Origin: a virus
Lineage: Duplodnaviria > Heunggongvirae > Uroviricota > Caudoviricetes
IMG/VR virus record: IMGVR_UViG_2534681701_000009
DNA: 10,264 nucleotides
Strand: one strand, 5' to 3'
Part shown: piece after piece, positions 1 through 10,264 of the stretch
Numbering within the stretch: position 1 is the stretch's first letter
How the letters are laid out: the number at the start of each line of letters is the position of its first letter
Notes under the pieces: generated by a model
Told to the model about the DNA's origin: nothing
Databases searched by the model: none
What the model saw: the letters and a program-made list of their open reading frames with translations, nothing else
Program-made: the position numbers and the translations under genes

Positions 1-1254
1 ATGCTGGAACAAATGGGCATTGCCGCGAAGCAAGCCTCGTATAAATTAGCGCAACTCTCCAGCCGCGAAAAAAATCGCGTGCTGGAAAAAATCGCCGATG
101 AACTGGAAGCACAAAGCGAAATCATCCTCAACGCTAACGCCCAGGATGTTGCTGACGCGCGAGCCAATGGCCTTAGCGAAGCGATGCTTGACCGTCTGGC
201 ACTGACGCCCGCACGGCTGAAAGGCATTGCCGACGATGTACGTCAGGTGTGCAACCTCGCCGATCCGGTGGGGCAGGTAATCGATGGCGGCGTACTGGAC
301 AGCGGCCTGCGTCTTGAGCGTCGTCGCGTACCGCTGGGGGTTATTGGCGTGATTTATGAAGCGCGCCCGAACGTGACGGTTGATGTCGCTTCGCTGTGCC
401 TGAAAACCGGTAATGCGGTGATCCTGCGCGGTGGCAAAGAAACGTGTCGCACTAACGCTGCAACGGTGGCGGTGATTCAGGACGCCCTGAAATCCTGCGG
501 CTTACCGGCGGGTGCCGTGCAGGCGATTGATAATCCTGACCGTGCGCTGGTCAGTGAAATGCTGCGTATGGATAAATACATCGACATGCTGATCCCGCGT
601 GGTGGCGCTGGTTTGCATAAACTGTGCCGTGAACAGTCGACAATCCCGGTGATCACAGGTGGTATAGGCGTATGCCATATTTACGTTGATGAAAGTGTAG
701 AGATCGCTGAAGCATTAAAAGTGATCGTCAACGCGAAAACTCAGCGTCCGAGCACATGTAATACGGTTGAAACGTTGCTGGTGAATAAAAACATCGCCGA
801 TAGCTTCCTGCCCGCATTAAGCAAACAAATGGCGGAAAGCGGCGTGACATTACACGCAGATGCAGCTGCACTGGCGCAGTTGCAGGCAGGCCCTGCGAAG
901 GTGGTTGCTGTTAAAGCCGAAGAGTATGACGATGAGTTTCTGTCATTAGATTTGAACGTCAAAATCGTCAGCGATCTTGACGATGCCATCGCCCATATTC
1001 GTGAACACGGCACACAACACTCCGATGCGATCCTGACCCGCGATATGCGCAACGCCCAGCGTTTTGTTAACGAAGTGGATTCGTCCGCTGTTTACGTTAA
1101 CGCCTCTACGCGTTTTACCGACGGCGGCCAGTTTGGTCTGGGTGCGGAAGTGGCGGTAAGCACACAAAAACTCCACGCGCGTGGCCCAATGGGGCTGGAA
1201 GCACTGACCACTTACAAGTGGATCGGCATTGGTGATTACACCATTCGTGCGTAA
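1..1254 (+). CDS. proA: gamma-glutamyl phosphate reductase (glutamate-5-semialdehyde dehydrogenase), complete, 417 aa
   Basis: Full-length ORF starting at window base 1 and ending in TAA; the translation matches the E. coli ProA sequence as I recall it; proA sits immediately upstream of thrW in E. coli. Confidence 0.95.
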
Positions 1255-1368
1255 ATAAAACCGGGTGATGCAAAAGTAGCCATTTGATTCACAAGGCCAT
1301 TGACGCATCGCCCGGTTAGTTTTAACCTTGTCCACCGTGATTCACGTTCGTGAACATGTCCTTTCAGG

Positions 1369-1444
1369 GCCGATATAGCTCAGTTGGTAGAGCAGCGCAT
1401 TCGTAATGCGAAGGTCGTAGGTTCGACTCCTATTATCGGCACCA
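1369..1444 (+). tRNA. thrW: tRNA-Thr (anticodon CGU), 76 nt with encoded CCA
   Basis: GCCGATATAGCTCAGTTGGTAGAGCAGCGCATTCGTAATGCGAAGGTCGTAGGTTCGACTCCTATTATCGGCACCA: cloverleaf-compatible acceptor/T-arm pairing, GTTCGA T-loop, anticodon loop TTCGTAA giving anticodon CGT; position after proA fits thrW. Confidence 0.9.
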
Positions 1445-1461
1445 TTCAAACATCTCCCCAA

Positions 1462-1482
1462 GTCTACTAAAGTCTTTCAAAA
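1462..1482. repeat. 21-bp direct repeat copy 1 (GTCTACTAAAGTCTTTCAAAA), candidate integrase arm-type site in attL
   Basis: Near-identical copy at 1525..1545 (2 mismatches), both between the tRNA 3' end and the integrase start. Confidence 0.45.
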
Positions 1483-1524
1483 CCCCTTATAATCCGCGTA
1501 TTAAAGCCCCGCTCGTCTTTTGAC

Positions 1525-1545
1525 GTCTACTAAAGTCCCTCAAAA
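1525..1545. repeat. 21-bp direct repeat copy 2 (GTCTACTAAAGTCCCTCAAAA), candidate integrase arm-type site in attL
   Basis: Matches 1462..1482 at 19 of 21 positions; followed by tandem ATGGGGGTA at 1557..1565 and 1569..1577. Confidence 0.45.
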
Positions 1546-1609
1546 TCTACGGTCAGATGGGGGTACTTATGGGGGTATTTGCTGTTCGGTTTAGTGGAGG
1601 TACCCCCAA

Positions 1610-2824
1610 GTGAAACTCAATGCCCGTCAAATAGACACAGCCAAGCCAAAAGAGAAGGCTTACAAGCTGGCCGATGGTGGCGGTTTGTATCTCTTGGTAA
1701 AACCTAATGGAGGTAAATACTGGCGACTTAAATATCGTGTAGCTGGTAAAGAGAAGCTATTGGCACTAGGTGTTTATCCTGAGGTTACTCTAGCCGATGC
1801 TCGGGCAAAACGTGAAGATGCGAAAAGAGGTATCGCTGGTGGTATCGATCCGATGGAAGCGAAACGAGAGGAAAAGATTGCCCGGGAAACGCAGTTAAAC
1901 AACACCTTCAAAGATATTGCCATTGAGTGGCACAGCAGCAAATTAAAAAAATGGTCTGCTGGTTATGCTTCAGACATCCTCGAAGCCTTCAACAAAGATG
2001 TGTTCCCTTACATTGGCAAAAAAACCATCGCCGAAATCAAACCACTTGAACTTCTGAATGTGCTGCGTCGCATCGAGGGGCGCGGTGCTACAGAAAAAGC
2101 CAAAAAAGTGAGGCAGCGGTGCGGGGAAGTTTTCCGCTATGCAATAGTCACTGGTCGCGCAGAGTATAACCCTGCACCAGACCTTACTAGCGCGATGCAA
2201 GGCCATGAATCTAATCATTACCCTTTCCTTACAGCCAAAGAATTACCTGATTTTTTCAAGGCATTGTCCAGTTACTCAGGAAGCGCATTGGTTGTTATGG
2301 CGGCTCGTCTACTGATTATCACCGGCTTGCGGACTGGCGAACTACGTGGCGCATTATGGGATGAAATTGATTTCAACAAGGCTATCTGGGAGATACCCGC
2401 TTCACGTATGAAAATGCGGCGGACTCATATTGTGCCATTGTCTGAGCAGGCTCTTTCGCTTATTGGGAAGATTAGAGAAATAACAGGCAATTACCCTCTT
2501 ATGTTTCCCGGGCGCAATGATCCAAGGAAAACAATGAGCGAGGCCAGCATAAACCAAGTGTTTAAGCGCATTGGCTACGCTGGACGTGTAACTGGTCATG
2601 GGTTCCGGCACACTATGAGTACGATTTTGCATGAGCAGGGCTATAACACCGCGTGGATAGAAACGCAGCTCGCTCACGTTGATAAGAACTCAATTCGTGG
2701 CACATACAACCATGCGCAATATCTGGATGGAAGGCGGGAGATGCTTCAATGGTATGCCGACTATATGGATTCTCTCGAGCATGGCGGAAATGTGGTGCAT
2801 ATGGTGTTTGAAAAACACGCATGA
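1610..2824 (+). CDS. int: P4-family tyrosine recombinase / integrase, 404 aa, GTG start
   Basis: ORF directly downstream of the tRNA; GGAGG 9 nt upstream of GTG; N-terminus KPKEKAYKLADGGGLYLLVKPNGGKYWRLKYR is typical of P4-type integrases; C-terminal HGFRHT ... RGTYNHAQY carries the recombinase His/Arg/Tyr catalytic motifs. Confidence 0.9.
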   Translation: MKLNARQIDTAKPKEKAYKLADGGGLYLLVKPNGGKYWRLKYRVAGKEKLLALGVYPEVTLADARAKREDAKRGIAGGIDPMEAKREEKIARETQLNNTFKDIAIEWHSSKLKKWSAGYASDILEAFNKDVFPYIGKKTIAEIKPLELLNVLRRIEGRGATEKAKKVRQRCGEVFRYAIVTGRAEYNPAPDLTSAMQGHESNHYPFLTAKELPDFFKALSSYSGSALVVMAARLLIITGLRTGELRGALWDEIDFNKAIWEIPASRMKMRRTHIVPLSEQALSLIGKIREITGNYPLMFPGRNDPRKTMSEASINQVFKRIGYAGRVTGHGFRHTMSTILHEQGYNTAWIETQLAHVDKNSIRGTYNHAQYLDGRREMLQWYADYMDSLEHGGNVVHMVFEKHA

Positions 2825-2967
2825 AACAACTGGACAAGTATACAGAGGTTTACTAAAGTATAGGGGAGTAGATTGATAAAAACTCACAGAGGATTGCTAT
2901 TTAACAGTTAGCCCTGGAGAAGGGCAATCGCTCTTTTATAAACGAAGGTGTATTGAGCCTTCTACGT

Positions 2968-3030
2968 CGCTGACAAAGCGGAATGTTCTTTAACAGGCTT
3001 TGGCGCTGACAAAGCGCAATTGTTCTTTAA
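2968..3030. repeat. two direct repeats of ~26 bp (CGCTGACAAAGCG-G/CAAT-TGTTCTTTAA) in the int-alpA intergenic region
   Basis: Copies at 2968..2993 and 3004..3030; each begins with a small CGCT...AGCG inverted motif; candidate regulator binding sites. Confidence 0.4.
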
Positions 3031-3134
3031 AACTACTGGATGTCACGCCTAATAGCGTGATCCTGCCGAAATGCAGGGTAGCTCTACCCTTGTGGAGCAA
3101 ACAAACCAAAACAATCTGACTATCTTTTATAAAA

Positions 3135-3163
3135 GACCGCAATATGTTTTTCATATTGTGGTC
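3135..3163. promoter_or_regulatory. 12-bp imperfect palindrome with 5-T spacer (GACCGCAATATG TTTTT CATATTGTGGTC), candidate operator or hairpin upstream of alpA
   Basis: 11 of 12 positions are self-complementary; lies ~90 bp upstream of the alpA ATG. Confidence 0.35.
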
Positions 3164-3268
3164 TTTGGCGTATTCGACATTTGACGCAAATAAAACTCTC
3201 GCCATTCGTTGCAGGAGGGAGTTATTGCGTCATTAGTACAGGATATTAATAAATGGCTAATTACAATT

Positions 3269-3277
3269 CATTAATTC
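3269..3277. repeat. IS1 target-site duplication, left copy (CATTAATTC)
   Basis: Identical 9-mer directly flanks the other IS1 end at 4046..4054; 9 bp is the usual IS1 duplication length. Confidence 0.9.
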
Positions 3278-3292
3278 GGTAATGACTCTAAC

Positions 3293-3796
3293 TTATTGAT
3301 AGTGTTTTATGTTCAGATAATGCCCGATGACTTTGTCATGCAGCTCCACCGATTTTGAGAACGACAGCGACTTCCGTCCCAGCCGTGCCAGGTGCTGCCT
3401 CAGATTCAGGTTATGCCGCTCAATTCGCTGCGTATATCGCTTGCTGATTACGTGCAGCTTTCCCTTCAGGCGGGATTCATACAGCGGCCAGCCATCCGTC
3501 ATCCATATCACCACGTCAAAGGGTGACAGCAGGCTCATAAGACGCCCCAGCGTCGCCATAGTGCGTTCACCGAATACGTGCGCAACAACCGTCTTCCGGA
3601 GCCTGTCATACGCGTAAAACAGCCAGCGCTGGCGCGATTTAGCCCCGACATAGCCCCACTGTTCGTCCATTTCCGCGCAGACGATGACGTCACTGCCCGG
3701 CTGTATGCGCGAGGTTACCGACTGCGGCCTGAGTTTTTTAAGTGACGTAAAATCGTGTTGAGGCCAACGCCCATAATGCGGGCTGTTGCCCGGCAT
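3293..3796 (-). CDS. insB: IS1 InsB reading frame (expressed as InsAB' fusion via -1 frameshift), 167 aa as listed
   Basis: Translation ...[96 protein letters not shown]... matches IS1 InsB; overlaps insA as in IS1. Confidence 0.9.
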
Positions 3797-3990
3797 CCAA
3801 CGCCATTCATGGCCATATCAATGATTTTCTGGTGCGTACCGGGTTGAGAAGCAGTGTAAGTGAACTGCAGTTGCCATGTTTTACGGCAGTGAGAGCAGAG
3901 ATAGCGCTGATGTCCGGCAGTGCTTTTGCCGTTACGCACCACCCCGTCAGTAGCTGAACAGGAGGGACAGCTGATAGAAACAGAAGCCAC
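3715..3990 (-). CDS. insA: IS1 InsA (transposition regulator / N-terminal part of InsAB' transposase), 91 aa
   Basis: Translation [43 protein letters not shown]... is the canonical IS1 InsA with its zinc-finger motif. Confidence 0.93.
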
Positions 3991-4045
3991 TGGAGCACCT
4001 CAAAAACACCATCATACACTAAATCAGTAAGTTGGCAGCATCACC

Positions 4046-4054
4046 CATTAATTC
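4046..4054. repeat. IS1 target-site duplication, right copy (CATTAATTC)
   Basis: Identical to 3269..3277. Confidence 0.9.
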
Positions 4055-4232
4055 GTCTCTCTGAAGTTCAAAGGCGAACTGGTTATAGCAAAGCATGGAT
4101 TTATCGTCTTATTAGTCAGGGGAGGTTCCCTAAACAGGTAAAAATTGGAAGTCGGGCAATTGCTTTTGTTGAGTCTGAAATAGATGAATGGATTGAGAAG
4201 TGTATATTAGAATCTAGAGACGAGGTGGCCTG

Positions 4233-4664
4233 ATGGAAAAGAAAAACCGCCCATTACAGGCGGCTAATTCAGATATTCGTGTATCTGATGTTACGCCCCT
4301 TACAAAATCCCTTCAAGCACCAAAGCGCACACCGAAAAAGCATCGTGCCAGAGTCTATATGCTGCGTACTGGTATAGAGGGATGGACAGAAAATGACATT
4401 CTTCGCTACTGCCGTCTGTCTTCTGGTCGTAACTATGCAACAGAGTTAGAACGCCAGCTTGGAATCACTCTGGAGCGTATCGACGAAAAGAATCCTGATG
4501 GTATCGGAACACACCTTCGCTACCGTTTCTCCTGCCGTGGTGATGTTCTGAAAGTGATCACTCATATTAACCATCTTGCGAACATAAATGATCACAACGG
4601 ACTTTCTCAGCAGGAAATTGCCGACATTCTGAAACTCTACCCGGACGCGTTTAACGCCGCCTAA
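4233..4664 (+). CDS. hypothetical protein, 143 aa, basic N-terminus; function unknown
   Basis: ATG overlaps the alpA stop (TGATG); ORF with protein-like composition; no family recognised by eye. Confidence 0.65.
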   Translation: MEKKNRPLQAANSDIRVSDVTPLTKSLQAPKRTPKKHRARVYMLRTGIEGWTENDILRYCRLSSGRNYATELERQLGITLERIDEKNPDGIGTHLRYRFSCRGDVLKVITHINHLANINDHNGLSQQEIADILKLYPDAFNAA

Positions 4665-4676
4665 CGGAGACTGAAA

Positions 4677-5510
4677 ATGAACATCGAAAAAAGCAGATTA
4701 ATTTCTGAGGCCGCCCCTCATCTGAACGCCTCTCTGGGCACAATTAACGGTAATGAATTTGCCGCAATTGTCCCGGTTATTCCTGGTCATATCGGTGGGC
4801 GTGAAACCAATATTGTTAGCGCAAAAGCGTTACACAAAGCGTTGGGCGTGGGAAAAGACTTCTCTACATGGATCACTGATCGCATCTCTGAATATGACTT
4901 CACCATTGGGCACGATTACTCAGTCCATAAAACAATTTCCCCAAATTTGGGGAAAAGCCCGAATGGCGCGGCTTACAGCAAGATAAAGCACTCTGGCAGA
5001 CCCGGCAAAGACTATCTGTTAAGTGTCGGAATGGCGAAAGAACTGGCAATGATCGAACGCAATGATCAGGGTCGCGCTATCCGCCGTTATTTCATCCAGT
5101 GCGAGGAAGAATTACAGCGTAGCGTGCCTGAAATCGCCGCCCGCTATCGTCGCCAGCTAAAAGCCCGTATCAGTGCCGCAAACAACTTTAAGCCAATGTG
5201 CGATGCGCTGAATATGGCCCGTGCCGAGATGGGTAAAACGACGCAGCAACACCACTACACAAACGAGAGCAATATGATTTCTCGTATCGTTCTTGGTGGG
5301 CTAACTGCTAAGCAGTGGGCGCGGATAAATGGCTATTCTGGCGAACCTCGCGACCATATGAACGCAGAACAGCTTGAGCACCTCTCATATCTCGAAAGCA
5401 CCAATATCACGTTAATTGATATGGGCATGGAATATGAGCAGCGCAAAGGAGAACTCACCCGCCTGTCGCAACGCTGGCTCGCTAAGCGTCTGGAGGCGGT
5501 CCATGTTTAA
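4677..5510 (+). CDS. phage antirepressor-like protein (AntA/Rha-type N-terminal region), 277 aa
   Basis: GGAG 8 nt upstream of ATG; motifs KDFSTWITDRISEYDF and LSVGMAKELAMIERNDQGRAIRRYFIQCEEEL resemble AntA/Rha-family antirepressor domains from memory. Confidence 0.7.
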   Translation: MNIEKSRLISEAAPHLNASLGTINGNEFAAIVPVIPGHIGGRETNIVSAKALHKALGVGKDFSTWITDRISEYDFTIGHDYSVHKTISPNLGKSPNGAAYSKIKHSGRPGKDYLLSVGMAKELAMIERNDQGRAIRRYFIQCEEELQRSVPEIAARYRRQLKARISAANNFKPMCDALNMARAEMGKTTQQHHYTNESNMISRIVLGGLTAKQWARINGYSGEPRDHMNAEQLEHLSYLESTNITLIDMGMEYEQRKGELTRLSQRWLAKRLEAVHV

Positions 5511-5685
5511 GCCGACAGGAACACCACAACCTCAAAAACGCTACAAAGATGCCCACGGAGCACTCGTTACTGTCGAAAGCGTGTCTCACAACCGAGTGAC
5601 GTTTTATCGCGACGGGTATCAATCGCCATGCGTACAACCGCTGGCGCGTTTCATGAAGGAGTTCGCGGAGGTTAACAAATGCTAA
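5503..5685 (+). CDS. small hypothetical protein, 60 aa (MFKPTGTPQ...)
   Basis: ATG embedded in the upstream stop (ATGTTTAA) suggests translational coupling; I prefer this start to the longer 5416 start in the ORF track, which overlaps the upstream gene by 95 nt. Confidence 0.5.
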   Translation: MFKPTGTPQPQKRYKDAHGALVTVESVSHNRVTFYRDGYQSPCVQPLARFMKEFAEVNKC

Positions 5686-6746
5686 CCGTCCAGAAGAAGA
5701 CATTTTCACTGGCTGGTATGTCGCCAAAATCCAGTAATATGACGGCAAAGTCAGGCATTAATACAGCAGATACAAGCAAAGTTTATCATTTGCTGGTGGT
5801 CGGAACGGATGCCTTAACCATATCAGAAATCTCGGGCGATGATATTAGCATTGAGAAGGTCAGCGGCTGCGCCAGAAAATTTCTGGTCGTAGATGATGTC
5901 TTCCGCTCGTGTAGTGACTCCACAAAAACATTCGTCCACGCGCGTGACGTTAACGAAATGAGCGCGATGTACTGTGCATCTGGTGCTTCCAATAGCGAGT
6001 TTTCGGAGTCCATAAAAAAGAGCTTGCCGTTATGCGGCAACACGGTTTATGGTTATAAGGCACCTCATAAAACGGGTGCCGGGATTGGCGTCCTGGTAAA
6101 TCGAATGGCGACATATGACGCGCCGAGCGTCTTTTTTTATGTCGTAGGTCTGACTCACCCATTTTTTGGGCGTTGGTGTATAATCCAGCGCCTTTGTCAA
6201 TCAATGGTGGCTCAGGCAGGGGCTTCTTCGGAAGCGCCGGTATCCATTCGAGCCGGTTACGCCAACCCTGTCTGGGCTACCACCAGCGAAATTGGCGTTT
6301 CCGGTGGTAGCGTTACATGCTATCGAATGGAGGCTGCCACATGCTGGCTACTACCCCTACCCAAAAACCGCAATTTATCTGGATTATCGCCGCAGTTCGC
6401 CGCGATTGCCCGACAATTACCGCCAAAATTCATCATATTGCTGCCGAGTCTGAACGCGATGCTCGCCGTTCTCTGGTGCGCGATCACGTCTGCTTTTTTG
6501 CTGGTCGTATCCGCATGGAGGTGGCTCATGATTAAAACCTACGATGTGCATATGGATCCCCTCGAACGCACAAGCCAGATCATCACACTGACAGAAGTGA
6601 TTAACGACATTCTGGTGAGCAACTCTCCCTCACGAGACGAAAGACTGAAGGCGTTACTCGCGATATTGGATCTCGCCGTTCGTGACGTTCATTTCCTGCT
6701 GGAAGGTGGCGAAATGCCAGGAAAAACGGGGGCAACCAATGAATAA
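5679..6746 (+). CDS. uncertain: 355-codon open frame; plausibly a real coupled gene at its 5' end (5679 to ~6116) but no in-frame stop before 6746
   Basis: ATG overlaps the upstream stop (ATGCTAA) with GAGG 7 nt upstream; frame stays open through a terminator-like hairpin, a promoter-like TATAAT, the structured region and the out-of-frame Icd-like ORF. Probably not one protein. Confidence 0.25.
6117..6138 (+). terminator. candidate rho-independent terminator (GACGC-GCCGA-GCGTC followed by T7)
   Basis: 5-bp GC-rich stem, 5-nt loop, immediately followed by TTTTTTT at 6132..6138; lies at the end of the alpA-to-orf60 coupled module. Confidence 0.4.
6150..6184 (+). promoter_or_regulatory. candidate sigma70 promoter, perfect -10 TATAAT at 6179..6184 with TG two bases upstream and an A/T-rich tract before it
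   Basis: GGTGTATAAT; no canonical -35 at 17-bp spacing, so assignment rests on the -10 and context (just downstream of the terminator, upstream of the structured region and icd-like gene). Confidence 0.4.
6199..6335 (+). ncRNA. candidate C4/CI-type antisense immunity RNA with flanking target sites (approximate bounds)
   Basis: 9-bp stem GCTACCACC (6276..6284) / GGTGGTAGC (6303..6311); TCCATTCGA (6243..6251) is complementary to TCGAATGGA (6323..6331), which overlaps the GGAGG ribosome-binding site of the icd-like ORF; a related ATCAATGGTGG motif sits upstream at 6199..6210. Confidence 0.4.
6341..6535 (+). CDS. Icd-like (host cell division inhibitor-like) small protein, 64 aa
   Basis: GGAGG 7 nt upstream of ATG; [22 protein letters not shown]... 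resembles Icd-like proteins of P1/P4-type immunity regions from memory; stop overlaps the next ATG. Confidence 0.55.
   Translation: MLATTPTQKPQFIWIIAAVRRDCPTITAKIHHIAAESERDARRSLVRDHVCFFAGRIRMEVAHD
6528..6746 (+). CDS. small hypothetical protein, 72 aa
   Basis: ATG overlaps the icd-like stop; first of a chain of coupled ORFs. Confidence 0.5.
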   Translation: MIKTYDVHMDPLERTSQIITLTEVINDILVSNSPSRDERLKALLAILDLAVRDVHFLLEGGEMPGKTGATNE

Positions 6747-6933
6747 CTCAATTAATACCCCTCGCCTTACGTCCGCACTTCAATTAATCGAGCAAGCAGC
6801 GGCTGTCCCGGTTGCTGTCAGTCTTTCGGCTGAAGAAATGGACGCTGCTGATGTCGTGGATGCGATTAAAGCGTGCTCATCTTTGGTTAACGATGCCCGT
6901 GACGAGCTGGTAATTCTTGGGGGTGAAAAATGA
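6739..6933 (+). CDS. small hypothetical protein, 64 aa ([10 protein letters not shown]...)
   Basis: Start embedded in upstream stop as ATGAATAA; preferred over the 6682 start in the ORF track. Confidence 0.5.
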   Translation: MNNSINTPRLTSALQLIEQAAAVPVAVSLSAEEMDAADVVDAIKACSSLVNDARDELVILGGEK

Positions 6934-7193
6934 ATATCAACTTAATTTATCGTCATCCGTGTGAGCTGGAAATTGAATCATTGCTGAGCCGTGAAGAGCC
7001 ATATCCAGACACATTCACTCTTGCAGATCGCACGACTGAACGGCTTACCAGAGCGCGCACAGGTCTGGTTCATGTGATGAATGAGATTCTTCCATCGGTG
7101 GGAGGGGAACAGGCGACAGTAATCACTAGCTGGCTACAAAAAGTTACCTCTCTGATAGATATCAGTTTAATCGATGCGGAGAGTGCGAAATGA
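6930..7193 (+). CDS. small hypothetical protein, 87 aa
   Basis: ATGA start/stop overlap with upstream ORF. Confidence 0.55.
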   Translation: MNINLIYRHPCELEIESLLSREEPYPDTFTLADRTTERLTRARTGLVHVMNEILPSVGGEQATVITSWLQKVTSLIDISLIDAESAK

Positions 7194-7411
7194 CCAACAT
7201 CCAGCTCATTGAAGCACAATGTCGCATCGAACAGGTTCAGACTGTTTTAGGGTTCTGGCTTGAAGGGGCCAGCCCCAGCAACAGAGACAAGTTAATGATT
7301 GGCGCGGTTATGTCACTGCTCAATGGCGTACCAGAAGCTATTCAGGAAGCGGACGAATTGTTGGGCAAATATGAGTTACAGAATCATTCAGGCGAGGCGA
7401 AACATGAATAA
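7190..7411 (+). CDS. small hypothetical protein, 73 aa
   Basis: ATGA start/stop overlap with upstream ORF. Confidence 0.55.
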   Translation: MTNIQLIEAQCRIEQVQTVLGFWLEGASPSNRDKLMIGAVMSLLNGVPEAIQEADELLGKYELQNHSGEAKHE

Positions 7412-8006
7412 TTTCTTAACTTTCCATGCAGAAGCAACGCCTGACGGCGTAAACATCATGTACCGCAGCAACGATGGCATGACAGAACGCGTTGAGACCG
7501 TCTCATATATTGATGCCGTAAATCGTCTGGATGCCGGGGATTATGACGATAAACCAGATGAAGGTATGTCAATACATCTCGCTATTGCCGATGGCGGCAA
7601 CCAGGGATATTTCGATTACACATCACAGCATAACGTCATTATGTGGAGATGGCTGATCGCAACAGTATTCATGCTGGAAATGAGAGAGGAAAACGGTACT
7701 GTCAGCATCATTGATGATACTGGCAATCCTTCCGAAGTGGCTGTTTATTCCAACGGCATCGTCGCCATGCCGCTGTATCCAGTAGCAGAGCGCCTCGCTA
7801 TGGCAAACAACATTGAGGGCGCGATGATAGAACGTTTTGGCATCGAGTCTGGCACAGAACGCGCCATCATTTTCTACAGAGCCATGATGGATGTGGAACA
7901 AGGAGCACTGACTCCATTTGGTCGTGAAACGCTTGCTGAACTTCACAACAGCTTTATAGCTGAACTGAATGAAAACGGCATGCCAGCGGAACCAGTGACG
8001 CACTGA
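7404..8006 (+). CDS. hypothetical protein, 200 aa (MNNFLTFHAEATPDG...)
   Basis: Start embedded in upstream stop as ATGAATAA, the same 8-nt junction as at 6739; preferred over the 7299 start, which would overlap the upstream ORF by 113 nt. Confidence 0.65.
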   Translation: MNNFLTFHAEATPDGVNIMYRSNDGMTERVETVSYIDAVNRLDAGDYDDKPDEGMSIHLAIADGGNQGYFDYTSQHNVIMWRWLIATVFMLEMREENGTVSIIDDTGNPSEVAVYSNGIVAMPLYPVAERLAMANNIEGAMIERFGIESGTERAIIFYRAMMDVEQGALTPFGRETLAELHNSFIAELNENGMPAEPVTH

Positions 8007-8016
8007 GGATGGAGCC

Positions 8017-8358
8017 ATGATTACTAAAAATTTCCGACTGAATGCGCTGGCAAATAAGTATGCGTCGGCACTGTATAACCACATTACCTCCACCAGCGGC
8101 GGGGACTATTTCATGGTTGATGCGGACGGCGAGGCCGTCCGTGTGGAAATCGTCAATGGAGTAAAAGGCGTTCGCAGCCTGATCGATAGCTACACACTGG
8201 CAGCCATGAAAGTGTTCTACCCGCAGTGGGAAACCGTGGGGATCGAGCTTCTTGAACGTTGCGTCACTAAGGACGGATTGACTGACGTCGGGCGTGAGAT
8301 ATGGCAAAGCATGGTTAATGACATGGGCGCAACTGTAGCGGGAGGTTCTCATGCGTGA
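8017..8358 (+). CDS. hypothetical protein, 113 aa
   Basis: GAGGATGGAG ribosome-binding site directly upstream of ATG; no family recognised. Confidence 0.65.
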   Translation: MITKNFRLNALANKYASALYNHITSTSGGDYFMVDADGEAVRVEIVNGVKGVRSLIDSYTLAAMKVFYPQWETVGIELLERCVTKDGLTDVGREIWQSMVNDMGATVAGGSHA

Positions 8359-8722
8359 AAATGCAGAAATGGCGCTTAGCTCCGCAATCGGAGAGCAGGT
8401 GGCAAAGATTGCTGGTGCTGTGTGGATTCATAACCTTCATTCTACTGGTGAAGAGAAAATGGTAATTCAGACGCCAGAGGGACGCACCATTACTACATCT
8501 CTGAAGCCGTCAGATGTTTGTGATCTGATTTGCGCATTCATGTACCCAGCAATGAGGACTGTCCACGGCGATAAGTGGAAACTTGCGACAACCGCTGAAT
8601 TTGATATGTGGCTAAACAATGATGGCATGCTGACTGATTACGGAATAACCAAGTGGCAGATGCTGGTTAGCCATATCGCAAACGCTATAGACCACGTGGG
8701 GTACGGTGATGCGAAACATTGA
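8351..8722 (+). CDS. hypothetical protein, 123 aa
   Basis: ATG overlaps upstream stop (ATGCGTGA); no family recognised. Confidence 0.65.
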   Translation: MRENAEMALSSAIGEQVAKIAGAVWIHNLHSTGEEKMVIQTPEGRTITTSLKPSDVCDLICAFMYPAMRTVHGDKWKLATTAEFDMWLNNDGMLTDYGITKWQMLVSHIANAIDHVGYGDAKH

Positions 8723-9336
8723 TCTTATCCGTCAGGTTATCAGTGCGTCTGAAAACAACTGGCCTCATGTGCTGGGCTGCCTGAACATAAATGTCCCTGA
8801 CTCTCCGCGCCGTCATGCTCCCTGCCCTGCATGTGGGGGCAAAGATCGATTCCGGTTCGATGACAACGGGCGCGGTAGCTTCATCTGTAATCAGTGCGGC
8901 GCTGGTGATGGGCTGGATTTAATTAAACGCGTAAATAACTGCGACACAACAGAGGCGGCGCTTCTTGCCGCTGATGTTCTGGGTATTGATTACCGGACAA
9001 CGGAAACACCAGAAGCCACCAGCCAGAAACGGGAACAACTGGAAACCGAGCGCCAGCGACGCGAACAGGAGCGCCTGAAAAGGGCAGAGAAGGACGAACA
9101 ACAAAGACGGGATACGTTTTCCCGTCAGTTTGATGACATGCGCAGAAAGGCTGTAAACGGCAAATCTGATTATCTGGTTGCGAAAGGGGTAGGTGATTTT
9201 ACATTCCCCGTGTTGCCCGATGGATCTCTGTTGCTGGCGCTGGTGGATAAATCCGGCGCAGTAACAGCAGCACAGACTATTACCTCACATGGTGAAAAAA
9301 GACTCCTGACAGGTTCAGCAAAGCGGGGGGCATATC
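8706..9336 (+). pseudogene. P4 alpha-type DNA primase, N-terminal ~210 codons only (zinc-binding domain and start of TOPRIM), truncated by IS186
   Basis: CPACGGKDRFRFDDNGRGSFICNQCGAGDGLDL is a primase zinc-ribbon motif; P4-type primase/helicases are ~700-800 aa, whereas this frame terminates a few codons inside IS186. Confidence 0.8.
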
Positions 9337-10264
9337 CATAAGCGCTAACTTAAGGGTTGTGGTATTACGCCTGATATGATTTAACGTGCCGATGAATTAC
9401 TCTCACGATAACTGGTCAGCAATTCTGGCCCATATTGGTAAGCCCGAAGAACTGGATACTTCGGCACGTAATGCCGGGGCTCTAACCCGCCGCCGCGAAA
9501 TTCGTGATGCTGCAACTCTGCTACGTCTGGGGCTGGCTTACGGCCCCGGGGGGATGTCATTACGTGAAGTCACTGCATGGGCTCAGCTCCATGACGTTGC
9601 AACATTATCTGACGTGGCTCTCCTGAAGCGGCTGCGGAATGCCGCCGACTGGTTTGGCATACTTGCCGCACAAACACTTGCTGTACGCGCCGCAGTTACG
9701 GGTTGTACAAGCGGAAAGAGATTGCGTCTTGTCGATGGAACAGCAATCAGTGCGCCCGGGGGCGGCAGCGCTGAATGGCGACTACATATGGGATATGATC
9801 CTCATACCTGTCAGTTCACTGATTTTGAGCTAACCGACAGCAGAGACGCTGAACGGCTGGACCGATTTGCGCAAACGGCAGACGAGATACGCATTGCTGA
9901 CCGGGGATTCGGTTCGCGTCCCGAATGTATCCGCTCACTTGCTTTTGGAGAAGCTGATTATATCGTCCGGGTTCACTGGCGAGGATTGCGCTGGTTAACT
10001 GCAGAAGGAATGCGCTTTGACATGATGGGTTTTCTGCGCGGGCTGGATTGCGGTAAGAACGGTGAAACCACTGTAATGATAGGCAATTCAGGTAATAAAA
10101 AAGCCGGAGCTCCCTTTCCGGCACGTCTCATTGCCGTATCACTTCCTCCCGAAAAAGCATTAATCAGTAAAACCCGACTGCTCAGCGAGAATCGTCGAAA
10201 AGGACGAGTAGTTCAGGCGGAAACGCTGGAAGCAGCGGGCCATGTGCTATTGCTAACATCATTA
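9337..10264 (+). mobile_element. IS186 (IS4 family), left end and first 928 bp; continues beyond window
   Basis: Begins CATAAGCGCTAACTTAAGGGTTG (IS186 terminal repeat as I recall it), inserted next to a GGGGGG run; contains the IS186 transposase N-terminus. Confidence 0.85.
9392..10264 (+). CDS. insL: IS186 transposase, N-terminal 291 codons; partial, open to the window end (not in the ORF track because no stop is reached)
   Basis: Translation MNYSHDNWSAILAHIGKPEELDTSARNAGALTRRREIRDAATLLRLGLAYGPGG... matches IS186 transposase from memory; frame is open for exactly 291 codons to base 10264. Confidence 0.85.
   Translation, partial: MNYSHDNWSAILAHIGKPEELDTSARNAGALTRRREIRDAATLLRLGLAYGPGGMSLREVTAWAQLHDVATLSDVALLKRLRNAADWFGILAAQTLAVRAAVTGCTSGKRLRLVDGTAISAPGGGSAEWRLHMGYDPHTCQFTDFELTDSRDAERLDRFAQTADEIRIADRGFGSRPECIRSLAFGEADYIVRVHWRGLRWLTAEGMRFDMMGFLRGLDCGKNGETTVMIGNSGNKKAGAPFPARLIAVSLPPEKALISKTRLLSENRRKGRVVQAETLEAAGHVLLLTSL

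What the first reader, a model, noticed from the sequence alone, without database searches (positions are those of the whole stretch)
1255..1368. proA-thrW spacer with imperfect long-range inverted repeat and possible thrW promoter
ACCGGGTGATGC (1261..1272) and GCATCGCCCGGT (1304..1315) are reverse-complementary at 11 of 12 positions, and a TTGACG -35-like hexamer sits at 1300..1305. This could contain the proBA terminator and thrW promoter, but signals are weak.
Basis: seen in the sequence. Interest (0 to 1): 0.2.

Follow-up and report, generated by a model that had tools for sequence, protein, structure and literature searches.

The report
proBA end hairpin overlapping thrW promoter
The 114-base gap between the E. 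coli proline gene proA and the threonine tRNA gene thrW holds a conserved RNA hairpin at the end of the proline messenger, with the tRNA gene's promoter built into it; this is an ordinary, compact arrangement of known signal types.

Summary
The window is E. coli proA (1..1254), a 114-nt spacer, thrW (1369..1444) and a P4-type integrase island. The spacer is identical to K-12 MG1655.

**Observation.** The inverted repeat is real, but both arms are one base off: 1260..1271 and 1305..1316. It extends to 13 bp, and the one mismatch is a G·U in RNA. TTGACG is at 1300..1305 as stated. Only 0.8% of shuffled spacers hold such a repeat.

**Hairpin.** In 58 distinct Enterobacteriaceae spacers the 10-bp core stem (1262..1271/1305..1314) keeps pairing through compensatory and + strand G·U changes. 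It survives where thrW is lost and decays where a separate terminator follows proA. It therefore belongs to the proBA mRNA 3' end. It looks like a terminator but is atypical, with a 33-nt structured loop and an interrupted U-tract, and published Term-seq lists no 3' end there.

**Promoter.** TTGACG is invariant and lies 17 nt before a conserved TAnnCT (TAACCT, 1323..1328), followed by a GC-rich discriminator. Published Eσ70 SELEX and EσS ChIP-seq place RNA polymerase here. I found no mapped start site.

**Leader.** The thrW leader has its own covarying hairpin (1336..1358).

**Verdict.** The elements are known kinds and interest is low.

The parts
1..1254 (+). proA (glutamate-5-semialdehyde dehydrogenase) coding sequence, stop TAA at 1252..1254; source of the transcript that carries the hairpin
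   Evidence: ORF list, Pfam Aldedh, RefSeq annotation of the 100% identical strain and of K-12.
1259..1271 (+). 5' arm of the long hairpin (conserved core 1262..1271; the outer 1259..1261 pair only in Escherichia-like sequences)
   Evidence: RNAalifold consensus and pair counts. Identity to E. coli is 0.95, against 0.48 at proA four-fold sites.
1272..1304 (+). 33-nt 'loop' with internal pairing (about 1275..1281 with 1295..1301) and apical loop UUUGAUUCACAA. As DNA it is the region upstream of, and including, the thrW -35.
   Evidence: MFE. Upper-stem counts are suggestive but the register slips. The upper stem is clear in the Citrobacter freundii complex. Identity to E. coli is 0.87.
1305..1317 (+). 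3' arm of the hairpin (core 1305..1314); the same bases form the first part of the thrW promoter spacer
1316..1323 (+). Interrupted U-rich tail UUAGUUUU after the stem, overlapping the start of the -10 region
   Evidence: Sequence. Tail census across species: 5-6 T of 10 in 30 of 58 sequences, 3-4 of 10 in the rest.
1300..1305 (+). thrW promoter -35 hexamer TTGACG
   Evidence: Invariant in 58 sequences. Named by Shimada et al. 2014. Decayed to TTAAGG where thrW is lost.
1323..1328 (+). thrW promoter -10 hexamer TAACCT, with a 17-nt spacer; T1, A2, C5 and T6 are invariant
   Evidence: Alignment invariants. Variants are TACTCT and TAAGCT. The only TTGAC-N17-19-TANNNT match in the window. Shimada's in silico choice, TTTAAC at 1321..1326 with a 15-nt spacer, loses its A at position 2 in other genera.
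1329..1337 (+). GC-rich discriminator (TGTCCACC) and predicted start G1337 (K-12 262839); inferred, not mapped
   Evidence: Conserved C-x-C-C-G. Analogy with the spacing of rrnB P1, from my own knowledge. The RNA length used by Chhakchhuak & Sen implies an assumed start near 1340/1341.
1336..1358 (+). Conserved stem-loop in the thrW 5' leader (CGUG-A-UUCAC GUUC GUGAA CAUG)
   Evidence: Fold. Covariance-model alignment A4: 93% of cells paired, 6 of 9 pairs with compensatory changes, 0 of 500 shuffles reach the score.
1369..1444 (+). thrW, tRNA-Thr(CGU)
   Evidence: ARAGORN; Rfam tRNA 71.8 bits.

Best explanation
The spacer holds two overlapping signals that act at different levels, followed by a structured tRNA leader.

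1. **RNA level.** Transcripts that run out of proA fold into a long two-tier hairpin: a 10-13 bp GC-rich lower stem at 1259..1271/1305..1317, an imperfect upper stem, and an apical loop. An A-rich run precedes it and UUAGUUUU follows. I take this to be the 3'-end element of the proBA mRNA. It would act as an atypical, probably partial, intrinsic terminator and as a barrier to 3' exonucleases. It would also limit read-through into thrW.
2. **DNA level.** The same bases carry the thrW promoter. The -35 TTGACG (1300..1305) sits at the junction of loop and 3' arm. The 3' arm is the promoter spacer. The -10 TAACCT (1323..1328) overlaps the U-tract. A GC-rich discriminator follows, with a start predicted at about G1337.
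3. **Leader.** The roughly 32-nt thrW leader begins with its own conserved stem-loop (1336..1358). A single-stranded stretch of about 10 nt then leads to the RNase P site at 1368/1369.

**Shown:** the hairpins are under selection for pairing on the + strand, the promoter hexamers are invariant, and RNA polymerase binds here according to the literature.

**Inferred:** termination or stabilisation activity, the exact start site, and the role of the leader hairpin.
For: **The repeat is non-random.** 0.8% of shuffles hold one and the fold z-score is -4.4.

**Comparative data.** 80 proA loci were collected and 67 have thrW adjacent.
- The RNAalifold consensus is the 10-bp stem.
- 87% of cells are paired, against 29-45% when the partners are slid. 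The covariation score is reached by 0 of 500 shuffles.
- The bottom pair is CG 36, GC 5, AU 4, UA 1.
- One-sided changes give G·U on the + strand in 26 cells and A·C in 3.

**Natural experiments.**
- In the Citrobacter freundii complex thrW is gone and the -35 has decayed to TTAAGG. The hairpin is kept with compensatory and G·U changes (about -30 to -33 kcal/mol).
- Kosakonia arachidis has an extra canonical terminator after proA. Its 5' arm has decayed while the promoter block is intact.
- Atlantibacter has no adjacent thrW. It ends proA with GGGCGATGC-TCAG-GCATCGCCC-TTTTTTT, the same arms around a 4-nt loop with a full U-tract.

**Constraint.** Identity to E. coli is 1.00 at the -35, 0.95 in the 5' arm, 0.94 at the -10 and 0.87 in the loop, against 0.48 at proA four-fold sites.

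**Literature.** Eσ70 genomic SELEX binds in this spacer. An EσS ChIP-seq peak lies over the -10, leader and thrW.

**Leader hairpin.** Covariation.
Against: - No published 3' end was found at the hairpin. The Adams 2021 Term-seq list has none for proA in three conditions. This is weak evidence, because only about 1000 dominant ends are listed per condition.
- The 33-nt loop is far outside the usual 3-8 nt of intrinsic terminators, and the terminator scan did not call it.
- The U-tract is interrupted, and only 3-4 T of 10 remain in the Enterobacter clade although the stem is kept there.
- The -10 matches the consensus at only 3 of 6 positions, and the promoter scan did not call it.
- The TTGAC-N-TANNNT pattern alone is expected 0.76 times per window by chance.
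- I could retrieve no mapped start site. Peano et al. list none for thrW.
- Most stem pairs never vary, so covariation rests on a few pairs and on lineages that are not independent.
Confidence: 0.7

Rival explanations
1. The hairpin does not terminate transcription. proBA and thrW are co-transcribed as well as thrW having its own promoter. RNase P cuts at 1368/1369, and the hairpins then only stop 3' exonucleases and define a stable proBA 3' end. Transcription ends further downstream, dependent on Rho.
For: - The loop is large, and the U-tract is poor in Enterobacter species that still keep the stem.
- No Term-seq 3' end is listed in the spacer.
- No intrinsic terminator follows thrW.
- RT-qPCR with an amplicon running from the thrW anticodon arm to 154 nt downstream rises strongly in a rho mutant of K-12.
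Against: - E. coli has the A-tract / stem / U-tract symmetry typical of terminators.
- Atlantibacter has the same arms as a textbook terminator.
- Every other proA locus examined has a hairpin, often canonical, directly after the stop codon.
- No direct evidence for a proBA-thrW co-transcript was found.
Confidence: 0.2
2. The inverted repeat is a DNA-level feature of the thrW promoter: two half-sites for a regulator, or Fis/UP-type upstream activation. It is not an RNA element.
For: - The 5' arm and loop (about -75 to -36 from the predicted start) are conserved at the level of primary sequence (0.95 and 0.87), more than pairing alone requires.
- thrW is grouped with Fis-activated stable-RNA operons in RegulonDB-derived networks.
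- In Kosakonia arachidis the loop block is conserved although the hairpin is broken.
Against: - Compensatory changes use four different pair types, and there is a strong excess of + strand G·U over A·C.
- The pairing persists after thrW and its -35 are lost.
- By eye I found no good match to the 15-bp Fis motif or to the UP-element consensus. This was an inspection, not a formal test.
- This rival can be true in addition to the RNA hairpin, as a dual constraint, rather than instead of it.
Confidence: 0.07
3. The hairpin acts mainly on the - strand, or in both directions. It would stop antisense transcription that comes out of the variable islands integrated at thrW before it enters proA.
For: - The - strand RNA folds equally well (-29.0 kcal/mol, z = -4.4).
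- It is followed by a better U-tract (GGUUUUAUUUA); 4-9 T of 10 across species.
Against: - The U·G pair of E. coli and 14 other sequences becomes a C·A mismatch on the - strand.
- One-sided changes favour + strand pairing, 26 cells to 3.
- The - strand U-richness is partly forced by the TAA stop codon and the A-rich run.
- thrW lies between the islands and the hairpin.
Confidence: 0.03

Closest known systems
Intrinsic (Rho-independent) terminators of enterobacterial operons, for example the proA terminator of Atlantibacter (L080) or Raoultella planticola (L075)
   Same: It lies directly after the stop codon. It has a GC-rich stem with an A-rich run upstream and a U-rich run downstream. The stem arms (GGGYGATGC / GCATCRCCC) are the same as in the canonical Atlantibacter terminator.
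   Different: The loop is 33 nt with internal pairing, not 3-8 nt. The U-tract is interrupted (UUAGUUUU). No mapped 3' end was found. The hairpin contains a promoter.
Stable-RNA (rRNA/tRNA) sigma-70 promoters such as rrnB P1 or tyrT
   Same: It drives a tRNA gene. The -35 is near consensus. The discriminator is GC-rich and ends in CCACC before the predicted start. RNA polymerase holoenzyme binds without added factors.
   Different: The -10 is weak (TAACCT, 3 of 6) and the spacer is 17 nt rather than 16. No clear UP element or Fis site was seen. The conserved C(-8)/T(-7)/T(-6), and C(-13) in Enterobacter, resemble sigma-S-preferred -10 regions, in line with the EσS ChIP peak.
tRNA genes placed directly behind protein-coding genes, such as secG-leuU in E. 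coli
   Same: A single tRNA gene lies within about 100 nt of the end of an upstream, co-oriented coding gene.
   Different: secG-leuU is described as one transcript ending in a terminator after the tRNA (title and abstract of PMC2241853). Here the tRNA has its own promoter, there is a hairpin between the genes, and no intrinsic terminator follows the tRNA.
3'-terminal stabilising hairpins of mRNAs (REP-type or terminator-type exonuclease barriers)
   Same: It is a stable stem-loop at the 3' end of an mRNA, conserved for pairing rather than for sequence at the variable pairs.
   Different: It is single-copy. The query has a median of 1 place per E. coli genome, so it is not a repeated REP/BIME element.

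Membership tests
Intrinsic (Rho-independent) terminator | Stable GC-rich RNA hairpin just downstream of the stop codon on the sense strand | tested here: met
   The stem 1259..1271/1305..1317 starts 5 nt after the stop. Fold energy -29.8 kcal/mol, z = -4.4. Pairing is conserved with covariation.
Intrinsic (Rho-independent) terminator | Short loop (typically 3-8 nt), so that the hairpin closes quickly behind the polymerase | tested here: not met
   There are 33 nt between the arms, partly self-paired. The scan with a 3-8 nt loop limit did not call it.
Intrinsic (Rho-independent) terminator | Run of U (at least 5 of 8) immediately after the stem | tested here: inconclusive
   E. coli has UUAGUUUU after G1315 (6 of 8, interrupted). 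30 of 58 sequences have 5-6 T of 10, and the Enterobacter clade has only 3-4.
Intrinsic (Rho-independent) terminator | Transcript 3' ends mapped at the U-tract, or termination shown in vitro | tested here: not met
   The curated Term-seq list of Adams et al. 2021 has no 3' end for proA or in the spacer in three conditions. The list is short, about 1000 ends per condition. Other data sets were not retrievable. No in vitro data were found.
Sigma-70 promoter | -35 and -10 hexamers at 16-18 nt spacing | tested here: met
   TTGACG (5 of 6), 17 nt, TAACCT (3 of 6, with the key A at position 2 and T at position 6). It is the only such match in the window. The hexamer positions are invariant across genera. 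It fails the stricter scan, which needs at least 4 of 6 in each hexamer.
Sigma-70 promoter | RNA polymerase holoenzyme binds the site | tested here: met
   Literature only. Genomic SELEX with RpoD holoenzyme in the proA>thrW spacer (PMC3946193). EσS ChIP-seq peak at thrW (PMC4447067).
Sigma-70 promoter | Mapped transcription start at the expected distance from the -10 | tested here: inconclusive
   No start site for thrW was found in the TSS supplements I could search. Peano et al. list no validated TSS. An RNA length in PMC9160355 implies an assumed start near 1340/1341. Prediction from spacing gives G1337.
Stringently controlled / Fis-activated stable-RNA promoter | GC-rich discriminator between the -10 and the start | tested here: met
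   TGTCCACC in E. coli, TTTGCCCC or TCTACCCC elsewhere; C1335 is invariant, C1333, C1336 and G1337 are conserved in at least 90% of sequences.
Stringently controlled / Fis-activated stable-RNA promoter | Fis sites and/or an UP element upstream of the -35 | tested here: inconclusive
   The region -36 to -75 is strongly conserved. Visual comparison with the Fis and UP consensus gave only half matches. thrW is listed in a Fis module of a RegulonDB-derived network. No binding data were retrieved.
Known RNA families (Rfam 15) | Covariance-model match to a curated family | tested here: not met
   Only tRNA reaches threshold in 1000..1800. Nothing matches the spacer hairpins, even at E up to 10.

The most novel reading that the evidence does not exclude
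The nesting of the thrW promoter inside the proBA 3' hairpin may be a functional coupling kept across Enterobacteriaceae, not just compaction. Polymerase occupancy of the thrW promoter and read-through from proBA might modulate each other, through a roadblock at the U-tract/-10 overlap or through promoter occlusion relieved by the hairpin. Alternatively, the long conserved hairpin with its conserved apical loop (UUUGAUUC) could be a binding platform for a 3'-UTR-binding protein or the body of a 3'-UTR-derived RNA. The covarying leader hairpin that starts at the predicted +1 would then be a second, undescribed control or stability element of a minor tRNA.
Probability: 0.1. Interest if true: 0.45.

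Novelty: new member of a known kind. Interest (0 to 1): 0.2.

Why it matters
The value is mostly for annotation. The analysis fixes the coordinates of the proBA 3' hairpin. It corrects the likely -10 of the thrW promoter to TAACCT with a 17-nt spacer, where the published in silico choice is TTTAAC with 15 nt. It also adds a conserved leader hairpin.

The locus is a clear small example of one stretch of DNA under two constraints, RNA pairing for the upstream operon and promoter sequence for the downstream tRNA. The two constraints separate cleanly in lineages that lost one partner. That explains why a 'non-coding spacer' is far more conserved (0.87-1.00 identity) than synonymous sites next door (0.48).

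thrW is a hotspot for island integration, so knowing which flanking signals are host-owned is useful. None of this would surprise a specialist.

Tried and rejected
**Published end-mapping data.**
- Adams 2021 Term-seq lists only the mature thrW 3' end.
- No supplements are held for Conway 2014 or Dar & Sorek 2018.
- Thomason 2015 is not held.
- The stored part of the Ettwiller 2016 Cappable-seq file does not cover the locus.
- Yan 2018 mentions neither gene.
- Kim 2012 lists no TSS here.
- 'thrWp' occurs in no paper.
- Kristofich 2018 on proBA says nothing about the 3' end.

**The 'strong Rho-dependent terminator upstream of thrW' (PMC9160355).** Mapping the primers showed that the amplicon runs from inside thrW to 154 nt downstream in K-12. 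It therefore concerns termination after thrW, not the spacer.

**Other checks that led nowhere.**
- Rfam: no family matches the spacer.
- Repeated element (REP-like): rejected, because the sequence is single-copy in E. coli genomes.
- The direct 8-mer TGATTCAC (1285 and 1338), as a possible alternative pairing between the big loop and the leader hairpin: rejected, because the pair is not conserved in other genera.
- Upper-stem covariation at 1280/1297 (CG 21, GC 15, unpaired 21): the pairing register slips between lineages, so I treat it as suggestive only.
- The leader hairpin in E. coli alone is not significant by energy (z = -0.45). Only the comparative data support it.
- A cruciform at the DNA level was considered and set aside, because a 33-nt loop and an imperfect stem make extrusion unlikely. 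This is an inference and was not tested.

Full report
**What the window is.** ARAGORN finds one tRNA, tRNA-Thr(CGU), at 1369..1444. The ORF at 1..1254 is proA. The window matches E. coli strain E2863 at 100% over the 301 bases compared (1150..1450), where the order is proB, proA, tRNA-Thr, then a tyrosine recombinase island. The spacer 1255..1368 is identical to K-12 MG1655 262757..262870, so window position + 261502 gives the K-12 position. The two sequences diverge only after the tRNA, at the island junction.

**Check of the observation.** The two 12-mers exist, but each is one base away from the stated coordinates. ACCGGGTGATGC is at 1260..1271 and GCATCGCCCGGT is at 1305..1316. TTGACG is at 1300..1305 as stated. 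The single mismatch (T1266/G1310) is a G·U pair in + strand RNA, and pairing extends to 13 bp (1259..1271/1305..1317).

Chance is an unlikely explanation. Only 40 of 5000 dinucleotide-shuffled spacers contain a repeat of this quality, and the whole window has one other, at 3132..3166. RNA 1250..1330 folds at -29.8 kcal/mol with z = -4.4. The 33-nt 'loop' partly pairs with itself. Simple consensus scans call neither a promoter nor a terminator in the spacer, and Rfam has no family for it.

**Comparative data.** A scan of one genome per species with ProA returned 80 enterobacterial loci. In 67 of them thrW directly follows proA, with a spacer of 92-117 nt (253 nt in two Kosakonia-type loci). There are 58 distinct spacers, counting the window's.

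Against the 55 other distinct spacers compared (Escherichia species included), identity to E. coli at proA four-fold degenerate sites averages 0.48. In the spacer the figures are:

| Region | Identity to E. coli |
|---|---|
| -35 | 1.00 |
| 5' arm | 0.95 |
| -10 | 0.94 |
| loop | 0.87 |
| rest of the 3' arm | 0.86 |
| tail | 0.82 |
| discriminator and leader | about 0.7 |

The spacer is therefore under strong selection.

**The hairpin is an RNA element of the + strand.**
- RNAalifold returns the 10-bp stem 1262..1271/1305..1314 as the only consensus structure.
- For the 13-bp stem plus a 3-bp upper stem, 87% of cells are standard pairs, against 29-45% when the partners are slid by 1-3 columns. 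No shuffle out of 500 reaches the observed covariation score.
- The bottom pair occurs as CG (36), GC (5), AU (4) and UA (1). Three further pairs each show one compensatory double change.
- One-sided changes give G·U on the + strand in 26 cells and A·C in only 3. This argues for pairing in + strand RNA, and against the - strand or a protein-bound DNA palindrome.
- Because the thrW start lies downstream, this RNA can only come from transcription leaving proA.
- The outer three pairs (1259..1261) are confined to Escherichia-like sequences.
- The upper stem is suggestive, but its register slips between lineages.

**Natural experiments separate the two functions.**
1. In the Citrobacter freundii complex (L014, L042, L081) no tRNA follows proA, and the -35 has become TTAAGG. 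The hairpin is retained and is even more regular: a 10-11 bp lower stem plus a 6-9 bp upper stem, with compensatory and G·U changes, at -30 to -33 kcal/mol.
2. In Kosakonia arachidis (L066; the related locus L069 has the same spacer sequence) a canonical terminator and about 140 nt have been inserted right after proA. The old 5' arm has decayed, while the block GCAAAAGTAGCCGTTTGATTCCCAAGGGCATTGACGCATCAC and the -10 are intact.
3. In Atlantibacter (L080), which has no adjacent thrW, proA ends with GGGCGATGC-TCAG-GCATCGCCC-TTTTTTT. These are the same arms around a 4-nt loop, followed by a perfect U-tract.

Every other proA locus without thrW also has a strong hairpin just after the stop codon. 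Pairing therefore belongs to proBA, and the primary sequence of the loop and hexamers belongs to thrW. Each of these cases is a single lineage, so they are few in number, but they point the same way.

**Is it a terminator?** In E. coli the layout is terminator-like: an A-rich run, a GC-rich stem, then UUAGUUUU.

Several points count against a standard terminator:
- The loop is far larger than usual.
- The U-tract is interrupted, and in the Enterobacter clade only 3-4 of the 10 bases after the stem are T although the stem is kept.
- The curated Term-seq list of Adams et al. 2021 has no 3' end for proA or in the spacer in LB at OD 0.4, LB at OD 2.0 or M63. It lists only the mature thrW 3' end at 262946. 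That list holds about 900-1200 dominant ends per condition, so the absence is weak evidence.

My conclusion is that the hairpin is the proBA 3'-end element. Whether it terminates, stabilises, or does both is inferred and not shown.

The - strand RNA folds equally well and has the better U-tract. Bidirectional action cannot be excluded, but the wobble pattern favours the + strand.

**The thrW promoter.** TTGACG is invariant. Seventeen bases downstream lies TAACCT (1323..1328). Its T1, A2, C5 and T6 are invariant, and the variants seen are TACTCT and TAAGCT. Shimada et al. 2014 found RpoD holoenzyme binding in the proA>thrW spacer by genomic SELEX. By in silico search they assigned TTGACG-15-TTTAAC. 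In other genera their -10 becomes TCTAAC or TCTACT and loses the critical A at position 2, so I prefer the 17-nt spacing.

Downstream of the -10 comes a GC-rich discriminator (TGTCCACC; TTTGCCCC elsewhere) with a conserved CCG. By analogy with stable-RNA promoters (from my own knowledge) I predict a start at G1337, which is K-12 262839.

Peano et al. 2015 report an EσS ChIP-seq peak at 262040-262202 in the older K-12 numbering. That corresponds to window ~1314..1476. They list no validated TSS. The conserved C(-8), T(-7) and T(-6), and C(-13) in Enterobacter, fit their σS-type -10 description.

I found no mapped start site in the data sets I could reach. The RNA length of 258 nt used by Chhakchhuak & Sen, combined with their reverse primer, implies an assumed start near window 1340/1341. 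On its own the hexamer pattern is not statistically remarkable, with 0.76 expected per window. Position, invariance and the binding data carry the case.

**Overlap of the two signals.** The -35 lies at the junction of the loop and the 3' arm. G1305 pairs with C1271. The 3' arm is the first part of the promoter spacer. The U-rich tail runs into the -10. This dual use explains the unusual sequence conservation of a hairpin.

**The leader.** From about 1336 to 1358 the leader forms CGUG-A-UUCAC/GUUC/GUGAA-CAUG. In E. coli alone this is not significant (z = -0.45). Nearly all genera have a hairpin there with different sequences, for example GGUUAC/GUAACC and AAGCACA/UGUGUUU.

I built a covariance model from 13 sequences and used it to realign 58 loci:
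- 93% of cells are paired.
- 6 of 9 pairs show compensatory changes.
- 0 of 500 shuffles reach the score.
- Slid controls give 24-50% paired.

The alignment was fitted to the model, which favours the structure somewhat. The hairpin begins at the predicted +1 and is followed by about 10 unpaired bases before the RNase P site. Its role is not known; candidates are a 5'-end stability element, a folding insulator for the pre-tRNA, or a second exonuclease barrier for read-through RNA.

**A literature point cleared up.** The 'strong Rho-dependent terminator upstream of thrW' in PMC9160355 was measured with an amplicon that runs from the thrW anticodon arm to 154 nt downstream of thrW in K-12. It therefore reports Rho-dependent termination after thrW, in the CP4-6 prophage, and not in this spacer.

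**Comparison with known kinds and verdict.** The elements are an intrinsic-terminator-like 3' hairpin, a σ70 (possibly also σS) tRNA promoter, and a structured tRNA leader. All are known kinds. The promoter has been reported. I found no description of the hairpin, its overlap with the promoter, or the leader hairpin, but they are unsurprising. In four sampled E. coli genomes with variants near the spacer, none falls in the hairpin arms.

Interest is low.

Noticed in passing
window 1336..1358: A conserved stem-loop in the thrW 5' leader starts at the predicted transcription start. Different genera keep the hairpin with different sequences. In a model-fitted alignment, 93% of cells are paired and 6 of 9 pairs show compensatory changes. 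Its function is unknown.
   Followed up: partly
window 1462..1482 and 1525..1545; 1557..1580; 1553..1566 with 1600..1613: Between thrW and the P4-type integrase gene (1610..2824) there are three repeat features: a 21-nt direct repeat GTCTACTAAAGTCYYTCAAAA (90% identical, 63 nt apart), a tandem ATGGGGGTAYTT, and a 14-nt inverted repeat that reaches the integrase start codon. They look like arm-type recombinase or regulator sites of the island.
   Followed up: no
window ~1445..10264: The island at thrW differs from K-12's CP4-6 from the first bases after the tRNA. Its first 1456 bases (1445..2900: attachment-side repeats and the integrase gene) match 1039 of 5426 complete E. coli genomes, 503 of them over at least 80% of that length. 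In the matching strain the island carries DUF6387, an HTH regulator, AntA/AntB, antirestriction, JAB and CbtA/YeeU-type toxin-antitoxin genes.
   Followed up: partly
window 3132..3166: This is the only other long inverted repeat in the window: AAAGACCGCAATATG-TTTTTC-CATATTGTGGTCTTT, with one mismatch. It is flanked by A and T runs and looks like a possibly bidirectional terminator inside the island.
   Followed up: no
L014, L042, L081 (Citrobacter freundii complex), about 2452..2560: thrW and its leader are deleted just after the conserved CCCCG of the discriminator. This leaves a promoter relic (TTAAGG ... TACTCT/TAACCT) and an improved hairpin. It looks like the scar of an imprecise loss at the thrW integration hotspot.
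   Followed up: partly
L066, L069 (Kosakonia arachidis and a related MAG), about 2455..2600: An insertion of about 140 nt lies between proA and the thrW promoter block. It starts with a perfect canonical terminator, AAAACGGGCGGTACATC...GATGTACCGCCCGTTT. A near-identical hairpin follows proA in L026, which lacks thrW. It may be a mobile or recombined terminator module.
   Followed up: no
window 1285..1292 and 1338..1345: The 8-mer TGATTCAC occurs twice, 53 nt apart. One copy is in the apical loop of the large hairpin and the other in the 5' arm of the leader hairpin. The pair is not conserved in other genera, so I took it as coincidence.
   Followed up: yes

Follow-up and report, generated by a model that had tools for sequence, protein, structure and literature searches.

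A probable inactivated copy of an EcCIMP1-type phage-inducible chromosomal island in the thrW tRNA gene, with a candidate packaging-signal mimic

What kind of mobile element lies in the 3′ end of the tRNA gene thrW in this stretch of 10,264 nucleotides (hereafter the window)? Its gene order was initially read, in a prediction made from the sequence, as the backbone of P4-type satellites and related tRNA-targeting islands. We are confident that the element in the thrW 3′ end is a phage-inducible chromosomal island (PICI) of the EcCIMP1 type, represented by its left 8 kb, and that this copy is dead. The satellite family is already known, having been described and tested in 2025, and the window contributes one more, inactivated copy. 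The correct label matters, as it places the element among PICIs of P22-like phages and not among P4-type satellites, and the copy in the window offers an example of IS-driven decay.

EcCIMP1 is the PICI of Escherichia coli MP1 (GenBank OR778291), an element of about 20 kb at a tRNA-Thr gene (Pick, Stadel & Raivio, ISME J 2025; PMC11773190). Induction of the resident P22-like helper Kapi1 switches on the alpA promoter, which AlpA itself boosts, and the excision, circularisation and transduction of the island need both AlpA and Int, with transduction in helper lysates occurring at low frequency (PMC11773190). By the SatelliteFinder scheme, its authors classed it as a PICI of Type C (PMC11773190).

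The Gram-negative PICIs EcCICFT073 and EcCIEDL933 (Fillol-Salom et al. 2018, 2019) resemble the EcCIMP1 type in their int-alpA-primase/replicase order, in having AlpA as master activator, in a PerC-type gene and in helper-induced excision. PICIs of the EcCICFT073/EcCIEDL933 type use cos-type lambdoid helpers. According to its authors, however, EcCIMP1 has a dissimilar module downstream of the primase and clusters apart from them, and Rpp-type and capsid-morphogenesis genes are missing from this module (PMC11773190).

The thrW element and its complete relatives

The gene proA (1-1254) stands just upstream of thrW, a tRNA-Thr(CGT) gene on the + strand (1369-1444; ARAGORN; Rfam tRNA 71.8 bits) whose 3′ end is the integration target. 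The attL core TCCTATTATCGGCACCATT (1428-1446, + strand) recurs as a direct repeat at the right end of the element in the complete relative MB49, and the published EcCIMP1 att core TCCTATTATC (PMC11773190) falls at 1428-1437 of the + strand, within thrW. A repeat search delineated the integrase-proximal att arm (1462-1613), which carries on the + strand two 21-nt direct repeats (1462-1482 and 1525-1545) and a tandem pair of 12-nt arm-type repeats, ATGGGGGTAYTT (1557-1568 and 1569-1580), followed by an inverted copy, GTACCCCCA (1601-1609), that adjoins the start of int. This is the layout of the annotated P4 attP arm repeats, which likewise consist of tandem 12-bp TGGGGG(Y)A repeats and, where int begins, an inverted copy. 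The integrase gene (1610-2824, + strand) encodes an apparently intact P4-type tyrosine recombinase of 404 aa, the same length as the EcCIMP1 integrase, with the Pfam domains Arm-DNA-bind_3, Phage_int_M and Phage_integrase, and it shares 42% identity with P4 Int along the full length and 50% with Kapi1 Int. Such an integrase would recombine at the core TCCTATTATC(GGCACCATT), with P4-style tandem arm repeats on both arms.

In MB49 the attR (L001 39949-39966) repeats the thrW 3′ end with a one-base deletion, an identical tandem arm-repeat pair lies 60 bp to its left, and the attR repeat and the matching arm repeats delimit a unit of 18.5 kb. The source contig of the window (AQET01000018.1, assembly GCA_000356165.2) ends with it, inside a copy of IS421. 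Several elements of the original prediction hold, namely an integrase directly downstream of a tRNA-Thr gene, a right boundary beyond the window and an attR that repeats the 3′ end of thrW, now located in a complete relative. The predicted one-strand layout is likewise borne out, since every island gene is on the + strand and the only genes on the - strand are those of IS1.

The closest described counterpart is EcCIMP1, which shares with the window the thrW site after proA, the att core and an identical int-to-primase gene order, with 97-98% identity over the non-IS sequence (97.8% of nucleotides over 1-3278 and 97.1% over 4046-9336). The colinear backbone of both comprises int, alpA, orf143, antA, a DUF4222 gene, the RNA/icd locus, small ORFs and a TOPRIM-DUF927 primase. 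The window differs from EcCIMP1 in that its alpA is split by IS1 and its primase gene is cut by IS421, and in that the two carry opposite types of the two C4-RNA immunity specificities described below. Like Gram-negative PICIs in general, the element combines int, alpA and a primase/replicase, and phage lysis and tail genes are absent from it in Pfam and PHROG searches. Of 5426 complete E. coli genomes, 484 (about 9%) carry the family backbone.

Between alpA and the RNA locus, the + strand encodes three proteins. The start of orf143 (4233-4664) overlaps the alpA stop; it is conserved in most related islands, and its product has no match in Pfam, NCBIfam, PHROG or PDB. It is followed by a gene for an AntA/AntB-family antirepressor-like protein of 277 aa (4677-5510; Pfam AntA 2.6e-21; PHROG anti-repressor Ant 2.5e-37) and by one for a 60-aa DUF4222 protein (5503-5685, coordinates mapped by alignment from the MB49 copy, where Pfam DUF4222 scores 6.1e-25).

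The right arms differ among island copies. The relatives MB49, MP1, 042 and PK8241 have gp14/7/20/16-like genes in their right arms, together with attR and a gene of the PerC type, and a similar right arm may be expected in the window strain, whose contig stops, like the window, in IS421. Genes for virion ejection proteins, as found in these relatives, are atypical for a PICI.

The phage-derived genes of the right arm could suggest a decayed P22-like prophage, or else a P4-type island next to the remnant of a P22-like prophage in thrW, the ejection genes and a gene 3 fragment in the window (described below) being recombination scars. P22 itself integrates in thrW, and in the relatives the P22-type gp14, gp7, gp20 and gp16 genes, together with a weak SieA-like gene, keep the P22 order. 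The EcCIMP1 region was also at first termed an incomplete prophage by its authors (PMC11773190). Nevertheless, EcCIMP1 excises and circularises whole, as one element (PMC11773190), matching arm repeats stand at both ends, and capsid, portal, tail, lysis and lambdoid early genes are all absent. The gene 3 fragment, moreover, is isolated and inverted, and starts exactly at the position of the packaging site pac. E. coli 042 carries the same backbone and right arm, including the gp14/7/20/16 genes, at yicC with a different integrase, which argues that the right arm belongs to the element and is no remnant of a thrW prophage. Taken together, these observations make a prophage or composite origin very unlikely.

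Two insertion sequences and the loss of function

The EcCIMP1-type island of the window has been hit by two insertion sequences, IS1 and IS421, which were not part of the original finding and which interrupt its two key genes. The predicted alpA-like gene is indeed present, but it is not intact, as a 768-bp IS1 with insA/insB (3278-4045, - strand), recognised by its transposase Pfam domains and by the break in colinearity with the MB49 locus, splits it. The first 25 nt of alpA remain as a 5′ stub (3253-3277, + strand; aligned to the intact alpA of MB49, L001 23253-23456), and the ends of the insertion, read from the sequence, show a 9-bp target duplication, CATTAATTC, at 3269-3277 and 4046-4054. 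In the source annotation, the 3′ remainder (4046-4233, + strand) is given as a 60-aa product with a Phage_AlpA domain; this remainder has no in-frame ATG, GTG or TTG start, and no + strand ORF of at least 50 aa was found over 4046-4233. The intact AlpA of a relative has 67 aa (Pfam Phage_AlpA 7.4e-20).

The zinc-finger primase of the original prediction fares similarly: a full-length relative of 918 aa carries the Pfam domains Zn_Ribbon_Prim, Toprim_3 and DUF927, but the window retains only a primase-helicase stub of 210 aa (8709-9341, + strand), native up to 9336 and closed by a stop codon that IS421 supplies. This IS421 (IS4 family; + strand) starts with the left end CATAAGCGCTAACTTAAGGGTTG and extends from 9337 to 10264 and past the end of window and contig; the inverted repeat and the target were read at the junction. 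It is 99.3-99.5% identical to IS421 copies, and copies of this identity occur in 2339 genomes, while the primase stub is present on 22 contigs.

Of the two genes that EcCIMP1 requires, int appears intact in the window and alpA is split; by descent, this copy is a member of the EcCIMP1 family. With alpA split by IS1 and the primase cut by IS421, it should neither excise nor replicate, and from its sequence we predict an immobile, non-functional copy, which, we propose, survives as a relic in the chromosomes of a clonal strain group.

Could the element be a generic CP4-type cryptic island, without any remaining phage relation and with an RNA/Icd locus that serves host or self regulation only? 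CP4-6, the cryptic P4-type prophage found at thrW in E. coli K-12, shares this chromosomal site and a P4-type integrase with the EcCIMP1-type island, but is distinct from it and much larger. Besides the two insertions in the window copy, the fact that a Kapi1-like prophage was found in just 2 of the 21 EcCIMP1-bearing strains, with very inefficient transduction (PMC11773190), would fit such a reading. However, experiments on EcCIMP1, which is nearly identical, showed that its induction, circularisation and transfer depend on a helper (PMC11773190), and hundreds of genomes carry the backbone conserved and intact, so this reading is highly improbable.

An antisense-RNA immunity locus shared with P4

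Downstream of the DUF4222 gene, the immunity-like locus and the icd-like gene that had been predicted are both confirmed by profile searches. An isrK-type leader RNA (6060-6137, + strand; Rfam isrK 67.1 bits, gathering score 50) contains on that strand the antisense targets a1, ATTGGCGT (6084-6091), and b1, TCGAATGG (6101-6108), and a terminator scan placed at its end a hairpin (6117-6131) followed by a T-run. A conserved TATAAT (6179-6184, + strand) precedes a C4/CI-type antisense immunity RNA (6200-6287, + strand; Rfam C4 79.5 bits, gathering score 45), in which sequence reading located the b′ loop CCATTCGA (6244-6251) and a′, ACGCCAA (6259-6265). The downstream targets a2 (6291-6298) and b2 (6323-6330), also on the + strand, were assigned from the sequence and the alignment of the two immunity types, and the Shine-Dalgarno of the icd-like gene, GGAGG (6329-6333), is overlapped by b2. 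The icd-like gene (6341-6535, + strand; 64 aa) is the first of the replication operon; it is annotated as Icd-like in MP1, is 43% identical to the P4 equivalent and scores 71.3 bits against NCBIfam NF033153 (cut-off 25; score obtained on the ORF 6317-6535). A gene call for an “ash family protein” covers the RNA genes.

The icd-like gene leads into a closely packed chain of seven small ORFs (6528-8722, + strand; ORF list and relatives' annotations), all of whose junctions but one overlap: orf72 (6528-6746), orf64 (6739-6933), orf87 (6930-7193), orf73 (7190-7411), orf200 (7404-8006), orf113 (8017-8358) and orf123 (8351-8722). Their PHROG matches are only to families of unknown function, and a weak paralogy links orf113 with orf123. 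An antisense RNA of the C4/CI type, made constitutively, would pair with the leader targets a1/b1 and, over the icd-like ribosome-binding site, with a2/b2, and this pairing would silence the closely packed icd-to-primase operon in the integrated state, whereas in intact members the primase-helicase would replicate the excised circle.

In P1, the immI locus works through control of icd-ant by the c4 antisense RNA. The P1/P7 immI arrangement (c4-icd-ant) matches that of the window in its C4-family RNA with a′/b′, its upstream targets a1/b1, its a2/b2 over the ribosome-binding site of icd, and downstream genes coupled to an Icd-like first gene. It differs in what the operon behind icd leads to, which is a primase in the window and an antirepressor in P1; the AntA-type gene of the window sits upstream, in the alpA operon. 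By analogy with P1 immI and P4 immunity, the C4-type RNA may play the same role in a PICI. Among relatives the locus occurs in two types, in which the C4 loops co-vary with their targets and the C4 stem shows compensatory changes, and between them cognate duplexes are 10-20 kcal/mol better than non-cognate ones. These patterns suggest at least two heteroimmune specificities gating the replication operon in the EcCIMP1 family, and such evidence for a P1/P4-style antisense-RNA immunity should be useful to those working on these islands.

P4 has the isrK and C4 RNA locus too, as do relatives belonging to other genera, and the likeness of the window to P4 and the P4-like family (Moura de Sousa & Rocha; PMC8628076) goes beyond it, covering the tRNA target, the P4-type Int, the tandem arm repeats, an AlpA/Vis-type regulator, the Icd-like ORF and the Zn-ribbon/Toprim primase domain. 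The P4 counterparts (isrK 8615-8692, C4 8420-8507, Icd-like ORF at about 8195-8368) show 71-92% local nucleotide similarity in the isrK/C4 region, and the primase aligns through its N-terminal part with residues 5-339 of P4 alpha at about 32-33% identity. Its C-terminal part, which is DUF927 in the full-length relative, has no similarity to alpha. Moreover, an int/AlpA/primase backbone is common to P4-like elements and PICIs (PMC10085698).

What sets P4 apart is its helper, a P2-like myophage, while that of EcCIMP1 is a P22-like podophage; relatives of the window element also carry P22-type ejection genes. The sid, delta and psu genes that might have been expected downstream are missing from complete relatives: searched by tblastn at E<=0.1 with Sid, Delta and Psu, neither the window nor the complete elements of MB49 and MP1 (both with a left arm of 97% identity or more) and of 042 gave a match, and none of 66 related loci from other Enterobacterales matched these proteins at E<=1e-4. 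Epsilon had only a non-significant match (E about 0.06-0.07) in the MB49 and 042 right arms and none in the window or MP1, and no match to the P4 cos region was found in the window or in four relatives. With no further P4-type genes downstream in the complete relatives, the strict P4 reading fails, and what survives of it is the homology to P4 of Int, arm repeats, isrK/C4/Icd and primase N-terminus, and the broader wording of a related tRNA-targeting island, which suits a satellite-type element. A true P4-like satellite, dependent on P2 and with a sid-delta-psu operon, epsilon and cos in the unseen right part, is consequently the least credible explanation, given the P22-type right arm and the proven P22-like helper.

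A partial gene 3 as candidate packaging signal

One further trait of the EcCIMP1-type island may be a new lead, a candidate packaging-signal mimic at 5827-5933. This 107-bp segment on the - strand copies the central part of a P22-type small-terminase gene 3 (91.6% identity, E 4e-35) and matches gene 3 of Lederbergvirus phages (117 phage records). The start of its homology coincides to the base with that of the annotated P22 pac, and alignment to P22 gives a candidate pac-equivalent of 22 bp (5912-5933, - strand), with about 5-6 differences from the closest phage allele; the published degenerate pseudo-pac pattern matched it no better than chance. The fragment is kept in six island copies, including those with another integrase. 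Among the 66 related loci scanned, it was found in the Escherichia lineage only, and a Leclercia element (L050) has no terminase-like fragment in the equivalent interval.

With such a copy of the pac-bearing part of gene 3, island concatemers would offer a gp3-type terminase a place to initiate headful packaging. It is conceivable, though we lean somewhat against it, that 5827-5933 is a working pac site and that the EcCIMP1 family pirates headful packaging via the helper's own signal, much as P4 carries the cos of P2. The small terminase gene (429 nt) of Kapi1, so far the only demonstrated helper, is different, with no similarity to the fragment, and so the pac idea cannot explain the published transduction by Kapi1. 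If true, it would account for the poor transduction by this phage and supply the packaging step that the EcCIMP1 paper leaves unexplained. Pac together with gp14/7/20/16 would then point to a dedicated satellite of gp3-type Lederbergvirus (IME10, Dewey, Louie, Bas106, E212), and the candidate signal allows a prediction of the phages that would serve efficiently as helpers. At 18.5-20 kb, the island amounts to about half a helper headful, so that around two copies per capsid would provide terminal redundancy. Immediately past the pac position, the allele of the fragment is IME10-like in the window, and a third allele is present in MP1.

An EcCIMP1-type island at thrW

The window is the terminal 10.3 kb of contig AQET01000018.1 (GCA_000356165.2), and the contig stops within IS421. 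After proA (1-1254) comes thrW, the gene for tRNA-Thr(CGT) (1369-1444), at whose 3′ end the island begins, with all its genes on the + strand. The integrase of 404 aa (1610-2824), with Arm-DNA-bind_3, Phage_int_M and Phage_integrase domains, is followed by an AlpA-family gene split by IS1, by orf143 (4233-4664), an AntA/AntB-type antirepressor-like gene (4677-5510) and a DUF4222 gene (5503-5685), and then by a 650-bp stretch of RNA genes. Further downstream lie an Icd-like gene (ATG at 6341, end at 6535; NCBIfam NF033153, 71.3 bits on the ORF 6317-6535), a chain of small, closely packed ORFs (6528-8722) and a Zn-ribbon/Toprim primase gene starting at 8709. The features listed in the original prediction, namely thrW, the integrase, the AlpA-family gene, the immunity-like locus, the Icd-like gene and the primase on a single strand, were all borne out.

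EcCIMP1, a phage-inducible chromosomal island (PICI) of E. coli MP1, is a 19,963-bp element inserted in tRNA-Thr between proA and yagU, with flanking repeats TCCTATTATC (PMC11773190). Its circularisation depends on the presence of the P22-like prophage Kapi1 and is stronger upon Kapi1 induction (PMC11773190). Aligned with the MP1 locus, the window shows 97.8% identity across 1-3278 and 97.1% across 4046-9336, and its genes come in the same order; its element is therefore a member of the EcCIMP1 family by descent. The window element is an EcCIMP1-type PICI of P22-like phages, an already known kind of element and in practice a known one, to which we make two modest, testable additions: a candidate pac site and a putative antisense-RNA gating with two specificities.

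The attR repeat expected beyond the window exists in a complete relative, the island of E. coli MB49 (L001), with one base deleted, and the thrW islands of MB49 and MP1 are, in their left arms, at least 97% identical to that of the window. The MB49 right end reads TCCTATTATCG-CACCATT (L001 39949-39966), the thrW 3′ end minus one base, and bounds an 18.5-kb unit; a search of MB49 for the 25-nt thrW 3′-end repeat with up to 3 mismatches did not find it, and it was located through shorter exact words. About 60 bp to the left of this attR there is a tandem pair, TTGGGGGTACTT TTGGGGGTATCT; a similar pair, ATGGGGGTACTT ATGGGGGTATTT, occupies window positions 1557-1580, and an inverted copy, GTACCCCCA, at 1601-1609 abuts the start of int. 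The annotated attP of P4 has the same design, with tandem 12-bp TTGGGGGCAT-type repeats in both arms plus an inverted copy at the int start.

Several minor features accompany these sites. Directly past the integrase stop, two copies of CGCTGACAAAGCG(G/C)AAT (2958-3030) each fold into a short hairpin with a T-rich run behind it; they probably act as terminators of int or as sites where a regulator binds, within the alpA promoter region of the EcCIMP1 study. Related islands of other genera have the Rfam int-alpA RNA motif (RF02996) in the interval from int to alpA (L063 4343-4411, L040 4362-4430, L078 4423-4491 and L031 4365-4433); the window gave no match to this motif, even with the threshold relaxed to E≤1. 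In MP1, a second copy of the att region, 86% identical and accompanied by the 5′ end of an integrase gene (locus L009, 8213-8548 and nearby bases), sits at the far end of EcCIMP1, as the mark of a decayed island in tandem whose cargo includes vat and a MarR gene.

Alignment with MB49 breaks colinearity twice within the window, at two insertions that the original prediction had not reported. IS1 (768 bp, 3278-4045) entered 25 nt into alpA with a 9-bp duplication, CATTAATTC, and the remainder of the gene (4046-4233) has no in-frame ATG, GTG or TTG start. IS421, of the IS4 family, cuts the 918-aa primase at 9336/9337, leaving a 210-aa stub, and occupies the window to its end. EcCIMP1 requires int and the int-adjacent alpA, whose deletion abolishes excision and transfer (PMC11773190). 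Because of this precedent, and of the truncated primase, the window copy is predicted to be immobile. An identical stub, queried from the annotated ATG start (the query from the GTG start gave no match), occurs on 22 contigs, most of them 5-10 kb long and delimited by IS1 and IS421, suggesting that both insertions are shared by a clonal group. No primase/IS421 junction was found among the complete E. coli genomes of the collection searched, so the right arm of the source strain was not recovered.

In the window (9320-9345), IS421 follows GGGGGGCATATC, and a second IS421 copy, inserted within a group II intron reverse-transcriptase gene with an 11-bp duplication, has the target GGGGGCGCATACCC; a comparison covering these window positions, L003 10001-10657 and L020 690-730 suggests a preference of IS421 for G-run targets. 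The identical 210-aa stub also ends a contig in a different island, with another integrase and adjoining yicC, suggesting that IS421 entered this site more than once or that the disrupted allele moved by recombination.

Comparison with P4 and the right arm of relatives

The original prediction of a P4-like integrative element at thrW (1369-10264) is partly supported: the observation itself was confirmed, and homology to P4 holds for Int, the arm repeats, the immunity region and the primase N-terminus, whereas Sid, Delta, Psu and cos are absent from the complete relatives. P4 Int is 42% identical to the island Int over its full length. The P4 immunity region matches that of the island, with Rfam isrK at P4 8615-8692 and C4 at 8420-8507, and the Icd-like ORF that follows this RNA pair is 43% identical to the one in the window. 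The P4 primase shares about 32-33% identity with the N-terminal part of the island primase, whose helicase part is DUF927.

When the whole islands of MB49, MP1 and E. coli 042 were searched by tblastn, P4 Sid, Delta and Psu gave no match at E≤0.1, and epsilon gave only non-significant ones (E about 0.06-0.07). None of them turned up at E≤1e-4 among 66 related loci, which had been collected with the primase from about 65 Enterobacterales species, and a search of the window and four relatives for a P2/P4 cos site found it absent. As judged by these sequence searches, the defining features of P4-like satellites are missing, despite four P4-homologous modules. The authors of SatelliteFinder noted that P4-like elements and Type C PICIs have int, AlpA and a primase in common (PMC10085698), which explains why the layout looked P4-like from sequence alone.

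Downstream of the primase, the relatives encode homologues of P22 gp14, gp7, gp20 and gp16, a weak SieA-like gene, an Abi gene and a PerC-type gene. The block of gp14/7/20/16 (virion ejection proteins) plus the SieA-like gene spans L001 31273-36742 in MB49 and is also found in MP1 (L009), PK8241 (L014), a Leclercia element (L050) and L013; among the 66 related loci of other Enterobacterales, it was found only in Escherichia and, partly, in Leclercia. Such a right arm could be regarded as the leftover of a P22-like prophage at thrW, an idea we reject because both arms, left and right, are also found together with another integrase, beside yicC, in E. coli 042 and one Logan assembly.

A terminase gene fragment as candidate pac site

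On the minus strand, positions 5827-5933 match nt 268-374 of gene 3 (small terminase) of E. coli Lederbergvirus phages with 91.6% identity (E 4e-35). The 117 phage records matched include Bas106, Dewey, Louie, IME10 and E212; identity to P22 itself is 86%. The P22 record annotates pac at genome positions 4-25, which are nt 268-289 of gene 3, and when phage alleles were aligned with six island copies, the homology proved to begin exactly at the counterpart of the first base of pac. It stops after 107 bp, with no other part of gene 3 in the island. Of the 66 related loci scanned, only those of the Escherichia lineage gave a match to the fragment; in the equivalent interval of the Leclercia relative with gp14/7/20 no terminase fragment was detected, only the immunity region matching phages.

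The fragment is kept in the island copies but becomes mosaic directly behind the pac position: there the sequence matches the IME10 allele in the window, MB49 and PK8241 and that of P22 in L003, and MP1 and 042 have a third allele, a pattern suggesting that the islands have exchanged sequence with phage gene 3 more than once. Over the 22 pac-equivalent bases, about 5-6 positions depart from the nearest phage allele. An exact P22 pac query, slightly unlike the annotated form, had no match in the window. The published degenerate P22 pseudo-pac pattern, which fits the fragment with 1-2 mismatches, was discarded as support, with 9 occurrences found in the window against 7.5 expected. The case for pac comes from homology to gene 3 and not from a motif match, and it is possible, if a little short of probable, that the fragment works as a pac mimic.

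The EcCIMP1 study mentions no pac site and leaves packaging unexplained, and it reports transduction by Kapi1 lysates at very low frequency and Kapi1-like prophages in only 2 of 21 carrier strains (PMC11773190). The Kapi1 small terminase gene is of another type (429 nt), with no similarity to the gene 3 fragment. This mismatch could explain the very low transduction and fits the scarcity of Kapi1-like prophages among carriers.

The predicted immunity RNA locus and neighbouring small genes

Two RNA genes precede the Icd-like gene: an isrK-type leader (6060-6137, Rfam 67.1 bits), with a terminator hairpin at its end, and a C4 antisense RNA (6200-6287, Rfam 79.5 bits). Relatives in Enterobacter, Lonsdalea, Leclercia and Symbiopectobacterium have this pair too. 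When six copies of the island were aligned, two sequence types emerged, one in the window, MB49, 042 and L003, and another in MP1 and PK8241. Both sides of the long C4 stem are altered between types with pairing kept, while the b′ loop changes from CCATTCGA (window type) to CCTTGTAC (MP1 type) and the single-stranded a′ from ACGCCAA to CTGCGAA. The leader targets change in step, a1 being ATTGGCGT or TTTCGCAG and b1 TCGAATGG or GTACGAGG. Two more targets lie downstream of C4, a2 at 6291-6298 and b2 at 6323-6330 (TCGAATGG or GTACAAGG), the latter overlapping a GGAGG sited 7 nt before the icd ATG. By computation, the RNA pairs with its cognate targets 10-20 kcal/mol more stably than with non-cognate targets.

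The same antisense arrangement operates in P1 immI and in P4 immunity. From icd to the primase all junctions overlap, except for a 10-nt gap between orf200 and orf113, and the C4-type RNA would keep this replication operon shut while the island is integrated. By analogy, its most likely role is silencing of the operon, and we infer at least two heteroimmune specificities.

A 355-aa ORF on the + strand (5679-6746), named "ash family protein" by PGAP, is unlikely to be a real gene. The part of it that matches Pfam Phage_ASH (aa 124-232, nt ~6048-6375) falls on the isrK and C4 RNA genes, its 5′ part spans the gene 3 fragment, and its equivalent in MP1 and PK8241 is called a pseudogene. Its final 72 codons (6528-6746), and not the rest, look like a true small gene.

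Among the small island genes, orf143, orf200 and orf113 had no sequence match among the solved structures of the PDB. For orf123 (8351-8722), a PDB match to ubiquitin over ~70 residues (26% pairwise identity) raised the idea of a ubiquitin-like protein, the low E-values being due to the repeated units of polyubiquitin. Its AlphaFold model, from a 14-sequence alignment (pLDDT 89), is predicted to be mostly helical with a single beta-hairpin, and Foldseek of this model against the PDB gave nothing below E 0.2 and no ubiquitin among the best 50 listed, so the modelled fold speaks against that idea, which we rejected. The orf113 and orf123 genes (8017-8722) are weak paralogues, with 22% identity.

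What the first reader, a model, noticed from the sequence alone, without database searches (positions are those of the whole stretch)
1445..1609. Repeat-rich attL arm between tRNA and integrase
Two 21-bp direct repeats (1462..1482, 1525..1545; 19/21 identical) and a tandem ATGGGGGTA pair (1557..1565, 1569..1577) lie between the tRNA end and the integrase GTG. Tyrosine integrases of this type use arm-type sites flanking the core; these repeats are candidates.
Basis: partly seen in the sequence, partly recalled or inferred. Interest (0 to 1): 0.4.

Follow-up and report, generated by a model that had tools for sequence, protein, structure and literature searches.

The report
Integrase-binding arm of P4-like island
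The repeats between the threonine tRNA gene and the integrase gene are the ordinary, well-conserved protein-docking sites of a P4-type mobile island's attachment site: one set for the integrase, and a second set most likely for its excision helper.

Summary
The window is E. coli proA-thrW followed by a P4-family tyrosine integrase, so 1445-1609 is the int-proximal (P') arm of attL.

The ATGGGGGTA pair (12-bp phase) matches the 'attP arm sequence repeats' annotated in phage P4 (TGGGGGCA). The layout of two direct copies plus one inverted copy occurs in 71 of 86 related loci, against 24 of 4300 shuffles. All copies change together, including a tandem pair at the far end (attR) of two complete islands. 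The T/C choice at base 7 tracks Int residues 29, 50 and 53 perfectly.

The 21-bp repeats are probably not Int arm sites. Each is two 10-bp-phased RTCWAC hexamers; the second copy is followed by a third hexamer. They sit where the TorI excisionase sites were mapped in KplE1, with the same 63-bp block spacing. Their sequence tracks the island's AlpA/Vis-like protein, not the Int arm class. I read them as excisionase (RDF)/regulator sites overlapping the int promoter region.

This is a new member of a known kind. In this window IS1 has split the alpA-like gene.

The parts
1369..1444 (+). tRNA-Thr(CGT) gene (thrW), the integration target
   Evidence: ARAGORN; Rfam tRNA at 71.8 bits; proA lies upstream
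1428..1446 (+). Core / crossover region TCCTATTATCGGCACCATT (3' end of the tRNA), repeated at attR of complete relatives
   Evidence: The same sequence minus one G lies at the far end of the islands in E. coli A34 (L002 ~34929-34948) and ETEC1746
1462..1482 (+). Block A (first 21-mer): hexamers GTCTAC 1462-1467 and GTCTTT 1472-1477 in 10-bp phase; putative RDF (AlpA/Vis-like) site, equivalent to KplE1 TorI block I1;2
   Evidence: conservation peaks in 66 arms; positional analogy to KplE1
1488..1493 (+). Perfect -10 hexamer TATAAT between the two blocks, with no -35 (block A occupies that position); a possible activator-dependent promoter. Speculative.
   Evidence: Read directly; conserved as TATAAT/TATACT in thrW-clade arms; not called by the promoter scan
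1525..1550 (+). Block B (second 21-mer plus a third hexamer): GTCTAC 1525-1530, GTCCCT 1535-1540, ATCTAC 1545-1550 in 10-bp phase; putative RDF site, equivalent to KplE1 TorI block I3;4;5. It overlaps the positional -35 (TCAAAA 1540-1545).
   Evidence: block starts 63 bp apart, as for the KplE1 TorI blocks
1557..1568 (+). Arm-type Int site P'1 (ATGGGGGTACTT); its last six bases (TACTTA, 1564-1569) are the positional -10 of the conserved int promoter
   Evidence: Homologue of the P4 'attP arm sequence repeat'
1569..1580 (+). Arm-type Int site P'2 (ATGGGGGTATTT)
1581..1590 (+). Conserved GCTGTTCGGT between P'2 and P'3; role unknown (probably the start of the int 5' UTR)
1601..1608 (-). Arm-type Int site P'3, the inverted copy (TACCCCCA on the + strand), between the ribosome-binding site GGAGG (1596-1600) and the GTG start
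   Evidence: the same position as P4's inverted arm repeat that overlaps the int start; present in 71/86 loci
1610..2824 (+). P4-family tyrosine integrase (Arm-DNA-bind_3 + Phage_int_M + Phage_integrase); residues L29, L50 and L53 go with the TGGGGGTA site class
   Evidence: Pfam; 42% identity to P4 Int; ~49% to IntS/Sf6/HK620 Int; co-variation
2838..2873 (.). Block C: four more 10-bp-phased hexamers just after the int stop (GTATAC, GTTTAC, then inverted GTATAG, GTAGAT); probably a further site for the same hexamer-binding protein
3253..4233 (+). alpA/vis-like gene (candidate RDF/activator) split by IS1: codons 1-9 at 3253-3279, IS1 ~3279-4045, the rest at 4046-4233
   Evidence: tblastn/blastn against the intact A34 copy; Pfam PF05930 on the intact copy; IS1 transposase

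Best explanation
Region 1445-1609 is the int-proximal (P') arm of the attL junction of a P4-family integrative element (a satellite-like island) inserted at the 3' end of E. coli thrW. It holds two different sets of protein sites.

(1) Three copies of TGGGGGTA are arm-type sites for the N-terminal arm-binding domain of the element's own integrase. Two are direct copies 12 bp apart (1557-1580). One is inverted and lies between the ribosome-binding site and the GTG (1601-1608). With a matching tandem pair in the other arm (at attR, outside this window), they would let the integrase bridge arm and core DNA and so assemble the recombination complex. P'1 and P'2 lie over the positional -10 of the int promoter and P'3 lies over the translation start. 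Int bound there should therefore also repress its own gene, as reported for P4 and KplE1.

(2) The two 21-bp repeats are two blocks of 10-bp-phased RTCWAC hexamers: 2 in block A and 3 in block B, with the blocks 63 bp apart. They are most likely bound cooperatively by the element's AlpA/Vis-family protein. In that role it would act as a recombination directionality factor that bends attL for excision, and it would also touch the int promoter.

Shown here: the sequence anatomy, the conservation, the co-variation and the homology to mapped systems. Inferred: every binding event and every regulatory effect.

My confidence is about 0.9 for the attL arm and Int arm-type sites, and about 0.55 for the hexamer blocks being AlpA/RDF sites.
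For: Anatomy: see the observation check.

Integrase: it carries Pfam Arm-DNA-bind_3, Phage_int_M and Phage_integrase. It is 42% identical to P4 Int, with a near-identical N-terminus.

Homology to P4: the P4 GenBank record annotates 12-bp 'attP arm sequence repeats'. Two tandem copies and one inverted copy over the int start lie on the int side, and two tandem copies lie on the far side of the core. Their sequence is TGGGGGCA, one base from the window's motif.

Homology to KplE1: it has the same layout with GGGTAAAA at both attL and attR. Panis et al. 2010 mutated these P' sites and showed negative autoregulation of intS.

The far arm: the complete relative in E. coli A34 has TTGGGGGTActttTGGGGGTA about 65 bp from the attR core. 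The ETEC1746 island has TGGGGGCA-type sites in attL and TGGGGGCAtaaaAGGGGGCA at attR.

Breadth: across Enterobacterales, Int relatives of 60-97% identity sit at tRNA-Thr, Arg, Gly and SeC. The layout of 8-mer, same 8-mer 11-13 bp later (nearly always 12 bp) and inverted copy before the start occurs in 71 of 86 loci, against 24 of 4300 shuffles. At least seven motif classes each change in all copies at once.

Protein-DNA co-variation: Int residues 29 (L vs E/Q), 50 (L vs R) and 53 (I/L/V vs F) separate 41 TGGGGGTA loci from 24 TGGGGGCA loci without exception. The CA class is scattered over at least 4 places on a catalytic-domain tree.

Hexamer blocks: both 21-mers are conservation peaks in 66 distinct arms, while the spacer between them is not conserved. 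The hexamer class (GTCTAC, GTCAAC, GTCCAC) is independent of the Int arm class. It tracks the helix-turn-helix sequence of the downstream AlpA-like protein. That protein is PF05930, like the P4 excisionase Vis.

The KplE1 TorI sites form two blocks (2+3) between the core and the P' sites, with block starts 63 bp apart, the same spacing as here. RDF sites are generally direct repeats one helix turn apart. P4 Vis binds attP and represses Pint.
Against: No binding or expression data exist for this element.

The window's positional int promoter is weak: 5 of 12 consensus matches, and none was called by the scan. Autoregulation here is therefore inferred from relatives.

The hexamer-AlpA link rests on only 3-4 independent sequence classes. 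For the GTCAAC class it is confounded with the Int clade.

In the E. coli PICI EcCICFT073, AlpA did not change Pint activity.

An AlpA-like gene was found within 4 kb in only 53 of 85 loci.

The attR arm of this particular copy is outside the window.

No IHF consensus was found in this arm.
Confidence: 0.72

Rival explanations
1. One reading: the 21-bp direct repeats are also arm-type sites bound by the integrase N-terminal domain, in addition to the ATGGGGGTA pair.
For: They lie in the arm between core and int and are conserved. Some integrases have degenerate arm sites. KplE1 P' sites contain TAAA, and the 21-mers contain CTAAAG.
Against: They share no similarity with the TGGGGGTA motif. They are absent from the attR arm, where the arm-type pair recurs. 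The hexamer class and the arm-motif class assort independently: GTCTAC occurs with TGGGGGTA, TGGGGGCA, GTGTATAG or TTGTATAG. The Int residues that track the arm motif do not track the hexamers. The P4 record annotates only the TGGGGGCA-type repeats as arm repeats.
Confidence: 0.1
2. The hexamer blocks are transcriptional operators only. An AlpA-like activator or repressor, or another element-encoded regulator, uses them to switch int on or off. For example, it could bind block A at the -35 position of the perfect TATAAT at 1488-1493. They would have no architectural role in excision.
For: A perfect -10 with no -35 lies just downstream of block A. It is conserved in the thrW clade. Block B overlaps the positional -35. 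A further hexamer cluster (block C) lies after the int stop, outside any att site, as expected for a regulator with several operators. AlpA is an activator in EcCICFT073. From my own knowledge, not checked here: AlpA was reported in 1994 to raise intA expression in CP4-57.
Against: In P4 and KplE1 the same class of protein is a bona fide excisionase that binds attP/attL, so the two roles are not exclusive. AlpA did not affect Pint in EcCICFT073.
Confidence: 0.2
3. The hexamer blocks are sites for a host nucleoid protein (IHF or Fis) that bends the arm.
For: P4 and lambda-type att arms need IHF. IHF-like matches occur in the attR arms.
Against: No IHF consensus match with up to 1 mismatch occurs anywhere in 1430-1612. 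Elements living in the same host species (E. coli) use different hexamer classes, GTCTAC versus GTCAAC. That argues for an element-encoded reader.
Confidence: 0.05
4. The direct and inverted TGGGGGTA copies act as an RNA hairpin. In transcripts reading through from thrW, it would hide the int ribosome-binding site and start codon. On this view the co-variation reflects base pairing rather than protein binding.
For: The predicted hairpin pairs 1569-1583 with 1596-1609. The concerted T/C and A/G changes in the direct and inverted copies would keep this pairing.
Against: The fold is no better than shuffles (z = -1.25 and +0.13). There is no Rfam match. Both direct copies change although only one can pair. 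The attR copies about 18 kb away change too. The changes also track Int amino acids. At most this is a secondary function.
Confidence: 0.08

Closest known systems
Satellite phage P4 attP (Pierson & Kahn 1987; features annotated in GenBank NC_001609)
   Same: The integrase is of the same family (42% identity, N-terminal domain nearly identical). Insertion is at a tRNA 3' end. The 12-bp-phased arm repeats have the same number, orientation and position: two direct plus one inverted over the int start, and two direct in the other arm. The motif differs by one base, TGGGGGCA versus TGGGGGTA. An AlpA/Vis-family protein is encoded. Int and Vis are reported to repress Pint.
   Different: The target tRNA differs (thrW rather than leuX). 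Base 7 of the arm site is T, matched by Int L29/L50/L53 instead of E/R/F. The hexamers are RTCTAC rather than P4's RTCC-type. The cargo differs (antA, ash, icd-like and primase genes; no sid/psu/delta seen in the window). The alpA-like gene is broken by IS1 here.
KplE1 / CPS-53 attL of E. coli K-12 (argW-intS; Panis et al. 2010, PMC2951348)
   Same: The order is the same: tRNA, then core, then two RDF blocks (2+3 sites, 10-bp phase, block starts 63 bp apart), then -35, then arm sites P'1/P'2 direct at 12 bp, then inverted copies abutting the start codon. A tandem pair lies at attR. Int is ~49% identical. Negative autoregulation by Int and RDF has been shown experimentally there.
   Different: The arm motif is GGGTAAAA and the RDF motif is GTTCG/GATCG/GTCCG. 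The RDF TorI is encoded at the far end of the prophage and does not reach the Pfam AlpA threshold. KplE1 has two inverted arm copies, this element one.
Phage lambda attP (P/P' arm-type sites, Xis X1-X2, IHF H sites)
   Same: The logic is the same: a heterobivalent integrase, arm-type sites on both arms, and RDF direct repeats one helix turn apart.
   Different: In lambda the Xis sites are on the P arm (attR), and int is transcribed from PI/PL rather than from a promoter inside attL. There is no sequence similarity.
Gram-negative PICIs such as EcCICFT073 (Fillol-Salom et al. 2018, PMC6092414)
   Same: An int - alpA - primase island layout. AlpA is required for induction and excision.
   Different: AlpA there was shown to be an activator of its own operon with no effect on Pint. 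Its att-arm sites have not been described. I did not test whether this thrW element is a PICI, a P4-like satellite or neither.

Membership tests
P4-type attachment site (int-proximal P' arm of attL) | Adjacent tyrosine integrase with an N-terminal arm-type DNA-binding domain | tested here: met
   Pfam Arm-DNA-bind_3 (1.4e-28), Phage_int_M and Phage_integrase; 42% identity to P4 Int
P4-type attachment site (int-proximal P' arm of attL) | Insertion at the 3' end of a tRNA gene, with the core sequence repeated at the other end of the element | tested here: met
   thrW ends at 1444. The core repeat TCCTATTATCG-CACCATT lies at the far end of complete relatives A34 and ETEC1746. The attR of this copy lies outside the window.
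P4-type attachment site (int-proximal P' arm of attL) | Arm repeats with P4's layout: two direct copies in 12-bp phase plus one inverted copy at the int start | tested here: met
   1557-1580 and 1601-1608, compared with P4 3942-3965 and 3915-3926; 71 of 86 related loci
P4-type attachment site (int-proximal P' arm of attL) | The same arm motif present in the opposite (P) arm | tested here: met
   Tandem TTGGGGGTA pair in A34 attR; TGGGGGCA pair in ETEC1746 attR, matching its attL class. Shown in relatives, not in this window.
P4-type attachment site (int-proximal P' arm of attL) | Integrase physically binds the arm repeats | not testable with these tools
   Only indirect support: perfect co-variation of Int residues 29/50/53 with base 7 of the motif
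P4-type attachment site (int-proximal P' arm of attL) | The int promoter lies inside the arm and overlaps the Int/RDF sites (autoregulation) | tested here: inconclusive
   A conserved TTGAAA-18 nt-(last 6 nt of P'1) scores at least 8/12 in 36 of 58 distinct arms. It scores only 5/12 in the window, and the generic scan found no promoter.
RDF (excisionase) binding array of the AlpA/Vis/TorI type | Several short direct repeats about one helix turn apart, between the core and the arm-type sites | tested here: met
   Hexamers at 1462, 1472, 1525, 1535 and 1545, conserved in 66 arms. The general rule is stated in PMC7498355.
RDF (excisionase) binding array of the AlpA/Vis/TorI type | A cognate RDF gene is present in the element | tested here: inconclusive
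   A PF05930 AlpA-like gene is intact in relatives. In this window it is split by IS1. Its RDF activity has not been tested.
RDF (excisionase) binding array of the AlpA/Vis/TorI type | The RDF binds the repeats and is needed for excision | not testable with these tools
   Only a correlation between hexamer class and AlpA helix-turn-helix class, with 3-4 independent classes

The most novel reading that the evidence does not exclude
The arm-site/Int N-domain pair behaves as a simple, repeatedly switched specificity code. Base 7 is T with Int L29/L50/(I/L/V)53, and C with E/Q29/R50/F53; further classes such as GTATAG exist. The switches would keep co-resident P4-family elements from cross-reacting, even when they share a tRNA target. 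Separately, the hexamer arrays that bracket int (blocks A and B upstream, inverted block C downstream) could form an AlpA-dependent looped switch, which has not been described for P4 or KplE1.
Probability: 0.3. Interest if true: 0.45.

Novelty: new member of a known kind. Interest (0 to 1): 0.25.

Why it matters
As an annotation it is routine. It assigns a function to an intergenic stretch present in hundreds of E. coli genomes, defines the attL arm of the thrW island family, and separates Int sites from probable excisionase sites.

The comparative data add something usable. There is a perfect link between three Int N-domain residues and one base of the arm site, across about 65 natural variants. 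It suggests how arm specificity could be re-programmed in P4-family integrases, which are used as integration tools.

The IS1-split alpA-like gene predicts that this particular copy is locked in the chromosome.

Tried and rejected
Generic sigma-70 and terminator scan of 1300-1750: no promoter, and only one terminator-like hairpin, which lies inside int.

IHF consensus scan: no match in the attL arm with up to 1 mismatch; matches occur only in the attR arms of relatives.

RNA explanations: folds of 1545-1625 and 1445-1625 are no better than shuffles. Rfam finds only the tRNA.

The attR search with the full tRNA 3' end at up to 3 mismatches failed, because the attR core lacks one G. attR was found through the arm motif instead.

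The first genome fetched (strain 510016) carries a truncated island and was of no use for attR.

I looked for each element's own 13-mer between int and alpA, hoping to find an AlpA operator at the alpA promoter. Only 9 of 50 loci were individually significant, and the hits clustered just after the int stop rather than near alpA. This became 'block C' rather than support for an alpA operator.

The primary P4 papers (Cali 2004, Piazzolla 2006) are not held. My recollection that Vis footprints two boxes between int and the core could not be verified and is not used as evidence.

One strain with a tandem array at thrW turned out to carry a lambdoid remnant plus a P4-like element. It gave no test of cross-talk between P4-like elements.

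PDB holds only DNA-free N-domain structures (3ju0, 3jtz), so residues 29, 50 and 53 could not be placed against DNA.

Full report
**Observation.** The 21-mers are at 1462-1482 and 1525-1545 (19/21 identical, 63 bp start to start). The ATGGGGGTA copies are at 1557-1565 and 1569-1577, 12 bp apart. tRNA-Thr(CGT) ends at 1444 and a 404-codon ORF starts with GTG at 1610.

The repeats are not chance. The degenerate 21-mer is found twice, while none of 200 shuffles gave any match. All three exact copies of TGGGGGTA in the 10-kb window lie within 1558-1608.

**Context.** The window is E. coli proA-thrW followed by a tyrosine integrase with an N-terminal Arm-DNA-bind_3 domain. After int come an IS1 and genes typical of P4-like islands: an alpA-like HTH gene, antA, ash, an icd-like gene and a primase. 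The integrase with its arm is present at 80% coverage or more in 809 of 5426 complete E. coli genomes. Int is 42% identical to phage P4 Int, with an almost identical N-terminus. It is about 49% identical to the IntS/Sf6/HK620 integrases.

**The TGGGGGTA copies are arm-type Int sites.**

- *Homology to P4.* The P4 GenBank record annotates 12-bp 'attP arm sequence repeats'. Two tandem copies and one inverted copy over the int start lie on the int side of the core. Two more tandem copies lie on the far side. Read on the int strand these are TGGGGGCAtaatTGGGGGCA ... TGCCCCCAaATG, and TGGGGGCAcaaaaGGGGGCA. That is the same number, phase, orientation and position as in the window, with one base different.
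- *Homology to KplE1.* The argW-intS element of K-12 shows the same plan with GGGTAAAA. Its P' sites and its negative autoregulation were tested experimentally by Panis et al..
- *The other arm.* In E. coli A34, which carries the same island without the IS1, the far end has the core repeat TCCTATTATCG-CACCATT. About 65 bp before it lies TTGGGGGTActttTGGGGGTA. In strain ETEC1746 a 37-kb island has an integrase about 70% identical at the DNA level and uses TGGGGGCA/TGCCCCCA in attL. Its far end carries TGGGGGCAtaaaAGGGGGCA at the same distance from the same core. The motif therefore changes at both ends together.
- *Breadth.* A scan of one genome per species returned 80 loci with Int 60-97% identical. 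They are all in Enterobacterales except one record titled Vagococcus sp. (L028), and they lie next to tRNA-Thr, Arg, Gly or SeC. The pattern of 8-mer, same 8-mer 11-13 bp later and inverted copy before the start codon is present in 71 of 86 loci, against 24 of 4300 shuffled arms. The spacing is almost always 12. At least seven motif classes exist (TGGGGGTA, TGGGGGCA, TGGGGGCC, TGTGTATA, TTGTATAG, TGxTGGTA, GGGGGTGT), and each is consistent across the copies of its own locus.
- *Protein-DNA co-variation.* Three positions of the Int N-domain separate 41 TGGGGGTA loci from 24 TGGGGGCA loci (including P4) without exception. They are 29 (L vs E/Q), 50 (L vs R) and 53 (I/L/V vs F). The CA class appears in at least four separate places on a tree built from the catalytic domain alone. 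An arginine going with a C:G pair and a leucine going with T:A is chemically reasonable; that last point is inference.

**The 21-mers are a different kind of site.** Each is two hexamers 10 bp apart: GTCTAC and GTCTTT in the first, GTCTAC and GTCCCT in the second. The second 21-mer is followed by a third hexamer, ATCTAC, at 1545. In an alignment of 66 distinct arms these hexamers are conservation peaks, while the roughly 40-nt spacer between the blocks is not conserved.

They do not recur at attR. Their class (GTCTAC, GTCAAC or GTCCAC) is independent of the Int arm class; GTCTAC, for example, occurs with four different arm motifs. Instead it follows the helix-turn-helix sequence of the AlpA-like protein encoded downstream:

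- '...TGYSKAWIYRL...' goes with GTCTAC.
- '...SDCLFTDKWIYKL...' goes with GTCAAC in all 8 loci of that class.
- '...VGLKKSWIYHL...' goes with GTCCAC.

That protein belongs to Pfam PF05930, like the P4 excisionase Vis (39% identity).

In KplE1 the excisionase TorI has five sites in two blocks (2+3) between the core and the P' sites. The block starts are 63 bp apart, the same spacing as here. RDF sites in general are direct repeats one helix turn apart. Vis is reported to bind attP and to repress Pint.

I therefore read the 21-mers as the two RDF/regulator boxes of this attL. This rests on analogy and on 3-4 independent co-varying classes, so my confidence is moderate.

**Promoter.** In 36 of 58 distinct arms a sigma-70-like promoter scoring at least 8/12 sits at a fixed place. 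Its -35 (TTGAAA) overlaps the second and third hexamers of block B, followed by an 18-nt spacer. Its -10 is the last six bases of the first arm repeat. This is the arrangement shown experimentally in KplE1.

In the window the equivalent hexamers (TCAAAA 1540-1545, TACTTA 1564-1569) score only 5/12, and the generic scan finds nothing. Autoregulation is therefore inferred for this copy, not shown. A perfect TATAAT at 1488-1493 lies just after block A, with no -35, and is conserved in the thrW clade. It could be an activator-dependent promoter. I list this as a rival or extension.

**Rivals.** IHF: no consensus match in the arm. RNA hairpin between the direct and inverted copies: predicted, but no better than shuffles; there is no Rfam family; and it cannot explain the attR copies or the amino-acid co-variation.

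**State of this copy.** IS1 (about 3279-4045) has inserted after codon 9 of the alpA-like gene. If that protein is the RDF or activator, this island can no longer excise on its own. Int and attL look intact.

**Comparison and novelty.** This is the P' arm of a P4-family att site. The design has been known since the 1980s for P4 and was dissected in KplE1. The thrW element is a new member with its own arm-site variant and hexamer variant.

The most novel element is my own by-product: the clean Int-residue/arm-base code, and the extra hexamer cluster after int (block C). Both need experiments.

Noticed in passing
window 3253-4233: IS1 (~3279-4045, with a target duplication of about 10 bp at 3269-3278 and 4046-4055) splits the alpA/vis-like gene after codon 9. 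The island has probably lost its excision factor or activator.
   Followed up: partly
window 2838-2873: Block C: four 10-bp-phased hexamers immediately after the int stop (GTATAC, GTTTAC, then inverted GTATAG, GTAGAT). In relatives of the GTCTAC class, 23 of 46 loci have at least 2 such hexamers within 80 nt of the int stop, typically ...GTAGTAGACTTCTGTAGACGAAC.... None of 10 GTCAAC-class loci do.
   Followed up: partly
window 1610-1770 (Int residues 29, 50, 53) and loci L007-L090: Int positions 29 (L vs E/Q), 50 (L vs R) and 53 (I/L/V vs F) perfectly separate 41 TGGGGGTA-type loci from 24 TGGGGGCA-type loci. The switch has occurred in several clades. L020 and L021 have near-identical hexamer blocks but swapped arm motifs and swapped residues.
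   Followed up: partly
window 1488-1493: A perfect -10 hexamer TATAAT lies between the two 21-mers, with no recognisable -35 (block A lies there). It is conserved as TATAAT/TATACT in thrW-clade arms.
   Followed up: no
window 1581-1590: GCTGTTCGGT between the second direct arm site and the inverted arm site is conserved across the thrW clade (GTTCAAT in the tRNA-Arg clade). Its function is unknown.
   Followed up: no
window 1456-1463 and 1604-1611: The 8-mer CCCCAAGT occurs just before block A and again at the inverted arm site and int start. YCCCAAGTC before block A is conserved in relatives. It may be a degenerate arm-like or core-flanking site.
   Followed up: no
L002 34929-34948; reverse complement of L010 ~36953-36970: The attR core of two different thrW islands lacks one G relative to the tRNA 3' end (TCCTATTATCG-CACCATT). 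This suggests that crossover occurs in CACCATT, or that a fixed decayed attR remnant exists. An IHF-like site (TATCAATGTGTTT) lies between the arm pair and the core in A34.
   Followed up: partly
L010 (E. coli ETEC1746, NZ_CP122727.1 3750200-3787250): A ~37-kb thrW island with a related integrase carries a complete BREX-1 system, an HsdM-like methyltransferase, Ag43 and a CbtA/YeeU toxin-antitoxin pair. The same att machinery moves very different cargo.
   Followed up: no
L092 37315-48201 (E. coli S1-INA-02-B): thrW is followed first by a lambdoid prophage remnant with an opposite-facing integrase, and then in tandem by the P4-like element. Two integrase families share this tRNA target.
   Followed up: no

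Follow-up and report, generated by a model that had tools for sequence, protein, structure and literature searches.

Features of the locus

We analysed a stretch of 10,264 nucleotides of DNA (the window), whose features are summarized in Table 1. In order, it carries proA, a tRNA-Thr gene, int, an alpA gene with an IS1 insertion (alpA::IS1), antA, an RNA module and a primase gene. The latter (pri-rep) is cut by a second insertion sequence, IS421, inside which the window ends; the source contig ends one base further on.

Table 1. Features of the 10,264-bp window with their positions, strand and the basis of their assignment.
Feature	Position	Strand	Basis or remark
tRNA-Thr (CGT), thrW integration site	1369-1444	+	ARAGORN, Rfam tRNA
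Proposed att core TCCTATTATC	1428-1437		Core search; sequence as for EcCIMP1 (PMC11773190)
Tyrosine integrase (int), 404 aa, intact	1610-2824	+	Pfam Arm-DNA-bind_3, Phage_int_M, Phage_integrase
int-alpA intergenic region, intact, with helper-responsive alpA promoter	2825-3252	+	
alpA 5' fragment, codons 1-8 and first base of codon 9	3253-3277	+	Translation
Target-site duplication (9 bp), left copy, CATTAATTC	3269-3277		
IS1, complete, 768 bp	3278-4045		Minus-strand transposase genes
IRR	3278-3300		Left end of IS1
insB' frame	3293-3796	-	Inside IS1
insA	3715-3990	-	Inside IS1
A6C frameshift motif (AAAAAAC)	3733-3739	-	-1 programmed type
IRL	4023-4045	-	Right end of IS1
Target-site duplication (9 bp), right copy, CATTAATTC	4046-4054		
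alpA 3' fragment, rest of codon 9 to stop	4055-4233	+	Translation, Pfam
143-aa ORF	4233-4664	+	Pfam/PHROGs
AntA-type antirepressor	4677-5510	+	Pfam/PHROGs
DUF4222 protein	5503-5685	+	Pfam/PHROGs
Internal RNA immunity-like module	6060-6535	+	Rfam, terminator scan, NCBIfam NF033153, complementarity analysis
isrK-like RNA	6060-6137	+	Rfam
Intrinsic terminator, then T-run	6117-6131	+	Within isrK-like RNA
-10 element TATAAT	6179-6184	+	C4-type RNA
C4 antisense RNA	6200-6287	+	Rfam
icd-like ORF	6341-6535	+	NCBIfam NF033153
pri-rep (TOPRIM/DUF927 primase), 5' 628 nt	8709-9336	+	Pfam Zn_Ribbon_Prim
IS421 (IS4 family), left part	9337-10264	+	

The window is an EcCIMP1-type phage-inducible chromosomal island (PICI) at thrW. 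That is, the integrase gene lies at one end and adjoins an att site, which is the site also used by EcCIMP1; alpA follows directly downstream of int in the same orientation, and all further downstream ORFs are on the plus strand. A pri-rep gene with a Zn_Ribbon_Prim N-terminus is also present, truncated here. The window ORFs that were scanned (Pfam, PHROGs) matched no structural or lysis family; the window ends inside IS421. The integrase differs from that of E. coli MB49 by a single amino acid and has no internal stops. Within the int-alpA intergenic region, a repeat search found a tandem repeat (2968-2993/3004-3030), and a 15-nt inverted repeat lies at 3132-3146/3152-3166. The region upstream of alpA is 98.5% identical to positions -449 to +25 of E. 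coli MP1, which are included in the published alpA-lux reporter fragment (-449 to +50; PMC11773190).

EcCIMP1 itself, an island of MP1 for which phage Kapi1 is the mobilising helper (Pick, Stadel and Raivio 2025, ISME J; PMC11773190), is found at this very site, flanked by proA/tRNA-Thr and yagU, and its att core is identical. It shows the same order of int, alpA, 143-aa ORF, antA, DUF4222, ash/icd region, small ORFs and TOPRIM/DUF927 primase, with a nucleotide identity of 97.1-97.8% over the shared parts of the window. In MP1 the ash region is rearranged (annotated pseudogene and icd), and both alpA and primase are intact, whereas they are split by IS1 and truncated by IS421 here. The distal half of EcCIMP1 (ejection-protein-like genes, PerC, alpA_1) corresponds to DNA outside the window. 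The int-alpA-...-pri-rep layout is common to EcCICFT073 and other Gram-negative PICIs (Fillol-Salom et al. 2018; PMC6092414), while att sites and packaging modules of EcCICFT073-type PICIs differ. EcCIMP1-type islands are phylogenetically distant and without recognisable capsid or terminase genes (PMC11773190).

The initial annotation had used P4-like elements as its point of reference. P4-like satellites do have in common with the window a tRNA-linked integrase, an alpha-like zinc-ribbon primase and a C4/CI-type antisense RNA, and PF05930 is also the Pfam family of P4 Vis and of the AlpA of CP4-57. The host element is nevertheless a Gram-negative PICI of the EcCIMP1 type; a P4-like satellite is not supported, given that none of the window ORFs scanned with Pfam and PHROGs shows a Psu, Delta or Sid match.

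The IS1 copy and its target duplication

The inserted element agrees with the IS1 family in length (~768 bp), in its 23-bp imperfect terminal inverted repeats starting with GGT(G/A)ATG, in the insA/insB' arrangement with an A6C motif for -1 frameshifting, in its zinc ribbon and DDE domains, and in the direct target duplication of 9 bp (occasionally 8 bp in this family). The frames for InsA (91 aa) and InsB' (167-aa frame) are both open and match NCBIfam NF033558 (transpos_IS1) with 91.3 and 145.6 bits, respectively; NF050000 is matched with 41 bits. Pfam DDE_Tnp_IS1 and Zn_ribbon_InsA are annotated on an identical contig (PF03400, PF03811, PF12759).

The ends of the element had been described as exact, which applies to the boundaries but not to every base. 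We compared both ends with the canonical IS1 sequences: the right end matches IRL (GGTGATGCTGCCAACTTACTGAT) in 23/23 bases, and the left end matches IRR in 22/23, the one mismatch being a T instead of C at element position 12. Besides this change, there are a few internal substitutions. The element closely resembles the IS1A type and has 99.6% identity with a copy in E. coli AF3, the transposase of which is labelled 'IS1A family'. Functionally there is nothing unusual about it, i.e., it is an ordinary element.

The 9-bp target duplication is exact, as first described. CATTAATTC has only two occurrences in the window, each directly outside an IS1 end, and it is single-copy in the intact allele; the chance of matching a specified 9-mer is ~4e-6. 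With C at either end and an AT-rich core, the duplication also resembles those of the IS1 family.

The split alpA gene

Joining 3253-3277 to 4055-4233, i.e., removing IS1 together with one copy of the repeat, results in an ORF of 204 nt that encodes 67 aa. An AlpA-type frame of 68 aa with the insertion at codon 8 had been proposed before. Restoration of the frame is confirmed by full nucleotide identity to the uninterrupted allele of MB49 (100%, zero substitutions), while the length has to be corrected to 67 aa and the insertion point lies after nt 25, within codon 9. The end coordinate 4233 is right: the stop codon TGA occupies 4231-4233 and overlaps the next ATG (4233-4235).

Compared with MP1, the restored ORF differs by one synonymous base, and it encodes the very protein that alpA of EcCIMP1 does (WP_000035054.1). 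The uninterrupted gene is annotated under this accession in MB49, LF4-1 and MP1, such that the reconstructed frame does have homologues, the absence of which would have counted against it. The uninterrupted locus is present in 266 of 5426 complete E. coli genomes. Regarding domains, the restored protein matches Pfam PF05930 (Phage_AlpA) with 71 bits (cutoff 21) over residues 7-55 and HTH_17 with 38.4 bits; its closest solved relative is 8c3t, an 'AlpA family phage regulatory protein' (E = 1.3e-5). The central claim, that an IS1 with its target duplication splits a gene of the AlpA family, stands and is strengthened by the Pfam match and by the identity to the alpA product of EcCIMP1.

In its present state the gene is split. 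The 5' part reads MANYNSLIR*, i.e., a peptide of nine residues that ends at a TAA inside IS1, and the 3' part, which carries nearly all of the AlpA HTH domain, is without a conventional start. No in-frame ATG, GTG or TTG was found for it between the upstream stop at 3955 and 4225. The annotation of the source assembly lists a 60-aa ORF at 4051..4233; its start is an ATT without Shine-Dalgarno sequence. Re-initiation of the alpA remainder was rejected, as this ATT is the sole candidate. With a 9-aa product and a 3' part of this kind, the earlier view that alpA is probably inactivated proves correct, and both alpA and pri-rep should be marked as IS-disrupted pseudogenes instead of listing a 60-aa 'AlpA'.

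Downstream genes and polarity

The three genes at 4233-5685 (143-aa ORF, antA, DUF4222) are tightly coupled and intact compared to MB49. They are followed, between antA and the replication genes, by the isrK-like RNA, the C4-type antisense RNA and the icd-like ORF. Thus, the 'coupled operon' of the initial annotation is not a unit with one promoter, since an internal terminator and a C4 RNA with its own -10 element intervene. For the same reason, polarity can be predicted with confidence only for 4233-5685, and these genes are the most exposed to it. As a separate observation, the isrK-like promoter and the C4 -10 element (6179-6184) could keep the genes beyond ~6190 transcribed without the alpA promoter.

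At the far end, pri-rep has an intact length of 2757 nt in MB49 and is intact in MP1 as well. IS421 cuts it at 9336/9337 (divergence point), which leaves a product of 210 aa. Given IS421 in pri-rep and IS1 in alpA, the island therefore has two disabling lesions.

Transcripts from the alpA promoter would run into IS1 in antisense direction, a stretch of 768 nt of RNA that is not translated. Counted in windows of 78 nt (starts at 3313-3613), the plus strand has a C content of 31-35% versus 21-24% for G, such that this RNA would present a C-rich, G-poor stretch (~3313-3690), where it would also meet convergent insA transcription. The polarity of IS1 is known from classical IS1 genetics. Taken together with the base composition, Rho would probably end transcripts from the alpA promoter here, which would silence at least the 143-aa ORF, antA and DUF4222.

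Consequences for the mobility of the island

Within Gram-negative PICIs, AlpA acts as the helper-induced, self-activating master regulator (PMC6092414). Deletion of alpA abolishes transfer of EcCICFT073, where AlpA activates its own promoter (PMC6092414). For EcCIMP1, the deletion abolishes excision, circularisation and Kapi1-mediated transduction and also lowers the induction of alpA-lux (PMC11773190).

We consider it very likely that IS1 disables alpA and that the island is thereby locked against mobilisation by helper phages, i.e., is a decaying remnant. The lesion would have arisen by simple IS1 transposition after nt 25 of alpA, leaving the 9-bp duplication and no adjacent deletion. In this EcCIMP1-type PICI, transcription from the promoter that responds to helper phage reaches alpA first. 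Upon helper induction, the island would be unable to excise, circularise or be transduced, because AlpA is a required activator and positive autoregulator according to the published genetics of an identical protein. By analogy to these deletion mutants, the island is almost certainly unable to respond to helper phage. IS421 in pri-rep would independently remove replication. The other ORFs are intact and alpA is without substitution, which argues that both IS insertions are recent. A precise excision across the 9-bp repeats could in principle revert the alpA lesion.

Some activity might come in trans from a further gene of the AlpA family (alpA_1 in EcCIMP1) or from the AlpA of another element of the genome; in MP1, alpA_1 did not substitute for alpA (PMC11773190).

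A further parallel, by name and terminator layout, is a lead only. AlpA of Pseudomonas aeruginosa is a processive antiterminator that loads onto RNA polymerase at the promoter, bypasses an intrinsic terminator and is positive on downstream genes (PMC7969949, PMC9371919). The two proteins have the family name in common, and an intrinsic terminator (6117-6131) is located between alpA and the replication genes here too.

Recurrent IS1 insertion and alternative readings

Among different E. coli lineages, we found 6 independent IS1 junctions, all in the operon's first ~550 nt, a count of small numbers without phylogenetic correction. Three are located in alpA (after nt 25, 52 and 92) and three in orf143 (nt 282, ~416 and 551). 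The five IS1 copies that were aligned (all but that of MB53) differ in sequence and are 93-100% identical to the copy in the window. Two control segments of the island, probed identically for IS1 junctions, gave 0 records each.

Such a cluster could mean that the insertion was selected, i.e., that the host locks its satellite, keeps the cargo and avoids costly induction, or that the 9-bp repeats serve as a reversible switch. In line with this, when AlpA is overexpressed in EcCICFT073, the island replicates without control and viability is lost (PMC6092414), and reversion would restore a wild-type gene, as alpA has no substitutions. But target preference could explain the cluster on its own. 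IS1 prefers AT-rich DNA, and the GC content of the alpA 5' region is 24-35% versus 47-49% in the control segments. The numbers are small and kinship is uncorrected, large deletions accompany 4/5 of the other IS1 events, which suggests plain decay, and the primase is destroyed as well, so that reversion would not restore a working island. We thus regard it as unlikely, if worth keeping in mind, that the recurrent targeting of alpA and the next gene reflects host selection beyond AT-richness.

Slightly less probable still, and doubtful in our view, is the reading that the split gene encodes not an activator but a recombination directionality factor of the excisionase type (P4 Vis, TorI, Kapi1 Xis). 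In this case, excision alone would be lost and operon expression would be unaffected save for polarity. PHROGs families labelled 'excisionase and transcriptional regulator' are matched, as are TorI (1z4h; E = 0.076) and, weakly, the excisionase family TIGR01764 (19.6 bits, under its cutoff of 28.8), and the loss of excision in the EcCIMP1 alpA deletion would fit as well. Yet the same deletion lowers the alpA-promoter reporter, which points to positive autoregulation, and it was deletion of alpA_1, not of alpA, that changed the titres of Kapi1 delta-xis (PMC11773190). Furthermore, AlpA of EcCICFT073 activates transcription and does not regulate int; control of induction is the reported role of PICI AlpA (PMC6092414), whereas P4 Vis is an excisionase. 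As to mobility, a directionality factor and an activator lead to the same prediction.

The initial annotation had also considered that outward transcription from IS1 drives the downstream genes. IS1 would then be a mobile promoter, with constitutive transcription of the operon from the IRL end that is uncoupled from AlpA and helper phage. IS1 insertions can yield hybrid promoters, and such promoters have reportedly been created this way; an outward-facing -35-like TTGGCA is found at 4032-4037, 8 bp inside the IRL end. However, the -10 candidates at a spacing of 16-18 bp (CGTCTC, GTCTCT, TCTCTC) match TATAAT in just 0-2 of 6 positions, and a consensus scan of the plus strand, starting inside IS1 and reaching to 4800, turned up nothing sigma-70-like. 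At the IRL end, the one promoter present is that of insA, which is known and directed away from the operon. A hybrid or outward promoter at the IRL end was therefore rejected on sequence, there being neither a -10 element nor a plus-strand promoter. Moreover, translational coupling into the 143-aa ORF is lost too, given that the alpA remainder lacks a start codon, and IS1 is said to contain a transcription terminator. We consider a mobile promoter very improbable, and silencing of the downstream genes remains our preferred reading.

Finally, misplacement of a repeated IS1 by the assembler has a negligible probability: IS1 is multicopy (median ~10 places per E. coli genome) and draft contigs usually break at IS copies, but the exact 9-bp duplication and the perfect frame restoration fit a real insertion, one contig (AQET01000018.1 of GCA_000356165.2, 100% identical to the window) spans the entire IS1, and at least 6 other assemblies independently hold the IRL/duplication/alpA junction. 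That is, the right IS1/duplication/alpA junction is found in 6 further draft contigs with 99.97-100% identity, and the junctions of both IS1 and IS421 recur in several draft assemblies. With the same junctions in at least 7 draft assemblies, the insertion is no assembly artefact. The exact insertion is absent from the 5426 complete E. coli genomes, where the best full-coverage matches carry IS1 at other positions; a search for the exact left junction in one representative genome per species (a single genome for E. coli/Shigella) gave 0 matches.

Implications

The insertion represents routine decay, through an IS, of an element that is known already. For this lineage, the island is best recorded as non-mobilisable, its cargo no longer being spread by helper phage. 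It adds one case to the decay of mobile elements by IS insertion and does not by itself raise a new question. What reaches beyond this case is solely that IS1 hits apparently cluster at the master-regulator end of this island family. If the clustering reflects selection, it would bear on the host domestication of phage satellites, and the allele of the window, with its intact duplication and unmutated gene, would be the freshest and a potentially reversible example of such domestication.

Insertion and restored gene

The window carries a complete IS1 of 768 bp (3278-4045; direct reading and script check). The ends were compared with the canonical IS1 end sequences. The left inverted repeat (IRL; 4023-4045, minus strand) agrees in 23/23 bases while the right one (IRR; 3278-3300) shows one substitution; the ends described as exact in the initial annotation are so in their boundaries but not in every base. 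The copy has the A6C frameshift motif, and both insA and the insB' frame match NCBIfam transpos_IS1 (91.3 and 145.6 bits, respectively). The claimed exact 9-bp duplication is found: CATTAATTC occurs twice in the whole window (3269-3277, 4046-4054), identical and each time flush with one IS1 end.

Next, we fused 3253-3277 to 4055-4233. This restores an ORF of 204 nt (67 aa; MANYNSLIRLSEVQRRTGYSKAWIYRLISQGRFPKQVKIGSRAIAFVESEIDEWIEKCILESRDEVA) that matches the uninterrupted E. coli MB49 gene in every base, while that of strain MP1 has the same translation and differs in one synonymous base. The proposed coordinates and AlpA-type frame are thus correct, but the protein has 67 instead of 68 residues and IS1 sits in codon 9 (after nt 25) rather than codon 8. 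The assigned family is reproduced by Pfam Phage_AlpA (residues 7-55; 71 bits, cutoff 21), and among solved structures the closest is 8c3t (E = 1.3e-5), named 'AlpA family phage regulatory protein'. The annotations of MB49, LF4-1 and MP1 list the uninterrupted gene as WP_000035054.1.

alpA::IS1 is not an assembly artefact. At 100% identity, the window matches contig AQET01000018.1 of GCA_000356165.2, which crosses the entire IS1, and six further draft contigs begin within IS1 and continue via IRL, duplication, alpA remainder and operon into IS421 (99.97-100% identity). Among 5426 complete E. coli genomes, the exact insertion was found in none and the uninterrupted locus in 266.

Island type and second lesion

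From proA through the primase gene, the window has the layout of EcCIMP1, the phage-inducible chromosomal island (PICI) of E. coli MP1. Nucleotide identity is 97.1-97.8% to MP1 and 99.5-99.7% to MB49. According to the EcCIMP1 description (PMC11773190), WP_000035054.1 is the alpA of this island, which resides in tRNA-Thr between proA and yagU (att core TCCTATTATC). EcCIMP1 without alpA no longer excises or circularises, and helper phage Kapi1 no longer transduces it. The helper phage, rather than DNA damage as such, induces an alpA-lux reporter (-449 to +50), whose reduced induction without AlpA indicates positive autoregulation. In EcCICFT073, alpA deletion abolishes transfer, AlpA switches on its own promoter, and AlpA overexpression causes uncontrolled island replication (PMC6092414). 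Given the role of AlpA in both islands and the shared layout, the element is a Gram-negative PICI of EcCIMP1 type. A P4-like identity is not supported, as the window ORFs scanned yielded no P4 hallmark genes.

Features of the insertion locus and island (window coordinates)
Feature	Position	Strand	Remarks
proA	1-1254		
tRNA-Thr	1369-1444		
att core	1428-1437		
int	1610-2824		
alpA::IS1	3253-4233		
insB' frame	3293-3796	minus	open
insA	3715-3990	minus	open frame
orf143	4233-4664		143-aa ORF
AntA antirepressor	4677-5510		
DUF4222	5503-5685		
'ash' region	5679-6746		355-aa ORF annotated 'ash family protein'
isrK-like RNA	6060-6137	as 'ash' ORF	Rfam, 67.1 bits vs 50
intrinsic terminator	6117-6131		ends isrK-like RNA; then T-run
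TATAAT	6179-6184		perfect; between isrK-like and C4 RNAs
C4 antisense RNA	6200-6287	as 'ash' ORF	Rfam, 79.5 bits vs 45
Icd-like ORF	6341-6535		NF033153, 71.7 bits
small ORFs	6739-8722		
TOPRIM/DUF927 primase gene	from 8709		

The match to the intact islands ends at 9336, followed by IS421 (IS4 family; 9337-10264), which cuts the primase from 918 aa to a 210-aa product. Because the window shows no damage in any other island ORF, both insertions look recent. The same truncated 210-aa product is present in a related island near yicC with a different integrase and chromosomal context (L007:10001-10657). This recurrence suggests site-specific IS421 insertion beside the G-run GCGGGGGGCATATC or inter-island recombination. 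For IS421 copies at other places in E. coli, the match in some cases also takes in ~23-25 bp to the left of the IS end.

The intact islands of MB49 (L014:20788-25624) and MP1 (L015:12632-18827) carry P22-like DNA-ejection genes 3' of the primase gene, outside the window (DUF2824, 'phage DNA ejection protein', and a P22-gp16-like or lytic transglycosylase protein), an unusual cargo for a satellite with a P22-like helper phage.

Effect on alpA and downstream genes

The native alpA start now yields MANYNSLIR, followed by a TAA made by the first IS1 bases. The 3' fragment keeps almost the entire HTH domain and has no in-frame ATG, GTG or TTG between the upstream stop at 3955 and 4225, which bears out the presumed inactivation. 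The 60-aa 'AlpA' of the source assembly (4051-4233) was discarded, as it would need an ATT start and has no Shine-Dalgarno sequence. From the published genetics on the identical protein it follows that the island would be incapable of induction, excision and transfer.

The alpA promoter lies in an undamaged region (2825-3252) that shares 98.5% identity with the reporter region of MP1, so helper-induced transcripts should still begin there. They would then cross antisense IS1 untranslated and meet the opposing insA promoter in IRL (4038-4011, minus strand). The plus strand across IS1 has 31-35% C vs. 21-24% G (78-nt windows starting 3313-3613). This C-rich, G-poor untranslated stretch and the opposing promoter would favour Rho-dependent termination, in accordance with the polarity classically seen for IS1 in either orientation; a terminator within IS1 has reportedly been described.

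Alternatively, outward transcription from IS1 had been suggested to drive the operon, and a -35-like TTGGCA (4032-4037) indeed points outward. However, its -10 would have to be CGTCTC, GTCTCT or TCTCTC, all poor options, and no plus-strand sigma-70-like site is found from within IS1 to 4800. Furthermore, IS1's own promoter fires away from the operon because IRL adjoins it. We thus consider an outward promoter very improbable.

In the int-alpA intergenic region, a simple scan finds no canonical sigma-70 promoter near alpA. A tandem ~26-nt repeat (2968-2993/3004-3030, spaced 36 nt; CGCTGACAAAGCG[G/C]AAT..TGTTCTTTAA) and a 15-nt inverted repeat (3132-3146/3152-3166; AAAGACCGCAATATG / CATATTGTGGTCTTT) may be operators for AlpA or for the helper-phage inducer of the alpA promoter. 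A 71-aa minus-strand ORF (2990-3205; no PGAP annotation in MB49 or MP1) occupies the expected place of EcCIMP1_002, the mis-annotated 'UvrB-like' gene of Pick et al. (PMC11773190).

RNA module within the 'ash' ORF

The coupled operon is less simple than proposed, since the isrK-like terminator, C4 RNA, TATAAT and Icd-like ORF intervene beyond 5685; we therefore consider IS1 polarity secure for 4233-5685 only. The C4 loop AUCCAUUCGA (6243-6251) is complementary to 6101-6108 within the isrK-like RNA and to 6323-6331, which overlaps the icd Shine-Dalgarno sequence. This arrangement resembles the P1 c4-icd and P4 CI (seqA/seqB/seqC) layouts. The replication genes may be served by a separate promoter and regulated through RNA. 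The antisense immunity module is housed in a PICI, and the available part of the EcCIMP1 description (PMC11773190) makes no mention of it. Since P. aeruginosa AlpA is an antiterminator (PMC7969949, PMC9371919), read-through of the isrK terminator might, by analogy, require PICI AlpA.

The Pfam Phage_ASH match (residues 124-232 of the 355-aa ORF; 6048-6374) coincides with the isrK-like and C4 RNA genes. The 'Ash' protein family may at least partly represent conserved RNA genes read as protein, in which the long ORF, too, may have arisen through annotation alone.

Recurrent IS1 insertions

Six independent IS1 junctions from different E. coli lineages, including that of the window, fall in the first ~550 nt counted from the alpA start (others: loci L003, L004, L005, L016, L018). 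Counted from the alpA ATG, alpA is hit in AF3 (after nt 52) and 700481 (after nt 92), and orf143 in HNSQ2209 (nt 282), all three without duplication, in MB53 (nt about 416; IS1 in opposite orientation) and in four UTME genomes (nt 551; 8-bp duplication). The right-hand genes are deleted in all but the UTME strains (4/5 events outside the window). The four aligned IS1 copies (MB53 left out) are 93-99.6% identical to the window's. Control probes of the same design at two other island segments gave 0 records each. Because the alpA 5' region has 24-35% GC vs. 47-49% in the two control segments, target preference alone may explain the cluster, with selection for silencing a minority possibility. 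alpA/orf143 may be an IS1 hotspot due to AT-richness and/or selection.

Overall, the IS1 insertion in alpA is confirmed, and its initial interpretation is supported and sharpened. IS, regulator and satellite family are all known. The immobilisation of the island in the window is a prediction that has experimental grounding in published genetics.

What the first reader, a model, noticed from the sequence alone, without database searches (positions are those of the whole stretch)
4233..5685. Uncharacterised coupled module: 143-aa basic protein, AntA-like antirepressor, 60-aa protein
Three ORFs, translationally coupled to each other and to the alpA stop (TGATG, ATGTTTAA, ATGCTAA junctions), sit between the regulator and the immunity locus. 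Only the 277-aa protein has a recognisable (antirepressor-like) signature. In P4 the small protein epsilon derepresses the helper prophage by binding its repressor; an AntA-type protein here could play a similar helper-manipulating role, and its partners are unknown. This is the most plausible place in the window for an undescribed function, but I cannot assign one from sequence alone.
Basis: partly seen in the sequence, partly recalled or inferred. Interest (0 to 1): 0.6.

Follow-up and report, generated by a model that had tools for sequence, protein, structure and literature searches.

The report
Early regulatory genes of a phage satellite
The three genes are real and conserved, but they are the first genes of the helper-induced operon of an already published type of E. 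coli phage satellite (EcCIMP1-like), in a zone known for shuffled DNA-binding regulators. Only the 143-aa protein, always fused to the master regulator alpA, is still a complete unknown.

Summary
The three ORFs (4233-4664, 4677-5510, 5503-5685) and their junctions exist as described. They are under purifying selection (dN/dS 0.16, 0.16, 0.29).

They are not a self-contained module. They open an unbroken chain of 12 translationally coupled ORFs from alpA to the primase. The element sits at tRNA-Thr and is orthologous to the published satellite EcCIMP1 (ISME J 2025). The region matches the "Bro zone" defined for Gram-negative PICIs in 2023.

- **ORF1** (143 aa): restricted to Enterobacterales islands and absent from 50,697 phage genomes. 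It abuts or overlaps an AlpA-family gene in almost every locus examined. It is probably a winged-helix protein.
- **ORF2**: an AntA-domain protein in a swappable slot that also takes Bro-N or Rha domains. "Antirepressor" is only a family name; the one dissected relative, Listeria AriS, is not an antirepressor.
- **ORF3**: a short member of the DUF4222/RgdR family, which has a DNA-binding relative in EcCICFT073.

Most likely all three are induced-only, basic DNA-binding regulators. Their coupled translation probably carries ribosomes into the ash/eta ORF and overrides the C4/CI RNA immunity locus.

In this window the operon is probably dead: IS1 splits alpA and IS421 truncates the primase.

Interest is modest.

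The parts
3253..3277 (+). alpA 5' fragment: start codon plus 8 codons (MANYNSLI), cut off from the rest of the gene by IS1
   Evidence: Comparison with intact alpA in L001 6985-7188. Pfam Phage_AlpA hits the intact protein at 71 bits.
3278..4045 (-). IS1 (768 bp) inserted in alpA; 9-bp target duplication cattaattc at 3269-3277 and 4046-4054
   Evidence: insA/insB ORFs, sequence, IS1 annotation under matches.
4054..4233 (+). alpA 3' fragment (codons 9-67 plus stop); the stop TGA shares its A with the ORF1 ATG
4233..4664 (+). ORF1, 143 aa, basic (pI 9.5). Island-specific protein coupled to AlpA. Variable N-terminal tail, conserved PKKHRARxYML motif, then a predicted helix-helix-helix-hairpin (winged-helix-like) core.
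   Evidence: - Family size: 611 homologue clusters; 93 representatives at 50% identity.
- No hit in the phage collection.
- Always placed next to an AlpA gene.
- dN/dS 0.155.
- AlphaFold2 pLDDT 61 overall, with the core at 66-86.
- Pfam HTH_91 is sub-threshold in 5 of 30 members, best E 2.8e-4.
4677..5510 (+). ORF2, 277 aa. Bro-network protein with four parts: leader peptide MNIEKSRLISEAAP, AntA domain (residues 47-129), a long helix, and a helical C-terminal domain (about residues 166-275).
   Evidence: - Pfam AntA, E 2.6e-21.
- phrog_5817 and phrog_2657.
- PADLOC PDC-S22 on residues 166-266, E 4e-11.
- The slot swaps with Bro-N and Rha types.
- dN/dS 0.160.
- AlphaFold2 model is poor except residues 196-275.
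5503..5685 (+). ORF3, 60 aa. DUF4222 / RgdR-family small basic protein; core domain only.
   Evidence: - Pfam DUF4222, 87 bits.
- 39% identity and E 5e-13 to C1493 of EcCICFT073.
- dN/dS 0.285.
5679..6746 (+). ash/eta-like ORF of 355 codons. It is coupled to ORF3 and runs across the whole RNA immunity locus. The frame stays open in the heteroimmune EcCIMP1 copy.
   Evidence: - Pfam Phage_ASH on residues 124-232.
- ORF open in MP1 despite a diverged cassette.
- P4 eta precedent quoted in PMC10111431.
6060..6140 (+). isrK-like leader carrying the upstream C4 target sites (TTGGCGT 6085-6091, TCGAATGG 6101-6108) and a terminator-like hairpin followed by a T-run (6117-6140)
   Evidence: Rfam isrK, 67 bits; terminator scan; complementarity search.
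6200..6287 (+). C4/CI-type antisense immunity RNA
   Evidence: Rfam RF01695, 79.5 bits, full length. Loops are complementary to the flanking targets. Compensatory changes are seen in MP1.
6292..6535 (+). Downstream C4 targets (6292-6298 and 6323-6331, the latter over the GGAGG Shine-Dalgarno sequence) and the Icd-like ORF (6341-6535)
   Evidence: NCBIfam phage_ICD_like, E 3.7e-20; annotated as Icd-like in MP1.
6739..8722 (+). Six further coupled small ORFs, all acidic (pI 4.1-5.6), leading to the primase
   Evidence: PHROG families of unknown function.
8709..9311 (+). N-terminal part of the TOPRIM/DUF927 primase (918 aa in intact relatives), truncated by IS421 from about 9312

Best explanation
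The three ORFs are the promoter-proximal genes of the AlpA-activated, helper-induced early operon of an EcCIMP1-type phage-inducible chromosomal island (PICI) integrated at tRNA-Thr. This region is the "Bro zone" of Gram-negative PICIs.

**Shown**
- The genes are real, conserved and transcribed in the same direction as alpA.
- No promoter-like or terminator-like site lies between them on that strand.
- They lie upstream of the P1/P4-type C4/CI RNA immunity locus.
- Every gene from alpA to the primase is linked by an overlapping stop/start or a gap of 10-12 nt with a Shine-Dalgarno sequence.

**Inferred: timing of expression**
- In an intact element the three proteins are made only when the helper phage switches on PalpA. 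The alpA-lux reporter in EcCIMP1 behaves this way.

**Inferred: protein functions**
- All three proteins are small, basic nucleic-acid binders.
- ORF1 is a winged-helix-like partner of AlpA. It probably acts with or after AlpA on island promoter or attachment-site DNA.
- ORF2 is a Bro-network regulator. Its exchangeable N-terminal DNA-binding domain (AntA here; Bro-N or Rha elsewhere) sets target specificity on helper or island DNA.
- ORF3 is an RgdR-type DNA binder of low specificity.

**Inferred: role of coupling**
- The coupling has a job of its own. Ribosomes handed on from alpA through ORF1-3 enter the 355-codon ash/eta ORF.
- There they translate across the C4 target sites, the leader terminator, the C4 gene and the icd ribosome-binding site.
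- This prevents immunity-RNA pairing and termination, so replication genes can be expressed, as described for vis-eta in P4.

**In this window**
- The system is probably silent. IS1 separates alpA's promoter and start codon from the chain, and IS421 truncates the primase.
For: **Identity of the element**
- 99.5% identity to intact islands with int-alpA-hyp-AntA-DUF4222-ash-...-primase.
- Same gene order in E. coli MP1 EcCIMP1. That island is helper-inducible and needs alpA for excision and transfer (PMC11773190).
- The four-zone PICI organisation, with Bro-network proteins plus C4/isrK RNAs between alpA and the replication genes, comes from PMC10111431.

**Real genes**
- dN/dS of 0.155, 0.160 and 0.285.

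**Single transcription unit**
- No plus-strand promoter-like or terminator-like hit lies within 4233-5685.
- The first plus-strand sites are a promoter-like hit at 5851-5880 and a terminator-like hit at 6117-6140.

**Coupling chain**
- for this window; conserved junctions across genera.

**Immunity locus is functional in design**
- C4 and isrK hits.
- Two-part complementarity on both sides of C4.
- Compensatory changes in all three sites in MP1.
- The 355-codon ORF stays open in both specificities.
- The Icd-like ORF has its Shine-Dalgarno sequence under a C4 target.

**ORF1**
- Adjacent to AlpA in all 33 loci, whatever the AlpA subtype or the downstream gene.
- Helix-helix-helix-hairpin core and weak, repeated HTH_91 hits.

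**ORF2**
- AntA domain.
- Swaps with Bro-N and Rha types in the same slot, behind the same leader peptide.
- AriS shows the same three-way alternation, and its AntA domain acts in gene regulation (PMC9043618).

**ORF3**
- Homology to C1493/RgdR.
- RgdR binds DNA non-specifically (PMC3378721).
Against: - No biochemical or genetic data exist for any of the three proteins.
- No shared DNA motif was found upstream of alpA across ORF1-bearing islands.
- The ORF2 model is unusable for the N-terminal 195 residues.
- The antitermination role of coupled translation is carried over from P4 via a secondary source. It has not been tested in any PICI.
- Functional PICIs such as EcCICFT073 lack ORF1 and AntA, so these genes are not universally required.
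- Klebsiella islands keep alpA-ORF1-AntA without any C4/isrK RNA. The trio therefore cannot exist only to feed ribosomes into an immunity locus.
Confidence: 0.55

Rival explanations
1. ORF2 is a true antirepressor that binds and inactivates the repressor of a resident helper prophage, as P4 epsilon does with the P2 C repressor. The arriving or induced satellite could then trigger its own helper. ORF1 and ORF3 would be accessory partners.
For: - Pfam and PHROG label the family as "anti-repressor".
- The AntA domain occurs in Stx-phage Ant proteins, whose loss weakens induction.
- The gene is expressed in the induced phase, when helper manipulation would pay.
- EcCIMP1 is otherwise helper-friendly: its alpA_1 can stand in for the helper's Xis.
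Against: - In the Stx phage Phi24B Ant, the similarity to the P22 antirepressor is mainly in the C-terminal domain (82% identity over the last 104 residues). ORF2 gave no hit to that domain family (P22_AR_C) or to ANT/KilAC.
- AriS has an AntA domain but is not an antirepressor.
- Deleting EcCIMP1 changed neither Kapi1 titre nor CI-lux. EcCIMP1 increases superinfection immunity rather than reducing it.
- The slot is filled by Bro-N or Rha proteins, or is skipped, in sister islands.
- ORF2 is expressed downstream of alpA, which itself needs helper induction first.
Confidence: 0.2
2. One or more of the three proteins is an anti-phage or interference effector. It would account for the EcCIMP1-dependent superinfection immunity against the helper, for example by repressing early genes of the incoming phage.
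For: - EcCIMP1 adds to superinfection immunity in lysogens. PADLOC and DefenseFinder found no known defence system in it.
- The ORF2 C-terminal domain matches the PADLOC defence-candidate model PDC-S22 at E 4e-11. So does its Edwardsiella phage homologue.
- Overexpressing the AriS AntA domain lowers phage lytic gene expression about 10-fold.
- PLE CapR is a precedent for a satellite regulator that represses helper genes.
Against: - PDC-S22 is only a candidate identified by genomic association, and the match covers about 100 residues.
- The immunity phenotype has not been mapped to any gene.
- The C4 RNA, the Icd-like gene and the acidic ORFs are equally good candidates.
- In an uninduced cell these genes should be off.
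Confidence: 0.15
3. ORF3, and perhaps ORF1, mainly act on host genes as cargo regulators of virulence or motility, as reported for RgdR. They would not act on the satellite-helper cycle.
For: - RgdR and C1493 activate LEE1 and lower motility when expressed.
- ORF3 is a homologue.
- PICIs of this group carry PerC-like host regulators.
Against: - ORF3 lacks the RGD motif and the basic C-terminal extension of RgdR. It corresponds to the 63-aa "truncates".
- It sits inside a coupled, helper-induced operon rather than under its own promoter.
- DUF4222 genes overlap the primase gene in EcCICFT073. In Klebsiella islands they lie one gene upstream of it. This points to an island-internal role.
Confidence: 0.1

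Closest known systems
EcCIMP1 of E. coli MP1 (Pick, Stadel and Raivio, ISME J 2025; PMC11773190), genes after alpA (EcCIMP1_003)
   Same: - Same integration site: tRNA-Thr between proA and yagU.
- Same order: int, alpA, 143-aa hypothetical, 277-aa AntA/AntB, 60-aa DUF4222, ash, Icd-like, small ORFs, TOPRIM/DUF927 primase.
- Near-identical sequence outside the immunity cassette.
   Different: - The window copy carries a different C4 RNA specificity, with matching changes in both target pairs.
- It has IS1 in alpA and IS421 in the primase, so it is probably immobile.
- The paper tested alpA, int, alpA_1 and the PerC-like gene, but none of the three genes studied here.
The "Bro zone" of Gram-negative PICIs (Mageeney et al., NAR Genom Bioinform 2023; PMC10111431)
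   Same: - Lies between the integration zone (int, alpA) and the replication zone.
- Holds domain-swapping Bro-network proteins (AntA, Phage_ASH) and C4/isrK immunity RNAs.
- I observed the domain swapping directly.
   Different: - That description does not single out the ORF1 family. It is not a Bro-network protein, yet it is the most constant gene of the zone in this lineage.
- It also does not single out DUF4222.
Phage P4 late-promoter leader: vis - eta/kil - CI RNA
   Same: - An AlpA-family gene is translationally coupled to a long ORF (Pfam Phage_ASH) that contains the CI-type RNA and its targets.
- An internal promoter-like site and a leader terminator are present.
- Translation from the upstream promoter is reported to prevent termination (as summarised in PMC10111431).
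   Different: - Three extra genes sit between the alpA homologue and the eta-like ORF.
- No sid, psu or delta genes are annotated in intact relatives. Helper-type genes there are P22-like ejection proteins.
- An Icd-like gene follows the RNA, as in P1.
Phage P1/P7 immI operon (c4 RNA - icd - ant)
   Same: - C4-family RNA with two loop sequences complementary to sites upstream and downstream.
- The downstream site covers the ribosome-binding site of an Icd-like gene.
- An AntA-family gene is in the same operon.
   Different: The AntA-family gene lies upstream of the RNA and its targets. It is therefore outside C4 control and under AlpA control instead (my reading of gene order).
AriS of Listeria phage phi10403S (Azulay et al., Cell Rep 2022; PMC9043618)
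   Same: - N-terminal AntA/AntB domain.
- Family members alternate between AntA, Bro-N and pRha N-domains, exactly the three seen in this slot.
- Annotated as an antirepressor but shown to be a regulator.
   Different: - The AriS C-terminal domain is ANT/KilAC, which inhibits the SOS response.
- The ORF2 C-terminal domain gives no Pfam ANT hit, and its C-terminal half alone is not significantly similar.
RgdR (ECs1581) / C1493 of EcCICFT073 (Flockhart et al., Mol Microbiol 2012; PMC3378721)
   Same: - DUF4222 domain.
- Encoded on P4-like/PICI islands.
- Small and basic.
- 39% identity over the domain.
   Different: - ORF3 has 60 aa rather than 99.
- It lacks the RGD motif and the C-terminal extension.
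- It follows the AntA gene, whereas C1493 overlaps the start of the primase gene.
   Same: A satellite early-operon product that could act on the helper.
   Different: - None of ORF1-3 gave any match pointing to epsilon. ORF1 has no hit in the whole phage collection.
- Epsilon lies downstream of the immunity RNA in P4 (from my own knowledge), whereas these genes lie upstream.
- I did not compare sequences with epsilon directly.

Membership tests
Gram-negative PICI (EcCIMP1 type) | Integrase next to a tRNA attachment site, with alpA downstream in the same orientation and unidirectional transcription | tested here: met
   tRNA-Thr 1369-1441, int 1610-2824, alpA 3253-(IS1)-4233, and all later ORFs on the + strand.
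Gram-negative PICI (EcCIMP1 type) | Primase/replication module downstream, and no phage lysis or full structural module | tested here: met
   The primase starts at 8709. Intact relatives carry only ejection-protein-like genes, DUF2824 and a PerC-like gene.
Gram-negative PICI (EcCIMP1 type) | Excision, replication and transfer only when a helper phage is induced | not testable with these tools
   Shown for EcCIMP1 with Kapi1 (PMC11773190). The window copy has a disrupted alpA and primase.
PICI Bro zone | Located between alpA and the replication genes; contains Bro-network Pfam domains | tested here: met
   AntA at 76 bits and Phage_ASH at 105 bits. Bro-N and Rha variants occupy the same slot.
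PICI Bro zone | Immunity RNAs of the C4/isrK type within the zone | tested here: met
   Target complementarity and covariation.
AntA/AntB family (PF08346) | Pfam domain above the gathering score | tested here: met
   76.4 bits against 27, residues 47-129.
Functional antirepressor (P22 Ant / P1 Ant / P4 epsilon type) | Domain known to carry repressor-binding activity (P22_AR_N/C or ANT/KilAC) | tested here: not met
   No such Pfam hit even at E up to 10 on the C-terminal half. The C-terminal half scores only E about 0.1 against ANT-domain proteins.
Functional antirepressor (P22 Ant / P1 Ant / P4 epsilon type) | Binds and inactivates a helper or phage repressor | not testable with these tools
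   Indirect evidence only: an EcCIMP1 deletion did not change Kapi1 CI-lux or titre.
AriS-like dual regulators | [quoted passage not shown] | tested here: inconclusive
   - The N-domain criterion is met.
- ORF2 aligns end to end with an AntA+ANT phage protein (E 5e-38). The signal comes from the N-terminal half.
- The C-terminal half alone is not significant, and the AntA+ANT phage proteins do not hit the PDC-S22 model.
DUF4222 / RgdR family | DUF4222 domain above the gathering score, and homology to RgdR orthologues | tested here: met
   87 bits against 27. E 5e-13 to C1493.
DUF4222 / RgdR family | RGD motif and full 99-aa length, as needed for LEE activation in RgdR | tested here: not met
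   The positions in ORF3 equivalent to RgdR 20-22 read P-Q-K. ORF3 ends at the domain boundary.
Winged-helix DNA-binding proteins (ORF1) | Recognisable wHTH profile or fold match | tested here: inconclusive
   - HTH_91 scores 15 bits against a cut-off of 27. It is hit by 5 of 30 diverse members, best E 2.8e-4.
- The predicted topology is H-H-H-beta-beta.
P4-like satellite in the strict sense | sid, psu and delta capsid-size and late-control genes | tested here: not met
   None is annotated in intact relatives downstream of the primase. The window ends before that region.
P1/P4-type antisense RNA immunity | C4/CI RNA with complementary target sites upstream and downstream on the same transcript | tested here: met
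   Compensatory three-site covariation between the window and MP1.

The most novel reading that the evidence does not exclude
ORF1 may be a missing core component of a large PICI lineage: a satellite-specific DNA-binding protein made in fixed ratio with AlpA. It would determine what the AlpA switch does, for example excision directionality, shut-off of PalpA, or recognition of helper DNA.

Alternatively, the ORF1-ORF2 pair may be the unmapped determinant of EcCIMP1's lysogen-specific immunity to its helper. That would be a new kind of satellite-encoded defence.
Probability: 0.15. Interest if true: 0.6.

Novelty: new member of a known kind. Interest (0 to 1): 0.3.

Why it matters
How Gram-negative PICIs sense and then reprogramme their helpers is still unknown beyond "AlpA is the activator".

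- The gene most faithfully attached to alpA in this widespread Enterobacterales lineage has no known function and no phage homologue. It is therefore a sensible first knockout for anyone working on EcCIMP1.
- The analysis warns that published alpA deletions may also affect translation of the coupled ORF1-3.
- It also warns that the "antirepressor" annotation on these islands is only a family name.
- For the genome scan itself, the result is mostly deflationary: the locus is a decayed copy of a described element.

Tried and rejected
- **P22 tailspike head-binding domain.** ORF1 residues 101-141 gave weak hits (PDB E 0.6-1.2, Pfam Head_binding E 0.12). This was tempting because the helper is P22-like. 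The hits vanished with family profiles, so I rejected them as chance.
- **PDB sequence and profile searches** for all three proteins found nothing.
- **Fold search for ORF2.** The best hit was Deinococcus DdrC at TM 0.25, from a model with pLDDT 47. I disregarded it.
- **ANT/KilAC identity of the ORF2 C-terminal domain** was not supported.
- **Last homologue search**, using the ORF2 C-terminal half, returned only fragments of the same family. No new domain partners appeared.
- **Shared DNA motif upstream of alpA** in 27 ORF1-bearing islands: none was present in more than 7.
- **NCBIfam, PHROG and PADLOC** gave nothing for ORF1.
- **ORF1 as a small terminase.** I considered this because the island has no recognisable packaging gene. 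Nothing supports it except a non-significant BFVD hit.
Full report
**1. What is in the window**

The window runs as follows.
- proA (1-1254) and tRNA-Thr (1369-1441).
- A tyrosine integrase (1610-2824).
- An AlpA-family gene that starts at 3253 and is interrupted after codon 8 by an IS1 (3278-4045; 9-bp duplication cattaattc). It resumes at 4054 and ends at 4233.
- The three ORFs of the finding.
- A 355-codon "ash family" ORF (5679-6746) that contains Rfam isrK (6060-6137) and a C4/CI antisense RNA (6200-6287).
- An Icd-like ORF (6341-6535).
- Six small ORFs.
- The first 200 codons of a TOPRIM/DUF927 primase, cut by IS421 from about 9312.

**2. Check of the observation**

They are genuine genes.
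- Median pairwise dN/dS is 0.155 for ORF1 (34 sequences), 0.160 for ORF2 (21) and 0.285 for ORF3 (18).
- The 2-kb region is present at 80% coverage or more in 484 of 5,426 complete E. coli genomes.

The junction architecture is conserved far beyond E. coli, in 33 loci from about 25 genera of Enterobacterales.
- The ORF1 start lies within 0-4 nt of the stop of an AlpA-family gene in all but one locus (L035, where the start is unclear). It is usually a 1-nt TAATG or TGATG overlap.
- ORF1 is followed by TAACGGAGCC, a few bases, then ATG.
- The following gene ends in CTGGRGG-N5-8-ATG-N2-4-TAA. That sequence carries the Shine-Dalgarno sequence and start codon of the next gene.

Four corrections apply.
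- ORF1 and ORF2 are separated by 12 nt and do not overlap.
- The 60-aa protein has a clear family signature (DUF4222).
- Coupling continues through 11 junctions to the primase: 9 overlaps of 1-14 nt and 2 gaps of 10-12 nt with a Shine-Dalgarno sequence.
- In this copy alpA is broken by IS1.

**3. What the element is**

Intact relatives such as E. coli EC17GD31 have the same order without the insertion sequences. Downstream of the primase they carry DUF2824, a "phage DNA ejection protein", a 906-aa lytic transglycosylase and a PerC-like gene.

The same island in E. coli MP1 is EcCIMP1.
- It is 20 kb and sits at tRNA-Thr between proA and yagU.
- It is induced and transduced by the P22-like phage Kapi1.
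- Its alpA is required for excision and transfer and is switched on by helper induction (PMC11773190).
- The authors annotated the "antirepressor" and noted that it, Ash and the primase are the most conserved genes among relatives. They did not test it or its neighbours.

Mageeney et al. (PMC10111431) had already described a four-zone plan for Gram-negative PICIs: Integration, Bro, Replication and Late. The Bro zone holds domain-swapping Bro-network proteins (AntA, Bro-N, Rha, Phage_ASH and others) and C4/isrK immunity RNAs. The finding is that zone.

**4. ORF1**

This is the part that remains unknown.
- No Pfam, NCBIfam, PHROG or PADLOC family reaches significance.
- There is no PDB relative by sequence or by profile.
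- There is no tblastn hit in 50,697 phage genomes.
- The family is sizeable but narrow: 611 clusters at 90% identity, yet only 93 representatives at 50% identity in 1.8 billion proteins. Named sources are essentially all Enterobacterales, apart from a few records that look mis-assigned.
- Its defining property is position. It is always the gene after alpA, whichever of at least three AlpA subtypes precedes it and whichever gene follows it.

A diverse alignment (25-65% identity) shows three regions.
- A variable N-terminal tail.
- A conserved basic stretch (PKKxRA).
- A core, GxTENDIL..C.LSSGRNY.TELER.L.I.L.R..E.NPDGIG.H.RYR.

I read ORF1 as a probable winged-helix DNA-binding protein made together with AlpA. 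This is an inference, not a demonstration.

**5. ORF2**

Residues 47-129 are an AntA domain (E 2.6e-21). The C-terminal part has no Pfam family. It matches phrog_2657 and the PADLOC candidate model PDC-S22 (residues 166-266, E 4e-11). Only residues 196-275 were modelled with any confidence, as helices.

The slot after ORF1 is a cassette.
- About 20 of the species-level loci carry this AntA type (269-280 aa).
- About 9 carry a Bro-N type (195-200 aa).
- One carries a Rha type (231 aa).
- One goes straight to ash.
- Most share the same first 14 residues (M-x-I-E-K-S-R-F-N-S-E-A-A-P). All share the same 3' coupling junction.

The only AntA-domain protein dissected experimentally is Listeria AriS. 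Its family shows the same AntA, Bro-N and pRha alternation. Its AntA domain modulates the lytic genes of its own phage, and its ANT/KilAC domain inhibits the SOS response. It is not an antirepressor (PMC9043618).

ORF2 aligns end to end with an AntA+ANT phage protein (E 5e-38). Its C-terminal half alone is not significantly similar to ANT, so the architecture is only partly shared.

In the Stx phage Phi24B Ant, the similarity to the P22 antirepressor lies mainly in the C-terminal domain. ORF2 has no such domain.

**6. ORF3**

ORF3 is DUF4222 at 87 bits. It is 39% identical (E 5e-13) to C1493 of EcCICFT073. C1493 is the orthologue of RgdR (ECs1581).
- RgdR is a 99-aa, pI 10 protein of a P4-like island.
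- It binds DNA non-specifically, activates LEE1 and lowers motility (PMC3378721, PMC10877973).

ORF3 is the bare domain. It lacks the RGD motif and the C-terminal extension, like the 63-aa "truncates" mentioned in that paper.

DUF4222 genes are a regular but mobile piece of these islands.
- In EcCICFT073 the gene overlaps the primase start.
- In Klebsiella islands it sits one gene before the primase.
- In about 10 of my loci it follows the AntA gene directly.

**7. The immunity locus and the point of coupling**

The C4 RNA has two segments, ACGCCAA and TCCATTCGA. They are complementary to TTGGCGT and TCGAATGG(A) in two places.
- Upstream: 6085-6108, inside isrK.
- Downstream: 6292-6331, the second site lying over the GGAGG of the Icd-like ORF.

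A terminator-like hairpin with a T-run sits at 6117-6140. The only plus-strand promoter-like site between alpA and the RNA is at 5851-5880, inside the ash ORF.

EcCIMP1 of MP1 differs from the window almost only here. Both RNA segments and all four target sites are changed in a compensatory way, for example CCTTGTAC paired with GTACAAGG. The two islands are therefore heteroimmune, and the pairing is under selection. Despite that divergence the 355-codon ORF stays open in both.

[quoted passage not shown] Translation of eta from the upstream late promoter prevents CI-dependent termination.

The same logic fits here, with ORF1-3 interposed.
- Transcripts from the internal promoter would stop at the leader terminator and yield the immunity RNA.
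- Transcripts from PalpA would carry a train of ribosomes through ORF1-3 into the ash ORF and on to the replication genes.

This is inference by analogy. It cannot be the sole reason for ORF1 and ORF2, because Klebsiella islands keep alpA-ORF1-AntA without any C4 or isrK RNA.

**8.

An epsilon-like antirepressor is possible but rests on a family name. Four points count against it.
- Domain content.
- The AriS precedent.
- The position of the gene downstream of a regulator that itself needs helper induction.
- The EcCIMP1 phenotypes: no change in Kapi1 titre or CI-lux, and increased rather than decreased superinfection immunity.

A role in that unmapped immunity phenotype is an equally live alternative, hinted at by the PDC-S22 match.

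One practical caveat for the literature: my search of the EcCIMP1 text found no mention of alpA complementation. Given the 1-nt overlap, part of the alpA-deletion phenotype could come from reduced translation of ORF1-3.

**9. Verdict**

The locus is a decayed, heteroimmune copy of a described satellite, and the region is a described zone.

The residual novelty has two parts.
- The ORF1 family has no known function, no phage homologue and an obligatory link to alpA.
- The slot gene has a cassette structure.

Interest is 0.3. Novelty is a new member of a known kind.

Noticed in passing
window 3269-4054: An IS1 (768 bp, minus orientation) is inserted after the first base of alpA codon 9, with a 9-bp target duplication (cattaattc). 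It separates PalpA and the start codon from the whole coupled operon. No complete E. coli genome in the collection has IS1 at exactly this position.
   Followed up: partly
window 9312-10264: An IS421 (IS4-like) insertion truncates the 918-aa TOPRIM/DUF927 primase after about 200 codons. With the IS1 hit, the island copy is probably immobile.
   Followed up: partly
window 6085-6331 versus L044 (E. coli MP1): The C4 RNA loops and both pairs of target sites differ between this island and EcCIMP1, with fully compensatory changes. The flanks are nearly identical. This is a clean natural example of a swap in immunity specificity (heteroimmunity) in a PICI.
   Followed up: yes
window 6341-6535: An Icd-like ORF (NCBIfam E 3.7e-20) lies inside the ash ORF in another frame. 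Its GGAGG Shine-Dalgarno sequence lies under a C4 target site, as in the P1 c4-icd arrangement. It is not annotated in the EC17GD31 RefSeq record.
   Followed up: partly
window 6048-6374: The stretch of the "ash family protein" that matches Pfam Phage_ASH (residues 124-232) coincides with the isrK and C4 RNA genes. Much of the conservation in that protein family may therefore be RNA conservation. The frame nevertheless stays open across two immunity types.
   Followed up: partly
window 4233-5685 versus 6739-8722: There is a sharp charge split along the operon. The three proteins upstream of the immunity RNA are basic (pI 9.3-9.5). The six small proteins downstream are acidic (pI 4.1-5.6) and have no known family.
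   Followed up: no
L002 9038-15233; L044 4632-10827: Downstream of the primase, intact relatives carry DUF2824, a "phage DNA ejection protein" and a 906-aa lytic transglycosylase-domain protein. These are P22-type ejection-protein genes, which are unusual cargo for a satellite.
   Followed up: no
L012-L040, first codons of the gene after ORF1: Two alternative leader peptides (M-x-I-E-K-S-R-F-N-S-E-A-A-P, or M-x-x-x-N-x-x-x-T-G-Q-G-x-x-H) are combined freely with AntA, Bro-N or Rha bodies. The leader is therefore itself a swappable segment or a recombination joint.
   Followed up: partly
L003 6644-6710; L005 6641-6708: The Rfam int-alpA RNA motif (RF02996) is present between int and alpA in Serratia and Klebsiella relatives. 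These also have a 317-323-aa ORF of no known family there. The motif is not found at gathering score in the window.
   Followed up: no
L018, L029: Typical Enterobacterales islands appear in records labelled Chryseobacterium sp. and a Paenochrobactrum MAG. This is probably contamination or mis-binning.
   Followed up: no
L042 5926-6777 (Edwardsiella phage EPP-1): The only full-length ORF2 homologue in the phage collection (63% identity) sits alone near the end of a 38.6-kb phage genome, without ORF1 or alpA.
   Followed up: partly
window 2990-3205 (minus strand): A 71-aa reverse ORF lies between int and alpA. It may correspond to EcCIMP1_002, the small protein mis-annotated as UvrB-like that is discussed in the EcCIMP1 paper.
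   Followed up: no

Follow-up and report, generated by a model that had tools for sequence, protein, structure and literature searches.

An open frame of 355 codons overlies an RNA immunity cassette

In the window, i.e. the whole stretch of 10,264 nucleotides analysed here, reading of the frames confirmed that one of them is stop-free for 355 codons, from ATG 5679 to TAA 6744–6746, as the first-pass annotation had proposed (Table 1). The ATG lies within an ATGCTAA (5679–5685) that also holds the stop codon of the upstream DUF4222 gene (5683–5685), and a GGAGG is found 8 nt 5′ of it, in agreement with the start inside an upstream stop and the ribosome binding site (RBS) described before. Judging by this start/stop overlap, the long open reading frame (ORF) is presumably translationally coupled to the DUF4222 gene. 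The genes of the operon are chained by overlaps of 4–8 nt, and the long ORF closes the sole untranslated gap. The features that had been listed along its course, a terminator-like hairpin, a TATAAT, structured RNA, an out-of-frame icd-like gene and a 72-aa ORF, are each present.

Table 1. Features at the locus of the 355-codon ORF (positions in the window)
Feature	Position	Strand	Evidence or remark
DUF4222 gene upstream of the long ORF	5503..5685	+	Stop overlaps ATG 5679
eta-like ('ash family') ORF, 355 codons	5679..6746	+	Starts on the DUF4222 stop and ends together with the 72-aa gene
P22-like small-terminase (gene 3, terS) fragment	5827..5933	-	Antisense to the long ORF
Candidate constitutive promoter, position homologous to P4 PLE	6024..6053	+	TTGCCG-18-TATGGT (putative, from sequence)
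isrK / P4 seqA-like RNA	6060..6137	+	Rfam RF01394, 67.1 bits
TATAAT in the 62-nt spacer	6179..6184	+	No good -35; doubtful as promoter
C4 / P4 CI-like antisense immunity RNA	6200..6287	+	Rfam RF01695, 79.5 bits
Second C4 target TCGAATGG (6323-6330), icd RBS and spacer	6323..6340	+	Complementarity
icd/kil homologue, 64 aa, cell-division-inhibitor gene	6341..6535	+	NCBIfam NF033153, 71.7 bits
72-aa gene, in frame within the 3′ part of the long ORF	6528..6746	+	WP_072035456.1 in G749

The ORF is identical to RefSeq cluster P0001 (306 members), an 'ash family protein' (WP_000958755.1), and its residues 124–232 (nt 6048–6374) match Pfam PF10554 Phage_ASH with 105.2 bits against a gathering threshold of 26 bits. 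Exactly beneath this match lie two RNA genes. The isrK-like RNA passes the gathering threshold of RF01394 (50 bits) with its 3′ intrinsic terminator included, and a terminator scan placed the hairpin and T-run at 6117–6137, the 3′ end of the match; the C4-like RNA likewise passes that of RF01695 (45 bits). The specificity loop of the latter, CCATTCGAG at 6244–6252, is complementary (6244–6251) to a first target TCGAATGG at 6101–6108, within the isrK-like element, and to the second target, which overlaps the icd RBS GGAGG (6329–6333). The loop and both targets co-vary across at least nine specificities (alleles, genera), which supports an RNA function. The TATAAT is doubtful as a promoter of C4, as it has no acceptable -35, is deleted from the sister allele L006 in which everything else is kept, and is absent from loci with spacers of 21–24 nt.

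Two small genes follow. The icd/kil homologue, which is homologous to P4 Kil, exceeds the cut-off of 25 bits for the Icd-like family NF033153 and shows coding-type substitutions (47/36/92 at the three codon positions). Its start, earlier placed at 6317, has been corrected to the homologous ATG at 6341, downstream of the GGAGG. The 72-aa gene begins 8 nt before the icd stop, and its substitutions are distributed 56/31/84 by codon position.

The 5′ part of the ORF holds a terminase fragment and a candidate promoter

The 5′ end of the ORF had been taken for an ordinary gene ending at about 6116. This could not be upheld, since the region contains an antisense terS fragment and a putative promoter, and its substitutions (16/7/17 by codon position) display no coding pattern. 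Nor does any marker of a gene end lie near 6116; by that position the PLE-like candidate promoter has been passed and the isrK-like RNA has already begun. The TTGCCG-18-TATGGT of the window aligns with TTGCCT-18-TATAGT of P4 and has an A-tract upstream at 6014–6019; a generic promoter scan made no call there.

The terS remnant includes a 22-mer homologous to the P22 pac site (5912–5933) and carries stops in its minus-strand frame. It is possible that the 5′ extension thereby carries a captured P22-type pac site and that the island could be packaged by Lederbergvirus-type helpers, which suggests a route for the mobilisation of common E. coli islands by P22-like phages. No account of a P4-like island with a P22 pac fragment turned up in a literature search, and the N-terminal extensions of the Klebsiella and Buttiauxella loci, searched for terS fragments, gave no match in the phage collection. 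The minus-strand ORFs at 5786–6043 and 5950–6204 were considered as the 'true' genes of this region and rejected, as neither has a Pfam match. The terS remnant lies near these ORFs, in a different minus-strand frame.

The frame stays open among relatives

The open frame goes beyond chance: the whole ORF was open in 0 of 5000 dinucleotide-preserving shuffles, and its 5′ part (123 codons) in 3 of 5000. From the terminator to the end of icd (137 codons), 68 of 5000 shuffles were open. When the whole window was shuffled 200 times, the longest open stretch reached 286 codons.

Among close relatives the ORF is open at all seven loci, spanning four alleles of the hypervariable RNA region, despite the replacement of ~40% of the bases in 6084–6328 and one in-frame deletion of 39 nt (13 codons); indels among these loci come in multiples of three. 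The full-length ORF is present in E. coli, Klebsiella, Pluralibacter, Leclercia, Buttiauxella and Symbiopectobacterium. Neither the seven close loci nor the full-length database proteins show a stop near 6116, which speaks against a read-through pseudogene that had lost one.

More widely, across many enterobacterial genera, an ORF spans the RNAs in the same register at 34 of 46 isrK+C4 loci, a set that is enriched for ORF-bearing loci because it was collected by protein similarity to the ORF. At 7 of the 12 isrK+C4 loci without the ORF, stops in the Ash register fall inside the RNAs, indicating that the RNAs by themselves do not impose an open frame. In 25 of 35 related ORFs the ATG overlaps the stop codon of a gene upstream.

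The ORF crosses icd in the +1 frame, which is free of stops

The frame of icd is that of the long ORF +2, and icd is read by the long ORF in +1; the long ORF stops 211 nt past the icd stop. In the P4-type arrangement, found in P4, SfV, strain 6629, PSS-13 and 19 loci, the ORF is in frame with icd/kil through a spacer of 3 nt (GGAGGCTGCC-NNN-ATG), whereas the spacer of the window family, GCC-AC-ATG, has 2 nt ('AC', 6339–6340). Because of this shorter spacer the ORF passes through icd at +1 and shares its stop with the gene that follows, so that the gene nested in frame within it is the 72-aa gene and not icd.

This difference would fit a frameshifted pseudogene, with 1 nt deleted ahead of the icd ATG of an eta–kil type locus, whose remaining open frame would be neutral read-through in decay. 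PGAP at times labels the ORF an 'incomplete' ash pseudogene, which lends the idea some colour. In RefSeq the stretch appears in two forms, as a single 355-aa 'ash family protein' or as an ash pseudogene together with icd and a hypothetical gene. However, the +1 frame of icd is stop-free at 10 of 10 loci that enter it at +1, from several genera, compared to 2 of 20 in-frame loci (Fisher p = 2e-6; p = 0.0015 with lineages collapsed), indicating that it is kept open by selection; this comparison is independent of the ascertainment by protein similarity. The out-of-frame arrangement has also lasted in several genera, with the spacers AC, TC, AA and TT and at least four different downstream genes, and the frame has survived the base replacement and deletion among the seven close relatives. 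A decaying pseudogene is thus very unlikely.

The same association bears on coincidence, i.e. that conserved GC-rich RNAs and a small gene merely happen to lack stops in one frame, which was then annotated. Over icd alone the probability that the +1 frame is open is appreciable, 0.19–0.45 by codon shuffling or synonymous resampling, and the +1 frame over P4 kil is also open, though unused. Yet coincidence accounts neither for the shuffles of the whole ORF and its 5′ part nor for the dependence of openness on the entering frame, and the indels in multiples of three, the start consistently coupled to the upstream stop and the tolerance of the RNAs for stops at ORF-less loci all argue against it. 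We regard it as extremely improbable.

Among the three alternatives raised by the first-pass annotation, the evidence therefore favours a genuinely overlapping long gene, given its openness in all close relatives, its full length in several genera and the precedent of P4 eta. A frameshift is accepted as history only, from the 2-nt spacer compared to the P4 type, with the decaying pseudogene set aside in view of the stop-free +1 frame, and no homologue with a stop near 6116 found; coincidence is rejected on account of the shuffles and by the association of openness with frame.

The Ash part shows no protein-level constraint

An overlapping gene could still encode an ordinary protein, namely a multi-domain 355-aa regulator of the 'Bro network' with a folded Ash domain, to which the RNA genes would be incidental. 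Phage_ASH is kept by Pfam as a protein family and the match of the ORF is strong; PMC10111431 treats it as a Bro-network domain; and in some relatives it is fused to AntA (P0008, P0014). Nevertheless, the substitutions in the Ash frame show no periodicity and no relaxation at the third position (146/135/146), and over icd the changes hit mainly the second codon position of the long ORF. The conserved 'residues' of Ash fall where the RNA stems, the terminator and the A-tract of the promoter lie, 'Ash-like' similarity is found by tblastn also at loci where the frame is broken, and the N-termini of the ORFs are unrelated between lineages. AlphaFold2 gave no confident fold, with a mean pLDDT of 35 and values below 50 at residues 1–296 except 165–173; among the parts of the locus, only the 72-aa gene rises above 50. 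As the alignment was shallow (44 sequences), these low values are weak evidence. The Ash part is thus without protein-level constraint, and one real, folded 355-aa product, as the earlier proposal of a single protein would have it, is unlikely. The opposite extreme, in which the Ash family is a purely spurious translation of RNA genes, was retained only in part, as the frame is maintained and P4 eta is reported to be translated.

Comparison with P4 eta, P1/P7 immI and Gifsy-1 isrK

The closest known counterpart is eta of satellite P4. The P4 ORF (locus L011, 1738–2337) has 199 codons. Its start overlaps the stop of ORF88 (ATGA), and it extends across isrK (1813–1890) and C4 (1998–2085) as far as the kil stop; against Phage_ASH, P4 Eta gives 82.4 bits, and the P4 ORF matches both Phage_ASH and Icd-like. 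In PMC10111431, CI and seqA are placed inside P4 eta, as detected by Rfam C4 and isrK, and eta translation is described, at second hand, as preventing immunity-specific termination. Like P4 eta, the ORF of the window has its start codon on an upstream stop, traverses an isrK/seqA-like element and a C4/CI-like RNA in the shared register, and matches Phage_ASH; in both, an Icd/Kil homologue follows the RNAs with its RBS overlapping the second antisense target, and the gene after it begins 8 nt ahead of the icd/kil stop. In contrast, P4 eta reads kil in frame and shares its stop, whereas in the window the spacer is 1 nt shorter and the end lies 211 nt later. The window ORF also differs by a 123-codon 5′ extension that holds the antisense terS fragment, and by its coupling, presumed from the overlap, to a DUF4222 gene instead of an alpA/vis homologue.

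The layout also resembles immI of P1 and P7 (c4 antisense RNA, icd, ant), with a C4-family RNA, an upstream a1/b1-like target, a downstream target at the icd RBS, and icd next. In relatives of the window, matches to Rfam c4-a1b1 overlap isrK. In P1 the gene downstream is ant, and it is the translation of icd itself that couples to ant expression.

A third comparison is the isrK–orf45–anrP region of Salmonella Gifsy-1, where IsrK, a structural homologue of P4 SeqA, ends in an intrinsic terminator and is followed by orf45 (PMC4825925). The nucleotide sequence of orf45 is conserved while its amino-acid sequence is not, and the gene that follows is expressed only if orf45 is translated (PMC4825925). 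The window shares the IsrK-type RNA with an intrinsic terminator and an ORF conserved without its peptide. Unlike the long ORF, orf45 starts downstream of IsrK and has only 45 codons, and no ORF runs across IsrK; in addition, the Gifsy-1 IsrK acts in trans as an activator and no icd follows. The ash family label of Pfam and RefSeq gives no hint of a dual use: in the window, the 'domain' coincides with two RNA genes and has no coding periodicity.

The ORF as a possible track for ribosomes across the cassette

Taking P4 eta as the guide, we consider it probable that the long ORF is the counterpart of eta in this E. coli satellite island, bridging the RNA immunity cassette, and that the act of translation, not the product, is functional. 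The ORF would then serve by being translated, and its peptide would be of no consequence. In the repressed state, by analogy with P4, transcripts from the internal promoter would be untranslated and would yield the antisense RNA, which would pair with its two targets, blocking icd translation and halting transcription short of the replication genes. If the cassette is instead transcribed from upstream, through the alpA / AntA / DUF4222 operon, ribosomes coupled from the DUF4222 gene would cross the entire cassette. Their passage would prevent the hairpin of the terminator from folding and the antisense RNA from pairing, and would deny Rho access to the transcript; the downstream genes would then be expressed despite immunity. 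The sequence comparisons establish the anatomy, the homology to P4 eta, the covariation of the RNAs, selection for openness and the absence of constraint on the protein; the translation of the ORF and its anti-termination effect are argued here from the behaviour of P4 eta, with the frame kept open through icd, in whichever frame it enters, as indirect evidence for the latter. In the lineage of the window, the spacer shorter by 1 nt would have led the bridging frame to cross icd at +1 and to merge with the frame of the next gene.

A broader proposal, which we put forward as evenly balanced, concerns a widespread sub-lineage of P4-like satellites in E. coli, Klebsiella, Leclercia, Buttiauxella, Symbiopectobacterium and Pluralibacter. 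There, the eta-like ORF would be a frame-agnostic 'ribosome bridge' on which selection acts only through the absence of stops; the 1-nt shift would have been tolerated, the +1 frame of icd would since have been policed against stops, and Pfam Ash would be no more than what two RNA genes and a promoter look like in translation.

The open frame over two RNA genes and over the +1 frame of another gene fits the model for P4 eta and extends it to an out-of-frame layout. It offers comparative evidence that an ORF may be conserved purely as a ribosome track, its peptide being free to vary. The ambiguity in annotation is settled likewise, as the overlapping features all appear to be real at once, and domain-network analyses should be cautious in counting Phage_ASH among protein domains.

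Finally, an IS1 interrupts the alpA-like gene in this window, and the upstream transcription that the bridge model needs may be broken in this copy.

The open frame and the RNA elements it crosses

The frame from ATG 5679 to TAA 6744–6746 runs for 355 codons with zero internal stops, compared with about 16 and 22 stops in the other two forward frames over 5679–6746. The first-pass annotation considered stop-free passage over ~140 non-coding or alternate-frame codons unlikely, though not impossible, by chance. Dinucleotide shuffles left the whole frame open in 0 of 5000 trials, the 5′ 123 codons in 3 of 5000 and the 137-codon stretch between the terminator and the icd end in 68 of 5000. The terminator-like hairpin, structured RNA, icd-like gene and 72-aa ORF described along it are also real, being the isrK 3′ hairpin, a C4 antisense RNA, an Icd-like gene and the gene at 6528–6746, respectively. 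Pfam finds a single domain in the 355-aa product, Phage_ASH, at residues 124–232 (nt 6048–6374), an interval that coincides exactly with the isrK element plus spacer, C4 RNA and icd ribosome-binding site. In some RefSeq genomes the identical ORF is named 'ash family protein', while in others the same stretch is divided among three entries: icd, a hypothetical gene and an ash 'pseudogene'. The long ORF is a genuine, conserved frame and already carries a name in databases.

Features of the window and the evidence for each
Feature	Position	Strand	Evidence or remark
proA (E. coli)	1–1254		
tRNA-Thr(CGU)	1369–1444		
P4-type integrase	1610–2824		
IS1 copy	3279–4045		insA/insB on minus strand
P22-like small-terminase (terS) fragment	5827–5933	minus	107 nt; 86–92% identity with terS of Lederbergvirus from E. 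coli and Salmonella
pac-like 22-mer	5933–5912	minus	window GAATGTTTTTGTGGAGTCACTA; P22 GAAGATTTATCTGAAGTCGTTA
isrK	6060–6137	plus	Rfam, 67 bits; 3′ hairpin and U-run form the 'terminator'
C4 antisense RNA	6200–6287	plus	Rfam, 79.5 bits
Icd-like gene	homologous start ATG 6341		GGAGG 6329–6333 ahead; NCBIfam NF033153, 71.7 bits
72-aa gene	6528–6746	plus	shares the frame of the long ORF

Comparison with phage P4

The explanation of the long ORF is a known system, the eta gene and CI/seqA immunity region of P4. There, eta contains the CI RNA and seqA, which the Rfam C4 and isrK models detect, a constitutive promoter inside eta yields a transcript that ends early via CI/seqA interactions, and Kil is a truncated Eta (2023 paper, PMC10111431); as told in that paper, termination is prevented by Eta translation. 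IsrK has been equated with P4 SeqA in the Gifsy-1 IsrK paper, where orf45 is a related case in which translation, not the peptide, matters (PMC4825925). P4 is laid out in the same way: its ORF (P4 locus L011, 1738–2337, 199 codons) starts on the ORF88 stop (ATGA), crosses isrK (1813–1890) and C4 (1998–2085), ends at the stop of kil and scores as Phage_ASH plus Icd-like. P4 Kil and the Icd of the window are homologues.

Unlike in P4, icd is crossed out of frame here, while selection keeps that frame open. In P4, SfV, strain 6629, PSS-13 and 19 loci of other genera, GGAGGCTGCC-NNN-ATG precedes icd/kil and icd shares the frame of the bridging ORF, whereas the window family has GCC-AC-ATG and the other out-of-frame loci have a TC, AA or TT spacer. 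With the 2-nt spacer, the bridging ORF enters icd at +1. Because the next gene always begins 8 nt ahead of the icd stop, it too is in +1, and an out-of-frame bridging ORF continues into it and terminates at its stop codon. P4 too has no stop in the +1 frame over kil, which continues into epsilon and makes a 190-codon open stretch from inside the CI RNA (L011 2045–2617). Eta does not use this frame, and only 2 of the 20 in-frame loci, P4 among them, have it open.

Selection on the open frame

The loci compared were retrieved by their similarity to the long ORF. The +1 frame of icd is stop-free in all 10 out-of-frame loci (Escherichia, Symbiopectobacterium, Leclercia, Buttiauxella, Klebsiella and two MAGs) and in 2/20 in-frame loci (Fisher test, p = 2e-6; p = 0.0015 after related loci were collapsed), a test independent of the classing because loci were classed solely by which frame is open across isrK–C4. 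Protein databases contain full-length out-of-frame ORFs of this kind from E. coli, Klebsiella and Pluralibacter, whose 3′ ends run into at least four different downstream genes. Among the close relatives, neither the four alleles of the RNA region nor a 39-nt deletion interrupts the long ORF. An open frame is not imposed by the isrK and C4 RNAs alone: of 12 loci with both RNAs and no spanning ORF, mostly of another element type with EFASI RNA, seven carry stops within the RNAs in the Ash register. These comparisons argue that the +1 frame across icd is held open by selection.

Substitutions by codon position show a normal coding pattern in icd (47/36/92) and the 72-aa gene (56/31/84). Across 33 diverse loci the Ash frame gives 146/135/146 (entropies 0.883/0.868/0.878), and this evenness places conservation there at the nucleotide level. 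Of the genuinely overlapping long gene that the first pass listed as one alternative, the open, conserved frame stands, but protein-level constraint is not seen in the Ash part. In the icd segment, most changes hit the second codon position of the long ORF. Upstream of the Ash match, the conserved 'EFSESIKK' motif corresponds to the A-tract and the bases immediately 5′ of the candidate promoter's −35. N-terminal extensions are unrelated between lineages. AlphaFold2 gave a mean pLDDT of 35, with only residues ~297–340 (the nested 72-aa gene) reaching 53–63, which is weak evidence because the 44-sequence alignment is shallow.

The 5′ part had been read as an ordinary gene from 5679 to ~6116. This did not hold up, as the two alleles of the close family differ by 16/7/17 substitutions by codon position and the extension contains an antisense terS remnant. 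This fragment, which the long ORF crosses in the codon-aligned antisense frame, is itself interrupted by stops when translated, and its boundaries are identical in both alleles. The terS homology begins exactly where the annotated P22 pac site lies, and the fragment may be a pac-site mimic through which P22-like helper phages would package the island.

The RNA immunity cassette

The C4 loop CCATTCGA (6244–6251) is complementary to TCGAATGG at two sites, 6101–6108 within the isrK element and 6323–6330 abutting the icd RBS. The interval 6084–6328 is hypervariable among close E. coli relatives, with the loop and both targets changing together, and at least nine distinct loop sequences occur across genera, each with matching targets at both sites; the RNA switch looks functional in the window. 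Comparison of the window with the relatives' loci L003–L006 shows at least four alleles of this cassette among islands otherwise 96–99% identical, beside an almost invariant icd (6329–6526); the cassette is a recombination hot spot, and the pattern looks like a swapping of immunity specificity.

A promoter-like TTGCCG-18-TATGGT (6024–6053), just 5′ of the isrK start, aligns with P4 TTGCCT-18-TATAGT. The inverted repeat TTGCCG-cataa-CGGCAA (6024–6040), scored as a minus-strand terminator in a scan, overlaps the −35 of this PLE-like candidate promoter and may serve as an operator or just belong to the promoter. The TATAAT noted in the first pass at 6179 is present, but a −35 is absent and the otherwise intact sister allele L006 has deleted it. 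A second enterobacterial element class (L034, L036, L037, L039, L041–L043, L047, L049–L052) has neither spanning ORF nor icd; the isrK–C4 gap is ~21–25 nt in most, and EFASI RNA lies 1.3–2.3 kb downstream in six.

In a mechanism proposed from the P4 case, transcripts that start at the internal promoter and are not translated would yield a short IsrK-like RNA and, on read-through, a C4-like RNA, which would pair with both targets, block icd translation and halt transcription before the replication genes. On transcripts from upstream, gap-free translation from AntA through DUF4222 to the bridging ORF would carry ribosomes across the terminator hairpin, both C4 targets and icd, rendering transcription immune-insensitive so that it reaches the downstream genes. 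That the ORF has to stay open at least as far as the icd end, in whichever frame it crosses, fits this ribosome-bridging model.

Island setting

The window carries an island of the P4-like satellite or PICI type, inserted at thrW. The integrase is followed by a small-gene operon (PM1773-like, AntA, DUF4222, the long ORF, four small ORFs and a primase gene) whose neighbouring genes share 4–8 nt overlaps. Of 5426 complete E. coli genomes, 1321 carry related copies, and 479 of these cover at least 80% of 5400–7000. IS1 sits ~20 nt into an alpA-like HTH gene that is intact in the strain CP53 island (L001 1631–1834), with a target duplication of ~10 nt implied by overlapping alignments. Given this insertion, the window copy may no longer fire the upstream operon; probably both that firing and excision are disabled. 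Rfam int-alpA RNA has no above-threshold match in the window, where IS1 disrupts the gene; matches upstream of six related loci (L020, L022, L023, L032, L033 and L044) confirm these as P4-type islands. Several database names, namely 'nicotinic acetylcholine receptor subunit beta' (RefSeq, L001 4531–4794) and 'ubiquinol-cytochrome C reductase' (RefSeq, L010 2953–3267) for small island ORFs and 'HAD family hydrolase' for some Klebsiella ash ORFs in protein databases, are likely annotation errors.

Follow-up and report, generated by a model that had tools for sequence, protein, structure and literature searches.

An IsrK–C4 RNA module of the P1 and P4 immunity type upstream of an icd-like gene in a PICI or P4-like satellite island at thrW

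The stretch of DNA analyzed here, hereafter the window, comprises 10,264 nucleotides of a record assigned to the Caudoviricetes (IMGVR_UViG_2534681701_000009). It carries, in order, proA, the tRNA gene thrW, a P4-type integrase gene, an IS1 copy, an ORF of 143 amino acids, a gene of the AntA/AntB antirepressor family, a DUF4222 gene, an RNA module, an icd-like gene, overlapping small ORFs and a gene for a primase with a zinc ribbon (Table 1). The RNA module is housed in a satellite island of the PICI or P4-like kind, which lies at thrW and has a P4-type integrase. As far as annotation goes, sid, psu and delta are absent both from intact copies of the island and from the ORFs of the window. The island is damaged by two insertion sequences, namely IS1 and the IS4-family element IS421, which starts at 9336, where homology to the intact island stops and the primase is cut off. 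The RNA region matches that of intact islands at 100% identity and its exact sequence occurs in more than 100 E. coli genomes, while related modules are present in 2908 of 5426 complete genomes, i.e., about half. What is described below is a system of an already-known kind, and its exact sequence is common in E. coli.

Table 1. Features of the window and their coordinates.
Feature	Position	Strand	Description
tRNA-Thr(CGU)	1369..1444		Rfam match above threshold
P4-type integrase	1610..2824
IS1	3293..3990		Intact relatives have an HTH gene there
AntA/AntB antirepressor-family gene	4677..5510		Upstream of the RNA module
eta-like ORF	5679..6746	+	355 aa; runs through IsrK, C4, leader and icd
Candidate immunity-transcript promoter	6024..6053	+	-35 TTGCCG (6024..6029), 18-nt spacer, -10 TATGGT (6048..6053)
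IsrK / seqA-like RNA	6060..6137	+	RF01394, 67.1 bits (threshold 50)
a1	6085..6091	+	TTGGCGT, in and adjoining the loop of IsrK hairpin 2
b1	6101..6108	+	TCGAATGG, IsrK linker
TATAAT	6179..6184	+	In the 62-nt IsrK-C4 spacer; possible internal promoter
C4 / CI-type antisense RNA	6200..6287	+	RF01695, 79.5 bits (threshold 45)
b'	6243..6251	+	TCCATTCGA, loop of the second C4 hairpin
a'	6259..6265	+	ACGCCAA, single-stranded C4 junction
a2	6292..6298	+	TTGGCGT in the icd leader, complementary to a'
D1 leader strand	6303..6311	+	GGTGGTAGC; pairs with the 3' strand of the C4 closing stem
b2	6323..6331	+	TCGAATGGA, complementary to b', overlaps the Shine-Dalgarno
Shine-Dalgarno	6329..6333	+	GGAGG; ATG of the icd-like gene at 6341
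Icd-like / Kil-like gene	6341..6535	+	64 aa; NCBIfam NF033153 phage_ICD_like, E = 3.7e-20
Co-oriented operon downstream of icd	6528..9341	+	Small overlapping ORFs, then primase
Primase with zinc ribbon	8706..9341	+	PF08273 Zn_Ribbon_Prim match

A scan of the whole window against Rfam gave three matches above threshold, namely C4, isrK and tRNA-Thr. The C4 match (E = 1e-14) runs over model positions 1-87 of 87, and the 88-nt segment has a folding energy of -47.2 kcal/mol (z = -5.8), a stability reached by none of 200 shuffled sequences. Its minimum-energy fold is the family structure, with a 17-bp closing stem, a UUCG hairpin, a second hairpin presenting b' in its loop and a single-stranded junction that contains a'. 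The mature RNA is expected at about 6205..6282; C4 and CI are RNase P substrates (PMC5499578). Perfect complementarity to the icd leader is found for both segments, over 9 nt for b':b2 and over 7 nt for a':a2, and a' forms a second set of complementarities, since its ACGCCAA can face TTGGCGT at both a2 and a1. The original prediction had named a C4 antisense RNA at this place, together with the pairing of b' with b2 across the GGAGG; both hold, the former at full length in the covariance model and in the predicted fold. Its related motif ATCAATGGTGG, placed at 6199..6210, does exist at 6200..6210, where it is the 5' end of C4 itself and no target-like motif. All the elements originally listed are there, with positions off by 1 nt at most.

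The gene behind the leader had rightly been called Icd-like: the phage_ICD_like model that it matches is matched as well by P4 kil (65 aa) and by the icd of a P1-like phage; its ATG is at 6341, where about 6342 had been implied. Judging from the sequence, it is the predicted first gene under C4 control. A hairpin predicted within the leader by folding, D1:D2 (6305..6313 with 6317..6325), was considered, together with pairing of an anti-Shine-Dalgarno with the Shine-Dalgarno, as a conserved structure closing the ribosome-binding site. It is poorly supported in the family: 58% of the cells are paired for the hairpin and 67% overall, and the Shine-Dalgarno side is invariant.

Regarding the region upstream of C4, the window contains a complete IsrK, or seqA-like, RNA consisting of two 5' hairpins, a linker and a Rho-independent terminator at 6117..6137 (GACGC-GCCGA-GCGTC followed by T7). 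The terminator is also detected by a terminator scan and corresponds to the hairpin with T7 previously assigned to 6117..6138. IsrK holds a copy of each target, and three copies of the 8-mer TCGAATGG are found in 10 kb, all inside the same 230 nt, with 0.38 expected. A permissive scan with the c4-a1b1 model (RF03163) gave 17.9 bits at 6047..6099, overlapping IsrK and below the threshold of 46.7; in relatives this model scores 23.6-52.9, and the isrK model spans the same RNA. The locus has three parts, IsrK with a1b1, C4, and a2b2, where C4 and a single target had been proposed: these two are there, and what had been missed comprises the complete IsrK, the second b site within it, the a' set and the 5' end of C4.

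The hexamers of the candidate promoter upstream of IsrK occupy the same positions in 20 of 20 modules, and the -10 of the window coincides with the TATAGT annotated as consensus -10 in the P4 record X02534, where it is that of PLE. The immunity transcript would accordingly start near 6060, promoter function being suggested by the motifs and their placement; with a score of 8/12, the candidate went unreported by a generic promoter scan. The TATAAT between IsrK and C4 is present where it had been seen, and was considered as a conserved C4 promoter and rejected: it has no acceptable -35, was not reported by the promoter scan and is shared by the closest relative (L003) alone. The IsrK-C4 spacer measures 10-25 nt in 14 of the 20 modules, which leaves no room for a promoter, so that these relatives must obtain C4 from transcripts that read through the IsrK terminator.

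For comparison, 18 loci of 67-100% identity were fetched and 20 modules were aligned (alignment A1), including P4 (X02534), the P1-like RCS47, D6, SfV, a Salmonella phage, Stx phages, and islands of O157 and other E. coli. The IsrK-C4 tandem is present in 18 of the 18 fetched relatives, one Stx phage record already annotates "isrK" beside "C4 antisense RNA", and 17 of 20 modules have their ATG 56-57 nt beyond the end of C4. The complementary segments keep their positions and co-vary, a point that the original prediction had left to alignment with homologous elements. Within C4, pairing of the closing stem reaches 99.7%, and 9 of its 17 pairs show compensatory changes; for helices 4-6 the corresponding figures are 99.7-100% and 14 of 27 pairs. 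The helices of IsrK are 91-98% paired. Between C4 and the leader, a':a2 is 95-98% paired and b':b2 95.5% paired, with changes on both sides in 6/7 and 7/9 pairs, respectively. When the local helices are combined with a':a2 and b':b2, 97.8% of the cells are paired and 35 of 59 pairs have changed on both sides; none of 500 shuffles reaches the observed values and slid controls give 34-46%. The decoys behave in the same way, with 100% of cells paired for a1:a', 94.9% for b1:b' and double changes in 13 of the 15 pairs.

Pairing is also specific to the individual module. In a matrix of C4 RNAs and targets, cognate combinations match at 15.25 of 16 positions and non-cognate ones at 9.85 of 16. The set comprises nine or more a types and numerous b types, among which the b type of the window is unique. 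The same heteroimmunity logic is familiar from P1 and P7, and the table of a and b types illustrates the coexistence of many immunity types that do not cross-react with one another. Duplex energies of C4 with the leader and with IsrK ignore intramolecular structure and were set aside.

The 9-bp stem that had been noticed between 6276..6284 and 6303..6311 is present and perfect, GCTACCACC pairing with GGTGGTAGC and leaving a2 in the loop. It is a conserved and co-varying alternative helix, 95.6% paired over the 20 modules and with double changes in 5 of its 9 pairs, and its equivalent in P4 is formed by GCTATCGCC and GGCGATAGC. At one position the leader follows the 3' strand of C4 by a full Watson-Crick change (A:U to G:C), while the 5' strand of C4 merely tolerates a wobble. 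Taken jointly, this helix, a1:a' and b1:b' have 96.6% of their cells paired and double changes in 18 of 24 pairs. In the accessible literature, no description of the alternative helix was found. It might, as a rather speculative possibility, belong to an undescribed cis switch in which the 3' strand of C4 pairs either with its own 5' strand or with D1. If so, the first pairing would yield mature C4 and the second would place a2 in a loop, where the alternative helix together with a':a2 would make up an H-type pseudoknot tying the antisense RNA to its target in cis; ribosomes in the eta-like frame, or the binding of IsrK, would select which helix forms.

With identity, structure, complementarity and co-variation observed as above, the segment 6024..6535 is very probably the RNA immunity module of an integrated satellite, the same system as PLE-seqA-cI-seqC-kil of P4 and a1b1-c4-a2b2-icd of P1. 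The proposal of a P1/P4-style RNA immunity switch is in this respect well founded, the C4 model, the phage_ICD_like gene and the co-varying targets all speaking for it. Processing, repression, termination and bypass can be pictured by analogy with P1, P4 and Gifsy-1. Transcription from the putative constitutive promoter would produce IsrK and end mostly at its own terminator, and C4 would be carried by the read-through RNA and possibly also by transcripts starting from the TATAAT. RNase P and 3' trimming would release a stable C4 of about 78 nt, of which a' and b' would pair with a2 and b2 of the leader, cover the GGAGG and block translation of the icd-like gene. The untranslated RNA would then be terminated, keeping the downstream small ORFs and the primase off and the island quiescent and immune. 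As in P1, P4 and Gifsy-1, IsrK may have an anti-antisense role: because it carries the decoy copies a1 and b1, it would compete for C4, in cis by trapping the read-through RNA and in trans, when in excess, by relieving repression. The eta-like ORF would be translated only from an upstream promoter, and on induction its ribosomes would cross the locus and bypass immunity.

It is conceivable, though on balance somewhat less probable than not, that the main output is transcription termination in the manner of P4, with the IsrK terminator as one of its sites, rather than a blocked ribosome-binding site as in P1. The island resembles P4 and PICIs more than P1 in its P4-type integrase, its primase operon and its first gene of kil size, and CI-dependent termination via seqA and seqC belongs to the P4 literature (PMC10111431). 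Against this, b2 lies over the GGAGG in 20 of 20 modules, and this favors occlusion of translation as the first step. For P1 as well as for P4, termination is reported, in work by Biere et al. of 1992 and Forti et al. of 1999, to follow the loss of translation, and occlusion and termination would therefore be successive steps and not alternatives.

A different question is whether the module, even if it is the immunity system proposed above, still has anything to regulate. IS1 replaces the region of an AlpA-like HTH gene and IS421 truncates the primase, so that the switch may no longer control replication; of the icd-to-primase operon originally envisaged, the primase does stand at the end, but in truncated form. 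The module could then be an intact-looking relic in a decaying island, its C4 regulating nothing useful in cis and providing at most cross-immunity against islands of the same a/b type. This is judged unlikely. The promoter, both RNAs, both sets of targets, the Shine-Dalgarno and the icd-like gene are all undamaged, and the products of Icd-like and Kil genes are cell-division inhibitors or killers in P1 and P4, for which reason repression by C4 should stay under selection even in a defective island. As to the identity of the RNA region with that of intact islands, it indicates that the decay is recent and carries no information on present function.

The RNA module is overlain by the eta-like ORF, which RefSeq/PGAP labels "ash family protein", the icd-like gene being omitted in some genomes. 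Its match to Pfam PF10554 (Phage_ASH; 105 bits against a cut-off of 26, E = 3e-30) covers aa 124-232, i.e., nt 6048..6374, and in every locus tested the match falls on residues obtained by conceptually translating IsrK, C4 and the leader, with P4, O157 islands, SfV and a Salmonella phage likewise matched over the RNA locus. The "Ash" family PF10554 may mostly reflect the RNA locus. PF10554 has been taken as an "epsilon" marker for P4-like satellites in one detection study (PMC8628076), whereas the true P4 epsilon protein belongs to another family, PF25738. In P4, the constitutive promoter, seqA and CI all lie within eta, Kil being a shortened form of Eta, and translation of Eta from the upstream late promoter prevents termination (summarized in PMC10111431). 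Between IsrK and the icd ATG, the eta-like frame is stop-free in 15 of 20 modules (1/20 and 0/20 for the other two frames), in keeping with this P4 picture, and the IsrK-to-C4 distance equals 2 mod 3 in 16 of 20. In P4 and 12 other modules the long ORF and kil or icd share one frame that no stop interrupts between them; in the window the eta-like ORF is offset by 2 nt from icd and hence in a different frame, with 137 nt between the two ATGs, and this out-of-phase long frame is a minor variant. Openness of the eta-like frame through icd was considered as a sign of selection and discarded: the same +1 frame is stop-free in 4 of 9 other icd-sized genes, and the openness in the window is therefore not informative.

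That the region is simply the coding sequence of an "Ash family protein" with incidental RNA-like features, as the annotated 355-aa ORF, the PF10554 score and the preserved frame and spacing might suggest, is hardly credible and was rejected on the covariance-model scores, two models being far over threshold, and on the joint changes of a1/a'/a2 and b1/b'/b2 as reverse complements, which protein constraint cannot explain, to which are added the double compensatory changes in 35 of 59 base pairs, the experimental detection of C4/CI, IsrK and STnc1160 as RNAs in P1, P4 and Salmonella, the separate family of the true P4 epsilon, and the published P4 case, where both exist and eta is translated across embedded RNA genes (PMC10111431).

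As a discovery the immunity module carries little weight, for the IsrK-C4 (seqA-CI) system has already been published for P4, P1/P7, Gifsy-1 and Gram-negative PICIs; its value lies in a correction of annotation and in the conserved alternative helix. The RefSeq label "ash family protein" often drops the icd-like gene and both RNAs, and with one or more related modules in about half of complete genomes, the correct regulatory reading concerns a very common E. coli island.

Among the known systems, P4 shows the same order and geometry (in X02534, locus L002, isrK is at 1315..1392 and C4 at 1500..1587), the same promoter position, a 65-aa Kil as first gene, a long ORF over the RNAs, a primase operon downstream and a P4-type integrase by a tRNA gene. 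It differs in its a and b sequences (GUGAGAA and UUCACAGG, against UUGGCGU and UCGAAUGG in the window), in its IsrK-C4 spacer (107 nt against 62 nt) and in having kil in frame within eta, whereas the eta-like ORF of the window is out of frame with icd. The island of the window, unlike P4, is without annotated sid, psu and delta, and has the AntA/AntB and DUF4222 genes upstream. In immI of P1 and P7, a' and b' of C4 match a2 and b2 at the icd ribosome-binding site, with a1 and b1 upstream, as in the window, and the modules of the P1-like RCS47 and of D6 align with it column for column. However, the regulated cargo of P1 is Ant, encoded by a gene translationally coupled downstream of icd, while the window has small ORFs and the primase as cargo and its AntA/AntB gene upstream of the module; moreover, a stop codon closes the long frame in P1-like modules.

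In the isrK - orf45/STnc1160 - anrP region of Gifsy-1, IsrK likewise has its own terminator with read-through, and uses its middle hairpin for cis pairing with RNA further downstream (PMC4825925); the minimum-energy fold of 6060..6350 in the window contains the same a1b1:a'b' pairing. Gifsy-1 differs in being a lambdoid prophage, in its cargo, the anti-repressor-like AnrP that drives AntQ, and in that its C4 region is treated as orf45. C4 and isrK Rfam matches have previously been reported in Gram-negative PICIs (PMC10111431). PICIs of the EcCIMP1 type (GN-PICI/HE-PICI, "Bro zone") combine an integrase, an AlpA-type HTH protein, an antirepressor, an "Ash family protein" and a primase (PMC11773190); EcCIMP1 resembles the island of the window in gene content, and the copy in the window is interrupted by IS1 and IS421. 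Overall, the module would work like immI of P1 and the immunity system of P4 and is, by its context, closest to P4 and the Gram-negative PICIs.

The frame beginning at the conserved AUG of C4 (the antisense RNA) remains free of stops from IsrK, the RNA encoded upstream of it, to the ATG of the icd-like gene in 15 of the 20 modules considered (the one at window 6060..6343 plus its 19 relatives in L002-L019). Over this stretch, the remaining two frames are stop-free in 1/20 and 0/20 modules, respectively. Moreover, the distance from IsrK to C4 equals 2 modulo 3 in 16/20 modules, across seven different lengths. Both the stop-free frame and this phase are consistent with translation across the RNA genes in the manner of P4 eta. 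Within the window ORF 5679..6746, the match to PF10554 (Pfam) covers nt 6048..6374, and the "Ash protein family" of PF10554, like the "ash family protein" of RefSeq, is what results from conceptually translating IsrK, C4, and the leader. A survey of P4-like satellites took PF10554 as its "epsilon" marker (PMC8628076); the actual epsilon of P4 belongs to PF25738.

Regarding the RNA itself, the helix 6276..6284/6303..6311 pairs the 3' closing strand of C4 with the leader and co-varies across phage families. Combined with a':a2 (C4 segment and leader target), this alternative helix would create a cis pseudoknot of the H type. In the alignment of modules, the decoy b1 inside IsrK differs by one base from the leader target b2 in several cases (L003, L004, L012, L015, and L007b), so that a G-U wobble replaces a Watson-Crick pair with the C4 segment b'. 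C4 would then be bound a little more weakly by the decoy than by the true target.

A single prophage of E. coli R6 (NZ_CP107178) harbors two complete IsrK-C4 modules (L007 801..989 and 1457..1645), 650 nt apart and with differing a/b specificities, each followed by a Rha-family gene. In phage D6, a second C4-like match lies ~550 nt upstream of the main C4 (L009 1080..1159), with a sub-threshold score of 40.2 bits (threshold 45).

Features of the window island and of the P4 record
Feature	Record	Coordinates	Strand	Remarks
Integrase	window	1610..2824		
IS1	window	3293..3990	-	InsA and InsB ORFs; PF03811, PF12759, PF03400
IS421 copy (IS4-family)	window	~9337..10264		truncates TOPRIM/DUF927 primase gene
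P4 loci, PF10554 vs. epsilon	L002 (X02534)	1426..1839 and 1832..2119		

The island immediately follows tRNA-Thr(CGU) (thrW, 1369..1444), downstream of proA. Its 87-aa ORF (6930..7193, equivalent to 7031..7294 in the CP53 island copy, L020), for which a Pfam search returned no match, is named "nicotinic acetylcholine receptor subunit beta" by RefSeq in CP53, evidently an annotation error. In strain CRE1540 (L001), the same cargo module adjoins yicC instead, with a different integrase. Intact island copies carry an HTH (AlpA-like) gene at the site where the window has IS1, between the integrase and a 143-aa ORF, and their primase gene spans 2757 nt, whereas only 211 codons of it remain in the window.

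Follow-up and report, generated by a model that had tools for sequence, protein, structure and literature searches.

Seven overlapping small genes between an Icd-like gene and the primase of an EcCIMP1-type island: a likely RNA-gated operon

Why would a phage-related element place seven very small genes, nearly every one overlapping its neighbour, between an Icd-like gene and its primase? The question arose from an earlier note on a 10,264-nt stretch of DNA (hereafter the window, meaning its full length), and the arrangement described there at 6528-8722 is borne out: all seven ORFs lie on the plus strand and are coupled from the Icd-like gene to the primase. They are o1 (6528-6746, 72 aa), o2 (6739-6933, 64 aa), o3 (6930-7193, 87 aa), o4 (7190-7411, 73 aa), o5 (7404-8006, 200 aa), o6 (8017-8358, 113 aa) and o7 (8351-8722, 123 aa). 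The Icd-like gene overlaps o1 by 8 nt (ATGATTAA), as o1 does o2 and o4 does o5 (both ATGAATAA) and o6 does o7 (ATGCGTGA); o2/o3 and o3/o4 share the 4-nt overlap ATGA, and o7 overlaps the primase by 14 nt if the latter starts at ATG 8709 or by 17 nt if it starts at GTG 8706. Only o5 and o6 are separated, by a 10-nt gap (TGAGGATGGAGCCATG), and because o6 has a Shine-Dalgarno (SD) sequence of its own, re-initiation there may be independent. A purine-rich, SD-like run lies 5-12 nt 5' of every start in the chain, and a consensus scan of the plus strand of 6528-8722 found no promoter- or terminator-like site. The answer we reach is that these are seven genuine genes and most likely belong to an early, RNA-gated operon leading to the primase; the layout is ordinary for elements of this kind.

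The sequence shows the window to be EcCIMP1, a published E. coli island at proA/tRNA-Thr, in decayed form, and the element belongs to the EcCIMP1-type phage-inducible chromosomal islands (PICIs), relatives of satellite P4. Positions 1254-3278 and 4046-9336 are colinear with EcCIMP1 of E. coli MP1 (NZ_CP139039) at 97-99% identity (98.9% over 1254-3278). The integration site is a plus-strand tRNA-Thr(CGT) gene found with ARAGORN and Rfam (1369..1444), within which lies the att core TCCTATTATC (1428-1437) published for EcCIMP1 (PMC11773190); the island's tyrosine integrase, a 404-aa ORF annotated as integrase in the MP1 island, is encoded at 1610..2824 on the plus strand. EcCIMP1 was shown by experiment to be a Kapi1-mobilised, AlpA-dependent PICI, with alpA as its master activator (PMC11773190). 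A strictly P4-like identity was rejected, the element being a PICI of the EcCIMP1 type, for which temperate phage Kapi1 and not P2 serves as helper.

Two insertions mark the decay. One, on the minus strand at 3279..4045, breaks the colinearity with MP1 near the 5' end of alpA, with ~10 nt duplicated and alpA remnants on either side (~3252-3278 and 4046-4233); it carries InsA/InsB-like ORFs (3293-3990, minus strand), and we take it to be IS1. Coupled plus-strand genes follow at 4233..5685, encoding a 143-aa protein (4233-4664), an AntA/AntB antirepressor-family protein (4677-5510) and a DUF4222 protein (5503-5685); the junctions of this set are TGATG, then a 12-nt gap, then ATGTTTAA. At the other end lie the N-terminal 209 aa of the primase (8709..9336, plus strand), with a zinc ribbon (PF08273, E 8.5e-16), from a protein that in intact relatives spans 783-918 aa and has TOPRIM plus DUF927 or DUF5906 domains. 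Homology to intact copies extends only to 9336, the point at which an IS4-family insertion sequence interrupts the gene, and this accounts for the stop of the primase ORF at 9341. The window holds the start of this element (9337..10264, plus strand), whose transposase ORF begins at 9392 and continues in translation past the window end; its match to NF033592 (E 5e-12) is under that family's cut-off, and the element is presumably IS186-like. With alpA and the primase both interrupted, the island is disabled here, and the chain is therefore probably silent in the window. The late region of this copy falls outside the window.

Upstream of the chain, two plus-strand RNA genes precede the Icd-like gene. 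The first is an isrK-like leader RNA (6060..6137; Rfam RF01394, 67.1 bits against a gathering threshold of 50) in which a terminator scan places an intrinsic terminator at 6117-6137, and the second is a C4/CI-type antisense immunity RNA (6200..6287; RF01695, 79.5 bits against 45). The C4 RNA carries a seqB-like loop, TCCATTCGA (6243-6251). A seqA-like target, TCGAATGG, was recognised by repeat and alignment in the leader RNA (6101-6108), and a seqC-like target, TCGAATGGA, at 6323-6331 (feature 6323..6333, plus strand) overlaps the icd SD, its 9-nt repeat being 100% complementary to the C4 loop. Both RNAs are also found in two related loci (L001, L002) and in P4. Loop, leader site and icd-SD site co-vary, with 11 loop types across 12 loci, and each element's own loop forms a duplex of 8-11 nt, whereas cross pairs average 5.1. 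The Icd-like gene (6341..6535, plus strand) encodes a 64-aa homologue of P4 Kil (NF033153, 71.3 bits against a cut-off of 25; 43% identical to P4 kil). Its start is most likely ATG 6341, given the SD GGAGG at 6329-6333 and the agreeing RefSeq annotation in L018 and L102, and a start at 6317 was rejected on these grounds. The most C-rich, G-poor 80-nt segment of 5600-9300 starts at 6340, which is the 5' part of this gene.

We estimate at about 75% the probability that an immunity RNA gates this operon and that an on/off decision is passed on to the primase by translational coupling. One coupled early operon would run from alpA through the 143-aa, antA and DUF4222 genes and the ash/eta-like ORF with its embedded RNAs to icd, o1-o7 and the primase. 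While the island is resident, a stable C4/CI-type RNA would be derived from a short leader transcript, and the loop of this RNA would pair with the leader site and with the site overlapping the icd ribosome-binding site; icd would then stay untranslated, exposing its C-rich start so that Rho terminates transcription and no downstream product is made. Because each ORF starts in or just after the preceding stop, ribosome flow from icd would carry expression through the small genes to the primase, and it is through the overlaps that one RNA switch would control the entire replication module. The long eta-like ORF may offer an alternative source of ribosomes once an AlpA-dependent upstream promoter fires. 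For the translational block, Rho dependence and coupling we draw on the sequence and on the precedents of P4, P1 and Gifsy-1.

A plainer reading is that the overlaps are ordinary genome compaction without a regulatory role and that the repeated ATGAATAA is a duplication or recombination scar, which seems to us quite improbable. Gene overlaps are common anyway in phage operons, those of 4 and 8 nt being frequent in phage and satellite operons, and with an SD-like run at all junctions, independent initiation is possible. The earlier note had pointed to the identical junction, but the repeat does not stand out from chance: the window holds exactly two copies of ATGAATAA where 0.47 would be expected, and since at least two copies arise in 17 of 200 shuffles, the repeat is not significant. 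With four junctions of the ATGNNTRR type, a repeated 8-mer is unsurprising, and the shared MNN start of the downstream proteins loses its standing as separate evidence, being fixed by ATGAATAA and the next base. A scar is hard to reconcile with two copies within chance, flanks that share little beyond the 8-mer and an o4/o5 junction that is ATGA in other genera. As for compaction, overlap geometry persists as gene content changes, in-frame hybrids keep continuity to the primase, and the P4 and isrK systems need upstream ORF translation for downstream expression (PMC10111431, PMC4825925).

This persistence was followed with o5 as search anchor in loci of Escherichia, Kluyvera, Shimwellia, Scandinavium, Kosakonia, Enterobacter, Lonsdalea, Klebsiella and Atlantibacter. 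Tight coupling holds in every one of 20+ related elements, drawn from about ten genera, with junctions of -4 or -8 except for a gap of +7 to +16, mostly right after o5, and a fixed family order in chains of 2 to 8 ORFs. Coupling is conserved while gene content turns over. The comparison proposed earlier, of conserved backbone against variable cargo, yields a divided picture: order is conserved, and across genera o3 is found in the majority of loci and o6 in roughly half of them, whereas o1 and o7 are lineage-restricted; among the compared loci o2 recurs in L015 only. Deletion has produced in-frame hybrids three times independently, each with the frame preserved up to the primase; a 68-aa hybrid ORF in L119 joins the F11 N-terminus to the o3 C-terminus, the o6 of L013 carries an internal in-frame deletion, and P0298 is an o5/o6 hybrid. 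In L015 the chain is present with a divergent Icd-like gene only and no recognisable C4 RNA, and so it can exist under other control.

The first gene of the chain doubles as the in-frame 3' end of a 355-aa 'ash family'/Eta-like ORF (5679..6746, plus strand; RefSeq 'ash family protein'), which starts across the DUF4222 stop (ATGCTAA), extends over the two RNA genes, passes through icd in a different frame and terminates at the o1 stop; its N-terminal 248 aa give alignments of 32-40% identity in other genera. We doubt, on balance, that o1 is the mere tail of this ORF or a fortuitous open frame rather than an independent gene. The shared frame would allow it, RefSeq usually annotates the interval with the long ORF alone or with nothing, a search for o1 homologues below 96% identity found none (only 96-100% copies), and the third-position excess among variable sites is marginal (2/3/7 by codon position, P=0.066). 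Yet o1, which is acidic and confined to E. coli-type copies, remains unbroken in 22/22 copies, among which there are 10 alleles. Its ATG coincides with the post-icd junction GGAGGTGGC...ATG, a conserved point from which a gene begins in each related element; its end forms a start-stop overlap with o2, and it has a PGAP entry in L018 (WP_001582517.1). P4 kil is a precedent for a gene both nested and independent (PMC10111431).

What the proteins do is less readily read from their relatives. The 200-, 113- and 123-aa proteins had been said to carry no recognisable signature, and Pfam, NCBIfam and PADLOC agree, giving no family over threshold for any of o1-o7; PHROGs matches are to 'unknown function' families only, for o4, o5 and o6. 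The remote homology and structure prediction that had been suggested gave no known family for o1-o7, and a confident model for o6, a helical domain plus a beta-hairpin (AF2 pLDDT 93.3, pTM 0.86), for which no structural match was found. All seven proteins are acidic. The o2 product (pI 4.1) is a RefSeq hypothetical protein with a 60% identical homologue in Enterobacter adelaidei (L015); o3 has homologues of 55-59% identity near the beginning of the chain in each of ~10 loci from other genera; and o4 matches phrog_20558 (E 2.9e-9), with 38-42% identical homologues in other genera. With a net charge of -21, o5 matches phrog_1515 (E 1.4e-47), occurs in 14 loci of other genera and has 550 database relatives (among the 120 matches listed, all Enterobacterales where named); its 30-37% identical homologues in temperate phages lie in early-left accessory regions, apart from replication genes. 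For o6 (phrog_37628) there are 130 relatives, and o4 and o6 are both under purifying selection, variable sites falling 1/0/9 by codon position in each (P=0.0004). The 21 relatives of o7, down to 52% identity, keep its full length, and o7 is a distant tandem paralogue of o6 (BLASTP E 3e-4; hhalign E 7.5e-5 over 91 columns). Given this paralogy and the existence of o5-o6 fusions (o5 is fused to an o6-like domain in P0275), we infer that o5, o6 and o7 may be a functionally linked set.

One tentative possibility is that o6 and o7, perhaps together with o5, act on the primase-helicase as regulators or cofactors, by analogy with P4 Cnr. Cnr, the product of P4 orf106 directly 5' of alpha, limits replication by binding alpha, and o6/o7 match P4 orf106/DUF5375 in position. 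When present, o6-type genes lie directly 5' of the primase (of o7 in E. coli-type copies) and overlap it by the same 8 nt; this holds even for L119 and its minimal chain of two ORFs. In P0311 an o6-like domain is attached to a primase N-terminus with the zinc ribbon. The last residues of o7, VGYGDAKH, do not vary over the stretch shared with the primase start, but this may only reflect dual coding. Moreover, L002 and L021 lack o6/o7 though their primase N-terminus is 99-100% identical, the presence of o6/o7 is independent of the DUF927 or DUF5906 C-terminal type, and homology to DUF5375 is undetectable by hhalign (probability 0.4%) and Pfam.

It seems to us rather unlikely that the chain, the Icd-like gene and the primase are primarily an abortive-infection or superinfection-exclusion module, in which the small proteins would sense or pass on a phage trigger that releases Icd toxicity instead of acting in the replication cycle of the island itself. 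EcCIMP1 does confer superinfection immunity against Kapi1 (PMC11773190), and the acidity of the chain proteins and the accessory location of the phage o5 homologues would also fit. A prophage-like locus of ECOR61 has an N-terminally extended Icd-like gene, two small overlapping ORFs (~61 and 63 aa) and a primase; expression of the phage accessory gene orf24 causes growth arrest there, transposon suppressors map to the Icd-like gene and both small ORFs, and the effect is reconstituted with all six linked genes only (bioRxiv 10.1101/2023.04.06.535777). However, those small ORFs differ in length from o1-o7, PADLOC finds no match in o1-o7, and conserved order with tight primase coupling across genera fits a life-cycle operon. 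An exclusion role is compatible with, not exclusive of, an RNA-gated operon, in which the small acidic proteins would be accessory early proteins in the slot of P4 epsilon, orf151 and orf106.

That slot had been pointed out in the earlier note, and comparison of gene orders upholds it: P4 (L003) runs isrK-like RNA, C4/CI RNA, kil, epsilon (-8), orf151 (-8), orf106, alpha, and the window runs isrK-like RNA, C4 RNA, icd, o1-o7, alpha-like primase N-terminus. The leader, the C4/CI RNA, the Kil/Icd protein (43%) and the primase N-terminus (32%) are homologous, the seqA/seqB/seqC target sites are arranged alike, and 8-nt overlaps join small ORFs between kil and primase in both; in P4 eta/kil/CI, downstream expression requires upstream ORF translation (summarised in PMC10111431). 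The small proteins differ, no relation of o1-o7 to epsilon, orf151 or orf106 being detectable by BLAST, Pfam or hhalign (probabilities <2%), and a helper or host interaction role for o1-o7 therefore remains an analogy. In the E. coli lineage the SD-ATG spacer is 1 nt shorter than in P4, so that the eta-like ORF is out of frame with icd and ends in o1, and the P4 model may thus not transfer in detail. Intact relatives of the window lack psu, delta and sid and have annotated DUF2824, DNA-ejection and lytic-transglycosylase genes instead; the helper is P2 for P4 and Kapi1 for the EcCIMP1 type.

The P1/P7 immI region (c4 RNA - icd - ant) shares the Rfam antisense RNA family, processed from the transcript that it regulates, with Icd as first translated gene and an AntA/AntB-family gene in the element, but in the window the Ant-family gene lies 5' of the RNA and the coupled 3' genes are the seven small ORFs and the primase. 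Biere, Citron and Schuster are said to have reported in 1992 that c4 blocks icd translation, leading to termination upstream of the coupled ant. EcCIMP1 has the same integration site (tRNA-Thr by proA), integrase and gene order, o2-o7 being its six consecutive 'hypothetical protein' genes 5' of a TOPRIM/DUF927 primase, and it differs from the window copy, where IS1 interrupts alpA and an IS4-family element interrupts the primase; the paper describing it deals with neither small ORFs, RNAs nor coupling (PMC11773190). Salmonella Gifsy-1 isrK-orf45-anrP likewise has an isrK-family leader RNA with its own terminator, and for downstream expression a small ORF, linked through AUGA to the gene after it, must be translated (PMC4825925), but its short RNA activates translation and neither primase nor long chain follows. 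The ECOR61 death locus, finally, shares the order of an Icd-like gene, small overlapping ORFs and a primase (bioRxiv 10.1101/2023.04.06.535777), and differs in the long in-frame N-terminal extension of its Icd-like gene.

The best-supported reading of the seven small ORFs between the icd-like gene and the primase gene is that they form an early operon gated by an immunity RNA. The chain described in the earlier note is real: seven consecutive plus-strand ORFs (o1-o7; 6528-8722) follow one another, and because each begins at, or right beside, the stop codon of the gene before it, expression of the later genes is likely to depend on ribosomes arriving from upstream. From icd through o5, the junctions are overlaps of 8 nt (ATGATTAA), 8 nt (ATGAATAA), 4 nt, 4 nt and 8 nt (again ATGAATAA); a 10-nt gap with its own GGATGGAG run separates o5 from o6, o6 and o7 overlap by 8 nt (ATGCGTGA), and o7 runs 14 or 17 nt into the primase gene. 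A purine-rich, Shine-Dalgarno-like run lies ahead of each start in the chain. A consensus scan found no plus-strand promoter- or terminator-like sites within 6528-8722, and the only plus-strand terminator it placed nearby (6117-6131) lies upstream of the chain. The double use of the identical junction ATGAATAA, pointed out in the earlier note, loses its force on closer inspection: two occurrences were seen where 0.47 are expected, 17 of 200 shuffles reach two, and the repeat is unremarkable because four of the junctions are of the ATGNNTRR type. The MNN start common to the two downstream proteins follows from the bases already shared. The o4/o5 junction is a plain ATGA in other genera. Joints of the same overlapping style connect alpA, the gene for a 143-aa protein, antA, DUF4222 and ash further upstream, so that the chain as first delimited is the distal half of a 13-gene array.

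Ahead of icd lie two structured RNAs with Rfam matches, an isrK-like RNA (6060-6137; 67 bits) and, directly upstream of the gene, a C4 antisense RNA (6200-6287) that scores 79.5 bits against a gathering score of 45 and covers the full-length model (1-87; RF01695). The same pair of RNAs is found in the intact relatives L001 and L002 and in P4. The C4 loop TCCATTCGA (6243-6251) can form a perfect 9-nt duplex with TCGAATGGA (6323-6331), a site that reaches into the GGAGG of the icd ribosome-binding site, and it also pairs over 8 nt with a leader site, TCGAATGG (6101-6108), inside the isrK-like RNA. This three-site arrangement is that of seqA, seqB and seqC in P4 immunity (leader target, CI-RNA loop and second target, respectively). 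For P4 and 16 related elements we aligned the 310 nt that precede icd, and we quantified pairing in 12 loci (the window, the related island loci L002, L004-L010, L012 and L014, and P4). Loop, leader site and icd Shine-Dalgarno site change together, giving 11 specificity types among the 12 loci, and the cognate duplex between loop and icd site spans 8-11 nt (mean 9.7) compared with a mean of 5.1 nt for non-cognate pairs. This covariation, like the anatomy and conservation of the chain, was demonstrated directly in the present analysis, and the alignments indicate that it extends the P4 seqA/seqB/seqC scheme to PICIs of many genera.

Most likely, the C4-type RNA blocks translation of icd, the untranslated, C-rich leader then becomes subject to Rho-dependent termination, and the small genes and the primase gene would therefore rely on ribosomes that enter at icd. 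Of all 80-nt stretches within 5600-9300, the start of icd itself (6340-6420) is the most C-rich and G-poor, which is what one would look for in a Rho entry site uncovered by a lack of icd translation. The Icd-like protein, whose gene lies upstream of the chain and is not a member of it, scores 71.3 bits against a cut-off of 25 (NF033153). Ribosomes might also reach the chain by an alternative route, namely read-through of a long Eta-like ORF once AlpA activates the upstream promoter. We infer the block and the termination from P4 and from P1, where c4-icd-ant follows the same logic, and polarity and bypass are proposed in the same conditional sense. The logic has been published for P4 eta/kil, as summarised in PMC10111431, and in isrK-orf45-anrP translation of the upstream ORF is required for downstream expression (PMC4825925). 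An Enterobacter adelaidei locus (L015, 4590-5579) carries the full chain together with a tandem o5 paralogue of 187 aa; its Icd-like gene is divergent (25% identity), and a recognisable C4 RNA was not found upstream of it, so the chain can also be combined with another type of control region.

In P4 and the majority of other genera, the long ORF that would provide the alternative route shares the frame of icd (nested eta/kil). The E. coli lineage and a Klebsiella michiganensis locus (L014) have a spacer between Shine-Dalgarno sequence and ATG that is 1 nt shorter (GCTGCCAC-ATG; 6334-6340 in the window), which places the long ORF out of frame with icd, so that it crosses icd and stops together with the next small ORF. 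The result in the window is a 355-aa "ash family" ORF (5679-6746) whose in-frame end is o1, and judging by these frames o1 could be a coupled gene in its own right and, at the same time, the tail of an Eta-like protein. RefSeq annotates either the long ORF or icd, varying among loci; the long ash ORF is open in L001 and in another island locus, L021, and the "pseudo" label applied by PGAP is homology-based. As a gene, o1 is the least secure of the seven. Diverged homologues of it were not found, only copies 96-100% identical. It is intact in all 22 copies (10 alleles), with variable sites distributed 2/3/7 over the codon positions, a marginal third-position excess (P=0.066).

Locus recovery was anchored on the o5 family, so o5 is present in every recovered locus by design. 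Along with further E. coli variants, this gave 14 loci spread over Kluyvera, Shimwellia, Scandinavium, Kosakonia, Enterobacter, Lonsdalea, Klebsiella and Atlantibacter. Between icd and primase, every one of these loci and variants holds two to eight ORFs with overlaps of 4 or 8 nt, the exception being a gap of +7 to +16 nt that is mostly found right behind o5. The order of the families does not vary: icd, o1 or another small ORF (optional), o2 (optional), o3, o4 or a 66-aa family (optional), o5 (sometimes with a paralogue), o6 (optional), o7 (optional) and primase. Gene order and coupling are thus conserved across related elements, a comparison that the earlier note had proposed. The separation of backbone from cargo that it asked for emerges only in part, with o3 present in most loci, o6 in roughly half of them, o1 and o7 confined to E. 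coli-type elements, and o2 found elsewhere only in L015. The sequence ahead of the first ORF after icd (GGAGGTGGC...ATG) is identical whichever ORF comes next. Three independent in-frame deletion hybrids leave translation unbroken into the primase gene: a 68-aa hybrid of two chain ORFs (L119, 4201-4407), an o6 with an internal deletion (L013, 5747-5917) and an o5/o6 hybrid protein (P0298). Two of the three retain the 8-nt overlap into primase. We read these hybrids as a sign that selection acts on unbroken translation in addition to acting on the proteins themselves. An island of this family, of the usual enterobacterial type, also occurs in a record labelled Chryseobacterium sp. (L012, CACSKA010000004.1), and the record of Elizabethkingia phage EKP1 (H61) contains an o5 homologue; these labels reflect either mislabelling or contamination, or a wider host range.

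The coding status of the individual ORFs is supported by their divergence. Among E. coli alleles, variable sites fall 1/0/9 over the codon positions in both o4 and o6, a strong third-position bias (P=0.0004 each), and 5/1/8 in o5. Full-length homologues of o3, o4, o5 and o6 occur in other genera at 38-79% identity, and those of o7 range down to 52%. Two minus-strand ORFs antisense to o5 and o6 (7623-8093, 156 aa; 7954-8352, 132 aa) are probably shadows, since the plus-strand genes have the backing of homologue families, of RefSeq annotation and of codon-position patterns. All seven proteins are acidic (pI 4.1-5.6), with o5 carrying a net charge of -21. None of the seven, the 200-, 113- and 123-aa proteins singled out in the earlier note (o5, o6 and o7) included, has an above-threshold signature in Pfam, NCBIfam or PADLOC; in PHROGs, o4, o5 and o6 belong to families of unknown function. 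Matches of the chain proteins to PADLOC defence profiles were at chance level (E 0.004 or weaker), and weak matches to TY-Chap1, PTPS, CARF and PglZ in the Pfam, NCBIfam and PADLOC searches were rejected as chance. In related loci, small ORFs of the chain sometimes bear RefSeq names such as "ubiquinol-cytochrome C reductase", "nicotinic acetylcholine receptor subunit beta" and "2-polyprenylphenol hydrolase", which look like propagated misannotations.

The last two proteins of the chain, o6 and o7, are distant tandem paralogues, as judged by BLASTP (E 3e-4 over 97 residues), profile-profile comparison (E 7.5e-5 over 91 columns) and bridging sequences. A profile search run exhaustively over 1.84 billion representatives returned only 63 relatives, among them one protein each in which an o6-like domain is joined to an o5-like domain, to an ORF6N (Bro-network) domain and to a primase zinc ribbon. 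AlphaFold2 models o6 with high confidence (pLDDT 93, pTM 0.86) as four helices and a beta-hairpin, and this model has no structural match in PDB or BFVD. We regard this orphan fold and the shifted Eta-like frame as modest new details. The o5 model, built from an 18-sequence alignment, reached a pLDDT of 49 and was unusable for fold searching, and PDB sequence searches with o3, o4, the o5 profile and the o6/o7 profile gave no meaningful match. The domain seen in o6 may recur in the C-terminal half of o5, a weak and only suggestive resemblance (hhalign E 0.014 and 0.0026, probability 3-12%) in which secondary-structure elements come in the same order. Homologues of o5 at 30-37% identity lie in early-left accessory regions of temperate phages (phiP27 and Stx phages among them), away from replication genes, which argues against a purely primase-linked role for o5.

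The island that carries the chain is readily identified. The window starts with proA and a tRNA-Thr gene, the integration site, with att core TCCTATTATC, and the genes then run int, alpA interrupted by IS1, the 143-aa protein, AntA, DUF4222, ash, icd, chain and primase. Integrase, alpA, a Bro/antirepressor zone, primase and att site are thus all present in the layout of a Gram-negative PICI of the EcCIMP1 type. In the published scheme for such islands, a co-oriented alpA follows the integrase and precedes Bro/antirepressor, primase and late zones (Integration/Bro/Replication/Late; PMC10111431). Window positions 1254-3278 and 4046-9336 are colinear with EcCIMP1 of E. coli MP1 at 97-99% identity, and o2-o7 correspond there to six consecutive "hypothetical protein" genes. 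EcCIMP1 is a published PICI at tRNA-Thr in the proA/yagU interval; the temperate phage Kapi1 must be present for it to excise, circularise and be transduced, as must the island's own alpA, and it confers immunity to superinfection by Kapi1 (PMC11773190). The window region was found in 569 of 5426 complete E. coli genomes (254 of these with at least 80% of it), which puts EcCIMP1-type islands in about one tenth of complete genomes. Next to the yicC-site island copy in L001, a "reverse transcriptase family protein" gene (543-1502) sits between slmA and pyrE; it is absent there in L002.

The copy in the window has been damaged twice. An IS1 (3279-4045) lies a few codons into alpA, leaving remnants at about 3252-3278 and 4046-4233 and about 10 nt duplicated relative to MP1; alpA is the master activator of EcCIMP1-type islands. 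Similarity to intact primases extends as far as 9336; beyond it lies an IS4-family element (9337-10264), with a transposase ORF (MNYSHDNWSAIL...) running from 9392 past the window end. We take this transposase to be IS186-like. With alpA and primase both interrupted by insertion sequences, the window copy is a disabled remnant and probably not mobilisable; its chain ORFs are intact.

Two leads to function follow by analogy. The first concerns o6 and o7, which occupy the position of P4 orf106 and are directly coupled to primase, as a primase-linked role might predict; elements with a 99-100% identical primase N-terminus, however, lack both genes. The second is phage-triggered growth arrest of the kind described for E. 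coli strain ECOR61, where two small ORFs right behind an Icd-like gene are genetically required and the linked primase is needed as well (bioRxiv 10.1101/2023.04.06.535777), a lead to which the immunity against Kapi1 gained from EcCIMP1 may be added. A bolder proposal, which we consider rather unlikely, is that o6, o7 and the C-terminal half of o5 form a single small-domain superfamily, hitherto undescribed, with a fold that neither PDB nor BFVD contains, expanded by tandem duplication in the early operon and occasionally fused to Bro/ORF6N domains, whose members would act as effectors against helper or competing phages or as partners of the Icd toxin in an ECOR61-like phage-sensing arrest switch. 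If so, the operon would be a dual-purpose unit for replication and defence under a single RNA. Under the preferred reading of an RNA-gated early operon, these real, order-conserved and coupled genes already make a short, concrete list of candidates that could explain how the helper Kapi1 is sensed or manipulated, or that share in superinfection immunity, and the layout of the chain makes the RNA switch directly testable.

The positional argument of the earlier note, that the chain lies where P4 encodes epsilon and other small modulators, is sound. On its minus strand P4 has an isrK-like leader, the CI (C4) RNA, kil, epsilon, orf151, orf106 and alpha, the same order of RNA, kil, small ORFs and primase, with 8-nt overlaps at kil/epsilon and epsilon/orf151. 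The window shares with P4 the CI/C4 immunity RNA with its seqA and seqC targets, kil and an alpha-type primase; identity to the P4 proteins is 43% for the Icd-like protein (against Kil) and 32% for the primase N-terminus (against alpha). The slot between immunity RNA and primase is the home of the P4 helper-derepression gene epsilon, and the P4 copy-control gene sits there too; we take orf106 (DUF5375) to be this copy-number regulator, Cnr. The proteins in the slot do not correspond: o1-o7 showed no resemblance to epsilon, orf151 or orf106 by BLAST, Pfam or profile comparison, and none matched the epsilon family PF25738, which P4 epsilon itself matches at E 9e-51. A link between o5 and orf106 was considered and found unsupported (hhalign probability 1.8% for o5 and 0.4% for o6). 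The o5-family members compared, including three with precomputed PF17345 marks, did not match DUF5375 (PF17345) at E<=1, whereas orf106 does so at E 3e-63; its own relatives in an IMG/VR scan were only 93-100% identical copies, too close for a profile. Unlike strict P4-like satellites, the intact relatives L001, L002 and L102 (the E. coli MP1 island) have no annotated psu, delta or sid. Their late-zone annotations comprise DUF2824, a DNA ejection protein and a lytic transglycosylase (L001, 14929-19587; L102, 12598-17766), products that resemble the ejection proteins P22-like podophages carry and that would be consistent with a helper of the podophage type. With such late genes and without psu, delta and sid, these relatives match the PICI Integration/Bro/Replication/Late layout (PMC10111431). 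The chain thus has the normal architecture of a known satellite class, here in a defunct copy, and by sequence comparison its gene set appears to be an uncharacterised, non-homologous counterpart of the P4 epsilon-orf151-orf106 block.

What the first reader, a model, noticed from the sequence alone, without database searches (positions are those of the whole stretch)
8706..10264. IS186 truncates the element's primase gene after the zinc-binding domain
The primase frame carries a zinc-ribbon and the beginning of a TOPRIM-like region, then ends a few codons inside IS186, whose terminus begins at 9337 next to a G6 run (IS186 prefers G/C-rich targets). Together with the IS1 hit in alpA, two core functions (regulation/excision and replication) are disrupted, so the element is probably a defective, immobilised remnant whose remaining genes persist in the host.
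Basis: partly seen in the sequence, partly recalled or inferred. Interest (0 to 1): 0.5.

Follow-up and report, generated by a model that had tools for sequence, protein, structure and literature searches.

The report
IS186 splits a satellite island's primase
A common E. coli jumping gene (IS186) has landed in the DNA-primase gene of a phage-dependent chromosomal island next to the thrW tRNA gene, and together with an IS1 in the island's master regulator alpA it has very probably disabled the island: an ordinary decay event, though the same nucleotide has been hit more than once.

Summary
Window 9337-10264 matches the left end of E. coli K-12 IS186A at 928 of 928 bases. It interrupts a gene that is an intact 918-aa Zn-ribbon/TOPRIM/DUF927 primase-helicase in hundreds of complete E. 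coli genomes. The break falls after codon 209, and the frame ends GAY-Pro-TAA inside the IS186 inverted repeat. The fragment keeps the zinc ribbon (residues 34-69) but none of the Toprim domain (221-318).

The host element is an EcCIMP1-family phage-inducible chromosomal island (PICI) at thrW, about 97% identical to the published one. Its alpA, shown experimentally to be needed for excision, is cut after codon 8 by IS1 with a 9-bp duplication.

The window stops inside IS186 because the draft contig ends there. However, an exact 713-aa protein, "M+GAYHAIN...", exists in public assemblies. That is the product expected if the rest of the gene follows the IS after a 10-bp duplication (GGGGCATATC), with the IS end CTTATG supplying an in-frame ATG.

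Two other backgrounds carry IS186 at the same nucleotide in the opposite orientation, so the site is a recurrent target although only half-canonical. None of 5,426 complete genomes has the insertion. This is ordinary IS-mediated decay of a known island, of low interest.

The parts
1369..1444 (+). tRNA-Thr(CGT), thrW. The island's attL lies in its 3' part, because identity with other islands begins at 1399.
   Evidence: ARAGORN; blastn against LS45 starts at 1399
1610..2824 (+). Island integrase, 404 aa, intact.
   Evidence: ORF list; PHROG integrase E=5e-77; same length as the annotated integrases in LS45, O26 and MP1
3253..3277 (+). First 8 codons (plus 1 base) of alpA, cut off by IS1.
   Evidence: Alignment to intact alpA at L001 7680-7883
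3278..4045 (-). IS1, 768 bp, flanked by the 9-bp duplication CATTAATTC (3269-3277 and 4046-4054).
   Evidence: DDE_Tnp_IS1 product listed
4046..4233 (+). Remainder of alpA, with its AlpA/HTH domain but without its own start codon.
8709..9341 (+). Truncated primase ORF: 209 native codons, then Pro and a TAA stop. It contains the Zn ribbon and the linker/N-subdomain only.
   Evidence: the exact product is found on 22 draft contigs
9327..9336 (.). Left copy of the inferred 10-bp target duplication GGGGCATATC. The G6 run is at 9325-9330.
   Evidence: Inferred from the exact 713-aa product MGAYH... and from the geometry of K-12 IS186A and the RS571 tagH insertion
9337..10264 (+). IS186 left end, 928 of about 1339 bp. 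The 23-bp inverted repeat is at 9337-9359. It is cut by the end of the window, which is the contig end.
   Evidence: 928/928 identity to K-12 IS186A; the window is identical to AQET01000018.1 over all 10,264 bases, and that contig ends 1 base beyond the window
9392..10264 (+). insL transposase gene, first 291 codons, co-directional with the primase.
   Evidence: Pfam DDE_Tnp_1; start offset equals that of K-12 insL1

Best explanation
An IS186 copy identical to the K-12 element transposed into the primase-helicase gene of an EcCIMP1-family PICI integrated at thrW. The DDE transposase cut a G-rich site (GG|GGGGCATATC|AC) with a 10-bp stagger and inserted after codon 209. The IS terminus CATAAG puts a TAA stop one codon into the IS. 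The cell can therefore make only a 210-aa fragment with the zinc ribbon and linker, lacking the TOPRIM catalytic centre and the DUF927 helicase-like domain. The rest of the gene is still present beyond the IS, and the other IS terminus (CTTATG) happens to give it an in-frame ATG. A ribbon-less fragment with no obvious ribosome-binding site or promoter is unlikely to prime DNA synthesis. In the same lineage IS1 cut alpA, the activator that PICIs need for excision, after codon 8. The island is therefore most likely unable to be induced, to excise or to replicate when a helper phage grows, and it persists as a fixed chromosomal passenger. Shown here: IS identity, position, truncation, the IS1 hit and the family of the island. 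Inferred: the duplication and retained remainder (from a protein record, not DNA of the same genome), and the loss of function.
For: - **IS identity.** 928/928 identity to K-12 IS186A, including the 23-bp inverted repeat.
- **Intact gene elsewhere.** Intact 918-aa homologues are 100% identical up to window 9336 in 12 listed complete genomes. The 5.3-kb module is present at >=80% cover in 430 of 5,426 complete genomes.
- **Domain map.** Zn ribbon 34-69, Toprim_3 221-318, DUF927 365-643; the break is after residue 209.
- **Junction is reproducible.** The same junction occurs in nine independently assembled loci from NCBI and Logan.
- **Right junction product.** The exact 713-aa product M+GAYHAIN... 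is present on 4 NCBI contigs, the longest 97 kb. The products expected for 7-bp or 13-bp duplications are absent. Codon 206 of the intact gene is CGG, so this M cannot be a native start.
- **Duplication geometry.** The 10-bp GG+N6+CC geometry is seen at K-12 IS186A and at the RS571 tagH insertion.
- **Known IS186 behaviour.** IS186 targets GGGG(N6/7)CCCC, hits some sites repeatedly and inserts in either orientation (PMC5009759; PMC3045373).
- **IS1 in alpA**.
Against: - The window and every contig that carries the junction end inside or at IS186. The right IS end, the duplication and the distal gene were therefore never seen as DNA from the same genome.
- The target is only half-canonical: its right half is TCAC, not CCCC.
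- No complete genome carries the insertion, so there is no finished assembly to confirm it.
- Loss of function was not tested. The integrase is intact, and the alpA coding remainder and the primase remainder are both still present.
Confidence: 0.88

Rival explanations
1. IS186-mediated rearrangement: the IS186 copy at 9337 marks a deletion or inversion endpoint (recombination between IS186 copies), so the distal primase and the rest of the island are gone or elsewhere in this genome.
For: The window and all junction contigs stop in IS186. IS-IS recombination is frequent in E. coli (PMC5009759). The 713-aa record cannot be tied to the same assembly.
Against: The product predicted from a simple insertion with a 10-bp duplication exists exactly, on 4 NCBI contigs, while the 7-bp and 13-bp alternatives do not. 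A GTG243-start remainder with the same backbone is on 5 further contigs. The number and source type of these contigs fit the multi-isolate P0298942 draft series named.
Confidence: 0.07
2. Assembly artefact: the primase/IS186 join is a chimeric contig made at a repeat, and the gene is really intact.
For: IS186 is multi-copy (median 3 places per genome that has it), and the contig ends inside it.
Against: The join falls exactly at the IS terminus. It recurs in at least nine loci from different assemblers and runs. The lineage also shares the IS1 marker, and a matching right-junction product exists.
Confidence: 0.02
3. Split but functional: the two ORFs created by the IS (the Zn-ribbon fragment and the ATG-restarted TOPRIM/DUF927 fragment) are both expressed and cooperate in trans, so replication is attenuated rather than abolished.
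For: There is an in-frame ATG at the IS end. insL is co-directional, so read-through transcription is conceivable. From my own knowledge, untested here: zinc-binding domains of T7 gp4 and DnaG can act in trans on a neighbouring subunit.
Against: There is no Shine-Dalgarno-like sequence before the ATG (…GTTAGCGCTT-ATG) and no promoter-like site in IS186 by consensus scan. The fragments are separated by 1.3 kb. alpA is broken as well, so the operon is probably not induced.
Confidence: 0.04

Closest known systems
IS186 insertion hot spots in E. coli (lon promoter; fimA, menC; SaiSree 2001 as cited in PMC3045373; Lee et al. 2016, PMC5009759)
   Same: It is the same element. The target is G-rich, the duplication is 10 bp in the GG+N6+CC register, and the same nucleotide is reused in both orientations.
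   Different: The site is only half-canonical (GGGG-GGCATA-TCAC). It lies in a mobile island rather than the core genome, and it is absent from all 5,426 complete genomes searched.
EcCIMP1, the PICI of E. coli MP1 mobilised by the P22-like phage Kapi1 (PMC11773190)
   Same: It has the same integration site (proA-thrW), the same gene order (int, alpA, antirepressor, DUF4222, Ash..., 918-aa primase) and about 97% nucleotide identity. The target site is identical in MP1.
   Different: The window's copy carries IS1 in alpA and IS186 in the primase. Its distal part (ejection-protein genes, PerC) lies outside the window.
Primase-helicases with an N-terminal zinc ribbon plus TOPRIM (P4 alpha and T7 gp4 type; Pfam Zn_Ribbon_Prim + Toprim_3; PHROG 1139 'DNA primase')
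   Same: The intact homologue has the zinc ribbon, Toprim and a C-terminal helicase-like DUF927 domain, and matches PHROG 1139 end to end (E=1e-178).
   Different: The window's ORF keeps only the ribbon and linker. No biochemical data exist for this protein.
AlpA-controlled excision of cryptic P4-like elements and Gram-negative PICIs
   Same: alpA sits immediately downstream of int, as in those elements, and is required for excision in EcCIMP1.
   Different: Here alpA has lost its first 8 codons and its promoter-proximal context to IS1.

Membership tests
IS186 (IS4 family) | Terminal inverted repeat CATAAGCGCTAACTTAAGGGTTG (23 bp) | tested here: met
   Present at 9337-9359 and identical to both ends of K-12 IS186A.
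IS186 (IS4 family) | Near-identity to a reference copy | tested here: met
   928/928 identity to the annotated IS186A of MG1655.
IS186 (IS4 family) | DDE transposase InsL | tested here: met
   291 codons from 9392 match Pfam DDE_Tnp_1, E=1.6e-9. The gene is cut by the window end.
IS186 (IS4 family) | Full-length element with a right inverted repeat | not testable with these tools
   The window and every contig carrying the junction end inside IS186.
IS186 (IS4 family) | 10-bp target duplication | tested here: met
   Indirect evidence only. The exact 713-aa product MGAYH..., which needs ATG + GGGGCATATC, is in the collection, while the 7-bp and 13-bp products are not. It was not seen as DNA from the same genome.
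IS186 (IS4 family) | Target motif GGGG(N6/N7)CCCC | tested here: not met
   The site reads GGGG-GGCATA-TCAC: the left half is perfect and the right half is 2 of 4. Lee et al. saw 7 of 59 sites deviating by one or two bases, so this lowers typicality, not identity.
Zn-ribbon/TOPRIM primase-helicase | Primase-type zinc ribbon (CxxC...CxxC) | tested here: met
   Pfam Zn_Ribbon_Prim, E=8.5e-16, at residues 35-70 of the GTG-start translation (34-69 in ATG numbering).
Zn-ribbon/TOPRIM primase-helicase | TOPRIM catalytic domain | tested here: not met
   Absent from the window's ORF. Present at 221-318 of intact homologues and in the 713-aa remainder.
Zn-ribbon/TOPRIM primase-helicase | C-terminal helicase-like domain (DUF927) | tested here: not met
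   Not in the window. Present at 365-643 of intact homologues.
PICI, EcCIMP1 type | Integrase next to a specific att site, with alpA downstream in the same orientation, then a primase | tested here: met
   The order is thrW, int, alpA (IS1-disrupted)..., primase (IS186-disrupted).
PICI, EcCIMP1 type | Sequence relatedness to the described island | tested here: met
   97.1-97.8% nucleotide identity to MP1 EcCIMP1 over 1-9336, excluding the insertion sequences.
PICI, EcCIMP1 type | No capsid, tail or lysis genes; size about 20 kb | tested here: inconclusive
   This holds for the 9 kb in the window. The distal half is seen only in relatives.
PICI, EcCIMP1 type | Helper-phage-induced excision, replication and packaging | not testable with these tools
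   Experimental. Shown for MP1 in PMC11773190 and predicted to be lost here.

The most novel reading that the evidence does not exclude
The primase site could be a genuine, sequence-programmed IS186 hot spot in a widespread PICI family. IS186's own ends (TAA in one repeat, ATG in the other, 10-bp duplication) convert one ORF cleanly into a ribbon fragment plus a restartable TOPRIM/helicase fragment. Recurrent insertion would then act as a selectable, possibly reversible, attenuator of satellite replication rather than random decay.
Probability: 0.05. Interest if true: 0.45.

Novelty: new member of a known kind. Interest (0 to 1): 0.2.

Why it matters
It matters little beyond annotation. It shows how a recently described E. 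coli phage satellite (EcCIMP1 family) is disabled in one lineage by two insertion sequences. It also adds one natural, recurrently used and non-canonical target to the known IS186 hot spots. For curators, the 210-aa 'zinc-binding domain of primase-helicase family protein' deposited for the P0298942 strains is a pseudogene fragment. For IS186 biology, a half-site target used at the same nucleotide in both orientations is a small test case for what the transposase really reads.

Tried and rejected
- **Complete genomes.** I looked for the junction in 5,426 complete E. coli genomes: left junction as in the window, left junction in the opposite orientation and right junction. None has it.
- **Pattern scans.** Exact-pattern scans for the right junction in JGI metagenome contigs and in GTDB species representatives gave 0 hits.
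- **Guessing the remainder product.** Eight guesses on the LS45 and P0001 backbones failed. A consensus backbone then gave one exact hit, P0150. Guesses for contig-edge partial products (GSTLKLALM..., TTTLKLALM... and similar) all failed.
- **attR.** A search for a second thrW core copy in three loci found none in L001 or L012. In MP1 only a degenerate copy with an integrase remnant was found.
- **IS186 signals.** A promoter/terminator consensus scan of IS186 was uninformative.
- **Papers not held.** The supplement of Lee et al. and the SaiSree 2001 paper are not in the library.
- **Rejected ideas.** The downstream P22-like genes are not a separate prophage remnant, because they travel with the module at a second integration site. 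The element is not P4-like, because the window and the relatives' annotations list no psu, delta or sid genes and the element matches a described PICI.

Full report
**What is at the coordinates.** The window holds proA (1-1254), thrW (tRNA-Thr CGT, 1369-1444) and a 404-aa integrase (1610-2824). A rightward operon follows, ending in an ORF from 8709 (ATG; GTG at 8706) to 9341. That ORF's only Pfam match above the curated cut-off is the primase-helicase zinc ribbon, E=8.5e-16. From 9337 to the window end the sequence is identical, 928 of 928 bases, to IS186A of E. coli K-12 MG1655, counted from its CATAAG terminus. It includes the 23-bp perfect terminal inverted repeat and the first 291 codons of insL. 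The IS186 call is therefore certain.

**What was interrupted.** Megablast against 5,426 complete E. coli genomes matches window 8351-9336 at 100% identity in a dozen genomes and stops exactly at 9336. In those genomes the gene is an intact 918-aa 'TOPRIM and DUF927 domain-containing protein'. Its Pfam map is Zn_Ribbon_Prim 34-69, Toprim_3 221-318 and DUF927 365-643, and it matches PHROG 1139 'DNA primase' end to end.
- The IS sits after codon 209 plus one base.
- The intact sequence continues ...GGGGGGCATATC|ACGCCATAAAC..., encoding GAY-HAINAPETTQSILIAEG. The TOPRIM glutamate is thus about 16 codons beyond the break.
- In the window the frame reads GAY-Pro-TAA, with the stop inside the IS repeat.

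**Where the window comes from, and its limits.** The exact 210-aa product is encoded on 22 public contigs. One of them, AQET01000018.1, is from the multi-isolate draft series that also includes strains named E. coli P0298942.x. It is identical to the window over all 10,264 bases and ends one base later. The window therefore ends where the assembly broke inside a multi-copy IS. No contig carrying the junction extends through IS186. None of the complete genomes has the left junction in either orientation or the right junction.

**The other side of the IS.** IS186 ends in ...CTTATG. K-12 IS186A (GCGG[GGATCACTCC]CCGCC) and an insertion in tagH of strain RS571 (CCGG[GGAGATATCC]CCCA) both show a 10-bp duplication made of GG+N6+CC.
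- Applied here, the right junction would read CTTATG|GGGGCATATC|ACGCC. That places the terminal ATG in frame with the rest of the primase.
- I built that predicted product on several natural backbones and looked each up by exact sequence.
- M+GAYHAIN... (713 aa) on the commonest backbone is in the collection, on four NCBI contigs up to 97 kb.
- The products expected from 7-bp or 13-bp duplications on the same backbone are absent.
- Codon 206 of the intact gene is CGG, so this methionine cannot be a native start.
- A remainder starting at GTG243 (676 aa) is on five more contigs.
- This is indirect evidence. The contigs could not be fetched and cannot be tied to the window's genome. Still, it argues strongly for a simple insertion with a 10-bp duplication and a retained distal gene.
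- Pattern scans of metagenome and species-representative collections found nothing.

**A recurrent target.** Two Logan contigs encode the same 210-aa product but read AACCAT, not TGGTAT, after the 23-bp repeat. IS186 therefore sits at the same nucleotide in the opposite orientation.
- L003 is a different island backbone. It has a 439-aa integrase beside yicC, is 95.6% identical over the regulatory genes, lacks the 113-aa and 123-aa genes, and has two synonymous SNPs in the primase fragment.
- L010 has the thrW-type gene set and 13 SNPs, and it differs from L003 at position 9317.
- All copies in the window's orientation that reach far enough upstream also carry the IS1 end (L004-L009), so they look like one clone.
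- That makes at least two, probably three, independent insertions.
- This is known IS186 behaviour. Lee et al. found a GGGG(N6/N7)CCCC target, repeated hits at single sites and both orientations (PMC5009759). The lon-promoter site is likewise hit at one position in either orientation (PMC3045373).
- The primase site is only half-canonical: GGGG-GGCATA-TCAC. Four intact islands contain no canonical site and 59-79 equally relaxed ones each. Why this one is reused is not explained.

**What the element is.** The module from int and alpA through the antirepressor, DUF4222 and Ash genes to the primase is found at >=80% cover in 430 complete genomes. It matches EcCIMP1, the PICI of E. coli MP1 described by Pick et al. 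(PMC11773190), which lies between proA/thrW and yagU and is mobilised by the P22-like phage Kapi1.
- I fetched MP1. Gene order is the same and nucleotide identity to the window is 97.1-97.8% outside the insertion sequences. The IS186 target is identical there.
- In intact islands the primase is followed by P22-like ejection-protein genes and a PerC-family gene. This is also true at the yicC site, so these genes belong to the island.

**The second hit.** A 768-bp IS1 (3278-4045) flanked by the 9-bp duplication CATTAATTC lies after codon 8 of alpA. In EcCIMP1 the canonical alpA was shown to be required for excision and circularisation.

**Mechanism and consequence.**
- Shown: two insertion sequences interrupt alpA and the primase, and the integrase ORF is intact.
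- Inferred: without AlpA the island is not induced or excised when a helper grows. Without a primase joined to its zinc ribbon it cannot replicate. It therefore stays as a fixed passenger whose other genes persist.
- The ATG-restarted, ribbon-less TOPRIM/DUF927 ORF has no obvious ribosome-binding site. A consensus scan found no promoter-like site in IS186.
- I give a functional split primase about 4%.
- Rivals are an IS186-mediated deletion or inversion rather than a simple insertion (about 7%) and an assembly chimera (about 2%).

**Verdict.** The finding is correct and well read. It is an ordinary case of insertion sequences degrading a mobile island of a recently described kind. The only mildly unusual points are the reuse of a half-canonical IS186 target at the same nucleotide and the tidy stop/restart geometry created by the IS ends. 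Interest is 0.2, and the novelty class is a new member of a known kind.

Noticed in passing
window 3253-4233: A 768-bp IS1 (3278-4045, insB on the minus strand) with a 9-bp duplication CATTAATTC lies after codon 8 of alpA. The same IS1 end is on Logan contig L009, so IS1 and IS186 mark one lineage.
   Followed up: yes
L003 10617-10657 and L010 2148-2188: IS186 sits at the identical nucleotide of the primase gene in the opposite orientation, in two other sequence backgrounds. The site is a recurrent target although its right half-site is TCAC rather than CCCC.
   Followed up: partly
window 5483-5532 and 6987-7216: The 29 differences from the LS45 island cluster in two patches, and there are none after 7697. 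This looks like short recombination tracts between island variants.
   Followed up: no
L003 3594-10633; L013 9252-18355: The same alpA-to-primase module occurs behind a different integrase (439 aa as called in L003; annotated as 419 aa in L013), next to yicC. There it lacks the 113-aa and 123-aa genes that lie at window 8017-8722. The integrases of this island family are exchangeable.
   Followed up: partly
L012 17887-22545; L013 19119-22690; L015 13481-18649: Intact islands carry P22-like DNA-ejection/injection protein genes (one annotated as a lytic transglycosylase) directly downstream of the primase, at both integration sites. A satellite that encodes its own ejection proteins deserves a closer look.
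   Followed up: partly
hits H53, H54, H57, H58: In some islands with the same upstream genes, a DUF5906 protein replaces the TOPRIM/DUF927 primase, which suggests replication-module swapping.
   Followed up: no
protein P0145: This is another 210-aa truncated allele of the same primase, ending ...GEKSEPPRVSWRVFYL with a break near codon 197, on a 66.7-kb contig. It has a different junction that I did not identify. The cluster of N-terminal fragments has 256 members.
   Followed up: no
L013 14510-14773 (homologue of window 6930-7193): RefSeq names this 87-aa island protein 'nicotinic acetylcholine receptor subunit beta', which is evidently a propagated annotation error.
   Followed up: no
L014 1226-2565 (E. 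coli RS571 tagH): IS186/IS421 splits the type VI secretion FHA gene tagH at a canonical GGGG-AGATAT-CCCC site with a 10-bp duplication. I used it as a geometry reference.
   Followed up: yes
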